Shown here: in pieces, positions 1 to 55,530 of the stretch | Layout of the letters: each line of letters begins with the position of its first letter | How positions within the stretch are numbered: position 1 is the stretch's first letter | Virus record (IMG/VR): IMGVR_UViG_2602041669_000011 | DNA length: 55,530 nucleotides | Reading direction: 5' to 3' (one strand) | DNA from: a virus | Taxonomy: Duplodnaviria; Heunggongvirae; Uroviricota; Caudoviricetes | Notes under the pieces: model-generated | Database searches by the model: none | Told to the model about the DNA's origin: nothing | What the model saw: only the letters and a program-made list of their open reading frames with translations | Position numbers and translations under genes: made by a program

Positions 1-543
1 GAACGCGGCGCAGCCCGCCACGCTAAAATGCTCGAAACCGATCAGGCATGGGCATTCTTTGAAAAACTGGAAGACAGCTACTTCCGACAAAAAGAACAGC
101 AACCGATCGCAATCCCCCAGACGCTTCCTGAAGCCCTACGCCTGGCTGCCGAACTGGCTGAACAAAAGCAACTTCTGGAACAGAAAGCCCACCAGCTAAA
201 TCAGCAGCTGGTGGCCGCCGCTCCTAAAGTCGATTTTGCCGACCGGGTATCAGTAGCTAAAGGGATCCTGATTGGGAATTTTGCAAAGGTTGTTGGACTT
301 AAGCAAAACGCGCTGTTTGTCTGGTTACGGGAGAACGGCATCCTGATAGCGTCCGGTGGACGTAAAAATGTGCCGTTCCAGCAGTACATCAACGCGGGGT
401 ATTTCACGGTGAAAGAAGTGGTGCTGGATGATGAAGATGGCTACCAGATACGGTTGACGCCTCAATTAACGGGTAAAGGCCAGCAGTGGTTGACGCGTAA
501 ACTGCTCGATGCTGGCTTGTTAAAACCGGTGGCGGCTGAATAA
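1..543 (+). CDS. KilAC-domain antirepressor-like protein, 5'-truncated by the window edge
   Basis: ORF is open in frame from nt 1 (ERGAARHAKMLETDQAWAFFEKLEDSYFRQ...); highly similar to the C-terminal half of the Ant ORF at 37322-38413 and related to the C-terminus of KilA at 38578-39378. Confidence 0.6.
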   Translation, partial: ERGAARHAKMLETDQAWAFFEKLEDSYFRQKEQQPIAIPQTLPEALRLAAELAEQKQLLEQKAHQLNQQLVAAAPKVDFADRVSVAKGILIGNFAKVVGLKQNALFVWLRENGILIASGGRKNVPFQQYINAGYFTVKEVVLDDEDGYQIRLTPQLTGKGQQWLTRKLLDAGLLKPVAAE

Positions 544-585
544 TGGAAGAATGCCCGGTTGATGCCGGGCAAAATGGCGGGAAGT

Positions 586-834
586 TTAATCAGCATTCAG
601 GAGCAATGCGTTATCTATGATGATCTGCTCCCATTCTTCGAATGCCCGGTCGCGGACGCCCTGGGGAACACTGTTAGTTTTGAAATCGACGACCGTCCGC
701 CATTTTCCGTCAGGACGGTACATGCGCAGAGCTTTACTTCCCCCTTCCCTGCGCACCTCAACGTTATGCTTATCAGCAAACTCTTGCAATGCTCGTAGCG
801 TCCCATGCTTTACTGTGTAGTATCGCTTCTTCAA
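586..834 (-). CDS. lxc: Small Lxc/Bof-like regulatory protein (82 aa)
   Basis: 82-aa ORF whose start overlaps the stop of the upstream ORF; sits downstream of darB as in P1; name from recollection of P1 gene order. Confidence 0.45.
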   Translation of the reverse strand: MKKRYYTVKHGTLRALQEFADKHNVEVRREGGSKALRMYRPDGKWRTVVDFKTNSVPQGVRDRAFEEWEQIIIDNALLLNAD

Positions 835-1271
835 GTTTTCTCTCCAGCCTGTGCCAAGGCTTCAACTTCCAAATCGTAAGACTCAAACTCATAGTCCTGG
901 TCGTCAACCTCTTCAGGCACTGGCAGTAAATGCCAGGCTGAGTATATCTGACCATTATCAAAACGCTCCTGGCTGTAGAGCGTCGCAGCTATGAGCGTCA
1001 GCGCCGGGCGGTCATAACGGTAAATTTTGCGAACGTCACGGTCAACGAGACGACCGAAATTACCATAACCGCGCTCCAGTAATAATTTTTTAATTTCCGG
1101 CCAGTATGGGCCATAGCTGCGGTACAGGCGGGGGTTTTTCAGTAATCGCCCGCGTAGCCCTGACAGGAAGAAATCAACGTATTCGTCTTCTGTCTTTCCT
1201 AACAACGCTGTACGGAGTACCGCCTCAAGATATGTTTTATTCGGTTTTATTGTATCAGATAGTGTGGCCAT
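831..1271 (-). CDS. ulx: Ulx-like protein (146 aa), co-oriented with darB
   Basis: 146-aa ORF directly downstream of darB on the same strand, 4-nt overlap with the next ORF; name by position and size only. Confidence 0.45.
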   Translation of the reverse strand: MATLSDTIKPNKTYLEAVLRTALLGKTEDEYVDFFLSGLRGRLLKNPRLYRSYGPYWPEIKKLLLERGYGNFGRLVDRDVRKIYRYDRPALTLIAATLYSQERFDNGQIYSAWHLLPVPEEVDDQDYEFESYDLEVEALAQAGEKT

Positions 1272-1304
1272 ATTATGCGACGCCCGGCGAACCGGGCGCT
1301 CCTG

Positions 1305-4300
1305 TTATGCGTATTGTTGGATGACGGCCAGAACGTCCGCCACGTTGTGTTTTGTCTCGATAATCCACCAGTTACCCGGGAAATCGCTGTTCTTCGCCTT
1401 CGCTGGCAGCCAGCGAGCGCCGAATTTCGCCTTGATTGCGTCTTTCGCACGGAAAAGAACGCCTTTCATGCCTGAGGCTTCCTGAAGCCCAAATACCTCG
1501 CCAGCGGCGAATTTTGGTGCGTACATCATCTTCAGGTCGGCGGTGGATACGCGATAATTCAGACCAAGAGACTGAGCTATGCTGGTGGCATCACCCTGTA
1601 TTGATGATAACTCTTCTTGTTTCTCGTTTCTGGCGGCAATCTCTTCCTCCGTGATGTTGCCAAGGGCCAGGTTTATCCGATCAGCGTCGGCCTGTTTCTC
1701 TTCATCGGTGCGCCCGGCAAGAACCGTGTTAATTCTCTGCAATATCTCCACATGATTCTTGCGCATGCTGAGCAATTCCGGCGTAACCTCGTTAAGATCC
1801 ACCAGCCCAAGGATGGCAAGGTCGGAAAACATTGATACCAGGTTGTAGGTCATGCGATAGCTGAGTTGACCATAGGCTGATGGCAACTGCACCGCATCCA
1901 TTTTATAGGCATCCATAAATTTAGAGCCGTCGTTTACGACATCCGCAATTGCCGGTGTGATTTTTCCTGTGGTGGCGGCCTCCCTGATTGCTGTTACCCA
2001 CGATTGAGTCAGCGCGGAAACTGCATGATTCAGATTGGCTTTGCGTTCTGCTGCAATGCGCGCGCTTGCAGCGTCCATTGACTGTTTGATCTCGTCTTTA
2101 TTGCTGTAAATGCCAATGGTGCCAAACTGTGCTGTGGTGATCTCATAATCTGACGCCCGGAACTCATTGGTACCGAAAATGGCATTGGTGACTTCAAGTT
2201 CAGAATCCCCGTTACGAGTAGCCCCCTGGCTTGTTTTTTCCGGCATTCTGGCGATCGCATCCGCTATTTTCTCCTGAATTGCTTCAGGGGATAGCGTATC
2301 TCCGTATGACGCGATTACATCGCCATAATTGGAGCCAAACAGTTCAACCAGGAATGTTTCTGCCGAACGGATCTGGCGGTTATTCCCTTCCGACATCATA
2401 CCAAGCACCCATTTTGCAATTGACGACTTCAGCGCGCCGTCACGGCGATCCGGGTAAACCGCATGCTTCAGTGGGTCCGTATAGGTACCAACAAAATCGA
2501 TGCTATAGCCTGACTCTGTAGTCTGAACGCCGTATGAGTCAGTGATTTTGATCATGCCGCGCTGCTGGAAACGGTAGAAATCGTCACAGGAAATGATGTC
2601 GTTAATCCCGGCGATGGAGACGCCACCACTGATTTTCTGCATAACAGCATCTTCATCGGGAGTTACATCAACCTGTTTATCCAGCGTCTTCACATCCCAG
2701 TTACCCGATTTGGTACCTTTGAAGGTAAAGATAATCTCCACGTCTGCGCGCTGGCTGTCGAAGTCCAGCGACTTAATGCGAACGATATCACCGGCACAAT
2801 CGTAGTATTGGCCTACACGCCATGAGCGATCGCCGATAACAAGGAACTCACTCGCATGGTTAACCAGGTCAGGATCAACATCCAGAATGCCTTTATTTAT
2901 TGCATCCTCCACCAGCGGGCGCAGGCGTTTGATATCCGTCGCGGCCTTCTGAGTACGGTTCAATAATTTCTCATAGCGGGAGATGGCTTGAGAGATATTA
3001 GCCTTGCGCTGAATGGCGCTTTTCAACGACGCGCGATACTGTGCTAACAACGTACGGTCTGTGTGATGGACGCTACCCCAGCGGGCTTTCCAGTCTGCGT
3101 TATCAGCTGCTTTGGCCATTACCGCCTGTTTGAATTTAGCTACCTCGGCGGTGGTCTTTTCAAGTTCCGCTTTGCTTCGCTCCAATTCAGCGGTAAGTAC
3201 CTCCACATCCTCACCAGCTGCGTGCTGCGCCTTGATGTAGTTCTGAAGGTCGATAGTAGCCTGTTCTTTCTGGCGAGCGCGTTTCGCAGCTTTCGCCTTA
3301 TCCATTTGAACCTGCATCATTACCAGACGTTCGCCGTCATCCTTCGCGGTATACATCTGCATTTCGATCATGTCATTGGCGTCGGCGTTCTCCATTTCTG
3401 ACTTATCTGAACGGAGGATATCGGAGATCCAGCCTGCTTTACGCTTCAGCGTCTTCAGTCGGTATTCATCGAAAGACCCCTTGCCGCAGTAGTAGTGAAC
3501 GCGAACGCTTGCACGGTTGGAGCCAACTCGTGCACCGCGACCGTTACGTTGTGCGATACTGGCTGGTGTCCACGGCAACGTCAGGTGGTGGATATCCGTC
3601 GTTCCTCGATGCAGGTTGATACCCACCTCTGCCTTTTTGTTGCAGATGATGATCGGAGTCCGGCCCTCCTGGAAGTCGGCAGCAATCTTTTCCAGCCCAC
3701 CCAGCGACATTTCATTTTGCTGCGCGATATAGGCGTCATACAGAGCCATTTGCTCGTTGTATTTCGCTATCTGTGCATCTGTTGGTTCATCCGGTAGCTC
3801 TTTCGGCGGTTTAACCGCTTTCAGTTTCTTACCGGTTTTACCTGCCTCGGCAACCGTCTGAGCATTCAGGATCCCCACCTTTGAAGGTTCAAGGTTAAGA
3901 GCATTGCAGATAATGCGCTTGAGCTTCTGGTGTTGCGTTTTTTCATCGGTGAAGATGATTTGCTTACCTTCCGGGAAAAACTCCTTCAGCGTGGCAATCA
4001 GCTTCGCGTATTTGGGCGTAACGGGGTGAGTTACGGTCTGTTCGTCAATGCCAAACTTGGCCAGGCGCTTATTCACTTCCTGCTCAAATGCTTCCGGTAC
4101 CTGCAACTGAATAAACTCGCCCTTATCTATCAGGGAGTATTGCGATTGCTGCGTGATCGAATCATCACTGTCGTCGTCTTCGCTGGTGGCTTGTTTAGGC
4201 AAACTGTCCGCCAGCTGCTGCACCGCATCGGCGTACTCCGGCAGGAAACGATAGGTGATCCTGCGATAGTACAGGTCCATGTCAGTACATACGCGGTCCA

Positions 4301-7300
4301 TATCCCTGATTATTGAGAAGATCGGACGGGCTTTCTCGTGCTCAATCACGCCGTCTTCATTGACCGAGGTCGTTACGCCATTGTTGGCTTTGGCTGCCGC
4401 TTCCGCCTGCTGACGCAATTCTTCATACGCCGCCAGTTGTTCTTCCGTAAGTGGTGCATCCTGCTGGTGTTCGTCCAGTTCCGGGATCTCCACGGTATCC
4501 TTAACGTCTTCCGCCGTTTTAAGCGTTGTCCAGCGATGGAATATGCCGCGCAGCGCATCAAGGTTTTCAAAGCCCACCAGCGCCATTTTTTCTTCAACTT
4601 CACCGCTGATTTTCTGTACCGTTTCCAGCCTGGTCTTGCCGAAGAATTTAACGAAGTCATCAGGACCGTAGATCCCCATCTTCTGCCAGTATTCCTTCGG
4701 CAGCACATGAGAAAGCATGTTGTATGCATCGATCGGGGTGTTAACGACTGGCGTTGCAGTCAGGAGAACCGGTCCGCGCCCACCATTCTTTTTCATCAGG
4801 TACGCGTTTTTAATTGCCATATCCCGCGCCGATTGCGCCACCGCGCTGGTGGGCAGATAGGCCAGTTGTGACGCTTCGCGACCATTTTTATAGCTATTGC
4901 GGTAGTTGTGACCTTCGTCAGCGATCACACTATCGAAGCCCATATCCTCAAAGTACGGATACTTCTCTGCTTTTTCGGTGCCGGTATCTGAATACTCCGA
5001 CAATACCCGGCGACGCGCGGCCTCTTTGCGGTGGGAGTCGGAGTCCATTGCGCTGGCTACGCGCCCGGCGGCAACGAAGTCATAAAGCATATCCTGTGCA
5101 TGCTCATCTACGGTGTCATCACGTAGCGGAATGCGGGCGTATTGTTCTTTGGTAAACACGACTGCACGGTAATTTGAGTGCGGGATCGCGTTCATCCGCG
5201 CCGTGATAGTGGCTTCATCTGCCAGTTTTAGGGCATCGCGCATAACTGGAGTGCCATCAGTACCAAGAACAGGTTTACCGTTCTCATCGAGCACCGGCAC
5301 CTGGCGAATCTGATCGCCATCCATCAGCACATCAAGACCGACGAACAGGTAGTTACTGAATGCCTCTTCACTCAGGAATTCTTTTGCTTCGTAATACCAG
5401 TTTTCCAGCACTGATTTAGGCACTACATACGCAGTACGGGTGGAGCGACCGTTCTCATAGTTGAACGCCTCAAGCGCCAGCGCGGTCGTAGTTTTACCCA
5501 GCCCGGTGCCGAAGCCCAGGATGCCGCGCCCATCTTCGGACAGTCGGCGCACTTCGCTATTCTGGTAATCAAATGGCTGGCGCTTACCGCTTAATCCCTT
5601 CAACCCAAGCGGATCGCCAGAGTGTTCATACGGGATATTGCTATTGAACACATCGTTGTATTTGGCAACCAGTTCATCGTAGCGATCGTGCGTCTTGATC
5701 CACTTATTGAACTGGTCCTCAAGCAGTGCCATCTGCTCGCGGTAGCCGTTCGCCGTCGCGCTATCTTTGCCACCGATACGCGCACCATTGAGATACTTTT
5801 CCAGCTGTGCCGGGAACCCGGTCGCGTTTTCACCTGATTTACGGTCCCACTCGTAGCGGATCTCGCCTGTTTCTTTATCCTTGCGCTGGACGACACCGTA
5901 TCGGTGCCCGACGAACAGGCCATCACCACCGTGATAGGTGTCAGAAACCATTTCGTCGCCTTCCAGCTGCACTGACTGCACATAGCGCAGATCCGGATAG
6001 CCGTTTTCCTGCAAAAACTCCAGAATGACGGAACGGTCGAACCAACGGCTATTGAGCTTAAACCGGATATTCTCTGCTGGCGTCTTGATGCGCTTCTCTT
6101 CGATCGCTGCCAGCTGATTAAGGACGTTGTTCTTTACTGGACCGTCGGGGAGCGTGGCGAGGAATTCCTGTTTTGGAGCCACTATCTCGTTAATGTCGCC
6201 GCTGGTGGCGCGGGCGAACGGAACAATCCCGCCATACGGTGAAACCGCAATACCAGGAGTGCTGGCCAATAAATTAAGCAACTCTTCATCACTGGCTGGC
6301 AATTCGCCGGTAAACGCAAGGCGGAAATCATCGAGCTGGATTGGATCGCGGGTAAGATCGCTATAGAGATAACGCAGGGTGTCCTGATAGCTGGTGGAGT
6401 CATAACTGGCGCTGGAATCATGCGTAACCAGCTTTCCTGTCAGCTCGTCAGAAATAGTGCCATCCAGCTTAATTGCACCACGGAAAGCAAACCAGGCGCG
6501 CGCACCGCTTCCCGATAATTTAGCTATCGGACCGCGACCAGGGTTACCAAAACGGTCAATCTCTGCCTGCAAACGGGATACCAGAGAAAGGCGCTGCTGT
6601 TCGATTTGTTCAGCACTATGCCCGGCGGCCTTCATATCCTGATATTCAATTAACATCCGGCCAATCATCGCCCCACGATACAAGCGTTCACGGTATTTTT
6701 CAGGCTGGCTGTTAATCCAGTCCACCAGCTGCACCATATCGTCGCTGATTGATGTGGTGTACTTATCGCGGACATTTGCCATCTGGGTAAATGTCATACC
6801 GAGACGGCCTTCTGTTGTAGTCAGGTTACGCTGAAGAGCCTCCCAGCTATCCGCGCCATAACTGGCAGCATCAATTTTAAGTTCCTTCCCGGCATCAGCT
6901 TCAATCCAGCGACCACCAGCATATTTTTGCCATACGCCATTAATCAGGCGCATTTCCCCTTCACCAACAACGTCTGCGGTCAGTGACGGTTCAGCCATAT
7001 CGAGCAAAGACCAGTCGATACGGCTTTCGAAACGATGAATCAGCTTCGCTTTAAGAGCCTGGTTATCAATCTGACCGTCGGCACGAACCTCAATACGCCC
7101 CTGGAAGCCCTTTTCCTGGGTGCCATGAACAAACCGGCGGCCATCCTTTTCAAACCACTTGCCAGAAATAAACGTTGGCCAAAGCACATTTGCCGATTCA
7201 AGAGTGCTTTCATCCACCAGGGGGATTTTCTCAGCCATCTCTGCCGGATGTTTGCGCATCAGCACCACATCAACGACTGTACTGGTCCCGTTTGCGTCAA

Positions 7301-8072
7301 AAGTACCGGTAGGCAAGCGGTGGGCACCAAGAAATTCAGCTTTCCGTGATAGGCGCAGGCGTAACCGCTTCATGTTTGAACCTGAAACAATGGACGGCGG
7401 CACAATCACGCACATGAATCCGCCTGGCTTTATCTTGTCCAGCATGCGGAGCATGAAGTAAGAACCCATGTCCGTTTCTTCTGCGTAAGGCTTATCGATG
7501 TTGCGTGTGTTATCACGACCGCCGAACGGAACGTTACCCACAACATGGTCGAATGAATCGTTAGGCGTGCTTATAGCCAGCTGTTCGAACGGGGAAATCT
7601 GTACGCTGTCTTCCGGGTGTAACAACTGGTTTATACGACCGGAAACACTGCTGATCTCAGTCGCGGTCATCACCGTACCAACCGGTTTTGTCTCATTAAA
7701 AACGCCGGTTCCCGCCGATGGTTCCAGAGTGTTACCTACGTCCGCGCCGTAGAGCTTCATGATCTCCCAGACACCTTCAGCGATCGGCTTTGGTGTGTAA
7801 TATTCGGAGACGGACCCGCCAATGCCGCCTTCACCGGTGTACCCAGCCAGGATCTGGCGCTGTTCATCTGTCAGTGTCGCGCCGTCCACCAGCGAATTAA
7901 GCAAATCTATCGCCTTCTGATTCGCCTCCCGGCGCAGTCGGTCATAGCTTTTGCCTTCCACCTTTTCCACGCCATATTTAATCGGCGCTTGGTGAGATGT
8001 TATTGCCCTAATGTATTTTAATATTTCGCTGACACTTGAACAGCGAAACACCCCCATAGATAGCTTGTTCAT
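1305..8072 (-). CDS. darB: DarB anti-restriction protein (2255 aa) with methyltransferase-like and DEAD/DEAH helicase regions
   Basis: Single 2255-aa ORF; Walker A (GFGTGLGKTT) and DEGH helicase motifs; N-terminal methyltransferase-like segment (GNVPFGG); size and position match P1 DarB. Confidence 0.85.
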   Translation of the reverse strand: MNKLSMGVFRCSSVSEILKYIRAITSHQAPIKYGVEKVEGKSYDRLRREANQKAIDLLNSLVDGATLTDEQRQILAGYTGEGGIGGSVSEYYTPKPIAEGVWEIMKLYGADVGNTLEPSAGTGVFNETKPVGTVMTATEISSVSGRINQLLHPEDSVQISPFEQLAISTPNDSFDHVVGNVPFGGRDNTRNIDKPYAEETDMGSYFMLRMLDKIKPGGFMCVIVPPSIVSGSNMKRLRLRLSRKAEFLGAHRLPTGTFDANGTSTVVDVVLMRKHPAEMAEKIPLVDESTLESANVLWPTFISGKWFEKDGRRFVHGTQEKGFQGRIEVRADGQIDNQALKAKLIHRFESRIDWSLLDMAEPSLTADVVGEGEMRLINGVWQKYAGGRWIEADAGKELKIDAASYGADSWEALQRNLTTTEGRLGMTFTQMANVRDKYTTSISDDMVQLVDWINSQPEKYRERLYRGAMIGRMLIEYQDMKAAGHSAEQIEQQRLSLVSRLQAEIDRFGNPGRGPIAKLSGSGARAWFAFRGAIKLDGTISDELTGKLVTHDSSASYDSTSYQDTLRYLYSDLTRDPIQLDDFRLAFTGELPASDEELLNLLASTPGIAVSPYGGIVPFARATSGDINEIVAPKQEFLATLPDGPVKNNVLNQLAAIEEKRIKTPAENIRFKLNSRWFDRSVILEFLQENGYPDLRYVQSVQLEGDEMVSDTYHGGDGLFVGHRYGVVQRKDKETGEIRYEWDRKSGENATGFPAQLEKYLNGARIGGKDSATANGYREQMALLEDQFNKWIKTHDRYDELVAKYNDVFNSNIPYEHSGDPLGLKGLSGKRQPFDYQNSEVRRLSEDGRGILGFGTGLGKTTTALALEAFNYENGRSTRTAYVVPKSVLENWYYEAKEFLSEEAFSNYLFVGLDVLMDGDQIRQVPVLDENGKPVLGTDGTPVMRDALKLADEATITARMNAIPHSNYRAVVFTKEQYARIPLRDDTVDEHAQDMLYDFVAAGRVASAMDSDSHRKEAARRRVLSEYSDTGTEKAEKYPYFEDMGFDSVIADEGHNYRNSYKNGREASQLAYLPTSAVAQSARDMAIKNAYLMKKNGGRGPVLLTATPVVNTPIDAYNMLSHVLPKEYWQKMGIYGPDDFVKFFGKTRLETVQKISGEVEEKMALVGFENLDALRGIFHRWTTLKTAEDVKDTVEIPELDEHQQDAPLTEEQLAAYEELRQQAEAAAKANNGVTTSVNEDGVIEHEKARPIFSIIRDMDRVCTDMDLYYRRITYRFLPEYADAVQQLADSLPKQATSEDDDSDDSITQQSQYSLIDKGEFIQLQVPEAFEQEVNKRLAKFGIDEQTVTHPVTPKYAKLIATLKEFFPEGKQIIFTDEKTQHQKLKRIICNALNLEPSKVGILNAQTVAEAGKTGKKLKAVKPPKELPDEPTDAQIAKYNEQMALYDAYIAQQNEMSLGGLEKIAADFQEGRTPIIICNKKAEVGINLHRGTTDIHHLTLPWTPASIAQRNGRGARVGSNRASVRVHYYCGKGSFDEYRLKTLKRKAGWISDILRSDKSEMENADANDMIEMQMYTAKDDGERLVMMQVQMDKAKAAKRARQKEQATIDLQNYIKAQHAAGEDVEVLTAELERSKAELEKTTAEVAKFKQAVMAKAADNADWKARWGSVHHTDRTLLAQYRASLKSAIQRKANISQAISRYEKLLNRTQKAATDIKRLRPLVEDAINKGILDVDPDLVNHASEFLVIGDRSWRVGQYYDCAGDIVRIKSLDFDSQRADVEIIFTFKGTKSGNWDVKTLDKQVDVTPDEDAVMQKISGGVSIAGINDIISCDDFYRFQQRGMIKITDSYGVQTTESGYSIDFVGTYTDPLKHAVYPDRRDGALKSSIAKWVLGMMSEGNNRQIRSAETFLVELFGSNYGDVIASYGDTLSPEAIQEKIADAIARMPEKTSQGATRNGDSELEVTNAIFGTNEFRASDYEITTAQFGTIGIYSNKDEIKQSMDAASARIAAERKANLNHAVSALTQSWVTAIREAATTGKITPAIADVVNDGSKFMDAYKMDAVQLPSAYGQLSYRMTYNLVSMFSDLAILGLVDLNEVTPELLSMRKNHVEILQRINTVLAGRTDEEKQADADRINLALGNITEEEIAARNEKQEELSSIQGDATSIAQSLGLNYRVSTADLKMMYAPKFAAGEVFGLQEASGMKGVLFRAKDAIKAKFGARWLPAKAKNSDFPGNWWIIETKHNVADVLAVIQQYA

Positions 8073-8138
8073 TGGTAATCCTTAACAAGTGACTAGTGTT
8101 AAATTCCGTTCAAACACGATGTGAATTATTCTAATTAA

Positions 8139-10869
<2,731 letters not shown>

Positions 10870-10882
10870 CCACCAAAAATAA

Positions 10883-10908
10883 CCCCGGCGGATGCCGGGG
10901 TTCTCGTT
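10883..10908 (+). terminator. Rho-independent terminator after pro
   Basis: ccccggc-ggat-gccgggg hairpin followed by ttctcgtt. Confidence 0.5.
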
Positions 10909-10913
10909 AACTA

Positions 10914-11168
10914 TTATCGCCTTCGCCTGCGTGCCATATATTTGCGCACCGCGCGGCGTGGACAATCTGAAGCGGTTTCTTTCTGCTGCATCAATCTTGC
11001 AGCCATGCTCAAAAATGTCAGGCACAGCCGAAGCCCAGCATACAATAGCGGTTCCAGTGGCCACGTCTCATTGAGCACATATACCGCCATGAAAATCGAG
11101 TCGAAAACTATCGCCGCCAGCGATAACTTCATTGTCGAAAGTCGGCGGAGCTGCCGGAGTTTATTCAT
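10914..11168 (-). CDS. Small membrane protein, translationally coupled to lyz (hypothetical)
   Basis: 84-aa ORF whose start overlaps the lyz stop; one hydrophobic segment (LSLAAIVFDSIFMAVYVL) and an Arg-rich C-terminus. Confidence 0.3.
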   Translation of the reverse strand: MNKLRQLRRLSTMKLSLAAIVFDSIFMAVYVLNETWPLEPLLYAGLRLCLTFLSMAARLMQQKETASDCPRRAVRKYMARRRRR

Positions 11169-11718
11169 TGACCAGCCCCGTCAGGCAAAGCTGGCGTTCT
11201 TTTTCACGGCGAATCTTTAAACCTCGCAGGGGCACGCCGTTACTGTTCACGAAATCAGGGAGATGGTTACACATATTCACCCACTCCCCTTTCTGCGCCC
11301 ACTTGTGGATGGACGTTTCTACTCGCATGCCTCGCGCTTTGCTGTAGTAGGTCCGTAAGCTATTGCATCCCATATTGAATGCCGCGCTTGTCATTGCACT
11401 GAAGGCATTATCGGGCATGTCTTTGCCCCGGAAGTGCTGATTAATACAGCGTTCAGCGATCAGGATATTCTTTTCCCAATCAGCGGCGATTTGCTGGTCG
11501 GTTTTTCGCACACCCGGCGTTACCCCGTGTGTATTACCAATCCCGTCAGTCCATACCCCCGCCGGGCACATGTATGGATCACGTCGGCAACCTTCAGCGT
11601 TACCAATCAGCTCAAGCCCCGCCTGGTTGGTTCGCACATTGCCATTACCCATCACGATGGTAATCATCACCGCGATAGCGCAAATTGCACCGCCTCCTGC
11701 GGCTGTTTTTCCCTTCAT
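11161..11718 (-). CDS. lyz: SAR endolysin (T4-lysozyme-like)
   Basis: Start at MKGKTAAGGGAICAIAVMITIVMG (glycine-rich signal-anchor-release segment) followed by a lysozyme-like domain; 185 aa. Confidence 0.85.
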   Translation of the reverse strand: MKGKTAAGGGAICAIAVMITIVMGNGNVRTNQAGLELIGNAEGCRRDPYMCPAGVWTDGIGNTHGVTPGVRKTDQQIAADWEKNILIAERCINQHFRGKDMPDNAFSAMTSAAFNMGCNSLRTYYSKARGMRVETSIHKWAQKGEWVNMCNHLPDFVNSNGVPLRGLKIRREKERQLCLTGLVNE

Positions 11719-11851
11719 AAAGACCTCATAAGCGAATTTTTTACGCTCCAGGACAAACACCCATTCACAGCCAATACCGACTGACTCGATCCCTTTAGAA
11801 GGCACAGGATAATGCAAATCACTTGTTAGCTACGTTTCAAAGATATACATT

Positions 11852-11868
11852 ATTGCTCTAATTAATTT
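11852..11868 (+). promoter_or_regulatory. C1 repressor operator-like box (ATTGCTCTAATTAATTT)
   Basis: 16/17 match to the P1 C1 operator consensus ATTGCTCTAATAAATTT as I recall it; about 20 bp upstream of ssb. Confidence 0.55.
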
Positions 11869-11887
11869 ATTTTATTAGGTAAGATAA

Positions 11888-12376
11888 GTGGCACAACGCG
11901 GTGTAAACAAAGTCATCCTGATTGGTACTCTGGGGCAAGACCCGGAGATCAGGTATATACCAAATGGCGGAGCGGTCGGAAGACTCAGCATCGCAACGAA
12001 TGAATCATGGCGCGACAAGCAAACGGGCCAACAGAAAGAGCAAACAGAATGGCATAAAGTCGTTTTGTTCGGAAAACTTGCTGAAATTGCGAGTGAGTAT
12101 TTACGAAAAGGTTCTCAGGTCTACATCGAAGGGAAACTTAAAACCCGTAAGTGGACAGATGACGCCGGTGTAGAACGTTACACGACGGAAATTATCGTCA
12201 GCCAGGGCGGCACCATGCAAATGATCGGCGCTCGCCGTGACGATTCACAGTCCTCAAATGGCTGGGGGCAATCAAACCAACCTCAAAACCACCAGCAATA
12301 CAGTGGTGGCGGTAAACCTCAGAGCAACGCCAATAACGAACCTCCAATGGACTTTGACGACGATATTCCGTTTTGA
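11888..12376 (+). CDS. ssb: Single-stranded DNA-binding protein
   Basis: GTG start; OB-fold SSB sequence with Gly/Gln-rich linker and acidic DFDDDIPF C-terminal tail. Confidence 0.95.
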
Positions 12377-12573
12377 ATGTGTAAAAAACGACTGAAAGAA
12401 AAGCGGTGGTCCAGACGCCGACAAAAGCACGAACTCGCAAACAAACGCCAAAGTTGGCAATGGCACGCGCTTTTCACGAAAAGAACACCCCGAGATATTG
12501 CGTTCGCTGGTGGGAAAACATTCCTGACCCACCTGAAGGCGCAATACATCAGGTTTTAAGCAGAGGAAAGACT

Positions 12574-13251
12574 ATGAATAACATGACAACGAAAGAGCTT
12601 TTGACGGCACTTCCAAAATACAAAAGCCATAAAACAGTTCGCGCCTCAAAAATCAAAGATATCGAAATTATCGCCCTAATGGATGTGGTCCTTTTTTGCA
12701 ACATCGAAGTCGTTGAGCCAGAAGGGGTAAAAGTCCATGTTGATAAAATATTTTTGCAAAAACACCGACCAGAAATTGGCGGATATCTGGTCGCTTATGA
12801 GGACGGATCTCTGTCCTATTCACCAGAAAAAACATTTGAAGAAGGCTTTAGTCGGACTAACGACTTCTTCGAAAATGGGGTATCGCTCAGCATTGAAGGT
12901 CACAATGGGGTGACATTCATTACAGCCAGGGACGTAACTATTTCTGCTGGCGGTATCGCTACTCTACAAGAAGAAATCGACCTTGAAGCAGCCGACTTTT
13001 CTGACGCGCTGATGTGGCTGAAGGATGGCAAGAAAGTTGCCCGACGCGGGTGGAACGGCGAAAACCAATTCTGCTGGCTGGTTCCTGAAGGACAGTACCC
13101 GGCACGAATGGAAGCCATTAAGGGATATTTCCCCGGCGACCTCGTTCCGTATGGTGCTTATTTCGCCTTAAAAAATGCACAAGGTGTAGTTGTTCCGTGG
13201 GTTCCTTCTGTAGGCGACTTACTGGCATGTGACTGGTTTGTAGTGGAGTGA
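12574..13251 (+). CDS. Two-domain protein with C-terminal DUF2829-like (Tad2-like) domain
   Basis: ATG at 12574 preceded by GAGGAAAG; C-terminal ~80 aa (ALMWLKDGKKVARRGWNGENQFCWLV...PWVPSVGDLLACDWFVVE) matches the GW/W/DW pattern I recall for DUF2829; the upstream part of the 281-aa ORF has no RBS. Confidence 0.55.
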   Translation: MNNMTTKELLTALPKYKSHKTVRASKIKDIEIIALMDVVLFCNIEVVEPEGVKVHVDKIFLQKHRPEIGGYLVAYEDGSLSYSPEKTFEEGFSRTNDFFENGVSLSIEGHNGVTFITARDVTISAGGIATLQEEIDLEAADFSDALMWLKDGKKVARRGWNGENQFCWLVPEGQYPARMEAIKGYFPGDLVPYGAYFALKNAQGVVVPWVPSVGDLLACDWFVVE

Positions 13252-13257
13252 TTTAAC

Positions 13258-14046
13258 GTGGAAAATACTAAAGCAATTCAATACCGCCTGCGTAATGGTC
13301 AGAGTGTCGAAGTGACCATCAATAATGATGGTGTGCCTGGCGAAAAGGTTTCGATCTCTGATCTGGCTATCGAAAAAACCATCATGTGCCACCTTGGCTT
13401 TACTGAAGAAGTGAGCAAAAAGCATGGTGTAGCTATCTGGCGCACAATGGATACTGGAATGCGCAGATTCATTACTGCTCGTACCCCTGGTATGACCATG
13501 ATGGACCTCATGCAGATTGCGCCGCTGTTTGAGTGTGAACCTCTGGATGTATTCAGTAATCCAGTTATCTGCCAGCAGTTATATGGTGAGATGAAACTCG
13601 CGGTTACCCCCATTGTGCTGCATGAAGGATCGCTTGCTGGCGTATGGAAAGTAGAGCGAATTTCAAGCTACATGCCCTTCCACATCCATGTCAACGGCGT
13701 AATCGCAGGTGAAAATCAACCTGTTTCAGTTACAAAGTCAGACCTCAAGCGCGCAATTCTTGAAGCAAGTTGTCGAGTTATCGGCCTGGGCAAACAGTCT
13801 TATGTTTCCTTCCCGGCTGGCCCTGAAGGCCCGGCAGAAATTCTGATTATGGATGCCGATCTGCTCTGGCAAATACAGTTTCTGATTGGCAAAAGCATCA
13901 TCCGCGCTGAAGAACTCGATCAGTACATTACCTGCACGATGACGGATGAAGTCAAAAGTGTGGCTATATCCAATGCCCGGAACCTATGTCGTGCTGCATT
14001 AACAGAACTGCAAGAAAACACCACGGAAGAAGTGGAAAGCGATTAA
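13258..14046 (+). CDS. Hypothetical protein (262 aa)
   Basis: GTG-initiated ORF directly after the preceding gene, ending at a convergent terminator; no recognisable motif. Confidence 0.5.
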   Translation: MENTKAIQYRLRNGQSVEVTINNDGVPGEKVSISDLAIEKTIMCHLGFTEEVSKKHGVAIWRTMDTGMRRFITARTPGMTMMDLMQIAPLFECEPLDVFSNPVICQQLYGEMKLAVTPIVLHEGSLAGVWKVERISSYMPFHIHVNGVIAGENQPVSVTKSDLKRAILEASCRVIGLGKQSYVSFPAGPEGPAEILIMDADLLWQIQFLIGKSIIRAEELDQYITCTMTDEVKSVAISNARNLCRAALTELQENTTEEVESD

Positions 14047-14077
14047 AAAAAATCCCGCCGATTGGCGGGATTTCTTC
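14045..14077. terminator. Bidirectional rho-independent terminator between convergent genes
   Basis: atcccgcc-gatt-ggcgggat hairpin flanked by an A-run upstream and a T-run downstream. Confidence 0.6.
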
Positions 14078-14390
14078 AATATACGATCTGGTCTACATGA
14101 TCCCCAAAATCATCGTCATCATCGTCGTCCTCATCGCCACCCTCTACTGCTGGCCAATCAACAAACCAGCCAGCGTAAAGATGCAGCGTTCGGAGAACAT
14201 CACTTGCGGGAGCATCAAGGGTGTTAACGAATCCCATATAGCTATTGGGATTTGCCCCAGCTATGGCTTCAGCGATCATGTCCTCGGTAATGTCACCGGA
14301 GATAATGCTTAAACGCCCGGAAACTTCTTCATTATCATCAAATTCGATAATGGCATCTCCGCCTAATGGCGCTGCGATTTTAATCTGCAT
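14076..14390 (-). CDS. iddB: Small acidic protein (104 aa), IddB-like
   Basis: Overlaps the ddrB stop; poly-Asp C-terminus (GGDEDDDDDDDFGDH); name by position in the dar/ddr operon. Confidence 0.4.
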   Translation of the reverse strand: MQIKIAAPLGGDAIIEFDDNEEVSGRLSIISGDITEDMIAEAIAGANPNSYMGFVNTLDAPASDVLRTLHLYAGWFVDWPAVEGGDEDDDDDDDFGDHVDQIVY

Positions 14391-17367
14391 TATTTAGCTC
14401 CTTTGCCACACCTAATAACAGTTCCAGCAATCCGTCACCATTCATCAGTGATGCGGCAGCGGCCTCTTTGTCATGATACAACTGAAGAGCCATAGAGAAT
14501 ACTTCCGTTGCTGACGTTTTGGAAATAGTCGGTGATTTCTGCCGAATTTTCCCGGAATTACTTACTGAGGCTGGCGGGTATACCTTCGCCATATAAATAT
14601 TACTCAATCGAGATCTGAAGCACCATTCAGGCTTGCCACGCCCACCGATATTGACGAATGATGGCTTATCCCCTTCAACATTGGCCTTCAGGAATGACCG
14701 GGCTTTCTCTAACAAACCAGGGTTACTGTACTCAAGATGATGACCCAGCTCGTGCCACAGTGCACTTGCATTTTTATCGTTCAAATTGACAGCAACAACA
14801 CCATTTAGATTTGCATATGCCCTTCCCTGGTGGTGAACTACCTTTGATAAGGTCGATATTTTCCCGCCGGTCAGGCGATAAATATCAGCAAGTTCCTTGC
14901 GCAGGTCTATCCCACCATTCTGTCCAGCGCGGGCTTCTTCCACTTCTTCTGTGATAAAAGAGTCGGCCCACTCAAGAGCTTTTTCTTCAGATACGGATGA
15001 GTTTGCGATCGCACTGTTCATGGCAGATAACACTTTCTCGTGGACCGAACCCATACTTCGCTGATTCATTTGCCAGCGTGTCTGCGGGTTATATGAGAAT
15101 CGCTTAAGTAGTTGGTCAAGCTGCTCAAGTTCTTCTTCACTGACATACTTTTTAGCCTCACCAATAATGCCAGGGAGAATATTGCCGTTAGGATTAAACG
15201 CTCGCGAAAGGAAGAGTTTCAGCGCCCCCATGCCCTCCGATGCTTCTATATCACCAATAACCCGGTTAACAATGGCCGCACTCTTCGGATTAGCATCCGC
15301 CAACGCTCTGGCTACGATTTGCAGGGACGATACGACCTCACGCTGCATATCAGTCCTGATCTCATCAATAAACTCTGGCGTTATGCCGTGATCTTTAAGG
15401 ATATCCCGGCCTTCCTCCGTTACCCCATCGATATCACCGACATGTTTATTAACACGACTTTGCAATGCCTTAAATGCCTTCAGAATTCCACGGGCATCAT
15501 CCGCTTTACTAACGGCCTTCCTGAATGCTGGCAAGAAGTCTGAGTTAACCTCATTTTGTTGATCGGCCCACTGAATGGAGGCTTCCTTCATCTCGTCCAG
15601 AGTCAGATCACCCAACGCGGTATGGTCTGTGAATATGAGCGATAACCTCTGAACCATTTCTGCCAATGGTGATGCCGAATGCGCCGCGCTAAGGAATGCT
15701 TTCACCCTGGTTGGGCGAATGGAAAACCAGTCAATAGCTGGTGGCATATCTCCGTTTTTTATCGCCTGCGCTATCTCGTCAAAGCCATCGCGCCCAAGGG
15801 AGGATGCGTGATTTAACAAGCCGCGAAGTAACGAATTGCTGATACCGAATAATCGGCACCATTTTTTCACGTCGGCAACAGGCATTCGAACAAAATGCGC
15901 AAGCACTTGTACAAGCTGTTCATCCTGGGGATCTGTGCGGGAAAGCAGCCTGATCAGATGAATAATGTCTTTGATGCCGGATGCCCGATGTAATAGCAAA
16001 CTGGTATACGGAGCAACACCGTTGTAACTACCGCCGGAAACGGACTCGAAAAGACCGCCGGATATCCCTTGCATGCCTTCGTTTTCCAGTTCCTGAGACA
16101 CCTGGCGAAGGATATCCTGTAACGACACATCGCCGCCGCCAAACATATCCCCCAGCGCCTGGCCCTGGTGCTGTAACTCATCATTGATACGTTGCGCCAT
16201 CAACTTAAAGGCGGTGGCCATACGCTTCGCGCTACGGTTATTCGCGACGATGAACAACGCGAGTGCTTTCACTTCCGGGGCCGTTTCGCTGAACATATCC
16301 CCCTGAGCAATAACATCGGTAATATGTTGGCCTGACTCCTTCGATTGCCTTACCAGGTCTACCGCATCTTTCAATGCCGCCAGCGCCTTTTTATCGAGGC
16401 TATCCGCTGTTTCAATACCATCAACAATGGTTGTCACAGCCTGCTTGTGCGCTTCTCCTGATAAAGCCTGCATCTGGACAAAATCATTGGCTGCCGCATT
16501 AAGCGCCGTCAGAACATTACGCATATCCGGATCAGGTTCTTCTGCAACCATCCTTACCAGGCGCGCATCCTTATATGCCTTGGCAAAGATCGCGTTTTGT
16601 ATACGGTCAACAAGTTGCCGTGTTGGTCGCCCATCTTCAGTTACAAGGCCAGCCGCCTGTGTGGCACCAACTTGCGTCATAAATCCGCGAATAAACGCGT
16701 CATTACTGCGGCTAAGCAGATCTCCGCTTTCTGACGGGTTAAAAAGCGCCATCATCGCCGGTGTTATGCTGTCGGCATCAACAAAAGCCTTTTCACTGGC
16801 TGCCATTTCCTGGAGATCAGAAATATTTGAGTCCTTGGCAAACTGAACACGGTCAACCGTCGTTAACCGGCGGCGCACCAGTACCGGAGCCGTCATTGAT
16901 TCAACCTTTTCAGGCCGTATGCCGAATTCGGTCGCATGTTCAATCAGGTACTCCCGATACCGATCCGCATTACCGTCCTGATAGGCTTTAATGATCCCCA
17001 TGGTCCGCCCATTACCTGACTCAACGGCATTGTCCTCACCAATTATTGGCGCGCCATGGCTGGATAAACCGGAATCGGTAAGCTGGGCAGGACGCAAATC
17101 CTTGGATATCTGGTTGACCTGAAGAAGGCTGGATGCGCGGGTCCGGTCGCGCGGCTGAAGTTCCTGGGGATAGTCTGGATTAATTTTCCCATCCAGAGTA
17201 TTGGATACCAAAAGAGCTGAGGCATCGACGATATCAAACGCTGTTTTTACCTCGTCTCCCTTCGCTGTCACCACATACGAAACCCGCCCATAATCGGGCA
17301 GGTTCTTTAGCAGCTCGATCAGCGTTTCTATGCTGGTGGCCATTACCACCTGATCGCTTAAGCTCAT
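14380..17367 (-). CDS. ddrB: DdrB-like virion anti-restriction/internal protein (995 aa)
   Basis: 995-aa ORF co-oriented and contiguous with ddrA/darA/hdf; assignment by size and position. Confidence 0.55.
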   Translation of the reverse strand: MSLSDQVVMATSIETLIELLKNLPDYGRVSYVVTAKGDEVKTAFDIVDASALLVSNTLDGKINPDYPQELQPRDRTRASSLLQVNQISKDLRPAQLTDSGLSSHGAPIIGEDNAVESGNGRTMGIIKAYQDGNADRYREYLIEHATEFGIRPEKVESMTAPVLVRRRLTTVDRVQFAKDSNISDLQEMAASEKAFVDADSITPAMMALFNPSESGDLLSRSNDAFIRGFMTQVGATQAAGLVTEDGRPTRQLVDRIQNAIFAKAYKDARLVRMVAEEPDPDMRNVLTALNAAANDFVQMQALSGEAHKQAVTTIVDGIETADSLDKKALAALKDAVDLVRQSKESGQHITDVIAQGDMFSETAPEVKALALFIVANNRSAKRMATAFKLMAQRINDELQHQGQALGDMFGGGDVSLQDILRQVSQELENEGMQGISGGLFESVSGGSYNGVAPYTSLLLHRASGIKDIIHLIRLLSRTDPQDEQLVQVLAHFVRMPVADVKKWCRLFGISNSLLRGLLNHASSLGRDGFDEIAQAIKNGDMPPAIDWFSIRPTRVKAFLSAAHSASPLAEMVQRLSLIFTDHTALGDLTLDEMKEASIQWADQQNEVNSDFLPAFRKAVSKADDARGILKAFKALQSRVNKHVGDIDGVTEEGRDILKDHGITPEFIDEIRTDMQREVVSSLQIVARALADANPKSAAIVNRVIGDIEASEGMGALKLFLSRAFNPNGNILPGIIGEAKKYVSEEELEQLDQLLKRFSYNPQTRWQMNQRSMGSVHEKVLSAMNSAIANSSVSEEKALEWADSFITEEVEEARAGQNGGIDLRKELADIYRLTGGKISTLSKVVHHQGRAYANLNGVVAVNLNDKNASALWHELGHHLEYSNPGLLEKARSFLKANVEGDKPSFVNIGGRGKPEWCFRSRLSNIYMAKVYPPASVSNSGKIRQKSPTISKTSATEVFSMALQLYHDKEAAAASLMNGDGLLELLLGVAKELNNAD

Positions 17368-17379
17368 CCCTGTTACGCC

Positions 17380-17745
17380 TTATGCTGCCTCTTCAATGTT
17401 GGCGGCTATCCATGCCGCCGTGTGCTGTTTAACCTGGTCCAGGTCGATGTATGTGCCAACATATTGACTCAAATCCTGCAAGGTACCGATAAATGCATCG
17501 GTGCTCTGATCGACGAATTTATCAGCCAGGAAATCAGCAACCAGTTTTGGCACACCATCATGTTCCGAAGGTTGTTTCTCCTCGCCACTACCGCCGCCAG
17601 ACGCGCCGTACCCCATCTGTTGCATGATCTGGTCAATTTCATCGCTGATATCCAGCAACTCCATACCACTCGCGGTAGCCGCTTTGGACATCAGAGCATC
17701 CAACTTATCGCTGAGATCCATTAACTCAATAGCTGATAGTGTCAT
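17380..17745 (-). CDS. ddrA: DdrA-like protein (121 aa)
   Basis: 121-aa acidic ORF overlapping the darA stop by 4 nt. Confidence 0.5.
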   Translation of the reverse strand: MTLSAIELMDLSDKLDALMSKAATASGMELLDISDEIDQIMQQMGYGASGGGSGEEKQPSEHDGVPKLVADFLADKFVDQSTDAFIGTLQDLSQYVGTYIDLDQVKQHTAAWIAANIEEAA

Positions 17746-19661
17746 GCCGCTACCCCCGCTTTCTGGATTGCTACCAGCAGATCAGCCAGGTGGCGAGCTG
17801 CGCCGTTAACCAGCTCTTCGTTTTCCTCAAAACGTCCGGCAGCCTGAAGGGCTGCAATCGCTTCCCGGACATTGCCCCGGGCGTTACGGATCTCCGCCAT
17901 GTCAGTGCTTTGCATATCCATCACGTTATTGAGATATTCAATGGCTTTATTAGCCTCTGCATCTGCTTCGCTAACCGTTTCATCAGGCTGTGCCGGGGCC
18001 GGTTCTGGCTGAGTAATCTCACCGACTTCGGCCTGCAATGCATTGATCATGCTCTGCACCATTTTCTCGGTGCCAGCGCCCCCCGGATACGCAATATTGG
18101 GGAAAGTTTTTTGAAACTGAGTTTTCAGCATTACGCGGAACTCGTCTGGTGAGCTGGTGGCCAGCTCCAGAGCTTTTTGTGCATATTTGCCAAACGGACC
18201 ATTAGTAAGTGTCTTCGCCAGGAAGTCGAAAGAATCCTCGCGAGGCAATAACTTCAGGTCGTACTCACTCATTTGCTGATCAGAAAGCGGGGTATCGTAA
18301 GTAGCAATGCCGTAGCGTGCATATTCATAATACGGGTCACCTTCATCAGGGCGCGGCAGAATTGCTTTGTTACCTTCAGGTATTGCGCCAGGGGCCGCCG
18401 GACGCATTTGCAGGGCATATCGATATGCACCTACAGAGACTTCTGGTTCAGGCGAAGAGCTACCGGTATCCTCCGCTGGTTCAGGTTCGACGTTTTCCGG
18501 TTTATGTTCTTCTGGTTGGACCAGATATTCCGATACATTACCCGCTTTATAGGCTTTAAACAGCTTGCCGATCGCTTCTGCCATGTCCACACCCTGTATG
18601 GATTTAGCCTTGATCATGTATACGCTGCCATCCGGATCGGTTAACTGGATATACCCTTCGCCATCCCCAATGAATTGCTTCATTGATGCACCATTACTGA
18701 GCGTCGCTTCCCCGTCCATATGCATACGATTTTTGATACTGGCAAGGCGATCCGTCAGCGCGCGAGAGTGCCCACCAGTCATCCCCGCAGGAGCAATGGT
18801 ATCGCGCCCACCAGTGCGATTGAGCTGATCAATCTCCGCCTGCAAACGCTCATTTTCTTGATAAAGAGAATCCGCTTCCGAAGCAACCACGTTAATTTTC
18901 TGCTCCAGATCTGCCTTCTGGCCTTCTACCGCTGCCACCTGATCCGCGAGGTCGCTCATGGCATCCTCTTTCTGGTCACTGTCAGCCTGTAGTTGGGTTA
19001 TTTCATCAACCAGGGCTTTTTTCTTCTTCTGCGCACGCTGGAATTTTGCCGAGTTTTTCTCTGCAAGGTTGGCAAGTTTCATGGTGACCTGCGCCAGCGT
19101 CATATCACGTCCACTCATCGGAGCAACGGTATGAGTAACGTCTTTTTTATTCAGTAAGAACTGGAAAGCAATCAGCGTATCGCTATTGGTGATCCGGTTT
19201 TCCGCTGTCGGGCTATGAAACAGAATGCTGATAGTCTGACCATCACTGAGCGGAATAATGGCTGGCAGAACCGGCAGCCCGTTAACGTTACGCGCCCGGC
19301 CAATTTCAGCCCCGCCGATCGCGCGTGCACCGTTCTGGGCCACGTCCCCCGTTTTATCACTCCCCGCAGAGATTCCGGTACCATTCAGCTTCTGGTTCAA
19401 TGCCCGGACAAATGCCTGCATGGTCCGGTGTAGCTGCAAACGAGTAGAACTAATCGCCTCCAGTAAATCCGTAGCACACCAGTGGATCGGCGTGTCATAG
19501 AAGAACGTAGCCTCGATTTCCTCCAGGGTGTTGGATTCCGTCATCAGATAGCGGTCCTCACCGGCCATTAATGCGCGATATTCATCATCAGTCACTGGCG
19601 GGGGAAGCACGTCAAGCCCAGGCTTGATCGCCACCCCTTTATTGATATTGAACTGTTCCAT
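17742..19661 (-). CDS. darA: DarA anti-restriction precursor protein (639 aa)
   Basis: 639-aa ORF, the size I recall for P1 DarA; coiled-coil central region; operon context hdf-darA-ddrA-ddrB. Confidence 0.65.
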   Translation of the reverse strand: MEQFNINKGVAIKPGLDVLPPPVTDDEYRALMAGEDRYLMTESNTLEEIEATFFYDTPIHWCATDLLEAISSTRLQLHRTMQAFVRALNQKLNGTGISAGSDKTGDVAQNGARAIGGAEIGRARNVNGLPVLPAIIPLSDGQTISILFHSPTAENRITNSDTLIAFQFLLNKKDVTHTVAPMSGRDMTLAQVTMKLANLAEKNSAKFQRAQKKKKALVDEITQLQADSDQKEDAMSDLADQVAAVEGQKADLEQKINVVASEADSLYQENERLQAEIDQLNRTGGRDTIAPAGMTGGHSRALTDRLASIKNRMHMDGEATLSNGASMKQFIGDGEGYIQLTDPDGSVYMIKAKSIQGVDMAEAIGKLFKAYKAGNVSEYLVQPEEHKPENVEPEPAEDTGSSSPEPEVSVGAYRYALQMRPAAPGAIPEGNKAILPRPDEGDPYYEYARYGIATYDTPLSDQQMSEYDLKLLPREDSFDFLAKTLTNGPFGKYAQKALELATSSPDEFRVMLKTQFQKTFPNIAYPGGAGTEKMVQSMINALQAEVGEITQPEPAPAQPDETVSEADAEANKAIEYLNNVMDMQSTDMAEIRNARGNVREAIAALQAAGRFEENEELVNGAARHLADLLVAIQKAGVAA

Positions 19662-19662
19662 G

Positions 19663-20274
19663 TTAATTTCCTGCTTTCAGTTGCTTAAGACGGCGTTTGA
19701 GTTCGCCATTTCGGGCCTTTTCGTTATTGAGTCGGCCTGTCTCCTTATCCAGCTTCGCCCGCAAATCAGTGATCTGCTGTTGATTGAAAGACACCGAGTT
19801 CTGCGCTGATTTATAAGCGGCAACCACCTGAGCATTCCGCTGTTTTGCCTCTTGCAGGCGCTGAAAGTTGGATTTTACTGCCGGTTTCTTGTCTACCGGA
19901 TTGGCAACACGTTTCGCTTTGGCGATCAGTGATTTCTGGAATTTTGCGGAGTTTTTGCGGGCCGCTTGCCCCATGACGGTACCAAGCGTCTTGATATCCG
20001 GCGACTGAGCGTTAGGAATAGCTTTTCCATTCAGCCTCACAGACGATATATCGCCAGTATCGTTTACCTGTATGGCAAGAATTTGTCCGTCGTTAAGAAC
20101 CAGCTTTGCGGTTTTAACTTTAACGCCATCTTTCGTTGTTGCGCGGTTGCTGGAGTCAACCTCAATTACCGTAACACCGGTTTTATTGATCGCCGCGATA
20201 AGGGATTTCAGCCCCTTTTCATTAACCTGGTCAAAATCGACCGTTGCATACTTATTTTTCGTCATCTGACACAT
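19663..20274 (-). CDS. hdf: Hdf-like protein (203 aa), first gene of the dar operon
   Basis: 203-aa ORF immediately upstream of darA (1-nt intergenic), K-rich coiled-coil C-terminus. Confidence 0.5.
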   Translation of the reverse strand: MCQMTKNKYATVDFDQVNEKGLKSLIAAINKTGVTVIEVDSSNRATTKDGVKVKTAKLVLNDGQILAIQVNDTGDISSVRLNGKAIPNAQSPDIKTLGTVMGQAARKNSAKFQKSLIAKAKRVANPVDKKPAVKSNFQRLQEAKQRNAQVVAAYKSAQNSVSFNQQQITDLRAKLDKETGRLNNEKARNGELKRRLKQLKAGN

Positions 20275-20695
20275 CCTGTGCGAGATTTATTACGTAACTT
20301 CTGCGGATTTGCTGAGTAACAGGGAAAATCCGATACAACGGGTTAATGAACGAGTCGCCATGCGTAACCATGACGTTGAAATGCCACAGCCGTTCTCCTT
20401 TACCCATATATTCAGTGGGTATGTACAACCATTCACTGTTTTCGCCCTGTTCAGCCGACGTCAGACAACGTTGTTCGCCTTCAATCACTGTCGTTGGCTT
20501 CTGAACATCGCGGATCCAATATCTGACCGTTGCGCCGCGCAAAAACGGGAATTTAGACCGGTATTTGAACGGCACCCGGATGAAACCCGGTTTAATTTCC
20601 ACATCACCAAGTTCTAAATGCGTGATGTCCTTGCGTTTTAGCAAATAGCGATCGGCTAAGGCTAACGCAAGAGCGCATACACCCCAGCCAATCAT
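20252..20695 (-). CDS. lydB: LydB-like antiholin (147 aa)
   Basis: N-terminal hydrophobic anchor (MIGWGVCALALALA) then soluble domain; start overlaps the lydA stop. Confidence 0.5.
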   Translation of the reverse strand: MIGWGVCALALALADRYLLKRKDITHLELGDVEIKPGFIRVPFKYRSKFPFLRGATVRYWIRDVQKPTTVIEGEQRCLTSAEQGENSEWLYIPTEYMGKGERLWHFNVMVTHGDSFINPLYRIFPVTQQIRRSYVINLAQDVSDDEK

Positions 20696-21021
20696 TTCCC
20701 ACCTCCCTTTTTCACCAAACTTGTAAGAACATTCAGAATGCTATCGATATTCACTCGTTTCATCCCTGAAATCACCTCATGACCGTTATTGCTGGCTATC
20801 GTTACCATTAAGTACGTAATTGATAACTCCCAGCCCTCGTGTTGCCCCAATAGGTACGCCACCGCACCAGCTGTCACTGCAACAAAGATCTCCGTAACCA
20901 ATCCCAACAAATTGCCAGACTGGCGACCGTCTCGGACATCCATCAGGAACGTGCCTATCCCACCAATTACTGAAAGCAGGAGCGCAATAGCAACTGGAGC
21001 TAATTCCTGTGTGTCAAGCAC
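20692..21021 (-). CDS. lydA: LydA-like holin (109 aa)
   Basis: 109-aa protein with 2-3 predicted transmembrane helices and charged C-terminus (KKGGGK); GTG start with strong AGGAGGG RBS. Confidence 0.6.
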   Translation of the reverse strand: MLDTQELAPVAIALLLSVIGGIGTFLMDVRDGRQSGNLLGLVTEIFVAVTAGAVAYLLGQHEGWELSITYLMVTIASNNGHEVISGMKRVNIDSILNVLTSLVKKGGGK

Positions 21022-21042
21022 AAGTTCCCTCCTACGTTGTCA

Positions 21043-21288
21043 GGAGGTAATGGTATGCAAAGTAACTTCTCAACCGGTCATGCAAAGACAACAAGCGGAA
21101 AAAGAAAAGCAAAGCCTGCTACAGCTCGTCAGGGATAAAACTCAGCTCTGGGACTCACAGTTACGGCTAGGCATTATTTCCGTTCAGGGTAAACAAAAAT
21201 TAACCGAGTGGATTCTCTATGCGCAGAAAGTCGAATCCACGGATACCTCCATCCTTCCAGTAACGTTTCCCGAAAAGCCGGAATGAGG
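21043..21288 (+). CDS. Small hypothetical ORF (about 80 aa) ending at a terminator
   Basis: ORF within the 20789-21286 frame downstream of AGGAGG, followed by a hairpin terminator; start uncertain because the SD spacing is too short for the first ATG. Confidence 0.2.
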
Positions 21289-21289
21289 A

Positions 21290-21315
21290 AAGGCCCGGAA
21301 TCGGGCCTTAATTAA
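21290..21315 (+). terminator. Rho-independent terminator-like hairpin
   Basis: ggcccg-gaat-cgggcc hairpin followed by an A/T-rich run. Confidence 0.45.
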
Positions 21316-21620
21316 TATCTATAAGCTCAACAAATAAGAGCTAACAATTTTGTTAATTTCCTCTGGAAATAATGCATTGTGCTTATATATACCTGAAGCT
21401 ATATTAAAGAGCGTCATGTAAAAAATAAACCAATCAATTAAATCTATTTTCAACAAACAAGTCAAAATTTTTAACAGATATGTATAGAAATGGCAAGCCA
21501 TAAATTAATAATGACATCCTTAATAAGTCTAAAGAAACACTAAATAGATAAAATATAAATTATTACATCCAAAAATATAGAAAGTGTTGGCAATCTTGCA
21601 ACTCATTATCAATACAATAT

Positions 21621-21655
21621 TGACATCCCTTTAGCGCTCAGTTTAAAATTAACAT
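21621..21655 (+). promoter_or_regulatory. Candidate sigma70 promoter upstream of the acetyltransferase
   Basis: TTGACA, 17-bp spacer, TTAAAAT in an AT-rich intergenic region. Confidence 0.25.
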
Positions 21656-21776
21656 TTGTGTTTACATTGTGCGTTGATTTAGTTTAGCAGGAACGCAGTA
21701 ACACACTGATGATTATTGTTTTAATTATAATGTCAATATATAACCATAGAAACCAAAAAATATAGGCAGTTGCAAT

Positions 21777-22349
21777 ATGTTATGTTACTTAATAGCTATT
21801 CACTTTGTCATCTTCGGGAATTCAAAAGCTCTATTGAGCTACTGGATGGCTGAAATCATCAGGCGTGAAAAAATGGATGTTTGGCGACTATTAAGAGAGA
21901 AGAAGCAGCGCAATCGGAATTTCCTTTTCTGGTGGAGACTGGCTAATGAAATGTATATTAATGGCAATAAATTACATAAGAAAGCAGCCAGAAAGTTAAA
22001 CAATAATATAATTAACAGATTTGGTTGCGAAATTGGATTGGGCGCAAATATTGGAAAAGGTTTAACAATTCCCCATCATACTGGAATTGTTGTTCATTTT
22101 GCTGTTGATGCTGGTGAAAATCTGGTTTTGCGACAGAATACTACCATTGGACAGATAGATGGTGACATGCCTGGTTCAAGAGTAAAAATTGGTAATAACG
22201 TTGATATCGGAGCTAATTGTTGCATCATTGGATTATCACGTAAAATTGGGGATAATGTAAAAATAGGTGCAATGTCTTTTATAAATAAAGATATACCATC
22301 GAACTGCACATATATAACAAAAAAGAGCGGTGTTGTATTGTATAAATAG
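21777..22349 (+). CDS. Hexapeptide-repeat O-acetyltransferase (WcaB/CysE-like)
   Basis: Imperfect hexapeptide repeats ([LIV]G.N..IG) typical of left-handed beta-helix acetyltransferases; likely true start at ATG 21849 (about 167 aa); AT-rich codon usage unlike the flanking phage genes. Confidence 0.7.
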   Translation: MLCYLIAIHFVIFGNSKALLSYWMAEIIRREKMDVWRLLREKKQRNRNFLFWWRLANEMYINGNKLHKKAARKLNNNIINRFGCEIGLGANIGKGLTIPHHTGIVVHFAVDAGENLVLRQNTTIGQIDGDMPGSRVKIGNNVDIGANCCIIGLSRKIGDNVKIGAMSFINKDIPSNCTYITKKSGVVLYK

Positions 22350-22357
22350 AGTACATG

Positions 22358-22397
22358 AAGCCATCAATATTTCTATCGATGGCTTTATCCTTTTATT
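22358..22397 (+). terminator. Hairpin terminator between acetyltransferase and tfa (convergent)
   Basis: aagccatc / gatggctt 8-bp stem with 12-nt loop, followed by a T-rich run. Confidence 0.4.
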
Positions 22398-22971
22398 GCG
22401 GGGCGACTGGCCACTCAACATCCGATGCTACTGTTGTATCAACACGATTCAACAATACCCGATATGTCTTCCATGCAGTCAGTAACGATGCCTCTTCCTC
22501 CGTCGCAATATCCAAATCTACGGCATCCTGAAGTGGCGCAATATGCTCACTGGCCATCTGCATCAGGCTGTTTTTTGTTTCTTCCGCCTTCCGGATCCGG
22601 AACAGTTTTTCTGCTTCTGCATCTTTCACCCAGGCTGTGCCGTTCCACTTCTGAAACTCCCCTTCCGGGGATAACCAGGTGACATTTTCCGGTAATGGGC
22701 CAAGTTCAGAAATAAATAACGCGTCGCCGGAAGCCACGTCATAGACGGTTTTTCCCCGATGGTCTTCAACGAGATTCCACGATGCCTCATCACTGTTGAA
22801 AACGGCCACGAAGCCAGCCGGAATATCTGGCGGGGCAATATCGGTACTGTTTGCAGGCAGACCTGTATGAGGTGGAATGTATGCATCACCTTCACCAATA
22901 AACTCATTGGTTCCGGTCAGTAGATTATAAATTTTTATGGTCCGTGATTGTTCACTCATTCTGAATGTCAT
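22393..22971 (-). CDS. U: Tail fibre assembly chaperone (Tfa/U-like)
   Basis: 192-aa ORF immediately downstream of the tail fibre gene; resembles lambda Tfa / Mu U-type tail fibre assembly proteins. Confidence 0.75.
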
Positions 22972-25820
22972 TATGCAAGCCTCACAATATAGTTAAATGC
23001 GATGTTTTTTACGGTGTTTTCTTCGTTACCCGTAGCGTTAACGGTGATGGTGTGTCCGTGGGGACCAATAATGACAGAATGGGCATGAGCACCAATGCCG
23101 ATAGTGTGGTTATGGGCACCGATATATACATTGTGAGCATGCTCGCCTGCGCTCGACGTGGTACCAGTACCTAACGCAGCGTTAAAACCGGCTGATACAC
23201 CATTCCCCGCGCCAGTGTGACCAACAGGTATATTGTGTGAATGATTTCCAGCGCTATTCGTAGTTTTTGTGCCGTAATCAAATGAACTGGTCGTTTTAGT
23301 ACCGTAATCAAACGACGATGTGGTTTTCGTCCCCAAATCCGTACTGGATGCGCTGGCGCTGTGGGTGTGCGATTTAATGCCGTCCTGTTCCTGAGACAAT
23401 ACGGCACGACCACTGCCGGGCTTGCCCTTAATCGTCCAGCCACGCATATCAGGAATAACGCCTGACGGATAAGCCGCTGCAAGTTTCGGGTATGCAGATT
23501 TGTCAAAAGTCTGCCCCTGCATCAGGGCATAACCAGACGGAACGGTATCTGATGGCCACGGGATTGGTGCGCCGACTGGGTAGCTTTCTGGTGGAAGATT
23601 TTTCGAGGTATAAACTTCTGCCCAGTCTTCCTCAAAACCATAACCGTCTCTTGAAGAACGGTAGAACAGACCACCATTTCTGTAATGCGCCTTCATCTGC
23701 AAGGTCGGGCAACTTCCGACTCCGGTATAGAAGTTAACCAGAATATAGCTGTCGGCAGAGCGAATGACATTGTAAGCGCCTGATTCGGCATTCCAGGGAA
23801 CGCCCCCATCCGCATCGGCATACGTATCCGTTGCTCTTCTGGCAAAAGCAGCAACATGCGCAGCGGTTAAAGTGATATCAGTAGAACCATCAAACGAGAC
23901 GCCATTGATAGTACATGCTGTCTGCAACTTGGTCGCTGTAGCCGCATTACCAGAGGTGTCCTGATCCCCTTTGGCATTGACGCCGGGAATTGAATCTTTT
24001 GACGTATAGACCTGCGCCCATTCAGACCAGTTGGCAGAATCAGTATCACGCCGCGAACGGATATGTACGGGCGCATGGTCACCGCTCGTGCCACTCCAGC
24101 CAATGAATAACTCACCTTCGCCAGCAGCGGTGGCACCTTTAAGGTGAAGCACATTGCCATAGGGGGAAGGGTAGCCATTGTTGTATGCCTCATACAGCTG
24201 AATCCCGGATGTTCCCTGTGCATTCGCCTCTAGGGCCGTTACGCGACCGCGAGATACCAGAGTATTGATATTAATGTCAGCCGAACCATCGAACCTGACG
24301 CCATTAATGTTTATGGCTGTTTTTAATTTCGTCGCGGTGTCGGCGTTCCCTGTCAGCGCCCCGGTGATCCCGCCGTTGAAACTCTGGCGCGCACTCCATG
24401 TGTTAGCCGTGCTCAACAGGGGGATCTTTTCACCGCTGGTACCGAGTTCTCTTAAACCAAGGTATTGGATAACGGCCTGTGTGCTTGTTTTAGCCAGAAT
24501 ATCGCGACCGACTGACGTTAAATCAGTCTGAGCTACCGTATCCTTACCAGTGAAATAAGGCAGTTTGTTTGCACCAGTCGCAAGGGCAGCGAGAGCGGTT
24601 AAAGTTGCATCCAGAGGCTGTTTGCCTGCCAGCGCATTTGTCATTGTTGTCGCAAAGTTCGGGTCATTGCCAAGTGCTGCGGCAAGCTCATTCAGGGTAT
24701 CAAGAGCTTCTGGTGATGAACCAACCAATGCGGATATGGCAGCTCTTACATAAGCGGTCGTAGCAATCTGCGTGTTATTCGTACCCTGTGCAGCGGTAGG
24801 CGCAGTAGGTATTCCCGTTAATGCAGGACTTGCTAAAGGCGCTTTAAGGGCCAGAGCATTGTTGATAGTTGTGCTGAAATTCGGGTCGTTATTGATCGCA
24901 GCAGCTATTTCTTTAAGTGTATCCAGTGTGCCAGGTGCACCGTTGATAAGTGCAGTTATAGCTGCCTTAACAAAGGCTGTATTTGCGATCTGTGTGCTGT
25001 TTGTACCTTGCGCCGCCGTCGGCGCGGTTGGCGTTCCTGTCAGACTCGGGCTTTCTATTGGCGCTTTGGTATCAGCAAGATCTTTTACAGACTTAACGGC
25101 TTTAGGGGTAGCCGCCATTGTTTCGCTATCGCTGTTAGTTTCGCTACTGAGCTGAACTAATCCCTTTTGCGTTGTGCTTGCATCCTGCGCCGTATACTTG
25201 CTTTTCGCCAGATCGTAGGCTTTTTTAACTGCCAGCGAACTTGCAGCAACATCACTTCTGCTACTGGTTACAGAGTCTGAAATATCAATGCCGATCGTGC
25301 GGTTAATACGCTCGGATGTATCAATCATCTCCTGGGTAATGGCTGATACTCCAGCAGGGATATTCACCGTACAAACAAGCAGCTCCCCATCTCCTAACTG
25401 ATATGAATCGGTATAGGTTCTGGTAACAAATTCAGCCGCATGAATATGTGACGCGGTATTAACCTGATAGGTATCCTCTCCAAGGAGGTATCTTCCCTTC
25501 AGCACAATTGCATATTTCTTGCCTGCACTAAGTGCAAGATGAATATCCGTACGTTGCTGAATAGTTACCTGGTAGAATTCACCAATATCCACCGACGCCG
25601 CGCCTGCGGTTTTATCTCCATCCACTGAGGTGATTAACAGGTTCATCCCACCGCCAGGCTTAGGTAAGAAACCGGCATAAAATCCCGGGTCAACAATCCC
25701 CCTGAATTTTCGGTTTAGCGCGGCTGACAGATATGGTTCGTGGTATTGCACATCAGCAACCAGAGCCAACGACTCGGGTGATGGGTAAGTAACCGATGTA
25801 ACAACTGTAACGTCATTCAT
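22971..25820 (-). CDS. S: Tail fibre protein S
   Basis: ORF 22971-25907; probable start at MNDVTVV (25820) overlapping the R stop; internal phage tail-fibre repeats ([21 protein letters not shown]... twice) and His-rich HxH C-terminal tip. Confidence 0.8.
23253..23343 (-). repeat. Three tandem 30-bp coding repeats within S ([10 protein letters not shown] x3)
   Basis: Direct tandem repeats visible in the DNA and the translation. Confidence 0.6.
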
Positions 25821-25831
25821 CAAGCATATCC

Positions 25832-26266
25832 TTATGCTGTAGTCGTGTTTATGGCCATAACTGCGGTATATGTTTTGCCCACATACAGCGAGTCTTCCTG
25901 GACACAAATAATGGCGATTGGCTTGTTCTCGTTATCCAGAACAACCAGAGTGTTGAATGGGTAGTTTTTCCCTTCCTGCAACTGGCTTTGATCAAGGTCC
26001 ATTCGGACAGTAATTATCCCACCTGAGTAGGTTGGCACGAGGTTGATGGTACAAAATTGGCTGGTCAGTTCTGCCAGATCGAAAGCCTTTGGCAGTTCTC
26101 CAATCTCATAAGTGCCATCTCCTTTCTTAGTAACCAGAGAACTGGTACCGAAAACGGCCTTGCTGATTAAAAATCGAGAGCCTTTGTTAATGGACGATTC
26201 AGCGCGCCGCTGATAGTAATAGTCCAACAACTGACTCTTATAGAGGTTTGTTGAGACGTCAGACAT
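25832..26266 (-). CDS. R: Tail fibre-associated structural protein R (144 aa)
   Basis: 144-aa ORF directly upstream of S in the same operon; name by position. Confidence 0.5.
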
Positions 26267-26344
26267 GATTTTCCCTAATCACTGTTGTGAAGCCTCATTG
26301 TAAGAGAAGTAACTTGTCACCCCGCCCTGCGGACGGGGTGATTG

Positions 26345-27184
26345 TCAGGCGTCGCTATCCAGCAACAAATCATCTGCGCGGGTGCGATCAAACGTAGGTG
26401 TCGCTTTCACAATAGTGCCACCAGGCGTTGCGGTGATCGGGGCGCTAATCGACGTAACTCCAGTAAGCGAAGTTGTATCCGAAGTTTCAAACCAGCAGAA
26501 TGCTTTTTCGGTATCAGAAATCTCGTTCAAAGTGATCATGTCGGCCTGTTCATTTACAACAACCGACAAATAGAGCGTAAGCCCATCAAACACTATATGC
26601 AGTGGCAGTAGAGGCTTTACGAACTGATTAAACTTTCTGAGAATTTCTTCTGTAATTGCGGACTGATCTATCGTGCCAGTAATACCCATTGTCCGGGCCA
26701 GGTCGTTTATGGGAATACTGATCATCCCTCTGGAAGTCAGAAACATCTCGCCGAATGTGCCGCCGGTAGTCTCCAATGTGCTTTCTGGTATTAGAACTGT
26801 GCCATAGGGATGACGCTCAAGGTCCACCGGTGCATATATCGGATCCCATAAAACAGAAATACCGTTAAATTCGCGGTAAATTGTCTGGTTTATAGGACGT
26901 TCAGTTCCCTTAAAGTGGATCTCATCAAGCCGCTGTTGTAACAACATCGGAACGGAAGATGAGTCCGAGGTTCTGATAGTAAAGAACTGGCCAAGTTCAT
27001 TTGTCCTGGTCTCCAGATCCTCCTTGCTCATGGAGAAAATAGACTTCCGGTTGGTAATTCGCTCCAACCATGGGTCAACAAAGGTGTCCATCATTGACTG
27101 AACCAAATCAGCCAATGATTTATAGAGCAATGACTTTTGCTTAGCTGATGTAAGCCGGTTATTAAACCAGGAACGCTGCATCAC
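26345..27184 (-). CDS. Baseplate protein (P1 gene 16-like)
   Basis: 279-aa ORF overlapping the bplA stop, in the baseplate/tail fibre operon. Confidence 0.45.
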   Translation of the reverse strand: MMQRSWFNNRLTSAKQKSLLYKSLADLVQSMMDTFVDPWLERITNRKSIFSMSKEDLETRTNELGQFFTIRTSDSSSVPMLLQQRLDEIHFKGTERPINQTIYREFNGISVLWDPIYAPVDLERHPYGTVLIPESTLETTGGTFGEMFLTSRGMISIPINDLARTMGITGTIDQSAITEEILRKFNQFVKPLLPLHIVFDGLTLYLSVVVNEQADMITLNEISDTEKAFCWFETSDTTSLTGVTSISAPITATPGGTIVKATPTFDRTRADDLLLDSDA

Positions 27185-28614
27185 TCCTCCTCATACGAAA
27201 TATTAAAGGTGGAGTTTTCTGTATCCAGATAAACGAAATCGTAAAAGCCGTTGGACTCATTCCACTCGACAAATTCCAGATAAAAGTCGCGGAAATAACC
27301 CAGCGTTTCGATAAACGCCCAAACGTCTTTTTTCTTAATCAGGATGTACTTCCCGACGCGGTTCGGATCAAAGAAAGTTGAGTCGCGCCCAAATTTTGTT
27401 TCCAGTGCCGACTTCAGCTCATCGGTCACATTCTCAATGGTCAGGCTTGCCGATATCCGTCCGGTGATGGTTATCTTAAATGGTAGTTTTCTGACCTCTT
27501 TATACGAGAATTTCTTGTTCAACTCATTCGGCACCTTCTTAAAGGCAGCCAGGATCATTTCTTCAAGCTCTGACTGGCTTTTATTTGGATGCCACCCTGA
27601 AATAAATATCTTATTGATATTCCGAACATTATAAGCACCATCTAATTTCTCTTGCTGGCCTTCGCCCCATGCCTTTACCCATGACAGTCCCGGGATGTTA
27701 CGCACCAGAAAATACGTATAGTCCCCGCCCCATACGACCTGATCATCATAGGCAAGGTAATATTGTGCACGATTACGTGTGATCTCCGTTGTTTCGGCAT
27801 CGGTACCTGCGGTTATGGGTGTCGTTGTCTTAACTGAAATCAAATTAGCTAAATTAGCCGCAGAATCGACAGGCGTCAGATTTTGGCCAGCAACCAAGGT
27901 TATATCTCCGTTGGTGCACCATACCTTAAGTGTAATGGTCGAGCCTTCTGGCGGTATTTGCCCAATTAGCCCATCACCGAATCGAACCCCCAACTGCTCG
28001 GATGGTTTATAAAACTCAACGTAGACTTGGCTTTTACTACCGGCTAACCGGAACATAGTGCTGGAAGACCACTGCGTGGTCTTACCATCGGTCGTCACGA
28101 ATACTTCCAGCTTATAGCAGACAGCAGTGAGAGCCTTTGATAACACGACTTCCAGAAATTCTTTGGCTGCCGTAACGGTATATGTCACCTCCTGGATTTC
28201 CAACTGTGCCACTTCTACCGTACCGGTGCCGTCAACCAACCTGCATACATCCATAGTCATGTAAGGGTACTGGTCGTCAGATATTAAAGGCATGTTTTTG
28301 GGGATTACCGCTGGGGCATCTTCACTTGTGGCGGTGATCTCAATCATCCCCGATGACGGTGTTGGCTTGGTACCAACGTAACTATTCGTTTCTGCCGCTG
28401 CCAGGATAGAGGAACGCCGCGTCGCGGTCGATATAAAGCCTTCAGCCAGCGCCGCATCGGCATACTGAAAGCACCTGTAGACAATCTGGGTAATAAACAA
28501 TGTCAGCATCGAGACAAATTGAGAGCCGACAAACTTCGACCAGAATGAATCTTTCTCGACAAGCTCTTCAAACTCTGCACGAATACTGTCTTTAGTCGGT
28601 GTTGTTTTACTCAT
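27181..28614 (-). CDS. bplA: Baseplate protein (BplA / J-like)
   Basis: 477-aa ORF, overlapping start/stop with neighbours; size and position match a baseplate J-like protein. Confidence 0.5.
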   Translation of the reverse strand: MSKTTPTKDSIRAEFEELVEKDSFWSKFVGSQFVSMLTLFITQIVYRCFQYADAALAEGFISTATRRSSILAAAETNSYVGTKPTPSSGMIEITATSEDAPAVIPKNMPLISDDQYPYMTMDVCRLVDGTGTVEVAQLEIQEVTYTVTAAKEFLEVVLSKALTAVCYKLEVFVTTDGKTTQWSSSTMFRLAGSKSQVYVEFYKPSEQLGVRFGDGLIGQIPPEGSTITLKVWCTNGDITLVAGQNLTPVDSAANLANLISVKTTTPITAGTDAETTEITRNRAQYYLAYDDQVVWGGDYTYFLVRNIPGLSWVKAWGEGQQEKLDGAYNVRNINKIFISGWHPNKSQSELEEMILAAFKKVPNELNKKFSYKEVRKLPFKITITGRISASLTIENVTDELKSALETKFGRDSTFFDPNRVGKYILIKKKDVWAFIETLGYFRDFYLEFVEWNESNGFYDFVYLDTENSTFNISYEEE

Positions 28615-28970
28615 AGCACCACGTCCTGTGTGATAGTTATATCCCTGATACGAATGGATATTTTCAACTTATCAAAAGCATCTCCCTCGGCTACTGACAA
28701 GCCAGAAATCGGTATGTCAGGTAAATCTACCGTCAGTTTTTGCAACAGCATTGCCTCAACCGCAATTTGAACATGCGACAAGTTGGTCGGTTCGTGTTTA
28801 AACTGCGGTAAAACATTGCCCCATGACGGATCTCCGTATACCTCACCCTGATAAGTGTTTAGCCACTCATATAAACGAGCGCCCCAGGCCTCCTCCTGGG
28901 ACTCATACGTTTTTACGCCGGATAACTCCAGCGTCAGCAAAGGATCAATTTCGTTATTGTTGGCCATCAA
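28611..28970 (-). CDS. pmgA: Baseplate wedge protein (gp25/W-like)
   Basis: 119-aa ORF between sit and bplA; size and context typical of GPW/gp25-like proteins. Confidence 0.4.
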   Translation of the reverse strand: MMANNNEIDPLLTLELSGVKTYESQEEAWGARLYEWLNTYQGEVYGDPSWGNVLPQFKHEPTNLSHVQIAVEAMLLQKLTVDLPDIPISGLSVAEGDAFDKLKISIRIRDITITQDVVL

Positions 28971-31900
28971 TCAACTCTCGCGTAGTCATTCATCAACGGA
29001 TCATCAATTGACAGTGGTACCGTGCGCATAACGCCCGGCTGAGGCGTGCTGACCTTTACGACAGTTCCCTGGCCTTTCGCCGAGTCTTTAGTGTGCTCTT
29101 CAATCCTGGCAAGCAATGAGGTCATCTGCGCAAACAGCCGCTTCGTTTCACCATCAAGTGAAACGGTATTATCAGCCAACTGCATTGTCGGCTTGGCACC
29201 GGAACCGCCAAGGTCACTAATAACCTGCCCGTCTATCTGCATACGACCGGTTGGTTGCTGCAAATCGTTGGCGGCAGTCGTCACCTGGGACGTGGAGGCT
29301 GGTTCAGGCGCATTATTTTTCCGCATCCCCGGCGAGTTGCGGAGTTTATCGAATAGTCCATCAATCCCCATTTGTGCGCCGAGATGGTCAAAGTAACTTG
29401 AGTTGTTGGCCACCGGACGCGCCTCTTCAACTGGCATCGGAGTATCAACATACACATTGCCAGCTGCTGTTGCGGTCCCCTTCCCTCGTGCACGTTCTTC
29501 TAGCGTTCCCTGAACGACTTCCCGACGCATCCCCCGGCCATTCATGAATTTGTTGACCAGATCGTTAACGCCAACAGCATTGCCGATTTTGTCGACCAGA
29601 CCGCCTTTCTCAAACGGGCTATCACCAAGGGTAAACGCCAGGCCAGTAGACTGATCGATAACAGCGTTATCAGGCAGTGGTCCCCTCACTCCATATTGCG
29701 CCCCACCCTGTGCTCCTGCCCCAGGTGTATAGATTTCACCACCTAAATAGCGAGCACGATGAGTATTGACCTTGATCGCGTACTCACGGTTTTCTTTCGA
29801 TAAGTCACCTGTGCCTTTTTTCCACTTATTGATAGTGCCAAACCCTGCGTTATATGCAGTGATGGCCTCGTTTAAGTCTCCATTGGCTTGCTTCAGATAC
29901 TTGCTCATGAGAAGAGCCGCAGCTTCTGCCGATTTCACAGGATCAAATGCATCCTGTTCCGATATCCCTGTCTCTTTACGAGCAATACTCGTGAACTGGA
30001 ACATCCCGAGTGCGCCACCACTTAACTTTCCATCTGGTGATCTTGTAAGCGGAGACTTTGCGTTAGGATCCCCTCCTGATTCAGTTGCAGCAATCGCGTA
30101 AAGAGTGCCTTCTGGAAGACCATATTTATTCTCTAGTTCAGCAAAATATGGAGCCAACTTATCGAGATTTGCCTTACCTTCAGCGCCAAGACTTCCTACT
30201 TTTACATCCAAGTTGCCATTGTTGTAGGTATCCGCAGCTTTCTGAATATCATTCCTGGTTCCAGTAGTATTACGCGACGATGATGACGAGCTATTTTGAC
30301 CAATAGCTTTATCAATTTTCTGCAACGCGCTATTGCCCGTTTCTACAGCATTTGCATTGATTATCTGATTGGCAGTTTCTTTAACTGTTTTATTGCTATC
30401 TTTCGCCGTATCTAGGGATGCATTTACAACACGAGTGACAATATTAGCCTTTTTAGAGGTATATTCAGTCTTAGGAGCATTGTCCTCCTGACGTTCTTTA
30501 GCAGGTGTTTTTAATTCAGGTGTAACCTCTTTCGCATCCGCTTTATTGACTAGCTTTGATGCAACCCAGGCCACTGGGGTGCTCTGAACAGCGGCATCTG
30601 CAACCTCACCTGAAAGCTCTTTTGCGGCACTCCATAGATTACTGCCAGCTTCTTTAATGTATTTCCCTGGGTTCTTAATGAAATCAATTGCACTATCAAT
30701 TGCATCACTGAAAACCTGTTTCAGGTTATCGACAGTAAAGAAGTTTTTGATGGCGTCTAATTTTTCGTTCAGATTCTTTGTTGTGTCACTGAACCATGCT
30801 GAAATAGCATCACCAATCCTTGCGGTATAATCACTAAATATCGTGGATATAGTATCACCAAGGTTAGAAATATATGTTTCTAAATTGGTAATCCCACTAT
30901 CAATGGCCTGGGCAATACTTTCCGTCGAAAATGATTGCAACATATTGCCGATATCCTCAAATCCAAGTGATTTGAGAACCTCACCAATGGCGCTGCTAAT
31001 ACCAGATACCAGTCCCCCCATATCAAGAACATTAGCTAACGTATAAGCGGCTTTTTGCTGGAATGATGGATCTTGTCCTGATTTAAGCCCAAACGCTCGA
31101 CGTTGCGCTTCTGTATCATTCCAACCGGTTACCGCACCATAAATACCTCCAGCCACTGTGCCAACTAGGGGAATTGCGCGTAACGCCCCTTTACCAACTG
31201 CCTTTAATCCAAGTTTACCTGCTGCCCGGGCAGCCAAATCTCCGCCTTCATGAGCGAGAGTCTTCTTGCCACCACCGCGTAGCATTCCTACAAGTTTCTT
31301 TGCCCCCAGAGCGCCAAAAGCGAGTGCTCCAGCTTTTTTCAGCATGCCACGCCCCATTAACAACGACGCGACGCCACCGGCCCCCTTCCCTAACAGGCTA
31401 AATAGTTTGGACAGCAAGCCGCCCTTCTTTTTACCGGTGTTTTTGGCTATCTGATCAAGGGCACGGAGAATCTTGTCATTGCCCTCTTTAATTTCGCTGG
31501 TCTGCTCCTGAAGTTCCTGAACCGTCCGTTTTTGGGTGTTAACCTGAACGACATCGGCACTATTTTGCGATTTACGCCTAAAAAAACCTTTTCTACGGCT
31601 GTTATCGTCATTGCCACGAATCACATCGGCAATAGACTTTCTGGCACCATTAAGCGATCCACCAACTTCTTTTGATATCCCGCCAAGCTCCTTCCCTGCT
31701 GCCCACAATGGACCAGCAACGGCATAACCTAACGCATCGACGGCACGAGTCTCTGAAGGGTTACCTATGCCTTCAGCTACTTTTGACAGTTTTTTTAATA
31801 AACCTGATTCAGCATTTAGACGCTCATCATCCTCTTTGCGCCTGGCCTTTTCAGCACGTTCAGCACGGGCATCTTCCGCTGCGGCCTTACTCCCTGACTT

Positions 31901-32371
31901 TCCAATAAAACGACCACGCGCATCGCGTTGGTTTTGGCTTTTTTGCGCACCGCCTTTTTGACCGAACATTTCGCGAGCGTGTTCGGCTGCTTCGGTCCGT
32001 TGCGCCTTTACATCTTCTGTTATAGCCTTCTTGCGTCGTTTTTTACCCTTTCGCGTAGTTGATTTGGCCTGCGGTTCCTCTAGAGCAACATCCTCCTGAA
32101 CTACACGAGAAACGTCCCCTAAATTAAGCCGTTTCATTGCCTCAACAATAGGGTCCACGGATGGCGCATTGGTCACAAAGTCTGGCCGGGAATTTTCGAT
32201 TGTGCGATTTAATGCCGACACACTGCGAGAGACAGGATCAACAGTTGCAACGCGTCCCCCTTTCAAATCTTCAACAGCTTCCCGGATACCTGCAAGCTCT
32301 TCCAGCTCTTTTGCGCTGGCGATTTCAACTGTCCTTATAACATCGTCAATGTTGGCGTTTTTTCTTTCCAT
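28967..32371 (-). CDS. sit: Sit structural injection transglycosylase / tape-measure-like protein
   Basis: 1134-aa ORF; Gly/Lys-rich helical N-terminal half; lytic transglycosylase motifs (ES...GMFQF...AYNAG) in the C-terminal half. Confidence 0.85.
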   Translation of the reverse strand: MERKNANIDDVIRTVEIASAKELEELAGIREAVEDLKGGRVATVDPVSRSVSALNRTIENSRPDFVTNAPSVDPIVEAMKRLNLGDVSRVVQEDVALEEPQAKSTTRKGKKRRKKAITEDVKAQRTEAAEHAREMFGQKGGAQKSQNQRDARGRFIGKSGSKAAAEDARAERAEKARRKEDDERLNAESGLLKKLSKVAEGIGNPSETRAVDALGYAVAGPLWAAGKELGGISKEVGGSLNGARKSIADVIRGNDDNSRRKGFFRRKSQNSADVVQVNTQKRTVQELQEQTSEIKEGNDKILRALDQIAKNTGKKKGGLLSKLFSLLGKGAGGVASLLMGRGMLKKAGALAFGALGAKKLVGMLRGGGKKTLAHEGGDLAARAAGKLGLKAVGKGALRAIPLVGTVAGGIYGAVTGWNDTEAQRRAFGLKSGQDPSFQQKAAYTLANVLDMGGLVSGISSAIGEVLKSLGFEDIGNMLQSFSTESIAQAIDSGITNLETYISNLGDTISTIFSDYTARIGDAISAWFSDTTKNLNEKLDAIKNFFTVDNLKQVFSDAIDSAIDFIKNPGKYIKEAGSNLWSAAKELSGEVADAAVQSTPVAWVASKLVNKADAKEVTPELKTPAKERQEDNAPKTEYTSKKANIVTRVVNASLDTAKDSNKTVKETANQIINANAVETGNSALQKIDKAIGQNSSSSSSRNTTGTRNDIQKAADTYNNGNLDVKVGSLGAEGKANLDKLAPYFAELENKYGLPEGTLYAIAATESGGDPNAKSPLTRSPDGKLSGGALGMFQFTSIARKETGISEQDAFDPVKSAEAAALLMSKYLKQANGDLNEAITAYNAGFGTINKWKKGTGDLSKENREYAIKVNTHRARYLGGEIYTPGAGAQGGAQYGVRGPLPDNAVIDQSTGLAFTLGDSPFEKGGLVDKIGNAVGVNDLVNKFMNGRGMRREVVQGTLEERARGKGTATAAGNVYVDTPMPVEEARPVANNSSYFDHLGAQMGIDGLFDKLRNSPGMRKNNAPEPASTSQVTTAANDLQQPTGRMQIDGQVISDLGGSGAKPTMQLADNTVSLDGETKRLFAQMTSLLARIEEHTKDSAKGQGTVVKVSTPQPGVMRTVPLSIDDPLMNDYARVD

Positions 32372-32452
32372 GATCTTATCGCCTACCGTTTCGGTTTAAG
32401 TTTTTCTTCCAGTTTCTCCAACAGGAAAAACGCATAGGATTCAGTAAGCCTT

Positions 32453-33334
32453 TCAGCGTCCTGAATCGGTATACCCCCATACAAAACCAGGTTGGACACT
32501 AAGGTCTGATAGCTTTTCAATCCCCACCTGTGGAATGAAGTCGGTAGCCCGAAAGGGCACCCACAGACGGGTGTACGCACCCTCTGTGGACTCCTTTGTA
32601 TCCTGGTTTGGGCATTTGTGCGGCGGGAGACGAAGACGCATTTCGCCTTTATCGATGTAGCACGGTAAACCATGTTCGAGCTTTTCATGAGCCAGCCGGA
32701 TGTGTGCCGCCAGCTTCATAAATTCAGTATCAATGGCCATCCGTTTGATCGTTTCATAACGACGCTCAGCCTGATCTTCACGAGTACCACTAACATCGTT
32801 ATAAAGCTCACACTGATAAGCGAATTCCCAAAAACGCAAATCAACGATCGCTTCTTTGAATTCCGCGTCGTCTTCAGGTGGCAATGCTGCTCGGCGCATC
32901 TCCAGCATTTCCATTGCCCAACCATCAAGCGGCACGATACGCCATTGATAAGGCACGCCCTCTACAGACACCTCAATATCGTCAATGAACGGTTCCACTT
33001 CCAGGACCTGGATATCTTCAGCCAGAGCATTCATATCGCAATCGTAATAATGCTCTTTACCGCAATGTTTACAGGTGTAGGTAAATGTCTCGATCGGTGT
33101 TTCGCGGGAGCCAGTAAATATCCACCATAACGCGGTAATCCGGTCCTGCGCCGTCCATGTCAGGGGATCATGTTTCACGGGTTCAGCCAGCAAGGCTTTT
33201 AAATACGCTGTTGTCTGCTGTTCTTGTTCCTCCGGTGTTATCGAGTTGAAACGCATCGCATCAGCAATATTTGGCTGACGGAACTGGATTAATTCAGTTG
33301 GCCGCGATGGTAGCGGGAAAAGGGGTAAAAGCAT
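32453..33334 (-). CDS. Tail/baseplate morphogenesis protein (hypothetical, 293 aa)
   Basis: Co-oriented ORF upstream of sit; Cys-rich CKHCGKEHYYDCD motif. Confidence 0.45.
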   Translation of the reverse strand: MLLPLFPLPSRPTELIQFRQPNIADAMRFNSITPEEQEQQTTAYLKALLAEPVKHDPLTWTAQDRITALWWIFTGSRETPIETFTYTCKHCGKEHYYDCDMNALAEDIQVLEVEPFIDDIEVSVEGVPYQWRIVPLDGWAMEMLEMRRAALPPEDDAEFKEAIVDLRFWEFAYQCELYNDVSGTREDQAERRYETIKRMAIDTEFMKLAAHIRLAHEKLEHGLPCYIDKGEMRLRLPPHKCPNQDTKESTEGAYTRLWVPFRATDFIPQVGIEKLSDLSVQPGFVWGYTDSGR

Positions 33335-33348
33335 CCTTGCTCCTTAAT

Positions 33349-33960
33349 TCAAAGAGAAAAACTAAAGCCCAGAAGGGAAGCCAAAGAACTTGAGGATTGG
33401 TTAAACGTGCTGTGCAATGCGAAGGTCATTGGGAATGACTTAAATTCCGTAACCTGATCCCGCGCATAGGTGACATCGCCGGTAGTGACCGGGAATACCG
33501 TCATCTCATTTTCCAGTTTGGTTAAGCCGGAAGACAGCAACCGATAAATACGCACATTGAGCAAATATTTAGATGGTATGTTCCCGGTACCGTCAGGATT
33601 GATCACCCGACTTTTTGCCGTCTTAAACCAGTCCAAAACGAGGCCATCAACAGTGTCCCTGACCATCATTGTTATCTGCCCAGGCGAACGCTCCGTTGGC
33701 TGAAGGATATTCCCTCCGCCGATTTTAATCGTTTCATATTCGATGCTGTAATCGTGGTAGGTAATGTCTTTAGCAAAGAAGTCTGCCCCCTCCAGACCAT
33801 CAACTTCGACAGAGAACTGCCATCCTTGCGCGAACAGCATTTTGTTCATGATGATTGACGTCAGCTTACCAACTTCCCGCTCACCAACGCCGGAGCCAAA
33901 TAATGTCGTCGTTAATGCCGAAGATACATAAGACTTTACTGAAGCAACATTAAGCCCCAT
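33349..33960 (-). CDS. Morphogenesis protein (hypothetical, 203 aa)
   Basis: ORF in the late operon upstream of sit. Confidence 0.45.
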   Translation of the reverse strand: MGLNVASVKSYVSSALTTTLFGSGVGEREVGKLTSIIMNKMLFAQGWQFSVEVDGLEGADFFAKDITYHDYSIEYETIKIGGGNILQPTERSPGQITMMVRDTVDGLVLDWFKTAKSRVINPDGTGNIPSKYLLNVRIYRLLSSGLTKLENEMTVFPVTTGDVTYARDQVTEFKSFPMTFALHSTFNQSSSSLASLLGFSFSL

Positions 33961-33970
33961 ATCAGCCCCC

Positions 33971-34580
<610 letters not shown>

Positions 34581-34690
34581 GTCATTTGTCCATTGAGTGG
34601 GAATATTGCCGTCCGGGAGTAATATGGTATCATTAAGTTAGAGTAGGTAGTGTAGATGGAATGAGGAGTATCATATGGTTATCACACAAT

Positions 34691-34765
34691 CAGGTTGCTT
34701 TGAGTCAGGTTGCTTTGAGTCAGGTTGCTTTGAGTCAGGTTGCTTTGAGTCAGGTTGTTTTGAGT
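34691..34765. repeat. Five tandem 15-bp direct repeats (CAGGTTGCTTTGAGT x4, fifth with one mismatch)
   Basis: Seen directly in the sequence. Confidence 0.9.
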
Positions 34766-34776
34766 AAAACAATAAA

Positions 34777-34802
34777 ACGCCCTTTAATGGGCGTATTTTT
34801 TT
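34777..34802 (+). terminator. Rho-independent terminator-like hairpin immediately upstream of the island ORF
   Basis: acgccc-tttaat-gggcgt hairpin followed by ATTTTTTT; an A-run precedes it, so possibly bidirectional. Confidence 0.45.
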
Positions 34803-34812
34803 AGGGTTTAAA

Positions 34813-35706
34813 ATGCATTCTTTACAGAAATACATAAAACATAAATATACTCACTTAACTTTTTTTCTCTCATTACTTTTTTTCATGATATTTGAATCTC
34901 GAGAAGATATTATCAAGAAAACATTATCTTTTTCTCTCGATGAAGTTTTACCATTCTTAATGTTTGCGTTCTTCTCCGCCTTTATCAGCATAACGATAAA
35001 GGAAAAGATAGCAAAAAAATACCCAGAAACAAACGATGGGATTACCATTATAGCTTTAATCTTTGGTGTAACGCTATATAGTGTATTTATATTATATTAT
35101 TTATATGGTGATGTATACCAATCCACAATTGCTTTACTTATAAGTTCTGTGCTACTTGGTTCTGGGTGGTGGGTTCAGGCTACTGTGAGTAAAGTAGCCG
35201 CAAGAAAATCACACACCTTAAATACACTAATGAATCAAAGAAACAGTGAATTATTTCACAAAAAAGTCTCATCGGTAGCGAATACGTTCGGGCTTAGAAA
35301 AACCATAAATGAAATTATTGCCAAACAAAGACTTATCCCAAATGATAAAGATTTAAAAAATAAAAAGGTCCATGATAAATACATATCAGCAGGTAATGAT
35401 ATGTTCTTCGTTCTTAATTATTATGAGTTTATCTGTTCAGGAATAATAAATGGAGACTTTGATGAAGATTCAATGAGAGAATGTCTTGGACAAATTGTTC
35501 CAGGTCTCGAAGTTAGAGCATTTCATTTTATAAGAATTGCAAGAGAAATTTCAGGGAGTAGCTGCTTCTGTAATTTTGTTGCTGTTTCAGATAAATGGTC
35601 TACTAATGGAGGCTCTCTTATTCTCAGACACGAGAAAGGAGAACCTGTGATCAATAACCTGACCCATTGCTTTGAAGAAACAGACTGTTATAACACAACA
35701 TCTTAA
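34813..35706 (+). CDS. AT-rich cargo: polytopic membrane protein with C-terminal soluble domain (297 aa)
   Basis: Long ORF in markedly AT-rich DNA; about four N-terminal hydrophobic helices then a roughly 170-aa hydrophilic domain; no motif recognised. Confidence 0.6.
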   Translation: MHSLQKYIKHKYTHLTFFLSLLFFMIFESREDIIKKTLSFSLDEVLPFLMFAFFSAFISITIKEKIAKKYPETNDGITIIALIFGVTLYSVFILYYLYGDVYQSTIALLISSVLLGSGWWVQATVSKVAARKSHTLNTLMNQRNSELFHKKVSSVANTFGLRKTINEIIAKQRLIPNDKDLKNKKVHDKYISAGNDMFFVLNYYEFICSGIINGDFDEDSMRECLGQIVPGLEVRAFHFIRIAREISGSSCFCNFVAVSDKWSTNGGSLILRHEKGEPVINNLTHCFEETDCYNTTS

Positions 35707-35748
35707 TATTTTGTAACCCATAATCGCTTTATGGGTTACGTTAAATTT
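35705..35748. terminator. Bidirectional terminator between convergent island genes
   Basis: gtaaccca / tgggttac 8-bp stem with T/A runs on both sides. Confidence 0.5.
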
Positions 35749-35757
35749 GCAATAAAA

Positions 35758-36234
35758 TTAATCGCCGCGCTTTAAGCATCCATCGTTTTTAGCTTGTTGA
35801 TATAATTTACTTAGCCCAGAAAGAGGAAATGTGGCAATTTTTTCATTATCAACATAAGCATCGATCGCATTAGCATTTGAATCTGCTGCATCTTGCCAAA
35901 AGGCATACCACCAAGAATCTCCAACCATTGACCCAAGATTGCTAAAAGGGTATTGCTCACCATCTAATGTTAATACTATTTTACTCTTGTCAGCATTATA
36001 CTCTTTTTTATTATTCGACGACCTTAGCAACAGGCCTAAACTACCGGCACTATCTGGTGATCCATACATGAAACCCATATCACATAAAAAACTTATCTTA
36101 TCACCATTTTGATTATGGATTGTATATTCTCTCCCCCCTCTATCTTCAATTACATTCCATTGTAGAGGATCAATTTTTGCAAATACTCCTGCTGAAATTA
36201 ACGATACAAATAATAAAAACCATCTCATATTCAT
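35758..36234 (-). CDS. AT-rich cargo: secreted/periplasmic protein with signal peptide (158 aa)
   Basis: N-terminal MNMRWFLLFVSLISAGVFA signal-peptide-like sequence; second gene of a two-gene leftward operon. Confidence 0.6.
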   Translation of the reverse strand: MNMRWFLLFVSLISAGVFAKIDPLQWNVIEDRGGREYTIHNQNGDKISFLCDMGFMYGSPDSAGSLGLLLRSSNNKKEYNADKSKIVLTLDGEQYPFSNLGSMVGDSWWYAFWQDAADSNANAIDAYVDNEKIATFPLSGLSKLYQQAKNDGCLKRGD

Positions 36235-36256
36235 TTTTTTCGCTTCTTATCTGTAA

Positions 36257-36607
36257 TTATTCTGCAATATCATTTGCCCATTGCACGGCAGCAAAATGAG
36301 TGCCCAAGCCACTCAGGAAAGCAATTATTCCCAAAACAATACTAGCTGCTGTTGATTCAAACAAAGCACCAATGCTATAGCCAATAGCTCCCCATACTAA
36401 GCTAAAGACAATCATCAATGGTATTGCCAGAAATTTTATTCTTAAACTAAAAATCAGTCCAAGAAATGAACCGCCAAAGGCCCACCATGATTTAGACATT
36501 AAACCTATCAGTATTGACAGAATTCCTATTTCAATAAAGAGAATATTAGATTGCTCTTCATTGAATTTCGCATTTGTTACACCTTTACGAACATGTTCAG
36601 ATGACAT
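36257..36607 (-). CDS. AT-rich cargo: small polytopic membrane protein (116 aa)
   Basis: Three to four predicted transmembrane helices (ILFIEIGILSILIGL, AFGGSFLGLIFSL, AIPLMIVFSLVWGAIGYSIGALF, IVLGIIAFLSGLG). Confidence 0.6.
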   Translation of the reverse strand: MSSEHVRKGVTNAKFNEEQSNILFIEIGILSILIGLMSKSWWAFGGSFLGLIFSLRIKFLAIPLMIVFSLVWGAIGYSIGALFESTAASIVLGIIAFLSGLGTHFAAVQWANDIAE

Positions 36608-36753
36608 GATTAACTATCTCCAGCCACAGATAAAACGCCTTAAAATAACATTTTGTAGCACAAAGTTTCACCATGCAATGGTCAAAGTCTTTGATCCATA
36701 TCAATTAGAGTTATACATTTTAGTTGCATAGCTAATAATTTATACGGACACAA

Positions 36754-36770
36754 ATTGCTCTAATTATTTT
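36754..36770 (+). promoter_or_regulatory. C1 operator-like box upstream of immI (ATTGCTCTAATTATTTT), Op51-like
   Basis: 15/17 match to ATTGCTCTAATAAATTT; positioned upstream of c4-icd-ant. Confidence 0.55.
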
Positions 36771-36897
36771 GTTTTTTTAGTTTCATATGCTACATTAACT
36801 CGCTTGCGTGCTAATGCATTTTCGGTTTATCCTAAACAAGCATCTTAGTAAAACGGATGCCGGGATTGGAACCCCGGATAATGCAAAAGGCGACACA

Positions 36898-36919
36898 GAC
36901 GCCAAAAGCGTCTTTTTTA
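36898..36919 (+). terminator. Hairpin plus T-run between operator and c4 (terminator or attenuator-like)
   Basis: gacgc-caaaa-gcgtc followed by TTTTTT. Confidence 0.3.
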
Positions 36920-36967
36920 TGTCATGCCATCGCACAACCATACGTAGCACATAGCTACGAGATCAAT

Positions 36968-37044
36968 GGTAGTGCTGGCTGGGCTGCCGAAAGGCAGGCC
37001 GGTTCCCTTTTGCGCCGGTAGTTCCAACCCAGTCAGTGCTACCG
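36968..37044 (+). ncRNA. c4: c4 antisense RNA (immI), 77 nt, with tRNA-like terminal helix
   Basis: 7-bp helix between the 5' end (ggtagtg) and 3' end (tgctacc) followed by gCCA; internal segments ggttcc and gttccaa complementary to the direct repeat gattggaacc at 36864-36873 and 37052-37061; lies immediately upstream of icd. Confidence 0.5.
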
Positions 37045-37103
37045 CCATTGAGATTGGAACCTCACGCGGTAGCTCCTTAAATTAGCAAAAGGAGGCTGCC
37101 AAT

Positions 37104-37325
37104 ATGGCTACTATCCCTACCCCAACTCATCCTGAATTTATCTGGCGCTTTTACTCCTGCCAAAAACGTCACTATCACTTCGTTATTGCACCAACAGAAG
37201 ATGAGGCCCGCTCTCAGCTTCCTGACGCCCCATGTATTTTCTCTGCCCGTTTTTCCACTGATTCACGCAATTCTCTCAGTTACTGGTGCCTCCCTGTTAA
37301 CGCTTCTGCTCAGGAGGGACTATGA
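37104..37325 (+). CDS. icd: Icd (interference with cell division), 73 aa
   Basis: 73-aa ORF with AAGGAGG RBS, overlapping the ant start; position and size match P1 icd. Confidence 0.7.
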   Translation: MATIPTPTHPEFIWRFYSCQKRHYHFVIAPTEDEARSQLPDAPCIFSARFSTDSRNSLSYWCLPVNASAQEGL

Positions 37326-38413
37326 GAACGTCATTAGTCACCCGTGAAGAAATGATCGAGGCAATTGAACAGCACACTGCCTGTATCAGCACCAGGGATA
37401 TACCAGGCGTTATTGCCAACTACTTCATGATCACCAAACAACTTTACCGGAGAAAGGACAAGAACGCGGTTCACCGTATCCTGTTGTCTGATATCCGCGA
37501 ATACCTGCTCGAACAGGGTCATCTGAATTACGCAACCGTCGCAGCCGAAGCACGCAAGGAGGCACACAGAATGAAAGCAACTAACGTTAAATCAGAGAAA
37601 ATTCATGCACCTTCAGTTCAGGAATCGGAACTGGTGGTTGTTCAGAATCAGCCGGATGAAATTCCCGTTCTGGAATGGCAGGGAGTACGTGTCGTGACAA
37701 CCGAAACTCTTGCTAGAGGGTATGGGGTCGATGAAGCCAATATTCGCAACAATTTGTCTCGCAACCTTGACCGCTTTGAAGAAGGTAAGCATTACTTTCT
37801 TCTAACTGGTTTAAAATTAAGAGAATTTAAGAACAGAGTAACCGGAAGTTACTCTGTTGGTAAGAACGCCAGAAGCCTTACACTCTGGACAGAGCGCGGC
37901 GCTGCACGCATGTCTAAGATCGTGGACACAAATGAAGCTTGGGCATTCTTTGAAAAACTGGAAGACAGCTACTTCCGGCAAAAAGAACAGCAACCGGTCG
38001 CAATCCCCCAAACATTACCAGAAGCTCTACGCCTGGCTGCCGAGTTGGCAGAACAGAAAATGCAGTTGGAACAACAGCTAGTGGCCGCAGCCCCTAAAGT
38101 CGATTTTGCCGACCGGGTATCAGCGGCTAATGGAATCCTGATCGGGAACTTTGCAAAGGTCGTTGGACTTAAGCAAAACGCCCTTTTCTCATGGTTGCGC
38201 CAGAACGGCATTCTCATGGCTTTTGGTGCGCGCAAAAACGTACCGCGCCAACAGTACATCAACGCAGGGTATTTCACGGTGAAAGAAGTGGTGCTGGATG
38301 ATGAAGATGGCTACCAGATACGGCTGACGCCCCAATTAACGGGTAAAGGCCAGCAGTGGTTAACTCGCAAGCTACTTGATGCTGGTTTGTTAAAACCAGT
38401 AGCAATAAGTTAA
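37322..38413 (+). CDS. ant: Antirepressor Ant (Ant1; Ant2 from an internal start)
   Basis: 363-aa ORF overlapping the icd stop; C-terminal KilAC-type antirepressor domain. Confidence 0.75.
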   Translation: MRTSLVTREEMIEAIEQHTACISTRDIPGVIANYFMITKQLYRRKDKNAVHRILLSDIREYLLEQGHLNYATVAAEARKEAHRMKATNVKSEKIHAPSVQESELVVVQNQPDEIPVLEWQGVRVVTTETLARGYGVDEANIRNNLSRNLDRFEEGKHYFLLTGLKLREFKNRVTGSYSVGKNARSLTLWTERGAARMSKIVDTNEAWAFFEKLEDSYFRQKEQQPVAIPQTLPEALRLAAELAEQKMQLEQQLVAAAPKVDFADRVSAANGILIGNFAKVVGLKQNALFSWLRQNGILMAFGARKNVPRQQYINAGYFTVKEVVLDDEDGYQIRLTPQLTGKGQQWLTRKLLDAGLLKPVAIS

Positions 38414-38425
38414 CAAAAGAAAAAA

Positions 38426-38452
38426 ACCTGCCAGCAAACTGGCAGGTTTCTG
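38426..38452 (+). terminator. Hairpin terminator after ant
   Basis: acctgccag-caaa-ctggcaggt 9-bp stem followed by ttc. Confidence 0.4.
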
Positions 38453-38491
38453 AGCAGATCGACCAACCCGATCTGGATCGAGTTAGAAATA

Positions 38492-38508
38492 TTTGCTCTA
38501 ATAAATTT
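38492..38508 (+). promoter_or_regulatory. C1 operator-like box upstream of kilA (TTTGCTCTAATAAATTT), Op53-like
   Basis: 16/17 match to the consensus; about 70 bp upstream of kilA. Confidence 0.55.
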
Positions 38509-38577
38509 CGTTTTCTAAGTGCAAAGAATCACCATTTCGAGCTGGTGATTGAAGGTTGATGCAAATTTGGAGAAAAA

Positions 38578-39378
38578 ATGCAACAAACATTCAATGCGGA
38601 TATGAATATATCAAACCTTCATCAAAATGTCGATCCTTCAACCACTCTGCCCGTTATTTGTGGTGTTGAAATTACGACCGACCGCGCTGGCCGTTACAAC
38701 CTTAATGCTCTATACAGAGCGAGCGGACTCGGTGCCCATAAAGCGCCAGCTCAATGGCTAAGAACGCTGTCAGCCAAACAGCTCATCGAAGAGCTTGAAA
38801 AAGAAACTATGCAGAATTGCATAGTTTCGTTCGAAGGCCGTGGCGGCGGCACTTTTGCCCATGAATTGCTCGCTGTGGAGTACGCAGGCTGGATTTCTCC
38901 CGCGTTTCGGCTGAAGGTAAACCAGACATTTATCGACTATCGAGCCGGAAGATTACAACCTGCTATTCCGCAGAGTCTCCCTGAAGCTCTCCGTTTGGCT
39001 GCCGACCTAGCAGAGCAAAAGCAACGGCTGGAGCAAAAAATGCTTATGGATGCACCTAAAGTCGAATTCGCCGAACGCGTTGCTACCGCCAGCGGGGTTC
39101 TAATCGGCAACTATGCCAAAGTGCTCGGTCTGGGCCAAAACTATCTCTTCACCTGGTTGCGTGATAACGGAATTCTGATCGCAACCGGTGAACGCAGGAA
39201 CGTCCCCAAACAAGAATACATATCCCGTGGGTATTTCACCCTTAAAGAAACCGTGATCGATACAAGCAATGGAAGCAGGATTTCTTTCACGACTCGTATA
39301 ACCGGCAAAGGTCAGCAGTGGCTGATGAAGCGATTGCTTGATGCTGGTGTGCTGGTACCTGTCGCGGCAACGCGCTAA
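38578..39378 (+). CDS. kilA: KilA (KilA-N plus KilAC domains), 266 aa
   Basis: 266-aa ORF upstream of repL; its C-terminus is paralogous to the Ant C-terminus. Confidence 0.75.
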   Translation: MQQTFNADMNISNLHQNVDPSTTLPVICGVEITTDRAGRYNLNALYRASGLGAHKAPAQWLRTLSAKQLIEELEKETMQNCIVSFEGRGGGTFAHELLAVEYAGWISPAFRLKVNQTFIDYRAGRLQPAIPQSLPEALRLAADLAEQKQRLEQKMLMDAPKVEFAERVATASGVLIGNYAKVLGLGQNYLFTWLRDNGILIATGERRNVPKQEYISRGYFTLKETVIDTSNGSRISFTTRITGKGQQWLMKRLLDAGVLVPVAATR

Positions 39379-39407
39379 CAGACGTAGTAAGAACCACCAG
39401 CATTGTA

Positions 39408-40253
39408 ATGCTGGCTAAAGTCACTTTCCTGAGCTGTATAACGATGAGCGATTTTACTTTTTCTGGCTATGAATTGGCCTGCTTTGTAACACACTCCGGT
39501 CTATCCCGTAGCGCCGGGCATATCCTGTCGCAATGTGCAAATCTCGCGGCAACAACCAGTGAATACTTCATTCACAAGCCTCACCGCCTGATCGCGGCAG
39601 AAACTGGTTATAGCCAATCAACCGTCGTTCGTGCATTCCGTGAAGCTGTAAACAAAGGAATCCTGTCAGTAGAGATAGTTATCGGCGATCACCGTGAACG
39701 TCGCGCTAACCTGTACCGGTTTACCCCATCCTTTTTGGCCTTCGCACAACAAGCCCAAAATGCGCTGATTGAAAGCAAATTAAAGATCTCTTCAGCGGCA
39801 ACCAAGGTTAAAGCTGTTCTCGCTAAGACATTGGCTTTATTTAATTTTTTATCCACACCCCCATGTCAAAATGATACCCCCTCCCCCTGTCAGGATGACG
39901 TGGCAATAAAGAATAAGAAGTCACAAATTAAAAAAACAAAAAGATCAGTTTCCGGCGGTGCCGAAACGACCAGCCTCAAAAAACTGACTTCATGGATCGC
40001 CGAGGCAAAAGCAAAGGCTGACAATCTGCGGTTATCCAAAAAACGCGCTCAAAAACATGAGTTCAAGCAGAAAGTAGAGGCGGCAGCGCGGAAATATGCT
40101 TACCTGAAGAACAAGCGTTCTCCTGATATTGGCGGGGTATCAAACTTCGATAATTTGCCGCATTGCATGACGGTAAACGAAGCTCTTAATGCGGTTTTAG
40201 CCAAAAATAAAGATAACGAACAATGGGGTATACCGGCAGGATTTAGAGGGTGA
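39408..40253 (+). CDS. repL: RepL lytic replication initiator (281 aa)
   Basis: 281-aa ORF directly after kilA; size and order match P1 repL. Confidence 0.75.
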   Translation: MLAKVTFLSCITMSDFTFSGYELACFVTHSGLSRSAGHILSQCANLAATTSEYFIHKPHRLIAAETGYSQSTVVRAFREAVNKGILSVEIVIGDHRERRANLYRFTPSFLAFAQQAQNALIESKLKISSAATKVKAVLAKTLALFNFLSTPPCQNDTPSPCQDDVAIKNKKSQIKKTKRSVSGGAETTSLKKLTSWIAEAKAKADNLRLSKKRAQKHEFKQKVEAAARKYAYLKNKRSPDIGGVSNFDNLPHCMTVNEALNAVLAKNKDNEQWGIPAGFRG

Positions 40254-40256
40254 TAG

Positions 40257-40273
40257 ATTGCTCTAATCTGGAG
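40257..40273 (+). promoter_or_regulatory. Partial C1 operator-like box (ATTGCTCTAATctggag)
   Basis: First 11 nt match the consensus; located at the repL stop codon. Confidence 0.3.
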
Positions 40274-40305
40274 TCACTTGGCGTTTTCAGTTTGAGGTCG
40301 GAGAT

Positions 40306-40549
40306 GCAATCTGATTTTTTACAGTTAGCGATCGCTTTTGCAGGATATGTTTGTATTGGCTTCTGTGTATACATGATCAGCCGAAAAATGCTTGTCGATA
40401 TCGACCGCAAAGAACGAGCAGAGGAGATCTTAGTATGGATTTTCTTTGGCGCGGTCTGGCCATTAGGGATCATGTTTGCTGCAACATTTCTTCTGATGTG
40501 GATATTCCCCCTTCCAGGTGATTTCTATAGGAAAAAAACCAGACATTAA
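40306..40549 (+). CDS. Small two-helix membrane protein downstream of repL (hypothetical)
   Basis: ORF 40250-40549 (GTG overlapping the repL stop) or ATG at 40306; two hydrophobic helices. Confidence 0.35.
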
Positions 40550-40731
40550 TACAATCGCAGCGGGCGCTTGAGGCTATCTGCTTCAGGCATTACCCGACAA
40601 GCAGACAGAAGAAAGCCCCAGATAACATTACGCGTCCTGCAAGACGCTTAACATTAATCTGAGGCCATATCTATGCTTAGCATACGTAGATTAGCCCTCT
40701 CCCCTTTTAAGGAGCAAGGAATTTTTTACTG

Positions 40732-41328
40732 CTATGCCGCCTTTCCAGTTATGGATTCAGCGACAAGAACAACCCCATGCTTACTTCGATCTGGGTGTTC
40801 ACTCCATATCTCGGATTCAGGAATACTTACCCCGTCATAGCAAACACGTTCGCCGTCAAACGGGTAATACTGAGCGGCATCGGTGTCGAGGATAAACACT
40901 TTTAGCTCGGAAGAGCGACGGGCGATGTGTTGCCAAAGAGCTTTTCCACCTTCGTATTGCTCATTATCACTGAGCAAAACAACTCCGGCTTTTGAAGCTA
41001 CGGTTTCATAAACAAAAGTGGCTAAACCGACATCCCGGACGATTCCATCAACCACGATACCTTCAATCTGGGCAACATCGTTATCTTCCCAGAACTTCCT
41101 CACCAGTACGCCTTCAAGCTGTGGGCGACGTTGAAGTTCAAGAGTAGCGACAACCTTATGGCGCATATCACCATCGATAACAGAAGGAGCAGCCTCTATT
41201 ACGGCAGCAAATGGGGTTTTGGAATCCCATATAACCTGGTAAAGCACACCCTGGATGGTAACTCCGTCCAGGATCGAAAATCGACGAGCGACAGTACCCG
41301 GGGAGTACGACATTGGAATCACAGCCAT
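40732..41328 (-). CDS. Hypothetical morphogenesis protein (198 aa)
   Basis: ORF preceded by its own intergenic region and a terminator of the upstream gene. Confidence 0.45.
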   Translation of the reverse strand: MAVIPMSYSPGTVARRFSILDGVTIQGVLYQVIWDSKTPFAAVIEAAPSVIDGDMRHKVVATLELQRRPQLEGVLVRKFWEDNDVAQIEGIVVDGIVRDVGLATFVYETVASKAGVVLLSDNEQYEGGKALWQHIARRSSELKVFILDTDAAQYYPFDGERVCYDGVSIPESEIWSEHPDRSKHGVVLVAESITGKAA

Positions 41329-41454
41329 TTTAGAGTCCCCCCTTTAACAGTACAGGCACAAACATCTACCTCAATAATTGTAGTTTATTAGAACATTAAT
41401 AATCTAACATAAAACTCCAGACAATGTTATCGATGCATTTTTATATAAAAAGGT

Positions 41455-41480
41455 TATAAAAAAAGCTCCCGAAGGAGCTT
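41455..41480 (-). terminator. Rho-independent terminator (minus strand)
   Basis: agctcc-cgaa-ggagct hairpin followed on the minus strand by TTTTTTT. Confidence 0.6.
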
Positions 41481-41500
41481 TAAAATACAAGGGATGACTC

Positions 41501-42010
41501 TTAATCCCACTCAATCCAGTTGTAGACGATACGAAGTGACGGGCGCACAGCGGCAGTCACATCTTCGGTACTAAAGTCGATTGCATCACTGTAGATTTTG
41601 CAGTCCAACATTTCAATTGTTGTAGCAGCTTTTGTCACAGCGTTAACCCCGGAAGATTTGGATTCAGGGGTCGCAGCCATCGTGATATCAACATAGTCCT
41701 TCGCCGCAATGCGATCTTTAATGAACTGAAGAATATCACCTTCGATAGTCTCCACGCACTGGACCTGGATTTCCCCGGAGTTACGGATTGGACCGTGCTG
41801 GTTGAACTTCACACCATTCGGACCATAGTCCTCCACATCCTCGCGGGTCATTTCAGGAATTTGCGACGTGCGAACCAGTACGCTGATATCTTCATGGCCT
41901 ACAAAAGTGAGCTGGAATTCAGAAGATACCAGTCGTTCGCCTTTGGCCGCGTTGGCAGTATAGCGGCCCTTAATAAATTTACGGTTTCCCTTAGTGTTAT
42001 TGTGCCCCAT
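41501..42010 (-). CDS. Putative tail tube/baseplate structural protein (169 aa)
   Basis: ORF in the late structural cluster downstream of the sheath gene; function by context only. Confidence 0.4.
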   Translation of the reverse strand: MGHNNTKGNRKFIKGRYTANAAKGERLVSSEFQLTFVGHEDISVLVRTSQIPEMTREDVEDYGPNGVKFNQHGPIRNSGEIQVQCVETIEGDILQFIKDRIAAKDYVDITMAATPESKSSGVNAVTKAATTIEMLDCKIYSDAIDFSTEDVTAAVRPSLRIVYNWIEWD

Positions 42011-42021
42011 ATAAAATCCTT

Positions 42022-42603
42022 TTACTGGAACGCCCGAACAATATCGGAGCTGTTATATATCGAAGAACCGGTCAACTGGAGGTTGACGGTGTTTTTCAGG
42101 AAATATCCATTACTGTCCCTTGGCGCATCGAGATCAAAACTTAAGTCCTGGATGGCGACATCGGTGATGTTGATCCGGCGACCAATGTTTAGCGTCACGC
42201 GCTCCGGGATTCGACCACCAACATTGGCCGCTTTTAGTTCCGGGCTAATCATGGCTGTCAACGCGGCGATAGCGCCTGAAACTTCAATGAATGGATTGTT
42301 CAAAGCAATGAAAGTTACAGGCAGCGTGAACGTCGGCGGAGTCCCCCCTTCCCAAACCATTAAGCTATTCCAACGGGCAACCGACGTTGTTTCAGTACCT
42401 ACTTGCACAAAACCACCCAGAGCACCAGAAACAGACCCCATGGACATACCGGTAAACGGCGCTTCCCAATTCTGGGCCATGTTCATTGCTGCCCCCTGGC
42501 TGATATATCCGGTAACCTGGTACTGAGAGTTCGTTAAAGTAACTTTCAGAAATGGCGATACACCGTCAGCCTGGCTGTAAACCCCATAAGGTATAGGTGC
42601 CAT
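42022..42603 (-). CDS. Structural protein (193 aa)
   Basis: Co-oriented ORF in the sheath/capsid cluster. Confidence 0.4.
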   Translation of the reverse strand: MAPIPYGVYSQADGVSPFLKVTLTNSQYQVTGYISQGAAMNMAQNWEAPFTGMSMGSVSGALGGFVQVGTETTSVARWNSLMVWEGGTPPTFTLPVTFIALNNPFIEVSGAIAALTAMISPELKAANVGGRIPERVTLNIGRRINITDVAIQDLSFDLDAPRDSNGYFLKNTVNLQLTGSSIYNSSDIVRAFQ

Positions 42604-42638
42604 TCAAGTTAAAGGCCGGAGTTCTCCGGCCTCCTCCT

Positions 42639-43454
42639 TTAGCCAAGGCGCTTACGGCGCAGTTTCATTGACTTTTTGCGGGCAAGTTTTGCCGCACCCG
42701 TCTGGGCTTTTCGACGCGCTTTTTTCAGCGCCGATTTTTGAGCCGCAGTCAGACGTTTTTTACGCAGGCGTTTACGGATGAGTTTGATCTCACCGTTACG
42801 AACAACCTTCTTAAATGCTTCAGTCAGCATTTCATCAGAAGTGCCAGCAACAACAAACGCCGCTTCCAGTTCGTCACGGTCGTCGCTATCTAAACCAGCG
42901 ATAGAGGCACCAACATCAGCAGCTGCGTCGTCGTCTTCATCGTCAGCCAGTGCTTCGATCAGGTCATCATCTACACCGCATGCTGCGAGGAAGTCAGCAA
43001 CATTTGCCCATGCTTCGTTATAGGCATCGTCCTGTTCTTCTGTAACTTCGGAGTCGTCGTCATCAGAGATACCAGCGATAGCCTGAACGAAACCATCAAG
43101 GGAGTCGAAAGTCAGATCACCGCTATCAGCCCAGGCGAAAACGGCGTCGGCCGCATCACTCAACGCATTCTGCATAGCACTTCTATTTGCAGCTTCCAGA
43201 ATCATCTGGTGCGCCTGTTCGACGGTCCATTCTTTACCGTCTTTCCCTTCCAGGATTTGCTCAGGAGCCGGGGCAGATGGAACGTTATCGTTAGTCTGTG
43301 CCGCCGGTTCCGGATTATTATTAATAACCGGATCTGTTGGCTGTTCGGCGCTTGCTCGGGCAGACTCCATCAGCTGCACAGGATCAGAGTTCAAAGCGAA
43401 ACGAGACAGTCCATTCCCCAAAAATGCCCCGGATTGAAAAAAGTTTTTGCTCAT
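42639..43454 (-). CDS. Acidic structural/scaffold-like protein with Lys/Arg-rich C-terminal tail (271 aa)
   Basis: Asp/Glu-rich central region and a strongly basic C-terminal 50 aa. Confidence 0.4.
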   Translation of the reverse strand: MSKNFFQSGAFLGNGLSRFALNSDPVQLMESARASAEQPTDPVINNNPEPAAQTNDNVPSAPAPEQILEGKDGKEWTVEQAHQMILEAANRSAMQNALSDAADAVFAWADSGDLTFDSLDGFVQAIAGISDDDDSEVTEEQDDAYNEAWANVADFLAACGVDDDLIEALADDEDDDAAADVGASIAGLDSDDRDELEAAFVVAGTSDEMLTEAFKKVVRNGEIKLIRKRLRKKRLTAAQKSALKKARRKAQTGAAKLARKKSMKLRRKRLG

Positions 43455-43463
43455 TGTATTCCC

Positions 43464-45053
43464 TTACTTAATAAGCAGCGGTACGCCCTGGATACGACGG
43501 GCTACGCCAGTCGGGCAGCAGGCCCAGACTACTTCCCATTTATCGAATTCCGCCTGCGTAACTTTCAGCACATACGGTTCTGTACCGTCAGCATCAGGAT
43601 CACGAGGAGCCACCAGAGCGCCGGAGGCGACAAAGCGATCCAAAAGTTTGGTCATCCCTTTAGTCAGACCAGCGGCAGTAATACCGTCAGGGCTATGCTT
43701 CATCTGGCGGGCTAACTGGACAAAGAAACGGCTGATTGCATTCATCAGCGATGGGACGTGCTGGAAGTGCAGATAGTTATCCTGCGTGCAGCAAGTTAAA
43801 GCATCGTCGATGATCATCTGGCCAGAGGTGCCAACAGATACTTTATTGAGGCGGCCCTTAACCATTGCTTCTTCGTCCGGGGTATCTTCCGGATACAGCG
43901 GTTGAATTGACGCACGAGCAATGACAGCACGTTCTTCACCAGCCGGTGAGTAATGCCAACCGCCGACATCAGAGTTTTTCTTGACGCCACGAGCTTTCGC
44001 CGCATACGCCGCGCCAGACAGACCGAAGACCACACGGGATTGGGTCCATTTGTCTTTGCAGGAGAACGGGAAGTGATAGACAGCACAGCTTACATAATCG
44101 GTACCAAGTAAACCGGTATCTTCAACAGCAGAGAGCGCTTCCGTATACGTCAATGTCGGTTTGACATCAAAGAAGCCATCAATCAGGCGATCAGAACAGA
44201 TATTACCTAACGCGGTGATCGCCGCATTGTCATAGCAACCCAGGCCGAGAACAGCGGTGTACATGTACGGCGCATTGTTCAGCACCTTAACCGCACGCAG
44301 GTACGCAGCGGTTGAGATTTTCGACTGATCACCGTTGGTACCACCAGTGAACGCCAGCGATTTTTTATTTGTTACTTTCGCCGTCGAAATCAGCTCTTCA
44401 TTAACAACCGCGCGCAGATATTTAGAACGGGCTTCCAGAGCCGTAGGCAGATAACACAAGCGGCCCATGTCATCTTTCGCTTCTTCCGCCAAAGACACAG
44501 TGTGTGTCTCCAGGGTCGTTACCACGCCGAGCGAAGTCGTCTGGGTCAGTTTTAAGAGGAAGCGTTCATTACCCGCGCTGTCCGCTGTTGCCGTTTCGAT
44601 GGTTAACTCACGGGTAGGTGAAATACACGGATCACCATCATCAACGTAGATAGCAAAGGCTTCGCCACTATCAAGTTCAATTTCAGAACCGTATGGCAAC
44701 GCACTGTAAGCCGGTTCGCCTGATTCATCGAACATAATAATCGGGAACTTCGCATCATCCGGAACAGCACGAACAACATAACCTGACGTTTGCTGAATAG
44801 CTTCGTATACATGGCGAATTGGTTCGAACTGTGAGCCGGAAGACGGCTTCAGCGGTTCGCCGAGAACATCTTTGTAATTGGACTCAGTAACCGCAAGAAC
44901 AGTAAACGGCTTGCCACGCGCAAATACGCCAATACCAGCCCACAAGCTGCTATTTAATGCAACACCGGTAGATAACGTCGCATCGGCATTGATCGGGCTA
45001 ACCGCGACGCCGGATGCATTACCTAATGACTGTTGAATTGAATATTGAGACAT
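43464..45053 (-). CDS. Tail sheath protein
   Basis: 529-aa ORF directly downstream of the major capsid gene; size and order consistent with P1 gene 22. Confidence 0.55.
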   Translation of the reverse strand: MSQYSIQQSLGNASGVAVSPINADATLSTGVALNSSLWAGIGVFARGKPFTVLAVTESNYKDVLGEPLKPSSGSQFEPIRHVYEAIQQTSGYVVRAVPDDAKFPIIMFDESGEPAYSALPYGSEIELDSGEAFAIYVDDGDPCISPTRELTIETATADSAGNERFLLKLTQTTSLGVVTTLETHTVSLAEEAKDDMGRLCYLPTALEARSKYLRAVVNEELISTAKVTNKKSLAFTGGTNGDQSKISTAAYLRAVKVLNNAPYMYTAVLGLGCYDNAAITALGNICSDRLIDGFFDVKPTLTYTEALSAVEDTGLLGTDYVSCAVYHFPFSCKDKWTQSRVVFGLSGAAYAAKARGVKKNSDVGGWHYSPAGEERAVIARASIQPLYPEDTPDEEAMVKGRLNKVSVGTSGQMIIDDALTCCTQDNYLHFQHVPSLMNAISRFFVQLARQMKHSPDGITAAGLTKGMTKLLDRFVASGALVAPRDPDADGTEPYVLKVTQAEFDKWEVVWACCPTGVARRIQGVPLLIK

Positions 45054-45113
45054 AACTTTCCCTGTTATGCGCCCCGCACGGGGGCGCTATGTTAAACGGA
45101 GAACTTCCCCTGA

Positions 45114-46841
45114 TTACTCAGAGTCACCGGCATCAATCGTGTCGCCGCTTATGAAGTTAAGCCCGCCTTTTTTGGCCATTGTCAGCGTTACACGAGTGAA
45201 GTAATCAGCGCCGTTGCGTGGGTGCATATCGTTGATAGCCGAACCCCACAGTGTGGTACGGTTGACCAGCGCCGGAGTGGTCGGATGCTGGAACGGGATA
45301 GCCGGGACAGCATCACCAGTCACGAAGCCTGCTTTACCCGGATTTTCATCACGGACGTAGCACAGCACATCCATCGAGCTGAACTGAATGTTCTCTGTCG
45401 TTAAGTTCTTACAAATACCAGCAGGTACTTCGTACACTTTCACGTTACCGAACAGGGTACCGATGTAGTGAACATACGGAGTCTGGATATAGTCTTCGGC
45501 TGGCTGGAAGAAATCCTTCGGCAACTGTTTGAAGAAAGATGCTGCATCAGCACCAGCAAACATCCCCATCGCACCAGAAGATTTAACGCGCTCAATAATG
45601 TCGCGATATACAGTCTGGAATTTGCCACGAATGATGGTTGCCCATACATTAAAGGACTGGTTAACCGGCAGAGCGATGTCAAAGGTGTCGGTCGCAAGAG
45701 TACGCCAGATCATGATGCGAAGACGCAGCATATCCTGTTCATGAGACAGGTATTCCTTCAGGGTGCGGAACTGTAGGGAACCCAGGTCCAGACCAAATTC
45801 ACGCTGTGCTTCATACGCCGCCTGTACCGTGTGCTCAGCCGCGATAACGAACTGACTTGGGAACAGGGTGTATTTCTTCATTTCGTGGTTGATCAGCGGG
45901 ATCAGCTCAGGTGCGGCTTCAATATTGATTTCCGTCTCAATTGCGATCTCAGTGCCTTTATCCGGCGCTTTGGAGAACGACAGGGCAATCTGACCAATGT
46001 TGTAGTTCAGAGAGCAGGTAACAGTGATTTGCTCACCAGCAGCATTAGTAAACGAGTGAAGTAGGCTGCCGGAACCGTTATCAACAACAGACTTAATACG
46101 GTTAACGTAGATGTTAGTGCGACCTTTTCGGATTGGTACATTCTGGCCTTCGAAGTCTTCCATCTTGAAGGTTGCGGTTTTGCTGGTGCCATCGGAGCTT
46201 GCCACCAGCACATAGCGGCGACGTAACTGGCTGTACACACCAACGGATTGCATGTCCAGAACATCACCAGCAGCATAAGAACCAAAAGAGGAACCTGCCA
46301 CGTTAAAGACTTCATAGATGTCGGACTGGTCACGCGTAACCGGAATGAAGGTACACGCATCAGCGGTAGCTGCCCCCAACTGAACAGGCAGGATCATCGC
46401 GAGGAATAAAGGCAGACGCATAACACCGTCAGAAACGCTCATCATCTCTGCTGCGACGGATTCCAGCATCGCTTTATTAGTGGCATCCATGCTATTGCGG
46501 GTGGACTCAATCAGGCAGTTTTCCAGCGTCTGGTGGCAGGAGGCCAGAATTTCCGGACGCGGCATAGATTTATGTGCTGCGGCGTAGTCAGCCAGTGCAC
46601 TTGCCCACGCTGTAGCGATTTGAGCGGTGGCATTATCAGAGATACCCGCAAAAACCGGGTCTTTACGTGCAGCTTCAAGGATAGATGCGGCACGCGCGGC
46701 ATCATCTTTAATGAATTGGTTATCAGTACCGAACTGCGCAGTGCTTGCCCAGCCAAGCACAGCTTTAGAGCGTTTTGCGATATCTGCAATACGATTCTGG
46801 TATTCGCGTAAGTTACTCAATTTACTCTTCCTTAAACACAA
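45114..46841 (-). CDS. Major capsid protein
   Basis: 575-aa ORF, first gene of the leftward structural operon next to parS; size and order consistent with P1 gene 23. Confidence 0.55.
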   Translation of the reverse strand: MCLRKSKLSNLREYQNRIADIAKRSKAVLGWASTAQFGTDNQFIKDDAARAASILEAARKDPVFAGISDNATAQIATAWASALADYAAAHKSMPRPEILASCHQTLENCLIESTRNSMDATNKAMLESVAAEMMSVSDGVMRLPLFLAMILPVQLGAATADACTFIPVTRDQSDIYEVFNVAGSSFGSYAAGDVLDMQSVGVYSQLRRRYVLVASSDGTSKTATFKMEDFEGQNVPIRKGRTNIYVNRIKSVVDNGSGSLLHSFTNAAGEQITVTCSLNYNIGQIALSFSKAPDKGTEIAIETEINIEAAPELIPLINHEMKKYTLFPSQFVIAAEHTVQAAYEAQREFGLDLGSLQFRTLKEYLSHEQDMLRLRIMIWRTLATDTFDIALPVNQSFNVWATIIRGKFQTVYRDIIERVKSSGAMGMFAGADAASFFKQLPKDFFQPAEDYIQTPYVHYIGTLFGNVKVYEVPAGICKNLTTENIQFSSMDVLCYVRDENPGKAGFVTGDAVPAIPFQHPTTPALVNRTTLWGSAINDMHPRNGADYFTRVTLTMAKKGGLNFISGDTIDAGDSE

Positions 46842-46952
46842 GGCACTTGTGTGAATCCCTTTTCGGAAGAGATTTTATTGAAAGTCACTTGTTGACTTTC
46901 TCGTGACAAGCAATTTTTTTATTTTTTTCGGGAGTAGGGGAGGAAGGTAAAA

Positions 46953-47041
46953 TCCAAGGTGAAATCGTGGCGATTTCACCTTGAAATTTTAGAGAGATTC
47001 ACTTTAAAAACAGTAGGTTAATAGTGAAATTTGAATGGCGA
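46953..47041 (-). promoter_or_regulatory. parS: parS partition site
   Basis: Heptamer ATTTCAC/GTGAAAT and hexamer TCGCCA/TGGCGA boxes flanking an AT-rich IHF-like core, directly downstream of parB. Confidence 0.7.
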
Positions 47042-47045
47042 AAGT

Positions 47046-48047
47046 TTAAGGCTTCGGCTTTTTATCGAGGCTCTTTCTAAGGATATGCCCAATCATCCTG
47101 TCGAGTTCTTCCTGTAACTCTTTTGAAAGTCGATTAAACTCATAAGAAAATGCACGGCCTTTCACGCGCTTCCTTGCAAAGCGATCCTTGTCCTCAAATT
47201 TCCATAATTCAGTAACTACGGACTTATCTTTAGAACCTTTATCCGTGAGTAGTGAGGCTTCCTTTGTTATCAAGCGCAGGATTTTATTTTTAACTTCATC
47301 TTCGGCCATTTCTTCAATGGATAAGATGTCGTTTATTTCCGGGGATATGTTTTGAATAAGCTGATCAAACTCTAAATTCTTGTTCCCCATTTCGTCGCCA
47401 ACAGCACAAAGCGTTTTGTAGTCCGAAAAGGTTAATTCCGACTGCACAGGGAAAAGGGCGACTAATTCTTCCGGAGCACTCGCTGCCTGGAGAGCACGCG
47501 TGACCTTCGCCTGAGATAGCCCTTCTTTGGCTGCAATATCCTTCTGACTCATCCCATCATTTTTCATTCGCATCAAACGCAGACCTATTTCTCGAATGCT
47601 GTGCTGCAATGCTGTCTGAACGTCTTTAGCTAAATTTTGCGCTTCCTGAACGCTGATCTCCTGGTCCGTGACTAAAACCCGCAACCCTACGTTCTCTAAG
47701 ATGGCAGAAGCTCGACGCCGGGAACCATCCAAAATTTCAATTTTCCCTGTAGCCCGTCTAACACCTATTGCAGGGTAAAATTGCTGATGCTTAATAGTGC
47801 TTCGGATACTTTTTAATGATTTTGGCGTAAGAGATGCCTGGTCACGCCCGTTGTTATGCTGATCAACAAAGGTATCGCTTTCTACCTGGTTCGGAGGTAT
47901 TACCTCTTCAATAAATGTGGCCTGGCGACCAGTTGATAACTTGAATACCTGCTCGACTCGATCGCCAGAGGCTGAAGAACTATCAAATCCGCTTAATATT
48001 GAAGGATTAAGGGTTCGCCCAATTGTTGGTCTGTTTTTCTTTGACAT
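47046..48047 (-). CDS. parB: ParB partition protein (333 aa)
   Basis: 333-aa ORF downstream of parA with HTH region; parS follows. Confidence 0.85.
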   Translation of the reverse strand: MSKKNRPTIGRTLNPSILSGFDSSSASGDRVEQVFKLSTGRQATFIEEVIPPNQVESDTFVDQHNNGRDQASLTPKSLKSIRSTIKHQQFYPAIGVRRATGKIEILDGSRRRASAILENVGLRVLVTDQEISVQEAQNLAKDVQTALQHSIREIGLRLMRMKNDGMSQKDIAAKEGLSQAKVTRALQAASAPEELVALFPVQSELTFSDYKTLCAVGDEMGNKNLEFDQLIQNISPEINDILSIEEMAEDEVKNKILRLITKEASLLTDKGSKDKSVVTELWKFEDKDRFARKRVKGRAFSYEFNRLSKELQEELDRMIGHILRKSLDKKPKP

Positions 48048-48063
48048 GGGGGTTTCTTACTCC

Positions 48064-49260
48064 TCAGTTAGATCTGATAAATTCAATACGGTCAAAAACT
48101 GCTTTAGCAAAATCTTCCGCGGCAATTCGCGCGTTCTTCAATGCATCAGCACTACCAACATACGTTGCCGGGTTAGCTGAAATAACAGTGTCAAAAGACT
48201 CGCCGCAGCGTTCAAAACCGTCAAGGCGAGGGAGGACGACATCAAGCATATCCCCACCGAACACTTCTTTAGCCAGGCTATGGCAATACTTATGATCTGC
48301 CTTGTTACTCAACTTGGACATAAAACCAATGTTAGTCGCAAGCTGGCACTCGCAGCCTTCATCCGAAATGAGTTTTACCAACTCAGGAAGGCGGGCAACG
48401 TATTTAAGCGATGAGTGGAAATCGACAGTTGCTGGCGGCAGAGGTGTAAACAGTATATTGGCCGAGGCCAAAGCATTTTTCAGGAAAGCGTCAAGGTGAG
48501 GACCACTATCAACGAGGATAAAGTCATAATCGCTCTTCAGCTTATCAATCACATTTTCTTTCAGGACAGCATGGATGTTCTGACCCGGTAGATGCTCATT
48601 GCACAGCTCTCTCCAATCGGATGCAATAAAGGCATCGTCAATCGACGCAGGCATAACGTCAACCCCAGGTACAACAGAAGGAACAATAAACTCCTCTAAC
48701 AGCTCTTCACGGCTTACATTCTGCAACATAGCCTGTGCAGATGTTGCGTTTACGATACCAATAGAGTGTTTATGGCTTAAAAACATCGTTGCTGAAGATT
48801 GCGGATCAAGGTCAATAACCAGAATCCTTAAATCTTCCATCAGAAGATGAGGGTGAGCACGCATTGCATGCGCCAGAGAAACCGTCGATACAGTTTTTGA
48901 CACACCGCCTTTAAGATTGGAGATGAAAATCACATATGCTTCGCTGTAGCGATCCCGGTATTTTGGCACTCCGCGATGTTCATATATGTCAATGATGTTC
49001 TGAATTGACATCGCATATTTCATTGAAGAGCCAGCAGGGCGTTTATCGAAAACATAACCCTTTTCTTCCATTTCACTTACGGCATAGTCAACGTTCGCTC
49101 GAGTCAGTAGAGGCAATTTTGCCAGTGCCGCTTTCGCATAGACCTGGTAAAACTCGTTCGCGTGTAGCTCATCCTTTTGCAACTGTACTTGTTCAGTCAG
49201 AACATTGAGCATTCTGTTTGCTCTTTGAGCAACCTTGTGAAGCTGGCTGGAATCACTCAT
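48064..49260 (-). CDS. parA: ParA partition ATPase (398 aa, type Ia)
   Basis: Deviant Walker A KGGVSKT; long N-terminal DNA-binding extension typical of P1/F ParA/SopA. Confidence 0.9.
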   Translation of the reverse strand: MSDSSQLHKVAQRANRMLNVLTEQVQLQKDELHANEFYQVYAKAALAKLPLLTRANVDYAVSEMEEKGYVFDKRPAGSSMKYAMSIQNIIDIYEHRGVPKYRDRYSEAYVIFISNLKGGVSKTVSTVSLAHAMRAHPHLLMEDLRILVIDLDPQSSATMFLSHKHSIGIVNATSAQAMLQNVSREELLEEFIVPSVVPGVDVMPASIDDAFIASDWRELCNEHLPGQNIHAVLKENVIDKLKSDYDFILVDSGPHLDAFLKNALASANILFTPLPPATVDFHSSLKYVARLPELVKLISDEGCECQLATNIGFMSKLSNKADHKYCHSLAKEVFGGDMLDVVLPRLDGFERCGESFDTVISANPATYVGSADALKNARIAAEDFAKAVFDRIEFIRSN

Positions 49261-49398
49261 CGAAAGTCATCCTTTATGCTGTATTTTTGAATTTAATTAA
49301 AAATGATGCATAAAATAATAATGTATGCGTAGATGCTTGTACATGGCATTCTCTGCATGTTTTGTTCATTTTGCACGATTGAGAGTTACAAGAAAGGC

Positions 49399-49421
49399 AC
49401 AAAAAAGCCCCGTTCAGGGGC
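49399..49421 (-). terminator. Rho-independent terminator after the GIY-YIG-like gene
   Basis: gcccc-tgaac-ggggc hairpin followed by TTTTTT on the minus strand. Confidence 0.6.
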
Positions 49422-49428
49422 ATCAGTG

Positions 49429-50238
49429 TTATTTGCTAAGAGCAGCGAATAATCGTTCGAAATCGATAGTATCTATAGCACGCGTAAGCGCCGGAAGTTC
49501 AGCCTCAAAGTACCCGTGTCGATCGTAAAAGAAGGGACCGAAGAGCGAGGCATGTTGGATTCTACTTCGCCCCAGCCCGGACACACAGTTAAGCCCATTA
49601 CCGGCTAAAAGGCTAAAAAACTTCTCTGGATTATCGTGGTAAAGCTGAGAATCAATGGTGGCGGTTAACTCTTCCATAGGGAAGCACACCCGCCCTGTCT
49701 CCCAGGGATATTTAGTCCGAAGCATAAACATTGCTTTCAGCAATTCACATTGAGCGCGGATCGCGTCCGGTTCATAGCCAGATATGGAGACATAAGCCAC
49801 GTCCCTCATTCCTGCGTCATCTTTGAAAGTCACGATAGAAGTAACATCCAGTTCTTTTTCGAAAGAGCGAGCAGCATCTACTGGACGCTGAAGTAAATCA
49901 TTCGACTTAATGCGCTCGAGAATCCCTCCCCACATATCATTTAGATATTCGATATGAGCCAAAACCTTATCAAGACACTCTCGTGTAAACCATTCAGTAT
50001 GCCCGCCACCGGCGCTTTTCTCCCACGGCGCATTCCAGGGGAAAAAGGTTGCGTGTAAAGCCCGCTCAAGATTAACCATTGCCAAACGCGTACCACGATA
50101 GACCCGTGAAAGCGCAAAATCGGGACTCACTTGTAGCCCTTTAAACCGTGCCAATGGACCACATGAAATGCCGATTTTAAAAGTATCTCCGTTCTCCGGC
50201 ACCAGAACGTAGAGGTAGTGTTGTTTCTCTTCTTGCAT
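49429..50238 (-). CDS. T5orf172 / GIY-YIG-like domain protein (269 aa) inserted between incA and parA
   Basis: N-terminal YLYVLVPENGDTFKIGIS ... R ... HTEWF pattern resembles the T5orf172 (GIY-YIG superfamily) domain; own terminator. Confidence 0.55.
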   Translation of the reverse strand: MQEEKQHYLYVLVPENGDTFKIGISCGPLARFKGLQVSPDFALSRVYRGTRLAMVNLERALHATFFPWNAPWEKSAGGGHTEWFTRECLDKVLAHIEYLNDMWGGILERIKSNDLLQRPVDAARSFEKELDVTSIVTFKDDAGMRDVAYVSISGYEPDAIRAQCELLKAMFMLRTKYPWETGRVCFPMEELTATIDSQLYHDNPEKFFSLLAGNGLNCVSGLGRSRIQHASLFGPFFYDRHGYFEAELPALTRAIDTIDFERLFAALSK

Positions 50239-50254
50239 ATCAATACCACTGCTT

Positions 50255-50530
50255 GATGAGAACCGCGCAAATGTTGACTATGCGCGAAGGTTAATGTGAA
50301 TAGTTGACTATGCGCGATGTGACTACAGTCAAAAGTTGACTGTAGTCGATTTAACTCCACCAAAGATCGACTATGTAAGATATTGTCGGGAGAAACGTTG
50401 ACTATACGCGATGAAATGACCCTAAAAGCCATCTCAATAGCGACTTGCAGAATATTGACACCAGCAAAAATCCACCAGCGTCAACGAATGTCGCCTATAG
50501 TCAACTTCTCGCTATCGCATATAGTCAATA
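50255..50530. repeat. incA: incA iteron array (about 9 RepA-binding repeats, both orientations)
   Basis: Repeated core ...TAGTCAAC / GTTGACTAT... at roughly 20-30 bp spacing downstream of repA. Confidence 0.7.
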
Positions 50531-51472
50531 TTATGGATTGCGCTTATGGATCTGAAAGCCGATTTTCCTGCCGTTTTTTATCTCTGAAAATTTAAGATAT
50601 TCAATAGCTTCCAAATCTTTCATGGCTTTTCTGATAACGCTATTTTGCACGCTAACGGATGATTTGAGATTAAGCCTTGCTCTAAGGCGCTCAATGCTGA
50701 CAGGTGCCGGGTTGGCGGGTAGAGCCTCAAAGAATGTATACAGTACCTTGGCCGTCTCTTTGCGCCCGAGCTTATCCAGCATCTTCAGCTTCAGGATTCG
50801 CTTATAGTCAACATAGTAAAGTTCAGATAGCTGTTTCTGCGGCTGGATCTCGATAACATCAAGCTCGGTATTCAGGCTGCTATATGCCAACAAGTTGACG
50901 TTAATGTTATTGAGATGACCTTTTGCCGCCGGGAAGCGGAATTTGACAACTGTCTGCTGAATGCGTGTCAGAGAGTCATCAATACTTTTACGGAACGCCT
51001 TTGAAAGGCGCTTACGTGGATAGCCGCATCGATCGGCAAACTCGGAGAATGGCAGGGTGATTATGCCGTCATCATCAGGTGCGTAGTCAAACAACGCGGA
51101 GGTTATGCCCACCCACACCTTAAAATCAGTATCCATATCCAGGCGTGGACCATGAATTTCAATTCCCTCATAGCCTTCCTGCTCAACAATTTTGAGGCTT
51201 GATAGTTCTTCGGTTGCGTTCGTTGTGTTTGTAGTAACTGACGATCCGCGACGTAGTGCCACATTGGTAGATTTTAAGGTTGGCACAAACACACCTAAGC
51301 GCAACAAAGCAATGGGTTGTATAGTGCTATTGTTATTGGGTTTCAGGCTGTGGATTTCTCCTGTATTTCCTGCAACTTCTTCAACGCTAAGGAAGCCTTT
51401 ATTTTCTTCCAGCATCGTGGTTTCTCCATATGTGGCGCGGCCTGGCGTCATCTGGATTGCAGTTATCAACAA
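50531..51472 (-). CDS. repA: RepA plasmid replication initiator
   Basis: ORF flanked by iteron arrays on both sides; conserved blocks QPIALLRLGVFVP and GPRLDMDTDFK; exact start uncertain (alternative Met codons). Confidence 0.8.
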   Translation of the reverse strand: MLITAIQMTPGRATYGETTMLEENKGFLSVEEVAGNTGEIHSLKPNNNSTIQPIALLRLGVFVPTLKSTNVALRRGSSVTTNTTNATEELSSLKIVEQEGYEGIEIHGPRLDMDTDFKVWVGITSALFDYAPDDDGIITLPFSEFADRCGYPRKRLSKAFRKSIDDSLTRIQQTVVKFRFPAAKGHLNNINVNLLAYSSLNTELDVIEIQPQKQLSELYYVDYKRILKLKMLDKLGRKETAKVLYTFFEALPANPAPVSIERLRARLNLKSSVSVQNSVIRKAMKDLEAIEYLKFSEIKNGRKIGFQIHKRNP

Positions 51473-51489
51473 CTGTGAATAGTCAGGCT

Positions 51490-51600
51490 CTAAAATCGCG
51501 TACAGTCAATGTTTCTGTCGCATATAGTCAACAATAAATCGCGTGCAGTCAACAATAAATCGTGCACAGTCAACATAAAATCGCGTATAGTCAATGTTGA
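51490..51600. repeat. incC: oriR / incC iterons (five direct repeats of about 21 bp)
   Basis: aaatcgcgtRcagtcaacaat repeated five times upstream of repA. Confidence 0.75.
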
Positions 51601-51748
51601 TCCCATTTCAGGCCAGAAATGGCGCGGCTTACAGCGATCCGGGATCTTCTTTGGATCTTCCTGGGTTCTCTTTAGGATCTGTTTATTGGATCTATGCTGT
51701 GGATAAGTTGAATAAACCGGCCAACATAGCCGGTTGGAAGGAAGGGTA

Positions 51749-52141
51749 TTATTCTACGCTTTCGATAAGAAGACCATGTTCATAACATTTAAGCTCATCG
51801 CCTTCGTACAGGAATTGGTATCCAATACCACCATTTTCATGGACATTAGGGAATAACTCATAACTCACTGAAGAGCAAATCACACCAATGCAGCGATCAA
51901 CGCCTTCTCGTTCTTCAGTGCTGAAAAAATCCTCTTCGGTAAGAACATGAGTACATTGCTCATCAGCATAGGTCGGAAATACATGCTCGATGCAATCCGG
52001 GTGTTTTAAACCAAGCTGATCGGCAAGCTCGAAAGCATGACGGTATTGTTCAGATCCTGGCTTGCCAACAGTGATGTGCTCAATTTTGTAGATTGAAGTC
52101 GCTTTGTTGATAGTTTGCTTTACTGTTACTTTATCAGACAT
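51749..52141 (-). CDS. Hypothetical protein (130 aa)
   Basis: ORF with RBS; no motif recognised. Confidence 0.45.
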   Translation of the reverse strand: MSDKVTVKQTINKATSIYKIEHITVGKPGSEQYRHAFELADQLGLKHPDCIEHVFPTYADEQCTHVLTEEDFFSTEEREGVDRCIGVICSSVSYELFPNVHENGGIGYQFLYEGDELKCYEHGLLIESVE

Positions 52142-52152
52142 AAAAATCCCTT

Positions 52153-52485
52153 TTAGTTACCGCTGATAGCGCGGTTGTAATCATTAACGTTGCGATTCTT
52201 CCTGTTAATCCCCATCAGCATCGTTTCTGTATCGAGGATATACGCTGGCAGATCATCAAAATATTCACTGCTAAACTCTGGCATCCTGCACATAAACGCA
52301 CTTTTGGGGGCAGGGTGGTTAACCTTTGTCGGCGTCGGCGTTAAATTCGCTGATCGACTCCCGGAGCAACCGCTGAGTGTCAGCAGGAATGCGCTGGCGA
52401 ACATTACCCGCCGCAACCAGTTGTTTCTGAACTTCAGCTTTTCGTTCCATTTGCCTGTCAGCATATTTGGCTTGTTCTGATTCAT
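52153..52485 (-). CDS. mlp: Outer-membrane lipoprotein, o-spanin (Rz1)-like; true start probably internal
   Basis: Lipobox LTLSGC followed by Pro-rich mature region (TPTPTKVNHPAP); gene overlaps the 3' end of the upstream i-spanin-like gene in another frame. Confidence 0.55.
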   Translation of the reverse strand: MNQNKPNMLTGKWNEKLKFRNNWLRRVMFASAFLLTLSGCSGSRSANLTPTPTKVNHPAPKSAFMCRMPEFSSEYFDDLPAYILDTETMLMGINRKNRNVNDYNRAISGN

Positions 52486-52741
52486 TTTTCACTTCCTGGC
52501 TGTGAAAATGTTGCTCTGCTTTGTTCATCGTCTCAATGGTCTGGTTAAGATCCATTATTGACTTATCACGTTCCTTAACAGCCTGATCAAGACTGCCAAT
52601 TTTCTCCATGGCTTGCTTTAGCTGATGACGTTCCCATGCAAACCCAGCACCAACAAGTGCGCAAATCAGAACAAGAACACCAGTAGCAGCAAGTTTCTCC
52701 TTCAAAGACAAAGCTGTTTTTAACGTAGAAAAGAATGACAT
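52319..52741 (-). CDS. ppfA: i-spanin (Rz)-like protein: N-terminal TM anchor plus periplasmic coiled coil
   Basis: Start at MSFFSTLK with GGAGG RBS; TM helix (ATGVLVLICALVGAGFAW) then a charged helical domain; overlapped by the lipoprotein gene. Confidence 0.5.
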   Translation of the reverse strand: MSFFSTLKTALSLKEKLAATGVLVLICALVGAGFAWERHQLKQAMEKIGSLDQAVKERDKSIMDLNQTIETMNKAEQHFHSQEVKNESEQAKYADRQMERKAEVQKQLVAAGNVRQRIPADTQRLLRESISEFNADADKG

Positions 52742-52780
52742 GTCTTCCTCCTGAAGAAAAATTATCAATGAAGTCCTTTG

Positions 52781-53569
52781 TTACCGTGCCGCTTTGTTTA
52801 ATTCATCAAGAACAGAATCAGGAACCAAAGCGGCGACTGCGCTGGCTGTGCTGGCCTTATTTGCTGATGCTTCCGCAAGCGCGGTACCGATAGCATGGTT
52901 ATAAGCAGTTATGGCTACGTTGGCGCTTTCATTCGCTCGTTCATACTGCTGTTGTAACGCAGTTGTGGGTGCTGTTGTCTGGTTGAAAACAACCCCAAAC
53001 TGTTCAGTTGCTACTTTCAGAGATTCAATTTGCTCTTCTGTTAGTGCTGGTGGGGGAGTGGCAGTGCCGCCGCCTGAACCAGAGCCTGACGAGCTTTCTG
53101 AGCCAGTGTTAAGGGCCTGGTTAATCTCCCCCATTGCAGCGACTAAACTTGATGTATTAAGCGCGTTAACAGCGTCCTCAAGCGATTTAGTAATATTCAC
53201 ATCACCAATGGCAATAGAGATCGGCAGTTCTGAAACTTCTCGCTCATTAGCACGGCAGTAAACATCCCAACCAATATCGAGTTGAAGCAGCATTGACAGA
53301 TCTGCATAACCAGCCAACAGGTCCGCGTGCTTAGTTGCCAGTTCTCCAATGTTCGTTAAGCCGGTTGTGGTTGTTCTGATCGTTGAAACATAGCTGGTAA
53401 TAGTGTCGGGATAGACAATTGTATCCAGAATTAATCCGGTCAATTCTTCTGCAAGCAGTTTTGCTGTGTTAGCACTGTTTCGTGCCGATGTTATGGCACC
53501 AGGTGTTTTCATCCCACCGGCGGCGGCCAATTTTTTATATGCGGATAACTGGTAGTCTTTTTCCAGCAT
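52781..53569 (-). CDS. Hypothetical protein with Ser/Gly-rich linker (262 aa)
   Basis: ORF 52781-53626; start at MLEKDYQ (53569) avoids overlap with the upstream gene. Confidence 0.45.
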   Translation of the reverse strand: MLEKDYQLSAYKKLAAAGGMKTPGAITSARNSANTAKLLAEELTGLILDTIVYPDTITSYVSTIRTTTTGLTNIGELATKHADLLAGYADLSMLLQLDIGWDVYCRANEREVSELPISIAIGDVNITKSLEDAVNALNTSSLVAAMGEINQALNTGSESSSGSGSGGGTATPPPALTEEQIESLKVATEQFGVVFNQTTAPTTALQQQYERANESANVAITAYNHAIGTALAEASANKASTASAVAALVPDSVLDELNKAAR

Positions 53570-53577
53570 GATATCTC

Positions 53578-53862
53578 CTAACTTACCTGAACCAGGCCGT
53601 CTCCGGACGCTACGGTAGATCCGCATGAAACAGGGTCACCAACGCATACGATCCCTTTACCATTGACGGTAAACCATGCCCTGGTTGATATAGCTTGCCC
53701 ACCGTGCGTACTGTTTCCATCGGTATGCTGTGCATATTGCTTACCATCAACTAACACTTCGACTCCGTTGACTTTAAGTAGTGGTTCACTCTCTACAGGA
53801 GGCCTGGATGGGAATCCTCCGTGCCCCGAACAAATGCTGTCTTTTGTTGCAATGCTTGCCAC
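53578..53862 (-). CDS. PAAR-like small protein (94 aa)
   Basis: Gly/His-rich pattern (SICSGHGGF ... VNGKGIVCVGDPVSCGSTVASG) resembling PAAR tail-spike tip proteins. Confidence 0.45.
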   Translation of the reverse strand: MASIATKDSICSGHGGFPSRPPVESEPLLKVNGVEVLVDGKQYAQHTDGNSTHGGQAISTRAWFTVNGKGIVCVGDPVSCGSTVASGDGLVQVS

Positions 53863-53943
53863 GCCATCACCAATTATTTGCTCTGATTTTCGTTATTTTA
53901 ACTTAGGTTATTTGTGGTCTGTATGGCGTTTACTTATCGCAAA

Positions 53944-53960
53944 ATTGCTCTAATAAATAT
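53944..53960 (+). promoter_or_regulatory. C1 operator-like box (ATTGCTCTAATAAATAT)
   Basis: 16/17 match to the consensus; about 70 bp upstream of the small ORF and rdgC homologue. Confidence 0.5.
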
Positions 53961-54031
53961 TGTTTTTTATGTCGTATTTTCGGTACCATTCAGCCATCGC
54001 CCTTCAATGGGCATTTGTTTGGAGTCGTCAG

Positions 54032-54316
54032 ATGCAGATGGAGCTAATAAGCCGCAAAGAGTTCGATAGCCGTGTAACCAGCGGTGAACTCGACAACTTG
54101 CAGGCTATCAAGGTGAAAGAAGGCTTTTGCCTCATTGGGAATCAGAGCGGAATAAATCGCGTTTTTATGCTTCGCCGTACGGATTTGAAGCCATTTGTCT
54201 GGAAGAACGAAATTGGTCCCAGCTCATACGCTCAAACGAGGGGGTGCCACAACCTGGCCTTTTTCTACAAAGACGAGCTTTCTGTGGTTGATATTCAAGG
54301 GTTACAACATGTTTAA
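54032..54316 (+). CDS. Small protein upstream of the rdgC homologue (94 aa)
   Basis: ATG at 54032 with GGAG RBS; stop overlaps the hrdC start. Confidence 0.4.
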
Positions 54317-55214
54317 GCACTGGAAAAACATTACTATTTATAAACTTTCTCGTGAGGCGGATCTGACCGACTTAGAAGATAAAAAGAAAATGATCCTTTT
54401 CACGCCATGCGGTAGTCAGGATATGGCCAAGTTCGGTTTTGTATCGCCATTTGGTGATAATTCTGAAGTTATCGCTATGCATGGAAATGGTTTTATCCTT
54501 GTTGAAGCAAAGCGCGAAACAAAAATTCTTCCCCCGCCGGTTATCCAGCGAGCTATTCAAGAAAAAATTGAAAAACTTGAGCAAGAACAAGCGCGTAAAC
54601 TGAAGAAAACAGAGAAGGACTCCCTGAAAGACGAAGTTCTGCATTCTCTTCTGCCACGGGCTTTTTCAAAGTTTTCTGTTATCCAGGCGATCTACGACGG
54701 TTCAACTAAACGTATCTATATCAATGCCAGCGCGCGGCAGGCAGAGGATATGCTCGCGCTTATGCGTAAGTCTCTGGGTTCTCTTCCTGCTGTTCCCCTG
54801 AGTGTTGAAAATCCCATTGAATTAACGCTGACCGACTGGGTACGTGATGGTAGTGCTCCACAGGGATTTCAAATGGGGGATGCGGCAGAACTTAAGGCAG
54901 TGCTTGAGGATGGCGGTATTGCCCGAGTGAAAAAGCAGGATTTGGGAAGCGATGAAATTTCCACACACCTGGAAGCTGGCAAGCTCGTCACTAAGTTGGC
55001 ACTCGACTGGCAGAACCGCATTAAATTTACACTGGACCATAACTTCAGCCTTACCAGCGTCAAATTTGCGGATGAATTGCTTGAGCAGAACTCTGATATT
55101 GATAGTGAAGATGTTGCGCAGCGACTGGACGCAGATTTCTTCCTGTTGACCAGTGAAATTTCGTGCCTGGTTGATGCTCTGGTAAATGCCCTTGGCGGAG
55201 AGGCTAAGCAGTGA
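54309..55214 (+). CDS. hrdC: RdgC-like recombination-associated protein (302 aa)
   Basis: From MFKHWKN: blocks [50 protein letters not shown] and C-terminal GGEAKQ align with E. coli RdgC as I recall it. Confidence 0.85.
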
Positions 55215-55237
55215 AAGAGCTGTGTTATGGATCTGTT

Positions 55238-55530
55238 TGAACCGCCCCGGGTTTCCTGGAGAGTGTTTTATCTGTGAACTCAGGCTGCCAGATCATCGTT
55301 TCCGATGGAAGCATAATAAGCTTTTTCTGCTTCTGCCGGAGGAGTATGGCCCAGCCTTCCCAGCAATCGTCGATTGTTATACCAGTCCACCCACGTTAGT
55401 GTGGCCAGTTCCACTTCTGCACGGTTTTTCCAGCTCTTACGGTGTATTACCTCCGCTTTGTAAAGACCATTGATGCTCTCAGCCATCGCGTTGTCATACG
55501 AGTCGCCTGTACTCCCTGTTGATGCCAGTA
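55238..55530 (-). mobile_element. IS629-like (IS3 family) element, partial; right terminal repeat at 55238, body continues past the window end
   Basis: Terminal sequence TGAACCGCCCCGGGTTTCCTGGAGAGTG... and an OrfB C-terminus (...LYKAEVIHRKSWKNRAEVELATLTWVDWYNNRRLLGRLGHTPPAEAEKAYYA...) matching IS629 from memory. Confidence 0.8.
55280..55530 (-). CDS. IS3-family transposase OrfB, C-terminal part (N-terminus outside the window)
   Basis: ORF open to the window edge on the minus strand; DDE-transposase C-terminal sequence. Confidence 0.8.
   Translation of the reverse strand, partial: LASTGSTGDSYDNAMAESINGLYKAEVIHRKSWKNRAEVELATLTWVDWYNNRRLLGRLGHTPPAEAEKAYYASIGNDDLAA

Follow-up and report, generated by a model that had tools for sequence, protein, structure and literature searches.

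The window analysed here is a stretch of 55,530 nucleotides from a Caudoviricetes genome (IMG/VR record IMGVR_UViG_2602041669_000011) and represents an SJ46-like relative of phage P1. Positions 11800-14400 share 98.3% identity with Salmonella phage SJ46 and 98% with Escherichia phage vB_EcoM-Ro157c2YLVW, and are only partly common to P1. This segment contains a gene for a Tad2-like protein together with the following features.

11852 to 11868, plus strand: C1 operator Ossb, overlapping the ssb promoters; ATTGCTCTAATTAATTT, one mismatch to the C1 operator consensus
11888 to 12376, plus strand: ssb, first gene of the putative operon; Pfam SSB E 7e-40; orthologue of P1 ssb
12377 to 12573, plus strand: leader of 197 nt from ssb to the Tad2-like gene, conserved in P1 and there located before isaA (alignment of the window, P1 and SJ46)
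12574 to 13251, plus strand: Tad2-like gene, 225 aa and stop, comprising OB module, linker and Tad2 domain; full-length match to PHROG 872, E 1.8e-59
12607 to 12861, plus strand: predicted N-terminal OB-fold module (aa 12-96), Dec-like, belonging to a large uncharacterised family of small phage proteins
12862 to 12981, plus strand: linker (aa 97-136), predicted beta-rich, pLDDT 39-55, variable or absent in relatives
12982 to 13248, plus strand: Tad2 domain (PF11195; aa 137-225), with conserved pocket residues W160, N161, W209, S212 and D215
13258 to 14046, plus strand: isaA-like gene, 262 aa, matching P1 IsaA; PHROG 2326, E 3.7e-150; function unknown
14045 to 14077, both strands: bidirectional intrinsic terminator, A8-TCCCGCC-GATT-GGCGGGA-TTTCTT, with a 7-bp GC-rich stem and a T-rich tail

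The open reading frame originally predicted at 12574-13251 is real: it lies on the plus strand, encodes 225 residues followed by a stop, and has exactly the C-terminal sequence quoted for it earlier. An AGGA ribosome-binding site is found 6 nt 5' of its ATG, and comparison of homologues places the start of all family members at the equivalent position. The product is identical or near-identical to the 225-aa form represented by cluster P0001 (n=453 member sequences), which NCBI labels 'DUF2829 domain-containing protein'. A longer reading frame beginning at a GTG (12406; 281 aa), as annotated in SJ46, was rejected. Its first 56 codons (168 nt) lie in the leader shared with P1, where that leader is upstream of isaA, which makes the extension an artefact of annotation. 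P1 isaA (GTG, 320 aa; 3607-4569) and SJ46 gp048 (281 aa; 3607-4452) have annotated starts that take in the same shared leader, and both are probably about 56 codons too long.

The operator and promoter region 5' of ssb matches the Ossb/P1ssb/P2ssb region annotated in P1 letter for letter, and Ossb is the probable control point of the operon that holds the Tad2-like gene. The promoter assignment rests on this identity with annotated P1 promoters, since a sigma-70 scan found no promoter-like site. Four more C1-operator-like sites (8002, 36754, 38492 and 53944; 1-3 mismatches) bring the total to five, against 0.3 expected by chance. A search of the conserved leader for an RNA element gave no Rfam match and a fold z-score of only -1.9. 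The leader is also traversed, in another frame, by a highly basic 60-codon ORF (12377-12559) whose ATG overlaps the ssb stop (TGAATG) and which is unannotated in P1 and SJ46. No terminator-like site was found on the plus strand before 14045. The terminator at 14045-14077, overlooked by a rule-based scan and read from the sequence, coincides with weak leader/terminator-type Rfam hits and marks off the ssb operon from hxr/ddrB, which converge on it. The Tad2-like gene is thus most likely part of a C1-repressed ssb/tad2-like/isaA-like operon that would be switched on early after infection or induction; we infer co-transcription with ssb and early timing from the P1 annotation. The gene had been described as lying between ssb and the dar/ddr genes, in an anti-defence neighbourhood adjoining the dar operon. 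Its position is as described, and anti-restriction genes do lie all around it, but the isaA-like gene and the terminator intervene, hxr/ddrB occupy the opposite strand, and the gene sits outside the anti-restriction transcription units, most likely within that of ssb. A 639-aa ORF on the hxr/ddrB strand and a 2,255-aa ORF upstream of the portal gene are candidates for DarA and DarB, with lengths that fit those P1 proteins.

Laboratory P1 is without the Tad2-like gene: relative to P1, the segment shows an exact insertion or deletion of some 690 bp, bounded by the ATG after the leader on one side and codon five of isaA on the other. The region is a rearrangement hotspot, with an IS1 just downstream of isaA in P1 and divergence of P7 right after ssb. 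In RCS47 a mobile element splits the Tad2-like gene at codon 152. In phage D6 the Tad2-like and isaA-like genes (L010, positions 2594-3817) are likewise neighbours, but they occupy quite another locus there, 3' of cre and of a gene for dUTPase. The pairing of the two genes suggests a mobile two-gene unit. Among complete E. coli genomes 213 of 5,426 (about 4%) carry the gene, almost always on plasmids some 90-100 kb in size. A 2025 preprint that applied DefenseFinder reported 'Tad2 AcrIIA7' in 56% of the phage-plasmids in the P1 group and in 93% of those in the D6 group. The Tad2-family gene of the window is therefore genuine and fills an accessory position in a P1-like phage. The Tad2 call itself was already known, DefenseFinder screens having reported Tad2 in P1/D6 phage-plasmids; unexplored ground lies chiefly in the OB module, but also in the loop alleles and the fusion of the domains.

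The original prediction had assigned the C-terminus to DUF2829 and had named a Pfam profile search as the means of refuting this. That search assigns residues 141-224 to PF11195 (Tad2-like, formerly DUF2829) with E 1.6e-22, covering profile positions 2-73 of 73 with a score of 80.2 bits (gathering cutoff 25). The structural comparison proposed at the same time agrees: the AlphaFold model superposes on solved Tad2 structures, with a Foldseek probability of 1.00 to 9EIB, 8V3E, 8KBI, 8SME and 8WJD. Target-normalised TM values are 0.74-0.87 for ModTad2 (9EIB, 8V3E) and 0.60-0.81 for the other Tad2 structures. The full-length model has a mean pLDDT of 76.8, with the Tad2 part mostly at 85-93. Its predicted secondary structure elements (H142-150, E154-157, E166-170, E173-176, E190-193, E196-200, E206-208, H213-217 and E221-224) include all features of the Tad2 fold, namely the N-terminal helix, the antiparallel beta-sheet, the beta2-beta3 insertion and the short C-terminal helix. 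In a sequence search of the PDB the best match is again ModTad2 (9EIB/8V3E; E about 6e-20 to 6e-21), followed by HgmTad2/AcrIIA7 (E 4e-10), SPO1 Tad2 (E 7e-9) and SptTad2; in a second comparison these three gave E 1e-9 to 1e-11. Identity to ModTad2 is about 46-50% over 88 residues, against 33-35% for SPO1 Tad2, HgmTad2 and SptTad2. The beta2-beta3 insertion loop is as long as that of ModTad2 bar one 1-aa indel. By both identity and loop architecture, the Tad2 domain of the window is nearest to ModTad2.

Published ligand contacts include W25, N26, W73, S76 and D79 of SPO1 Tad2 and W21/N22, W87, S90 and D93 of HgmTad2, and these align to W160, N161, W209, S212 and D215 of the window protein. W160, W209 and D215 are invariant across the family alignment. 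Following the second tryptophan, the window protein has WVPSVGD and ModTad2 has WTPSVSD (shared WxPSV[S/G]D), versus SQTD in proteins that bind gcADPR/3'cADPR. On the adenine side the pocket is unlike that of all characterised Tad2 proteins, with G214 (versus S/T), V207 (versus A/H), Q203 (versus D) and N201 (versus T). The ligand is not readable by homology, because these adenine-side residues differ from every characterised Tad2. The PSV motif common to ModTad2 would favour conserved His-ADPR contacts, and the differences at G214, V207, Q203 and N201 make such conservation less certain.

ModTad2 (MoTad2) is the Tad2 protein of a Myroides odoratus prophage and has been solved both apo (8V3E) and with His-ADPR (9EIB). 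It blocks type II Thoeris, which signals through His-ADPR, but not type I (3'cADPR/gcADPR). A second pocket takes cUMP/cCMP, blocking Pycsar, including an E. coli system, and ModTad2 also binds 2'cADPR, through which type VI Thoeris signals; this type, too, is found in E. coli. In HgmTad2 and ModTad2 the second ligand pocket is built by the beta2-beta3 insertion loop. Other Tad2 proteins have 3'cADPR, N7-cADPR or cyclic dinucleotides as ligands, and most Tad2 homologues assayed to date act on immune signals. Ligand specificity thus appears plastic across the family, and His-ADPR for the window protein is therefore a best guess. The original prediction had pointed to gcADPR; the assignment to the Tad2 family stands, but the expected ligand is not simply gcADPR, because ModTad2, and not SPO1 Tad2, is the nearest relative to have been characterised, and ModTad2 fails against type I systems and takes His-ADPR.

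Beyond the shared Pfam domain, the likeness to ModTad2, the top match in both sequence and structure, includes the equal length of the insertion loop, the WxPSVxD motif and a GWNG loop. ModTad2 is, however, a stand-alone protein of 89 aa from a Bacteroidota host, whereas the window protein has 136 extra N-terminal residues, is associated with Enterobacteria and differs at the four adenine-side positions. SPO1 Tad2 (Gp34.65) and HgmTad2/AcrIIA7 share the fold and the core ligand contacts but are more distant (33-35% identity) and have SQTD where the window protein has SVGD; both bind 3'cADPR, which ModTad2 does not. HgmTad2 further differs in a far longer insertion, which forms a cyclic-dinucleotide pocket. 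The fused sponges Tad2-Acb4 (Pasteurella phage Pm86) and Tad2-Sequestin (PF21825) likewise combine Tad2 with another small phage domain in a single chain. In the window protein, by contrast, the partner is an uncharacterised OB-fold module placed N-terminal to Tad2.

Homologues of the window protein form a mosaic of an OB module, optional middle modules, the highly conserved junction IDLEAADFSDALMWLKEGK, Tad2 and sometimes a C-terminal PF21825 domain, and the family also holds OB-Tad2-PF21825 proteins and longer chains. In some P1-like elements a dUTPase-Tad2 fusion (P0056) replaces OB-Tad2, and in phage D6 a dUTPase gene is followed by one for a linker-Tad2 protein without the OB module. When larger relatives with middle modules (P0100, P0106) were compared with the PDB, only Tad2 and Dec were matched. 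One cluster (P0023; 306 aa, 5 member sequences) joins a tail-fibre repeat N-terminus (PF03406) to the middle part of the OB module and then Tad2, and arose either by recombination or as a chimera of assembly. Across 50 full-length representatives of P1-like clusters, helix alpha1 and the Tad2 core are almost invariant. Variation within the Tad2 domain peaks in the insertion loop (aa 171-190; window 13084-13143), and aa 31-40 of the OB module are equally variable. Three loop allele types occur among the P1-like clusters, ModTad2-like (17), long (9) and short (22), the short type also having EWKG in place of GWNG. This pattern of variation is consistent with selection on ligand range, and three loop alleles in near-identical Tad2 domains constitute a natural experiment on the evolution of ligand specificity.

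The N-terminus of about 140 aa had been called unrecognised. This is correct insofar as Pfam and NCBIfam searches return no family and PHROGs 872, 11049, 9467 and 32732 all carry the label 'unknown function', but the region resolves into a predicted Dec-like OB fold and a linker of about 40 aa. Residues 12-96 are predicted confidently as a five-stranded barrel with helices, and the module modelled alone (79 sequences) reaches pLDDT 88.3 and pTM 0.79. Foldseek on the N-terminal module gave E 1.4e-3, and its sequence profile matches Dec (PDB 6E3C) with E 9.4e-5 and the aligned motif GGYL..Y..G.L.Y....FE..Y. Dec is the sole solved structure that is similar in both fold and sequence. By model and profile, the module is an OB fold most like the decoration protein Dec of phage L, with detectable sequence homology. 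Both have an OB fold with an extra beta0 strand and helices, 26-29% identity and a GGYL...Y..S...FE..Y motif, followed by a beta-rich segment; in Dec this C-terminal segment folds only in the trimer. Dec differs in being a late structural protein that trimerises via a 57-residue beta-helix stalk and binds capsids, whereas the OB module is apparently part of an early operon, usually stands alone at about 90 aa and is fused to sponges. The linker was considered as a Dec-like or VgrG-like beta-helix, and this found no support, the matches to VgrG/baseplate beta-helix repeats being non-significant (E 0.8-1.6). It is missing from many relatives and is kept in D6 orf114, which is without the OB module.

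An exhaustive search of 1.84 billion representatives with the OB module returned 6,129 clusters at E <= 1e-3 and 4,106 at E <= 1e-10 (clusters at 50% identity), a family with no Pfam entry. In a profile search most members proved to be free-standing proteins, 80-100 aa long, encoded on phage and metagenome contigs (relatives P0121-P0382 and L003-L008). Some members (P0239, P0241, P0243) have two tandem OB copies. Stand-alone homologues are found among small early genes, beside DnaB, Dam and other methylases, and not among structural genes; that of SopranoGao adjoins transcriptional regulators. A Pfam scan of 84 longer OB representatives found known sponge families in 14 of 16 partner hits, as follows.

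PF21825 Sequestin: 5
PF24729 Acb2/Tad1 hairpin: 4
PF13876 Acb4: 3
PF11195 Tad2: 2
DUF2158: 1
marginal repeat hit: 1

The OB module itself matches none of the sponge families Tad1, Tad2, Acb2, Acb4, Sequestin, Lockin and TadIV-1 (literature to April 2026). Sponge domains are often fused together, and Sequestin (PF21825) was found through such a sponge-sponge fusion pattern. The largest functional survey of sponges deliberately left out Tad2 proteins with a 6E3C-like (Dec-like) or PF21825 domain. Within the OB module H19, K20, I27, V73, Y75 and P84 are invariant, and K26, P66, G69, G70, Y71, D77, G78, Y79, S81, S83, F88, E89, G91 and Y92 nearly so. At two positions where tyrosine is found in 76 of 79 aligned sequences of the family, the window allele has S79 and F92, and any activity of its OB module may be weakened by these substitutions. 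The Dec-like OB module could conceivably be a further unrecognised phage anti-signalling family, either a sponge or a signal-inactivating protein, although the balance of probability is somewhat against it.

Three further accounts of the protein have to be weighed. In one, which extends and does not contradict the view of the protein as a Tad2 sponge, both halves bind immune signals, with the OB module binding or inactivating a second signal, so that one protein would act on two pathways. The Tad2-Acb4 and Tad2-Sequestin fusions provide a precedent, and the discovery of Sequestin followed this pattern. The predominance of sponge families among the partner hits argues for it, as do the usual occurrence of the OB module alone at 80-100 aa, the early-gene context of its homologues and its invariant or near-invariant basic, aromatic and other residues (H19, K20, K26, K63, H64, Y71, Y75, D77, Y79, Y92). 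The oligomeric states of the partners differ, however (dimer, tetramer, hexamer), which also fits a generic helper domain, and the window allele is without two near-invariant tyrosines; a double function of this kind is a tentative proposal with rather less than an even chance. The similarity to Dec suggests instead that the OB module might bind the capsid, as Dec does on phages L and P22, and carry Tad2 on the virion. Fold and sequence (29% identity; profile E 9.4e-5) speak for this, together with the common layout of an OB domain and a beta-rich C-terminal stalk and the faint beta-helix flavour of the linker. Yet the gene lies downstream of the C1-controlled ssb promoters and not in a late structural gene context, stand-alone OB homologues occur among replication and methylase genes, not structural ones, and many relatives are without the linker, whose beta-helix resemblance is non-significant. 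An external decoration protein would, moreover, stay outside the cell in which the signals are made. The P1 capsid requires no cement protein, though laboratory P1 is itself without the gene. A capsid-associated protein is accordingly very improbable.

The remaining account holds that the protein is no immune sponge at all, DUF2829 serving instead in nucleotide metabolism or replication with ssb and dUTPase, or as an anti-CRISPR in the manner proposed for AcrIIA7. In favour of it are the co-linearity of the gene with ssb, the fusion or adjacency of relatives to dUTPase (P0056; D6) and to MazG-like proteins, and the membership of AcrIIA7 in the family. The anti-CRISPR reading was rejected, as AcrIIA7/HgmTad2 gave no Cas9 inhibition on published retest. 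The activity of most assayed Tad2 homologues on immune signals, the conservation of the pocket residues and the dispensability of the gene, which is missing from P1, also count against this account, and a role outside immune signalling is unlikely, if slightly less so than one on the capsid.

Taken together, profile, model and genomic setting indicate that the gene probably encodes an early-expressed Tad2-family sponge for TIR- or cyclase-derived immune signals. The analysis itself establishes which domains are present, their fold, the conserved pocket residues, the layout of the operon from sequence and from comparison with annotated P1, the accessory nature of the gene and its distribution. 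In the scheme proposed for this sponge we infer tetramer formation, ligand identity, immune inhibition and the role of the OB module. Loss of C1 repression on infection or induction would switch on the ssb operon, and the protein would be made early. Proteins of the Tad2 family are homotetramers with pockets at the protomer interfaces and with helix alpha1 as part of the tetramer interface, and the C-terminal domain would assemble in this family-typical way. The 136-aa N-terminal extension sits directly on helix alpha1, which was counted against the sponge reading. The tetramer would trap alarm molecules made by host TIR or cyclase immune proteins, and the effector would then never be activated. 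As the window domain is closest to ModTad2, the likeliest targets would be the ModTad2 set, with His-ADPR (type II Thoeris) first, followed by 2'cADPR (type VI) and cUMP/cCMP (Pycsar); 3'cADPR (type I Thoeris) would be a less likely target. The N-terminal OB module most likely would add a second anti-signalling function or otherwise serve the sponge, capsid decoration being an unlikely role for it.

Pathogenic and drug-resistant strains of E. coli, Shigella and Salmonella commonly carry P1-like phage-plasmids. If the protein is an early Thoeris/Pycsar sponge, it would help to explain how these elements become established in hosts with signalling-based immunity, and laboratory P1, which is without the gene, may be a poor model of such establishment. 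The protein provides a test case in a genetically tractable phage, for which P1 is a natural knock-in background. Should the OB module prove to be anti-signalling, the P1-like protein would be a two-headed inhibitor present in about 4% of sequenced E. coli, and Dec would have branched off as a structural protein from an anti-defence fold, unless descent ran the other way. An active OB module would also mean that the few known viral antagonists of immune signals are joined by a large new family, and would indicate that searches for fusions outside Pfam families still yield new antagonists.

What the first reader, a model, noticed from the sequence alone, without database searches (positions are those of the whole stretch)
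21022..22392. Cin invertase and invertible C segment absent; replaced by AT-rich cargo with a hexapeptide O-acetyltransferase next to the tail fibre genes
In P1 the interval between lydA/lydB and the tail fibre genes holds cin and the invertible segment with alternative Sv'/U' halves. Here the interval is only about 1.4 kb and AT-rich. It contains a small ORF with terminator and a WcaB/CysE-like hexapeptide acetyltransferase gene (21777/21849-22349) convergent with tfa. A polysaccharide O-acetyltransferase carried beside the receptor-binding fibre is a plausible lysogenic-conversion or receptor-masking function, although phage O-antigen acetylases are usually membrane acyltransferases, so this type would be unusual.
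Basis: partly seen in the sequence, partly recalled or inferred. Interest (0 to 1): 0.65.

Follow-up and report, generated by a model that had tools for sequence, protein, structure and literature searches.

The report
Tail-fibre-linked acetyltransferase in cin-deleted P1-like phage
A P1-like plasmid-prophage has lost its tail-fibre switching enzyme through a 2.9-kb deletion, and it separately carries a widespread but uncharacterised sugar-acetyltransferase-like gene that always travels with a lambda-type tail-fibre tip and probably alters the host cell surface.

Summary
Two separate events explain the interval.

1. A 2,870-bp deletion relative to P1, with its junction at 21081|21082. It removed lydC, cin, cixL, Sv' and the 5' part of U'. 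It left a 78-codon U' stub, one 0.6-kb C-segment repeat and an orphan cixR (24450-24469). The fibre is now locked.

2. An older swap of U/Sv for a cassette made of a lambda-like Stf tip, Tfa and the acetyltransferase. In phage JL22 this cassette sits inside an intact invertible segment.

The acetyltransferase (21777-22349, 190 aa) has a serine-acetyltransferase-like fold: a helical N-domain plus a left-handed beta-helix. It fails the CysE, WcaB and EpsC family thresholds. It belongs to phrog_2154 (function unknown) and is under purifying selection.

It occurs in 530 of 5,426 complete E. coli genomes, always next to this tfa, in P1-like, P2-like and other prophages. More distant relatives sit either beside tail-fibre genes or inside LPS core and O-antigen clusters.

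The best reading is a cytoplasmic O-acetyltransferase that modifies a surface glycan, probably LPS, for lysogenic conversion. This is inferred, not shown. The gene was already annotated and noted in the literature as unexplained. Interest is moderate.

The parts
20692..21021 (-). lydA holin, first gene of the darA late operon. It marks the left boundary of the interval.
   Evidence: Pfam Phage_holin_3_3. 98.9% identical to P1 across window 20000-21081.
21050..21068 (-). Retained P1 late promoter LPdar. Its position was mapped from the P1 annotation.
   Evidence: P1 L010 9213-9231 is annotated LPdar. It falls inside the collinear block window 20000-21081 = L010 8163-9244.
21081..21082 (.). Deletion junction. 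Relative to P1, 2,870 bp are missing (L010 9245-12114), covering lydC, cin and its promoters and enhancer, cixL, Sv' and the 5' 329 nt of U'.
   Evidence: blastn against P1 and JL22. Junction sequences were read directly. The same junction is present in 49 of 5,426 complete E. coli genomes and in phage Ro157c2YLVW.
21050..21286 (+). 78-codon ORF that is a truncated U' tail-fibre-assembly remnant. The U' part is 21082-21286. The start codon and RBS come by chance from the lydA upstream region. It is probably a pseudogene.
   Evidence: Pfam Caudo_TAP, profile 55-131 of 131, E 4e-18. phrog_3792 and phrog_136. 86% identical to the 3' end of P1 U'. Translation compared with JL22 U'.
21290..21309 (.). 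GC-rich hairpin inherited from the P1 U'/U spacer. P1 homology ends at 21313.
   Evidence: RNA fold, -15.1 kcal/mol. Window 21082-21313 = P1 L010 12115-12346.
21314..21776 (+). AT-rich spacer (26.8% GC) found only in P1-like plasmids. It contains a sigma-70-like site, TTGACA-18-TAAAAT, at 21620-21649 upstream of the acetyltransferase. No conserved gene lies in it.
   Evidence: GC content. Promoter scan, 11 of 12 matches. Present in 65 genomes, all on plasmids. The 60-aa minus-strand ORF at 21319-21501 is frameshifted in JL22 and Ro157 and has no family hits.
21777..22349 (+). 190-aa acetyltransferase with a SAT-like fold (helical N-domain plus left-handed beta-helix). It belongs to phrog_2154 and is usually annotated 'serine O-acetyltransferase' or sacF.
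   Evidence: NCBIfam and Pfam scans. PDB sequence hits. AlphaFold pLDDT 86.8. Foldseek probability 1.0 to CysE structures. PHROG E 1e-83. dN/dS 0.1-0.19.
22355..22388 (.). Hairpin between the convergent acetyltransferase and tfa genes. It is a likely bidirectional terminator.
   Evidence: RNA fold, -16.6 kcal/mol, followed by a T-rich tract.
22393..22971 (-). tfa, a lambda-type tail-fibre assembly chaperone.
   Evidence: Pfam Caudo_TAP, E 8e-43. 89-92% DNA identity to lambda and lambdoid tfa/stf.
22971..25820 (-). Chimeric tail-fibre gene S/stf. It has a lambda Stf-like tip (22971-23582), a non-P1 linker (23583-23881), the right 0.6-kb C-segment repeat (23882-24470) and the P1 constant part Sc.
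   Evidence: blastn against P1, JL22 and P2-like prophages. Lambda hits. PGAP coordinates taken from the identical plasmid p95JB1A.
24450..24469 (+). Orphan cixR recombination site, an exact match to the P1 cixR 20-mer.
   Evidence: Exact match, and no other cix-like site within 5 mismatches in the window.

Best explanation
Structure (shown). The window is a P1-like plasmid-prophage, 100% identical across the cargo interval (21290-22392) to E. coli O111 plasmid p95JB1A. Two independent events shaped its tail-fibre region.

First, the U/Sv half of the invertible C segment was exchanged for a cassette. The cassette holds a lambda Stf-like fibre tip, the lambda-type chaperone Tfa, and a convergent 190-aa acetyltransferase. 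An AT-rich spacer lies upstream of the acetyltransferase.

Second, a 2,870-bp deletion fused the lydA upstream region to the middle of U'. It removed lydC, cin, cixL and Sv'. One cix site remains and no invertase, so the fibre is locked in a single specificity.

Function (inferred). The acetyltransferase is most likely a cytoplasmic, trimeric, acetyl-CoA-dependent O-acetyltransferase. It is probably expressed in the lysogen from its own sigma-70 promoter, independently of the late fibre operon. I propose that it acetylates a sugar of a surface glycan precursor at the inner face of the membrane. The most likely acceptor is LPS outer core or an O-unit. The lysogen's surface would then be altered: lysogenic conversion, with receptor masking or superinfection exclusion against phages that use that glycan, possibly including phages with the linked fibre. 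It is not a cysteine-pathway serine acetyltransferase.
For: Structure:
- Collinearity and breakpoints against P1 and JL22.
- JL22 carries the same cargo inside an intact cin/cixL/Sv'/U' segment.
- There is no Cin homologue and only one cix site in the window.
- The deletion junction is in 49 genomes.

Enzyme:
- SAT-like fold: pLDDT 86.8, Foldseek probability 1.0, TMq up to 0.72.
- His100 is invariant and the acidic residue of the CysE catalytic dyad is conserved.
- The best NCBIfam matches are polysaccharide acetyltransferases and CysE: EpsC 77.5 bits, CysE 65.3, WcaB 56.4.
- dN/dS is 0.1-0.19 across alleles from different phage backbones, and every copy examined is an intact 573-nt ORF.

Linkage to tail fibres:
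- The gene is in 575 records (530 genomes), and the acetyltransferase-tfa junction is in the same number, 575 records (530 genomes).
- The cassette is shared at 87-94% identity with P2-like and other myovirus prophages, and the shared stretch begins within 1-8 nt of the acetyltransferase start codon.
- Relatives at 42-74% identity are again convergent with tail-fibre or Tfa genes: a Citrobacter lambdoid, E. coli P2-like prophages, Buttiauxella and an Orbaceae genome.

Link to glycans:
- In an Erwinia amylovora prophage the gene overlaps an upstream Acyl_transf_3 gene in an operon-like arrangement. Acyl_transf_3 is the classic O-antigen acetylase family.
- Chromosomal relatives lie in a Leminorella waa LPS-core cluster (GT4-GT8-WaaY-acT-WaaL), in a Pseudomonas hldE-msbA-kinase-acT-neuB region, and in a GT2-acT-wbpA/wbpB-like O-antigen cluster.

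Expression signals: a promoter-like site and flanking hairpins.
Against: - No biochemical or genetic data exist for any member of the family. PHROGs lists the function as unknown, and the JL22 authors call its presence unexplained.
- All named family scores fall far below their curated cut-offs, so the acceptor cannot be read from homology.
- Several relatives have contexts that are neither phage nor LPS, for example Rahnella and a Desulfobacterales genome.
- From my own knowledge, lambda Stf-type tips are thought to bind OmpC rather than a glycan. A direct self-receptor-masking role is therefore uncertain.
- Linkage to tfa could reflect co-transfer at a recombination-prone moron site rather than functional coupling. 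Most tfa copies (6,537 places) lack the gene.
- The promoter is only a consensus match. AT-rich DNA yields many such matches: 11 found against 6.2 expected.
Confidence: 0.6

Rival explanations
1. The enzyme is a genuine serine O-acetyltransferase (CysE-like). It would be an auxiliary metabolic gene that raises O-acetylserine and cysteine supply in the lysogen or during phage growth. This is what database annotation implies.
For: PGAP and RefSeq name it serine O-acetyltransferase. The closest solved structures, by sequence and by fold, are all CysE/SAT. The catalytic His and acidic residue are conserved.
Against: - The CysE equivalog scores are 65.3 against a cut-off of 210.65, and 42 against 397.
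- Pfam finds no SATase_N domain.
- The protein ends right after the beta-helix, so it has no C-terminal CysK-binding tail.
- The residue aligned to the serine-binding Asp next to the catalytic His is Pro and varies across the family. The loop that holds the carboxylate-binding Arg-His in CysE is not conserved.
- Relatives sit in LPS and O-antigen clusters and beside an Acyl_transf_3 gene, not with cysteine genes.
Confidence: 0.07
2. The enzyme is a glycan O-acetyltransferase, but its acceptor is not LPS. It could be colanic acid, enterobacterial common antigen or a capsule. It would then affect biofilm formation, serum resistance or capsule-dependent phages, as NeuO does for K1 polysialic acid.
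For: EpsC and WcaB are among the best family matches. The prophage-encoded LbH enzyme NeuO is a precedent (PMC3046976). Phage-encoded capsule acetyltransferases are known in Acinetobacter.
Against: The chromosomal relatives examined lie in waa, core or O-antigen regions rather than capsule or colanic-acid loci. No NeuO-type chain appears among the PDB sequence hits at E<=0.01. No NeuO-like tandem repeats are present for phase variation.
Confidence: 0.15
3. The enzyme acetylates a non-glycan target, such as a small-molecule toxin or antibiotic, a nucleotide or a protein. It would act as a defence, counter-defence or resistance moron at a known accessory-gene hotspot next to the tail-fibre genes.
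For: In P2-like prophages it sits directly after the tail-fibre assembly gene. From my own knowledge, this is the position of the P2 Z/fun accessory locus. LbH enzymes include xenobiotic acetyltransferases, and there are weak Vat and maltose/galactoside acetyltransferase matches.
Against: There is no PADLOC hit. The Vat match is only E 0.027. The fold and best matches belong to the SAT/EpsC/WcaB branch. The association with LPS clusters and Acyl_transf_3 points to glycans.
Confidence: 0.12
4. One reading: a single event in which AT-rich foreign cargo replaced cin and the whole invertible segment.
For: In this window the cargo does lie where cin and the C segment lie in P1.
Against: JL22 and other P1-like plasmids carry the same cargo together with intact cin, cixL, Sv' and U'. 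The deletion junction (21081|21082) is 232 bp from the cargo boundary (21313|21314), and the DNA between them is P1 U' sequence. Both cargo alleles, about 5% apart, occur with the same junction.
Confidence: 0.03

Closest known systems
Phage P1 cin / invertible C segment (Punavirus P1, NC_005856)
   Same: The backbone is the same, with the order lydB-lydA ... U'/U ... S-R. The window retains LPdar, the 3' end of U' with its hairpin, the right 0.6-kb repeat, an exact cixR and the constant part Sc.
   Different: lydC, cin, cixL, Sv' and the 5' part of U' are deleted. U and Sv are replaced by lambda-type tfa and an Stf tip plus the acetyltransferase. The fibre cannot invert.
Escherichia phage vB_EcoM-Ro157c2YLVW (NC_050153) and plasmids p95JB1A and pO111_2
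   Same: They have the same deletion junction, the same U' stub, the same acetyltransferase-tfa-fibre arrangement, and 98-100% identity.
   Different: Ro157c2YLVW carries the other cargo allele, about 5% divergent between 21300 and 22500.
Escherichia phage JL22 'sacF' (ON018986; PMC9603915)
   Same: It has the same AT-rich spacer, acetyltransferase, tfa and stf tip, at 95.8% identity. The authors noted the gene and called its role unknown.
   Different: JL22 keeps lydC, cin, both 0.6-kb repeats, Sv' and a full U'. Its cargo therefore lies inside a presumably still invertible segment.
NeuO, the polysialic-acid O-acetyltransferase of E. coli K1 prophage CUS-3
   Same: It is a prophage-encoded, cytoplasmic, left-handed beta-helix, acetyl-CoA-dependent O-acetyltransferase that modifies a surface polysaccharide of the lysogen (PMC3046976).
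   Different: It belongs to a different LbH subfamily and is absent from the PDB sequence hits at E<=0.01. NeuO is phase-variable through 5' heptanucleotide repeats, and no tandem repeats are present here. The acceptor here is unknown.
CysE serine O-acetyltransferase
   Same: The overall architecture and the catalytic His/acidic pair are shared. CysE enzymes are the closest solved structures.
   Different: The protein falls below the family thresholds, lacks SATase_N and the C-terminal tail, and does not conserve the serine-binding residues. Its genomic context is phage or LPS, not cysteine metabolism.
WcaB / EpsC exopolysaccharide acetyltransferases
   Same: They are short SAT-like LbH enzymes encoded in polysaccharide loci, and they give the best NCBIfam matches.
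   Different: The scores of 77.5 (cut-off 150) and 56.4 (cut-off 194.65) mean it is not an equivalog.
Classical seroconverting acetylases (Oac of Sf6, OafA, GtrC; Acyl_transf_3 family)
   Same: The proposed biological role is the same: a prophage moron that O-acetylates LPS. In an Erwinia prophage a relative of this gene overlaps an Acyl_transf_3 gene.
   Different: Those enzymes are integral-membrane acyltransferases. This one is a soluble LbH enzyme that would act on the cytoplasmic side.

Membership tests
P1-type Cin invertible tail-fibre switch | A serine invertase gene (cin, gin or pin family) adjacent to the segment | tested here: not met
   tblastn of P1 Cin against the whole window gave only a 14-residue hit at E 3.2. 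The P1 cin region falls inside the deleted stretch, L010 9245-12114.
P1-type Cin invertible tail-fibre switch | Two inverted cix crossover sites or 0.6-kb inverted repeats | tested here: not met
   Only cixR (24450-24469) and one 0.6-kb repeat (23882-24470) are present. No other site lies within 5 mismatches.
P1-type Cin invertible tail-fibre switch | Two alternative fibre C-termini, each with its own chaperone | tested here: not met
   Only one complete set is present (Stf-like tip plus tfa). U' is a 3' stub and Sv' is absent.
Hexapeptide / left-handed beta-helix acyltransferase superfamily | Hexapeptide repeats that fold as a left-handed beta-helix | tested here: met
   Pfam Hexapep scores 24.6 bits, just under the gathering score of 27. 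The AlphaFold model has pLDDT 86.8 and short beta-strands through residues 105-180. Foldseek gives probability 1.0 to LbH SAT structures.
CysE serine O-acetyltransferase (TIGR01172 / NF008349) | Score above the curated equivalog cut-off | tested here: not met
   65.3 against 210.65, and 42 against 397.
CysE serine O-acetyltransferase (TIGR01172 / NF008349) | SATase_N domain and a C-terminal CysK-binding tail | tested here: not met
   Pfam finds no SATase_N domain. The protein ends about 10 residues after the last coil.
CysE serine O-acetyltransferase (TIGR01172 / NF008349) | Serine-binding residues: the Asp preceding the catalytic His, and the Arg-His loop (residue roles from my own knowledge of E. 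coli CysE) | tested here: not met
   Pro aligns to the Asp, and that column varies across the family. The loop residues are not conserved among 30 family members.
CysE serine O-acetyltransferase (TIGR01172 / NF008349) | Serine acetylation activity | not testable with these tools
   This needs an enzyme assay or cysE complementation.
WcaB colanic-acid acetyltransferase (TIGR04016) | Score above the curated cut-off | tested here: not met
   56.4 against 194.65.
EpsC (NF041874) | Score above the curated cut-off | tested here: not met
   77.5 against 150.
phrog_2154 (phage protein family, function unknown) | Full-length profile match | tested here: met
   E 1.1e-83, residues 13-190 matched to profile positions 3-181 of 185.
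Prophage lysogenic-conversion O-acetyltransferases (a functional class) | Prophage-borne, separately transcribed moron under selection | tested here: met
   The gene is convergent with the late fibre operon, is AT-rich, and has promoter-like and terminator-like signals. dN/dS is 0.1-0.19.
Prophage lysogenic-conversion O-acetyltransferases (a functional class) | Demonstrated O-acetylation of a surface glycan in lysogens | not testable with these tools
   There is only contextual support, from relatives in waa and O-antigen clusters and next to Acyl_transf_3.
Known anti-phage defence systems (PADLOC) | Match to a defence-system model | tested here: not met
   No hit at E<=0.1.

The most novel reading that the evidence does not exclude
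phrog_2154 would be a previously unrecognised class of soluble, SAT-like LPS (core or O-unit) O-acetyltransferases. Temperate phages would mobilise it as part of the receptor-binding cassette (fibre tip, Tfa chaperone, acetyltransferase). A phage that acquires a new host-range module would then also acquire the matching receptor-masking or superinfection-exclusion function. This would operate across P1-, P2-, lambda- and other prophage types, and in about 10% of E. coli genomes, notably STEC O157, O26 and O111.
Probability: 0.35. Interest if true: 0.65.

Novelty: new member of a known kind. Interest (0 to 1): 0.4.

Why it matters
If the enzyme acetylates LPS or another surface glycan, then about one in ten sequenced E. 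coli carry an unrecognised surface-modifying prophage gene. These include the major STEC serogroups. The gene could affect phage susceptibility (relevant to phage therapy and biocontrol), serotyping and immune recognition. Its strict linkage to a portable fibre-tip and chaperone cassette would be a clear example of host-range and receptor-modification functions moving together.

The current database name, "serine O-acetyltransferase, cysteine biosynthesis", is probably a misannotation that spreads through automated pipelines.

The cin deletion matters less. It shows that a sizeable sublineage of P1-like plasmids (49 complete genomes) has given up fibre switching and is locked to one host-range specificity.

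Tried and rejected
- Rfam scan of 20900-22500. It gave only a sub-threshold partial IS009 hit inside tfa and noise, with no RNA gene in the AT-rich spacer.
- The 60-aa minus-strand ORF at 21319-21501. It has no Pfam, NCBIfam, PHROG or PADLOC hit, and it is frameshifted in JL22 and Ro157c2YLVW. I rejected it as a gene.
- The shorter start codons at 21846 and 21873. Megablast to chromosomal copies starts at nt 97, which suggested them. However, the N-terminal 32 residues are conserved in length and pattern across the family and are confidently helical, so I rejected the shorter starts.
- NeuO-like phase variation. No tandem repeats are present.
- PADLOC defence models. No hit.
- Literature searches for a characterised function of this family. 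Terms covered serine acetyltransferase with tail fibre, phage-encoded SAT, P2 hotspot, CP-933T, and core O-acetyltransferase. They returned only annotation-level mentions.
I treated only L011-L025 as family members.
- A fuzzy search for a second cix site, allowing up to 5 mismatches, found none.
Full report
**What is in the sequence**

The window is a P1-like (Punavirus) plasmid-prophage. On the minus strand lie the darA late operon, ending in lydB (20252-20695) and lydA (20692-21021), and further along tfa (22393-22971) and the tail-fibre gene S/stf (22971-25820).

The interval 21022-22392 is 1,371 bp with 34.7% GC, against 47.8% for the whole window. It is not uniform. The stretch 21022-21313 has 46.9% GC, 21314-21776 has 26.8%, and the acetyltransferase gene has 34.9%.

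The cargo interval (21290-22392) is 100% identical to E. coli plasmids p95JB1A and p95NR1A. It is 99.8% identical to pO111_2 of O111:H- strain 11128. The wider stretch 20200-23600 is 98% identical to phage vB_EcoM-Ro157c2YLVW.

**Comparison with P1 and JL22**

blastn against P1 (NC_005856) gives three blocks.
- Window 20000-21081 matches P1 from lydB through lydA and the late promoter LPdar (98.9%).
- Directly after that, window 21082-21313 matches the last 205 nt of U' plus the U'/U spacer (86%).
- Window 23882-26498 matches S (95%).

The junction at 21081|21082 therefore marks a 2,870-bp deletion. It removed lydC, the cin promoters, cin with its enhancer, cixL, Sv' and the first 329 nt of U'.

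The C segment is not entirely gone. Window 23882-24470 is the right 0.6-kb inverted repeat; it also matches the left P1 repeat in reverse at 97%. An exact cixR 20-mer sits at 24450-24469.

tblastn with P1 Cin finds nothing in the whole 55.5-kb window. No second cix-like site exists within 5 mismatches. The tail fibre is therefore locked.

**The small ORF**

The ORF at 21050-21286 is a fusion. Its RBS and first 32 nt come from the lydA upstream region, where they overlap LPdar on the other strand. The rest is the C-terminal half of U' (Caudo_TAP profile 55-131 of 131, E 4e-18; phrog_3792).

The hairpin after it (21290-21309, -15.1 kcal/mol) is the P1 U'/U spacer hairpin. The ORF is most likely a pseudogene.

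**The cargo did not replace cin**

Phage JL22 (ON018986) has lydA-lydC-cin-Sv'-U', then the same AT-rich spacer and acetyltransferase ("sacF"), then tfa-stf. Both 0.6-kb repeats are present. In JL22 the cargo therefore lies between U' and tfa inside an intact invertible segment. In P1, U' and U are only 28 bp apart at that position.

The window's deletion junction is 232 bp away from the cargo boundary at 21313|21314.

The same junction occurs with two cargo alleles that differ by about 5%: the window type and the Ro157c2YLVW/JL22 type.

Among 5,426 complete E. coli genomes:
- 65 carry the P1-specific AT-rich spacer, all on plasmids;
- 49 carry the deletion junction.

**The acetyltransferase**

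The conserved CDS is the 190-codon ORF 21777-22349. An alignment of 30 family members conserves the N-terminal 32 residues in length and pattern. AlphaFold models them as helices with pLDDT above 90.

The model (mean pLDDT 86.8, pTM 0.83) has a five-helix N-domain followed by a left-handed beta-helix. Foldseek against the PDB returns only serine acetyltransferases at the top (probability 1.0, TMq 0.6-0.72).

Sequence searches agree on the branch but not on membership:

| NCBIfam family | Score (bits) | Curated cut-off |
|---|---|---|
| EpsC | 77.5 | 150 |
| CysE (TIGR01172) | 65.3 | 210.65 |
| WcaB | 56.4 | 194.65 |

Pfam Hexapep scores just under its threshold, and SATase_N is not detected.

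His100 is invariant and aligns with the CysE catalytic His. An acidic residue aligns with the dyad Asp.

The residue aligned to the serine-binding Asp is Pro and varies across the family. The loop that holds the carboxylate-binding Arg-His in CysE is not conserved. There is no C-terminal tail. The roles of these CysE residues come from my own knowledge of the E. coli enzyme.

The protein matches phrog_2154 (function unknown) at E 1e-83 and has no PADLOC match.

Across alleles from P1-like, P2-like and other prophages, every copy examined is an intact 573-nt ORF, with dN/dS of 0.1-0.19. The gene is therefore maintained by selection.

**Linkage to tail-fibre modules**

The gene is in 530 of 5,426 complete E. 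coli genomes (575 records; 533 chromosomal and 66 plasmid places). In the listed sample these are mostly O157:H7, O26:H11 and O111:H8.

A probe spanning the 3' ends of the acetyltransferase and tfa is fully covered in the same number of records, 575. Related tfa sequences without the gene occur at about 6,500 places in 3,948 genomes. The gene is therefore always beside this tfa, but the tfa usually lacks it.

The shared cassette covers window 21778/21785 to about 23580: the acetyltransferase, tfa and roughly the last 200 codons of the fibre. It recurs at 94% identity in P2-like prophages of O157:H7 EC4115 and O26:H11 11368, and at 87% in a different myovirus prophage next to yfhH.

More distant relatives repeat the convergent arrangement:
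- E. coli P2-like prophages, 68% identity;
- a Citrobacter lambdoid prophage with the order J-stf-tfa then the convergent gene, 51%;
- Buttiauxella, 74%;
- an Orbaceae genome with Caudo_TAP and fibre genes, 42%.

Other relatives sit near a prophage end or an integrase.

**Link to surface glycans**

In an Erwinia amylovora prophage the relative overlaps the stop codon of an upstream Acyl_transf_3 gene, the family of classical O-antigen acetylases. The pair is convergent with baseplate and fibre genes.

Chromosomal relatives lie in three glycan-related settings:
- a Leminorella grimontii waa cluster, GT4-GT8-WaaY-gene-WaaL (46% identity);
- a Pseudomonas/Halopseudomonas hldE-msbA-kinase-gene-neuB region (42-43% identity);
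- a Pseudomonas GT2-gene-UDP-sugar dehydrogenase-oxidoreductase cluster (42% identity).

A few relatives have uninformative contexts.

**Expression signals**

A TTGACA-18-TAAAAT site lies at 21620-21649, 128 nt upstream of the ATG. This is the best of 11 promoter-like matches, against 6.2 expected in shuffled sequence.

A hairpin at 22355-22388 (-16.6 kcal/mol) separates the convergent genes. No tandem repeats are present, so there is no sign of NeuO-like phase variation.

**Interpretation**

Shown: the anatomy, the two-event history, the loss of the switch, the fold, the failure of the CysE, WcaB and EpsC membership tests, purifying selection, and the strict linkage to tfa.

Inferred: that the enzyme is a cytoplasmic acetyl-CoA-dependent O-acetyltransferase acting on a surface-glycan precursor. 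LPS core or an O-unit is the most likely acceptor, given the waa and O-antigen contexts and the Acyl_transf_3 partner. Expression in the lysogen as a conversion or receptor-masking function is also inferred.

I put about 0.95 on the structural part and about 0.55 on the functional class. The exact acceptor is open.

Rivals, all scored in the report sections: a true serine acetyltransferase, a non-LPS glycan acceptor, and a non-glycan target.

**Novelty**

The arrangement is present in published genomes (pO111_2, Ro157c2YLVW, JL22). The JL22 paper explicitly noted the serine acetyltransferase gene and said the reason for its presence is unknown (PMC9603915).

A prophage LbH O-acetyltransferase has a precedent in NeuO (PMC3046976).

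As far as I could find, three points have not been described. The cargo and the cin loss are separate events. The gene is strictly co-mobilised with a fibre-tip and Tfa cassette across unrelated phage types. Its relatives sit in LPS clusters, which argues against the CysE annotation.

This makes it a new, uncharacterised member of a known kind, of moderate interest.

Noticed in passing
window 22430-22500 (-): Partial Rfam hit to IS009 (47.6 bits against a gathering score of 117, E 2e-9, model positions 129-199 of 199) inside the 3' part of tfa. It probably reflects the prophage tfa sequence from which that candidate sRNA family was defined.
   Followed up: no
window 21042-21068: The RBS-like AGGAGG and the ATG of the U' stub ORF lie on the strand opposite the retained late promoter LPdar and the lydA leader. 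The stub has no obvious promoter of its own, because the cin promoters were deleted.
   Followed up: partly
L007 (E. coli O157:H7 EC4115) and L006; L008 (O26:H11 11368): The P2-like prophages that carry the cassette have the FI-FII-E-T-U tail operon on the strand opposite V-W-J-I-H-G. In O157 they also carry ParM-type partition genes and IS insertions that truncate the fibre gene. This is an unusual P2-like layout.
   Followed up: no
L099-L101 (E. coli P2-like prophages), about 4617-6244: Next to the acetyltransferase homologue lies a truncated 87-aa Caudo_TAP. It is followed by a class I methyltransferase gene and then a full Tfa and fibre. This looks like a second moron inserted in the same fibre-end hotspot.
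   Followed up: no
L104 and L105 (Erwinia amylovora prophage), 2970-4558: An Acyl_transf_3 membrane acyltransferase and the LbH acetyltransferase homologue overlap by 4 nt, apparently forming an operon. A HicAB toxin-antitoxin pair lies just upstream.
   Followed up: partly
L091-L095 (E. coli prophage end next to copA): A 58%-identical homologue sits about 200 bp downstream of a hok/gef-type toxin gene, at the edge of an HP1/P2-like prophage. In this case it is not directly convergent with a Tfa gene.
   Followed up: no
window 23583-23881 against L002 8499-8961: The central linker of the chimeric fibre, between the 0.6-kb repeat and the lambda-like tip, differs in length between the window (292 bp) and JL22 (463 bp). 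It has no P1 homology, so it is a further mosaic joint in S.
   Followed up: no
window 21777-21872 against the P2-like copies: The first 32 codons of the acetyltransferase are far more divergent between the P1-like and P2-like copies (dN about 0.3) than the rest of the gene (dN about 0.02). The P2-like copies start with GTG. This suggests a recombination joint inside the gene's 5' end.
   Followed up: partly

Follow-up and report, generated by a model that had tools for sequence, protein, structure and literature searches.

A stretch of viral DNA 55,530 nucleotides long (the window; IMG/VR record IMGVR_UViG_2602041669_000011) contains, upstream of the genes icd and ant1, a short element whose ends pair in a tRNA-like manner and whose interior is complementary to a repeat on either side of it. 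Which RNA is encoded here, and what are the repeats for? The window comes from a P1-like phage-plasmid, since the 20-kb stretch around the element is 97–98% identical to P1, RCS47, SJ46 and other Punavirus genomes, and several E. coli plasmids of 87–187 kb, for example p95JB1A, contain the 371 bases around it without a single difference (100% identity). The region 36968–37046 (+) is the P1-type c4 antisense RNA of this phage-plasmid, an RNA of an already known kind. We consider it about 90% probable that the region represents the immI immunity module of the phage-plasmid, in which c4 is excised and silences icd-ant. The element is located at the P1 c4 position, upstream of icd-ant1-kilA-repL, which agrees with an earlier, sequence-only reading that had compared it to P1 c4 with its repeated target sites around icd/ant. 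The operon is composed of the following features:

36754–36770 (+), C1-repressor operator-like site ATTGCTCTAATTATTTT, located where P1 has Oc4/Op51; aligns with the annotated P1 operator
36804–36833 (+), putative promoter TTGCGT-18 nt-TATCCT, homologous to the P1 promoter P1c4/P51b; assigned solely through the alignment with P1
36968–37046 (+), c4 antisense RNA, identified by Rfam C4, alignment to P1 c4 and fold (z = −5.1); mature ends taken from P1 homology
37104–37325 (+), icd (73 aa), 74% amino acid identity to P1 Icd; probable first translated target of c4 control
37322–38413 (+), ant1 anti-repressor (363 aa), Pfam ANT/KilAC 1.4e-31 and ORF6N 2.5e-18; its start overlaps the icd stop

The Rfam model C4 (RF01695) matches positions 36962–37049 over its entire length (model positions 1–87 of 87), with a score of 76.7 bits against a gathering score of 45 (E = 2.6e-13). 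This match and the alignment to the annotated c4 of P1 (NC_005856, 48343–48419) bear out the identity proposed by the sequence-only reading, which had delimited a 77-nt element at 36968–37044. The alignment positions the c4 5' end at G36968, exactly the coordinate given there. The length has to be corrected, as homology to P1 gives 79 nt and a 3' end at C37046. The predicted 79-nt RNA ends with GCC, and A37047 would complete the sequence GCCA, which occupies positions 37044–37047 directly after the terminal helix.

The closing helix of c4 is formed by nucleotides 36968–36983 and 37028–37043, which pair in 16 continuous base pairs. The acceptor-like helix of 7 bp that had been described before is part of it: G36968–G36974 pair with U37037–C37043, and two of these first seven pairs, counted from G36968:C37043, are G-U, but the helix extends well beyond them. 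The interior contains hairpins 36984–36997 and 36998–37019 and an 8-nt single-stranded linker. The region folds strongly, with a minimum free energy (MFE) of −46.6 kcal/mol (z = −5.1), and none of 200 shuffled sequences is as stable. The MFE structure reproduces the fold of the c4 family, in which a long closing helix surrounds two hairpins and a single-stranded linker. D and T arms are lacking, as had been noticed; ARAGORN finds no tRNA gene anywhere in the window, and Rfam reports C4 and no tRNA match at the gathering threshold at the locus.

The 10-bp repeat GATTGGAACC occurs exactly twice in the 55.5 kb, at 36864–36873 and 37052–37061, and the last base of its downstream copy is 43 nt ahead of the icd start codon (37104), close to the earlier estimate of 45 nt. 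In the P1 model, the two copies are sites a1 and a2, so the earlier view of them as repeated targets flanking c4 holds. Each consists of an a site and three flanking bases, and the second set of sites, b, had been overlooked. Together, c4 and its flanks contain six pairing segments:

36866–36872 (+), a1 TTGGAAC, core of the upstream repeat, in the loop of the hairpin CGGG-ATTGGAACC-CCGG; perfect 7-nt complement of a'
36883–36890 (+), b1 GCAAAAGG, perfect 8-nt complement of b'
37006–37013 (+), b' CCTTTTGC, within the hairpin-2 loop of 12 nt; pairs with b1 and b2
37021–37027 (+), a' GTTCCAA, in the unpaired linker that leads from hairpin 2 into the closing helix; pairs with a1 and a2
37054–37060 (+), a2 TTGGAAC, in the icd leader, core of the downstream repeat; starts 8 nt past the c4 3' end
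37085–37092 (+), b2 GCAAAAGG, at +39 after c4; overlaps the icd Shine-Dalgarno sequence AAGGAGG (37089–37095)

The ordered module of an a site followed by a b site is present on the + strand in just two places, both in the flanks of c4, and its complement is found solely inside c4. The predicted duplex energies are −8.5 kcal/mol for a' with each of a1 and a2, and −13.1 and −12.4 kcal/mol for b' with b1 and b2, respectively. These energies were calculated for isolated segments, as nested co-folding cannot represent kissing contacts; in nested co-folds of c4 with either the icd leader or the IsrK-like RNA described below, both partners stayed self-folded and formed no loop-target contacts.

Two internal segments of c4 had been proposed as complements of the repeat. 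GTTCCAA (37021–37027) is site a', whereas GGTTCC (37001–37006) is literally complementary but only by coincidence, since just 2 of 54 c4 alleles have a complement of GGTTNC in their flanks and it is absent from the flanks of five alleles that have the same a' GTTCCAA together with GGTTTC. Two of the bases of GGTTCC belong to the stem of hairpin 2, and GGTTYC is a family-wide motif (Rfam consensus GCCGGuUUcC); we rejected it as a second pairing site.

The 54 distinct c4 sequences with their flanks were obtained from 120 stretches of one IMG/VR pattern scan; they are interrelated, and counts among them are not independent events. The pattern fixed the loop at eight variable bases, and alleles with a loop of the P1 length are under-sampled. 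Across the 54 alleles, a' and b' co-vary with each of the four sites in the flanks. The a' linker has a complement of 7 nt or more in the upstream flank (a1) of its own allele in 89% of cases, compared to 2.7% for the flanks of other alleles, and in the downstream flank (a2) in 98% compared to 2.6%. The corresponding values for the b' loop are 74% versus 6.9% upstream (b1) and 93% versus 8.6% downstream (b2). The spacing is also characteristic: the commonest offsets from the c4 end in the 54 alleles are +8 for a2 and +38 or +39 for b2.

The fold is conserved together with the sites. In a structure alignment of 44 distinct sequences, among them P1, P7 and Gifsy-1, which were added by hand, 98.6% of the cells of the Rfam structure are paired, compared to 31–50% when the partners are slid. 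Compensatory changes on both sides affect 17 of the 27 base pairs of c4, among them each of the five hairpin-1 pairs and 11 of the 17 in the closing helix, and none of 500 shuffles reaches the observed score. The ends of the RNA are consistent with processing by RNase P. The window c4 has AU directly before GG at its 5' end and GCCA at its 3' end. Upstream of the mature 5' end, A(−2) and U(−1) are invariant in all 54 alleles; G(+1) provides no independent evidence, as alleles were selected for it. The 3' end is NCCA in 40 of the 54 alleles. As the discriminator, 43 alleles have A and 10 have G.

The c4 RNA of P1 is a substrate of RNase P and is processed to a length of 77 bases. We propose that transcription in the phage-plasmid would begin under the C1 operator and continue through the a1/b1 leader (36840–36918) and its leaky terminator into c4 and icd-ant. 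RNase P would produce the c4 5' end by cleavage between U36967 and G36968, with the 16-bp terminal helix and GCC(A) mimicking a tRNA minihelix. In the folded c4, hairpin 2 would present b' on its loop and the linker would present a', and both segments would pair in trans with the icd leader, at a2 (37054–37060) and b2 (37085–37092). As the Shine-Dalgarno sequence is covered by b2, icd would not be translated. As in P1, the untranslated message would fail to express the anti-repressor Ant, and C1 repression and lysogeny would be kept. We infer the processing and stability of c4, the translational block and the effect on ant in this phage-plasmid.

The operator-like site 36754–36770 has two mismatches to the C1 operator consensus, which we take to be ATTGCTCTAATAAATTT. 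The −10 hexamer of the putative promoter, TATCCT, aligns with the annotated −10 TATAGT of P1 and is a weak match to the consensus; a consensus promoter scan did not return 36804–36833, and the sole site that it reported on the + strand is 36712–36739, upstream of the operator. The assignment of the promoter by P1 alignment alone and the dependence of c4 on read-through of a terminator weaken the main explanation. Downstream, the plasmid gene identical to icd is named ‘host cell division inhibitor Icd-like protein’ in RefSeq, and ant1 is 61% identical to P1 Ant1 and 96% identical to ‘roi’ of JL22. The following genes kilA and repL are 99% and 98% identical to those of P1. As c4 itself has a nucleotide identity of about 62% to P1 c4 (49 of 79 aligned positions), the c4-icd-ant cassette is a divergent allele within an otherwise P1-like backbone.

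The architecture of the divergent cassette is that of P1. The c4 RNA of P1 (immI, RF01695) and that of the window fold alike, with the long closing helix around the two hairpins and the unpaired linker, and carry their b' and a' segments at the same positions, in the loop of hairpin 2 and in the linker, respectively. In both, a1 and b1 are located upstream and a2 and b2 downstream, with b2 at the ribosome-binding site of icd, and both have the same C1 operator and the gene order c4-icd-ant-kilA-repL. The P1 record (NC_005856) lists c4 at 48343–48419, a1 and b1 upstream of it, a2 and b2 downstream, and icd at 48470. The c4 of the window is 2 nt longer than that of P1 and ends with GCCA instead of ACCU, and the sim genes present upstream in P1 are replaced in the window. 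The c4 of P7 has the same architecture as well.

The pairing segments, in contrast, differ among the three. Segment a' is GTTCCAA in the window, CTGTCAA in P1 and CTGCTAA in P7, and segment b' is CCTTTTGC, TCACTAAC and TCACAATC, respectively. P7 is the classic case of heteroimmunity, which results from changes in a'/b' and their targets. Duplex energies of cognate partners range from −8.5 to −13.1 kcal/mol, compared to −2.6 to −8.9 kcal/mol for combinations of window partners with those of P1 or P7. Since its a' and b' differ from those of both phages, we predict that the immI of the window is heteroimmune to both P1 and P7. The 54 alleles comprise 18 a-types and 23 b-types in 37 combinations.

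The a1 and b1 sites upstream of c4 are part of a separate structured RNA:

36840–36918 (+), IsrK-family leader RNA (Rfam isrK), with a 5' hairpin, the a1 hairpin, single-stranded b1 and an intrinsic terminator
36897–36918 (+), intrinsic terminator AGACGC-CAAAA-GCGTCT followed by TTTTT, found by a terminator scan

The Rfam model isrK (RF01394) matches the leader 36840–36918 over its full length (model positions 1–77 of 77) with 58.5 bits, above the gathering threshold of 50, whereas the P1 leader scores 35 bits and falls below it. Three hairpins characteristic of isrK are present, the last of which is the intrinsic terminator 36897–36918. The a1 site lies in the loop of the middle hairpin, and b1 lies in the single-stranded stretch ahead of the terminator. 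The same layout is seen in Gifsy-1, the Stx2 phage F039 and JL22. As c4 lies downstream of the terminator, its synthesis requires read-through. A terminator with a perfect stem is located at most 200 nt upstream of c4 in 50 of the 54 alleles, usually at a distance of 50–100 nt. The Rfam model c4-a1b1 (RF03163) gives 16.1 bits in the window, below its threshold of 46.7, compared to 51 in P1 and 48.1 in Gifsy-1; since the a1 and b1 sites are present in the window, the shortfall falls in the 5' part of the model. This low score counts against the main explanation, and the model was not drawn on as evidence. In the MFE structure of the read-through transcript 36840–37115, a thermodynamic prediction only, a1 pairs with a' and b1 with b' in cis. 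It resembles ‘structure A’ of Hershko-Shalev et al. 2016 (PMC4825925). The role of a1 and b1 in P1 is still described as ‘putative’ in the reference annotation (NC_005856).

The Salmonella prophage Gifsy-1, to which IsrK belongs, offers a counterpart of this arrangement in its locus IsrK / orf45 (STnc1160) / anrP, where Rfam finds isrK, c4-a1b1 and C4 in this order. The a1 site is in the middle hairpin of IsrK, c4 lies inside ‘orf45’, and the terminator is leaky. For Gifsy-1 alone, it has been shown that IsrK exists as a short RNA of its own and acts in trans to activate the anti-repressor gene downstream, and read-through yields a longer transcript that is processed to an RNA of about 80 nt (STnc1160); the published model is not formulated in terms of c4 (PMC4825925). 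Counting from nucleotide 1 of IsrK reproduces every position given by Hershko-Shalev et al. 2016 (PMC4825925), including A107 and U120-G121, which are parts of the two ‘orf45’ start codons. Nucleotides G28 and G31 lie in the a1 site TTGGCGT, and C162 and C159 in the a' segment ACGCCAA of c4, so that the published mutant pairs G28A/C162U and G31A/C159U (PMC4825925) map exactly onto a1:a'. Because the mutated positions are within a1 and a', the compensatory mutants probe the a1:a' pairing, and the STnc1160 RNA of about 80 nt is the homologue of c4. These results from Gifsy-1 speak for the main explanation. Gifsy-1 differs from the window in having anrP, which is coupled to orf45, as the downstream gene and no icd, and in its a and b sequences (TTGGCGT there). 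The same authors liken IsrK to P4 seqA and STnc1160 to P4 CI RNA, and mention neither phage P1 nor RNase P (PMC4825925). A 2025 review treats IsrK and c4 as separate entries.

The likeness to P4 raises the question of whether c4 acts as CI RNA does, by pairing with sites in the nascent transcript and thereby causing premature transcription termination instead of blocking the ribosome-binding site. As described in PMC4825925, P4 CI is likewise a small RNA made from the leader of its own target operon with complementary sites on both sides, and the layout seqA-CI-seqC, to which the IsrK authors drew the comparison, is that found here. Translated c4 also gives a match to the Pfam family that takes its name from P4 ash. 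A terminator directly follows b1, and the predicted pairing of a1:a' and b1:b' in cis in the read-through transcript would suit such an activity. P4 CI is reported to act via premature termination. However, b2 overlaps the Shine-Dalgarno sequence here, and its offset from c4 is kept in nearly all alleles, which is the placement that translational control requires. In the published model of the P1-type icd-ant context, given in the notes of the P1 record and in reviews, translation is blocked and polarity follows downstream. We therefore regard control by termination in place of the translational block as improbable; the two activities are not mutually exclusive and could coexist.

The locus can also be read as protein-coding, with the RNA structure being secondary, because c4 is overlapped by an open reading frame:

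36966–37085 (+), 39-codon open reading frame over c4, ‘ash family protein’ in RefSeq, with similarity to Pfam Phage_ASH; its ATG straddles the predicted RNase P site

Pfam Phage_ASH (PF10554) matches residues 1–38 of the 39-aa product with 33 bits, above the gathering cut-off of 26, and RefSeq annotates the coding sequence WP_001396852.1 over c4 in p95JB1A. This ash-family annotation over c4 in public records counts against the main explanation. The ATG is conserved in every one of the 54 alleles. In 51 of 52 alleles the frame crosses c4 without a stop codon, compared to 28 and 16 for the other two frames, and in most alleles it continues in frame into the downstream gene. The homologue orf45 of Gifsy-1 is translated, and its translation is required for the expression of anrP (PMC4825925). 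Against a coding function stands the pattern of conservation, which follows base pairs and not codons, with compensatory changes throughout hairpin 1 and in most of the closing helix. A purely coding function is therefore unlikely to be the main one, although the evidence from the open frame deserves notice. In addition, the frame ends after 39 codons here and is interrupted in P1 by an in-frame TAA in the b' loop, its ATG is not preceded by a clear Shine-Dalgarno sequence, and cleavage by RNase P is predicted to occur within the ATG itself. The openness of the frame may partly reflect the descent of the alleles and the spacing fixed by the RNA sites. We rate a mainly coding locus somewhat below control by termination. 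A degenerate tRNA gene or tRNA-derived element, with the flanking 10-mers being chance or recombination-site repeats, would account for the GCCA after the terminal helix but can be dismissed, as ARAGORN finds no tRNA, Rfam reports C4 at the locus, the helix has 16 bp, no cloverleaf is formed, and the repeats co-vary with internal loops across alleles.

We return to the immI module with an excised c4 that would silence icd-ant, in which a role can be sought for the upstream repeat. Tentatively, and with somewhat more doubt than conviction, we suggest that the repeat is the active part of a separately terminated RNA of IsrK type that titrates c4 through a1:a' and b1:b' pairing, and that an additional layer of alternative fates operates where the AUG and the RNase P site coincide. 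The proposal of alternative fates starts from the invariant AUG, which coincides exactly with the predicted RNase P site and from which a frame extends across c4, usually in frame with the next gene.

An Rfam search directly finds the c4 of the window, a textbook case of a regulatory RNA located where it is expected. RefSeq plasmid records with the identical sequence show an ‘ash family protein’ over the RNA gene and no c4 RNA, so immunity typing of P1-like plasmids from annotation only would miss c4. The a'/b' pair of the window is one of at least 37 combinations in viral contigs. Because it differs from those of P1 and P7 and so many combinations are seen, the a'/b' segments look suitable as a sequence marker for telling apart the immI specificities of the many P1-like plasmids in E. 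coli and Salmonella.

The P1 c4 and Salmonella IsrK literatures describe the same module under different names. Reading them jointly gives a testable role for the long-unexplained a1 and b1 sites. If the upstream RNA is a decoy, immI of the P1 type would be a switch of three RNAs, consisting of the decoy, the antisense repressor and the icd-ant mRNA, and the amount of c4 would be set by read-through of the decoy's own terminator. If the possible second layer is also true, cleavage, which makes the repressor, and translation, which melts the repressor fold, would be alternative fates of one transcript.

The Salmonella small RNA IsrK is the leader of a c4 module, the part that carries the target sites a1 and b1 complementary to the recognition segments a' and b' of the c4 antisense RNA. 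The two copies of the IsrK/c4 module compared here are located as follows:
window 36840-36918, leader with a1, b1 and an intrinsic terminator
Gifsy-1 prophage (L125, NC_010392) 34131-34329, minus strand
The region designated 'orf45'/STnc1160 in the IsrK paper (Hershko-Shalev et al. 2016, PMC4825925) contains the c4 homologue. The mutant positions published there, G28, G31, C159 and C162, coincide precisely with bases of a1 and a'. Its authors liken their RNAs to P4 seqA/CI and make no mention of P1 c4.

When the read-through transcript (36840-37115) is folded in full, its minimum-free-energy structure has a1 pairing with a' and b1 with b' in cis, forming about 23 interrupted pairs and displacing the c4 fold. 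This predicted structure suggests that the precursor could adopt alternative conformations.

The recognition segments a and b re-assort: the IMG/VR loci (L005-L124) show 37 combinations of 18 a-types with 23 b-types, and the a' segment GTTCCAA, for instance, is accompanied by four different b' loops.

The c4-icd-ant cassette (window 36740-38413) is a mosaic. Identity to P1 is 98-99% in kilA and repL versus 62% in c4, 74% in icd and 61% in ant. The closest phage copies of this cassette type are in JL22 and RCS47, where it is a second module, positioned in JL22 between pacB and c1 (locus L002, JL22 96318-96969). Since the second cassette adds to an immI of the P1/P7 type, JL22 and RCS47 have two c4 RNAs each. 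Upstream of c4, the superimmunity genes simABC of P1 are replaced in the window by:
34813-35706, plus strand, DUF4760 protein
35758-36234, minus strand, ORF without Pfam match
36257-36607, minus strand, ORF without Pfam match

The window contains further C1-operator-like 17-mers, each with one mismatch to the consensus:
11852-11868, plus strand
38492-38508, plus strand, upstream of kilA, the same place as Op53 of P1
53944-53960, plus strand
Immediately 3' of repL, where P1 has rlfA/rlfB, is an Rfam 'sok antitoxin' match (40562-40736, plus strand, 84.9 bits), with no obvious Hok-like ORF in the window's ORF list. An Rfam IS009 match is located at 22430-22628 (minus strand, 192 bits).

All 54 distinct c4 alleles from IMG/VR have the ATG found at 36966-36968 in the window, which spans the position where RNase P is predicted to cleave. 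Its frame is open across c4 in 51 of 52 alleles, versus 28 and 16 for the other two frames, and matches that of a downstream start at +58, extending at least 100 codons in 44 alleles (counts drawn from 52-54 alleles). In the window, the frame is closed by TAG 37083-85, at target site b2, and the downstream start is at 37104. The RefSeq annotation of identical plasmids overlays the c4 gene directly with a 39-residue 'ash family protein' (window 36966-37085, plus strand), which matches Pfam PF10554 with 33 bits; the c4 RNA is absent from the listed annotation. For the most part, family PF10554 may represent translated RNA genes of the c4 type.

Follow-up and report, generated by a model that had tools for sequence, protein, structure and literature searches.

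A putative T5orf172/GIY-YIG-type nuclease gene at the junction of replicon and partition modules in P1-like phage-plasmids

In E. coli and Salmonella, resistance genes commonly travel on P1-like phage-plasmids, which are typed as IncY or p0111. In the T4 SegA-G and I-TevI endonucleases an N-terminal GIY-YIG catalytic domain and a C-terminal DNA-binding domain stand apart, connected by a linker, and the Seg-type genes of T4 are intergenic, present in some and absent from other close relatives, and located beside essential genes. In ICP1 and other phages, T5orf172 homing-endonuclease genes adjoin essential genes and mark the boundaries of genetic exchange, and 87% of phage T5orf172 genes come with zinc-finger modules, namely CapR, DUF723 or DUF4397 (Barth, Dunham and Seed, 2023, PMC10448857). 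The ICP1 nuclease Odn (gp88) combines a T5orf172 domain with a RepA_N-like DNA-binding domain, 42% identical to PLE RepA_N; it cuts the iterons of the PLE origin, an attack that PLE evades through replicon module swaps (Barth et al., 2021, PMC8263062).

Here we analyze a 269-aa open reading frame, referred to as X, in the Caudoviricetes record IMGVR_UViG_2602041669_000011, the full 55,530 nt of which are called the window. Like SegA-G and I-TevI, X is predicted to place the nuclease domain first, followed by a linker and a separate C-terminal domain, and its gene is intergenic and present or absent among relatives. Unlike them, it takes its nuclease domain from the T5orf172 branch, the sequence of its C-terminal domain resembles no described DNA-binding module, and its host is the maintenance region of a plasmid-prophage rather than a lytic phage gene cluster. 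With the T5orf172 endonucleases of ICP1 and other phages it shares the Pfam nuclease domain, and the BFVD fold matches of X are such proteins, but X matches no zinc-finger or CapR-type Pfam family. With Odn it has in common the T5orf172 domain including a corresponding glutamate, a setting of iteron replicons and module swapping and, according to the structural model, perhaps a Rep-like fold of the C-terminal domain. The domain order differs, however, with DNA binding before nuclease in Odn (one relative scanned) and nuclease before a predicted winged-helix-like domain in X. Furthermore, X has no sequence similarity to RepA and is encoded inside the replicon cassette, whereas Odn is encoded by the attacker of the replicon.

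The genes repA, X, parA (48064-49260) and parB (47046-48047) all lie on one strand (Table 1). The first-pass annotation had described a 269-aa ORF with its own terminator between the incA iterons and the parA promoter; the ORF list and the repeat and terminator scans agree with this description, and the interval it had marked (49399-50254) comprises the ORF together with its terminator and leader. The start codon of X in the ORF list of the window is ATG, and the leader contains a weak Shine-Dalgarno sequence. The terminator hairpin (49421-49407, minus strand) begins 8 nt past the stop codon and reads GCCCCTGAACGGGGC then TTTTTTGTGC, a GC-rich stem followed by a T-run; a similar terminator is found 3' of the X homolog in locus L005. 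Terminator and downstream motif can be aligned between the two (window 49364-49428, TCAATCGTGCAAAA, against L005 5990-6060, TCAAACGTGCAACA), unlike the X genes themselves, which are too diverged for blastn.

Table 1. Features of the replicon-partition region and of gene X in the window (coordinates in nucleotides of the window).
Feature	Coordinates	Strand	Basis
parA and parB, P1 type	47046..49260	-	identity to P1 proteins, Pfam
par promoter/operator region, common to P1 and window	49261..49362	-	98% identical to P1 Ppar/ParA operator annotation
Replicon cassette substituting P1 incC-repA-incA, with X at the parA-proximal edge	49363..51611	.	blastn against P1
X intrinsic terminator	49397..49421	-	terminator scan
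Gene X, 269-aa T5orf172/GIY-YIG-type two-domain protein, intact allele	49429..50238	-	ORF list, Pfam, PHROG
C-terminal domain of X, residues 128-269, sequence orphan, predicted winged-helix-like	49432..49857	-	
Predicted flexible linker of X, residues 115-127	49858..49896	-	pLDDT <50 in alignment-based model
N-terminal nuclease domain of X (by sequence), residues 1-114	49897..50238	-	
Leader, 32 nt, last incA-like iteron to X start codon	50239..50270	-	sequence
incA-like iteron array 3' of repA, at least 6 copies, two orientations	50269..50529	.	repeat families D1, D2, D4; sequence
repA, p0111 type, Rep_3 family, 294 aa	50531..51415	-	Pfam Rep3_N and Rep3_C
Origin-side iterons, five copies, ~21-bp spacing	51491..51598	.	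repeat families D1, D5

Between the repA stop (50531) and the start of X, iterons with the core TTGACTATnCGCGA occupy 50269-50411 and 50489-50529. Within this array, at 50321-50349, two iteron cores in head-to-head orientation, 3 nt apart, create a perfect 12-bp palindrome (GACTACAGTCAA ctt TTGACTGTAGTC). An iteron-like sequence, ATTCGCTTATAGTCAAC, also occurs inside the repA coding region (50796-50812; 82% to the reference iteron copy), and the equivalent place in the 84%-identical repA of L003 (7609-7630) holds an iteron-like sequence as well. Between repA and X, scans of the coding strand found neither a sigma-70-like promoter nor a terminator, and there is no Rfam match in 49200-51800; the par promoter is predicted at 49343 to 49315. 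As X lies 3' of repA on the same strand without a recognizable promoter of its own, we infer that it is co-transcribed with repA through the incA iterons, at a low level in the plasmid-prophage state, with transcription ending at the X terminator.

The replicon in which X resides is not that of P1. In a blastn comparison of the window with P1 (NC_005856), homology is confined to 46501-49362 (99.3%) and 51612-52999 (95%), and for the 2,249 bp in between (49363-51611) the only P1 match is a single 59-nt fragment at 76% identity. The swapped block takes the place of the P1 incA, repA and incC iterons, with the DnaA-box/GATC part of oriR and the Ppar/ParA operator retained. ParA and ParB of the window are 99.7% and 100% identical to their P1 counterparts, respectively. 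Neither of the two marks of the P1 (IncY) replicon, a P1-type RepA and 19-bp iterons, is present: RepA is 41% identical to P1 RepA, and the iteron core named above stands against the P1-type TGTGTGCTGGAGGGA, the latter as in L004. The block 49363-51611 is found at 98.6-99.4% identity in RCS47, SJ46, JL22, phi456 and others, and by its sequence the replicon of the window is the known p0111 type of the P1-like phage-plasmids RCS47, SJ46 and JL22. Its name presumably derives from plasmid pO111_2 of E. coli O111:H- str. 11128. The exchange itself is published, with a repA' and an 'unknown gene gp57' in place of the IncY repA (PMC9603915), and the literature on p0111-type replicons treats the companion gene as unknown.

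The premise of the first-pass annotation that the flanking replicon is that of P1 does not hold. Its proposal that X was inserted into the P1 maintenance region is correct insofar as the gene is extra relative to P1, but the whole iteron-repA-incA block is exchanged; X is not an insertion into the P1 arrangement because the entire replicon block has been replaced by a p0111-type Rep_3 replicon. Nor is X a core gene of P1 and its relatives as a whole: P1 itself lacks it, while all sampled close relatives of p0111 type carry it, some as a pseudogene. The X protein is encoded in 401 PLSDB plasmids, always at 90% identity or more, and the window-type RepA in 398 at 80% identity or more (366 at 99% or more), a ratio of about 1:1; the P1-type RepA is present at 99% identity or more in 373. 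By these counts X is a near-constant part of the p0111 replicon cassette. The MOB-suite typing in PLSDB calls the window-type replicon 'IncHI1B', which looks like an annotation error.

A repeat search of the window yielded no direct repeats, target-site duplication or inverted repeats bracketing 49363-50270 and no transposon-like ends at X. Insertion by an IS element or transposon was rejected, as there are neither terminal inverted repeats nor a target-site duplication around X. The target-site duplication or homing-site remnant that had been proposed as a mark of insertion was thus found neither at the flanks of X nor in P1. The sole pair of edge repeats (49357-49387 and 51551-51581, 74% complementary) probably arose by chance, since it brackets the whole cassette and overlaps an iteron. 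No remnant of X was detected by tblastn in the P1 incA-Ppar spacer (all E-values >0.1). An empty homing site in the same spacer was considered and discarded, the 11-of-13-nt match to the leader being equaled by 158 of 2000 shuffles.

An exhaustive HMMER search against 1.84 billion representatives recovered full-length relatives of X in only three more lineages. The homolog of L003 (P0004) is 44% identical to X and accompanies a p0111-like RepA (84%); that of L004 (P0010), from Salmonella enterica, is 28-30% identical and occurs with a P1-like RepA (83% to P1) and P1-type iterons; that of L005 (P0011) is 25% identical over a full-length alignment, with BLAST-detectable similarity (39%) confined to the N-terminal domain, and is found with a third RepA type (43-48%) and a third iteron sequence. 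All three align with X from end to end and are situated between repA/incA and parA of P1-like elements, and the distance from the last incA iteron to the start of X is 20-32 nt in all four lineages (20-26 nt in L003, L004 and L005). The slot spans three unrelated iteron types and two partition types. L005 pairs X with a P7-type par operon, its ParA being 98.5% identical to that of the P7-type element L112.

The boundaries of the slot coincide with those of exchanged segments. L003 and L004 have flanks 96-98.6% identical (ParA 99.7%) and differ in exactly the iteron-repA-incA-X block, which repeats the swap between P1 and the window in a second backbone; in both backbones the cassette swaps end 66-84 nt past the X stop codon. 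In elements lacking X (P1, the P7-type L112, and L163 and L174), incA is joined straight to the par promoter, and homology between them and the elements with X (window, L003, L004, L005) restarts 43-66 nt past the X stop, just beyond the X terminator. X is accordingly polymorphic for presence at one incA-par junction, though the adjacent replicon always differs too. On the other side, IncY elements carry ParA of either P1 or P7 type (58% identical to each other), and the breakpoint between the two par types coincides exactly with the end of the final incA iteron (L112 4858-5275 versus L001 (P1) 5271). About half of the elements with a 100% P1-type RepA (L112-L177) have a P7-type par operon, in which the pair ACGTGCAA...TTGCACGT resembles an operator inverted repeat. 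Because divergent X homologs occur across three iteron and two par types while P1 and P7 do without X, the slot is the place where the iteron replicon meets the par operon, each being exchanged independently of the other, and the incA-par junction serves as breakpoint for par-module and replicon swaps alike. X is thus a discrete unit of ~1 kb, consisting of leader, ORF and terminator, that is dispensable to the replicon.

No X homolog is present in 68 IMG/VR loci retrieved with P1 RepA (most 100% identical, some only 41-86%). PLSDB holds no X homologs other than the window type; the P0010 type is absent from both PLSDB and the phage collection, and no PLSDB relative of the L004 cassette, with or without X, exceeds 77%. 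No two of the compared elements differ in the presence of X within a replicon that is identical in all else, which leaves the left junction of an X 'insert' undefinable. Two elements with a non-P1 backbone, L105 and L106, have a p0111-like replicon, with RepA 85% identical and the iterons matching up to and including the last incA copy, but lack X. In its place (3885-4420, IMG/VR) they contain copies of GGGCAATT(N3-4)TACACC, two of them as an inverted repeat, followed by ORFs on the opposite strand; these copies may be a different partition or binding site. The nearest relatives sharing only the N-terminal domain stand alone as genes of 290-330 aa in mobile or defence-like settings of other kinds (L007, CP168302.1 3783-7983; L008, 3635-6233; L006, 3516-4990), one each beside Mrr_cat and WYL, after GmrSD_N, and by an HTH repressor and toxin-antitoxin genes.

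Residues 8-85 of X match the Pfam family T5orf172 (PF10544) with 27.5 bits (curated cut-off 20; E 4.6e-6), whereas X stays below the cut-off of the related family MUG113. For the C-terminal half there is no match in Pfam, NCBIfam or PADLOC. Both halves of the protein had been read in this way from the letters alone, the N-terminus as T5orf172/GIY-YIG-like and the C-terminal domain as unrecognized. PHROG 2876, of unknown function, matches X over its full length, and RefSeq relatives are annotated 'GIY-YIG nuclease family protein'; the record of phage phi456 (OR339795.1) labels X 'terminase small subunit', which looks like an annotation error. At each of ten positions of the domain (Y10, K21, G23, R31, E58, H62, G79, E82, W83 and F84), 93-99% of 73 N-domain homologs have the conserved residue. 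X has all ten, including the tyrosine of the GIY-like strand, the K-x-G motif, the arginine, the Glu/His helix and the Glu-Trp-Phe element, and they are invariant in 52 natural X alleles. Residues 4-62 align with residues 115-184 of Odn, within its T5orf172 domain, placing E58 on Odn E180, the residue changed for the catalytically dead control (PMC8263062). The sequence thus points to a two-domain gene of the T5orf172/GIY-YIG nuclease type, and the domain identity supports the nuclease reading because the Pfam score exceeds the threshold, the ten residues are invariant and E58 corresponds to E180.

We used an AlphaFold2 model built on the four-lineage alignment (mean pLDDT 74); a single-sequence model (pLDDT 35) was discarded. 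The model comprises a nuclease domain with the GIY-YIG alpha/beta fold, a low-confidence linker and a separate winged-helix-like domain, for which the winged-helix scores are weak. Confidence within residues 128-269 mostly lies at pLDDT 75-89, with dips to 57-68 at residues 141-150 and 221-240. The top PDB matches in Foldseek are all Rep_3 initiators, namely the WH1 domain of MSBI1.176 Rep (E 0.02, probability 0.96), RepE54 (E 0.07) and the WH1 domain of pPS10 RepA (E 1.3); none reaches E 1e-3. Profile comparison of X with five RepA types by hhalign revealed no similarity (probability 0.1%), a PDB sequence search gave only a weak GIY-YIG match (1ywl, E 0.15), and a profile of the C-terminal domain against the C-terminal parts of ~70 distant T5orf172 proteins returned nothing significant. 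The model suggests that the C-terminal domain is likely a winged-helix-like DNA-binding domain; its resemblance to Rep WH1 is a lead only.

To assess the constraint on X in the context of its neighbors, we compared 40 loci in which all four genes are intact, drawn from the window, IMG/VR and the genome collection and retrieved with X itself without selection on X divergence. The ratio piN/piS is 0.28 for X (23 protein alleles) versus 0.025 for repA (4 alleles), 0.002 for parA (2 alleles) and 0.028 for parB (5 alleles), placing X ~10-100 times above its neighbors; a further dN/dS sample, biased in that loci were picked by amino-acid divergence of X, gave the same result. Between the window and the L003 type, identity drops from 89% for ParA and 84% for RepA to 44% for X. 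Premature stops occur in eight of the 52 full-length alleles: S112* five times (pO111_2 included), Q228* (SJ46), W68* and R224*; beyond these, a frameshift disrupts one allele and IS1 truncates another. The nonsense alleles are found in L023 (pO111_2, NC_013370), L050 (SJ46), L022, L026, L028, L029, L056 and L014, and pO111_2 and SJ46 represent ready natural knock-outs of X. Given the piN/piS value, the nonsense alleles and the invariant active-site residues, X is under selection, but weakly so, and is frequently lost. In parA, parB and upfA there are no fixed differences between IncY and p0111, and identical alleles are common to both groups. Linkage disequilibrium is low throughout (mean r2 0.03-0.07 between genes), with four-gamete violations even within genes. 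A recombination hotspot at X was therefore rejected; with linkage low everywhere in the region, recombination is pervasive and not demonstrably focused on X.

The reading we favor, at a probability of roughly 45%, is that X is a free-standing site-specific endonuclease, a passenger at the replicon-par junction with a homing-like or competition role; a selfish-nuclease or conflict role is the best reading of the data. The N-terminal catalytic domain would cut, and the flexible linker would join it to a lineage-specific winged-helix-like domain providing target recognition. X would not be part of the replication or partition machinery; it arrived in the window with the p0111-type cassette that displaced P1's own. 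When two P1-like elements meet, X would cut related DNA that lacks X or bears another cassette, and recombinational repair would then copy X and the linked replicon into the rival, such that X would behave as a homing endonuclease or in marker exclusion, as the Seg enzymes do in T4 and the T5orf172 endonuclease genes in ICP1. Once fixed in the p0111 lineage, it would drift and often be inactivated. X is considered accessory because P1, P7-type and other elements as well as the non-P1 element with an 85% identical RepA do without it and because nonsense alleles are frequent, yet it is still a gene, since its piN/piS is below 1 and four lineages have kept it at full length. Its position at an exchange boundary, with replicon swaps ending just past X and the par swap breaking at the last incA iteron, agrees with that described for phage T5orf172 endonuclease genes (PMC10448857). 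Cassette boundaries would, however, fall in conserved flanks with or without a nuclease, the described phage genes usually bear zinc-finger DNA-binding modules unlike X, and the coexistence of IncY (without X, ~373) and p0111 (with X, 398) plasmids is evidence against an efficient one-way drive.

A different target is conceivable if X resembles Odn more closely. The Rep WH1-like C-terminal domain would then bind iterons or pair with RepA and so direct the nuclease against the origin or incA of rival plasmids and phage-plasmids, with exclusion at the level of the replicon as the outcome. The precedent of Odn and PLE, the Rep_3 initiators among the Foldseek matches, the start of X within a few tens of nucleotides of the terminal iteron in every lineage and its location where replicon modules are swapped all speak for this; yet X resembles none of the five RepA types in sequence, the structural matches come without aligned residues, and a nuclease reading the iterons of its own replicon would destroy itself, leaving the idea rather improbable. 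We would give similarly low odds to the extended version, in which X is a replicon-embedded killer or homing nuclease that reads iterons or docks to RepA through a Rep WH1-like C-terminal domain, cuts rival or X-less cassettes and drives replicon turnover. If true, it would drive the turnover of IncY, p0111 and type 3 modules in co-resident P1-like elements through an Odn-type mechanism acting between plasmid replicons instead of between phage and satellite, and no nuclease before X would have been shown to serve a plasmid incompatibility module as a weapon of its own.

It is also unlikely, if somewhat less so, that X guards the lysogen against unrelated invaders as an anti-phage or anti-plasmid exclusion nuclease of the plasmid prophage, with no homing involved. 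X has the orientation of the maintenance genes that are active in lysogeny, its fast evolution and frequent loss are typical of defence genes, and of its distant N-domain relatives one lies beside Mrr_cat and WYL and another near GmrSD_N; but no PADLOC-DB 2.0 model matches it at E up to 1, the slot offers no partner, sensor or immunity gene, and the full-length relatives all occupy one slot of one element family rather than defence islands. A domesticated DNA-binding regulator tuning repA/incA copy control or par expression would fit a gene that directly adjoins the iteron array and the par operator and is probably co-transcribed with repA, and CapR, among the T5orf172 relatives, shows that a domesticated endonuclease relative can work as a repressor. 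Such a role is very unlikely given that the catalytic residues are fully conserved across family and population, that P1 and other replicons function without X, and that ~15% of natural alleles are nonsense alleles whose plasmid or phage record is complete in every other respect. The premature stops, the frameshift, the IS1 truncation and a piN/piS an order of magnitude above that of the neighbors could finally be taken to mean that X is a relic in decay and no longer has a function; this is just as unlikely, given a piN/piS that still indicates purifying selection, active-site residues that never vary and full-length ORFs kept in four lineages despite 25-44% identity.

The replicon swap as such is already known, and X is annotated as a GIY-YIG nuclease family protein in hundreds of records. 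In the searchable literature we found no description of the four-lineage family or of its fixed slot by the terminal iteron across three replicon and two par types, nor of the nuclease-first winged-helix-like architecture, the relaxed selection and the natural null alleles of X. The p0111 replicon travels near-constantly with a putative nuclease gene whose active site is conserved, and homologs share the slot in other replicon/par combinations. If X does not cut rival cassettes, it is still a well-defined orphan nuclease with the natural knock-outs S112*, Q228*, W68* and R224*. If it does, this would explain the exchange of replicon modules among P1-like elements and would extend the concept of Odn and the homing endonucleases from lytic phages to the maintenance regions of plasmids.
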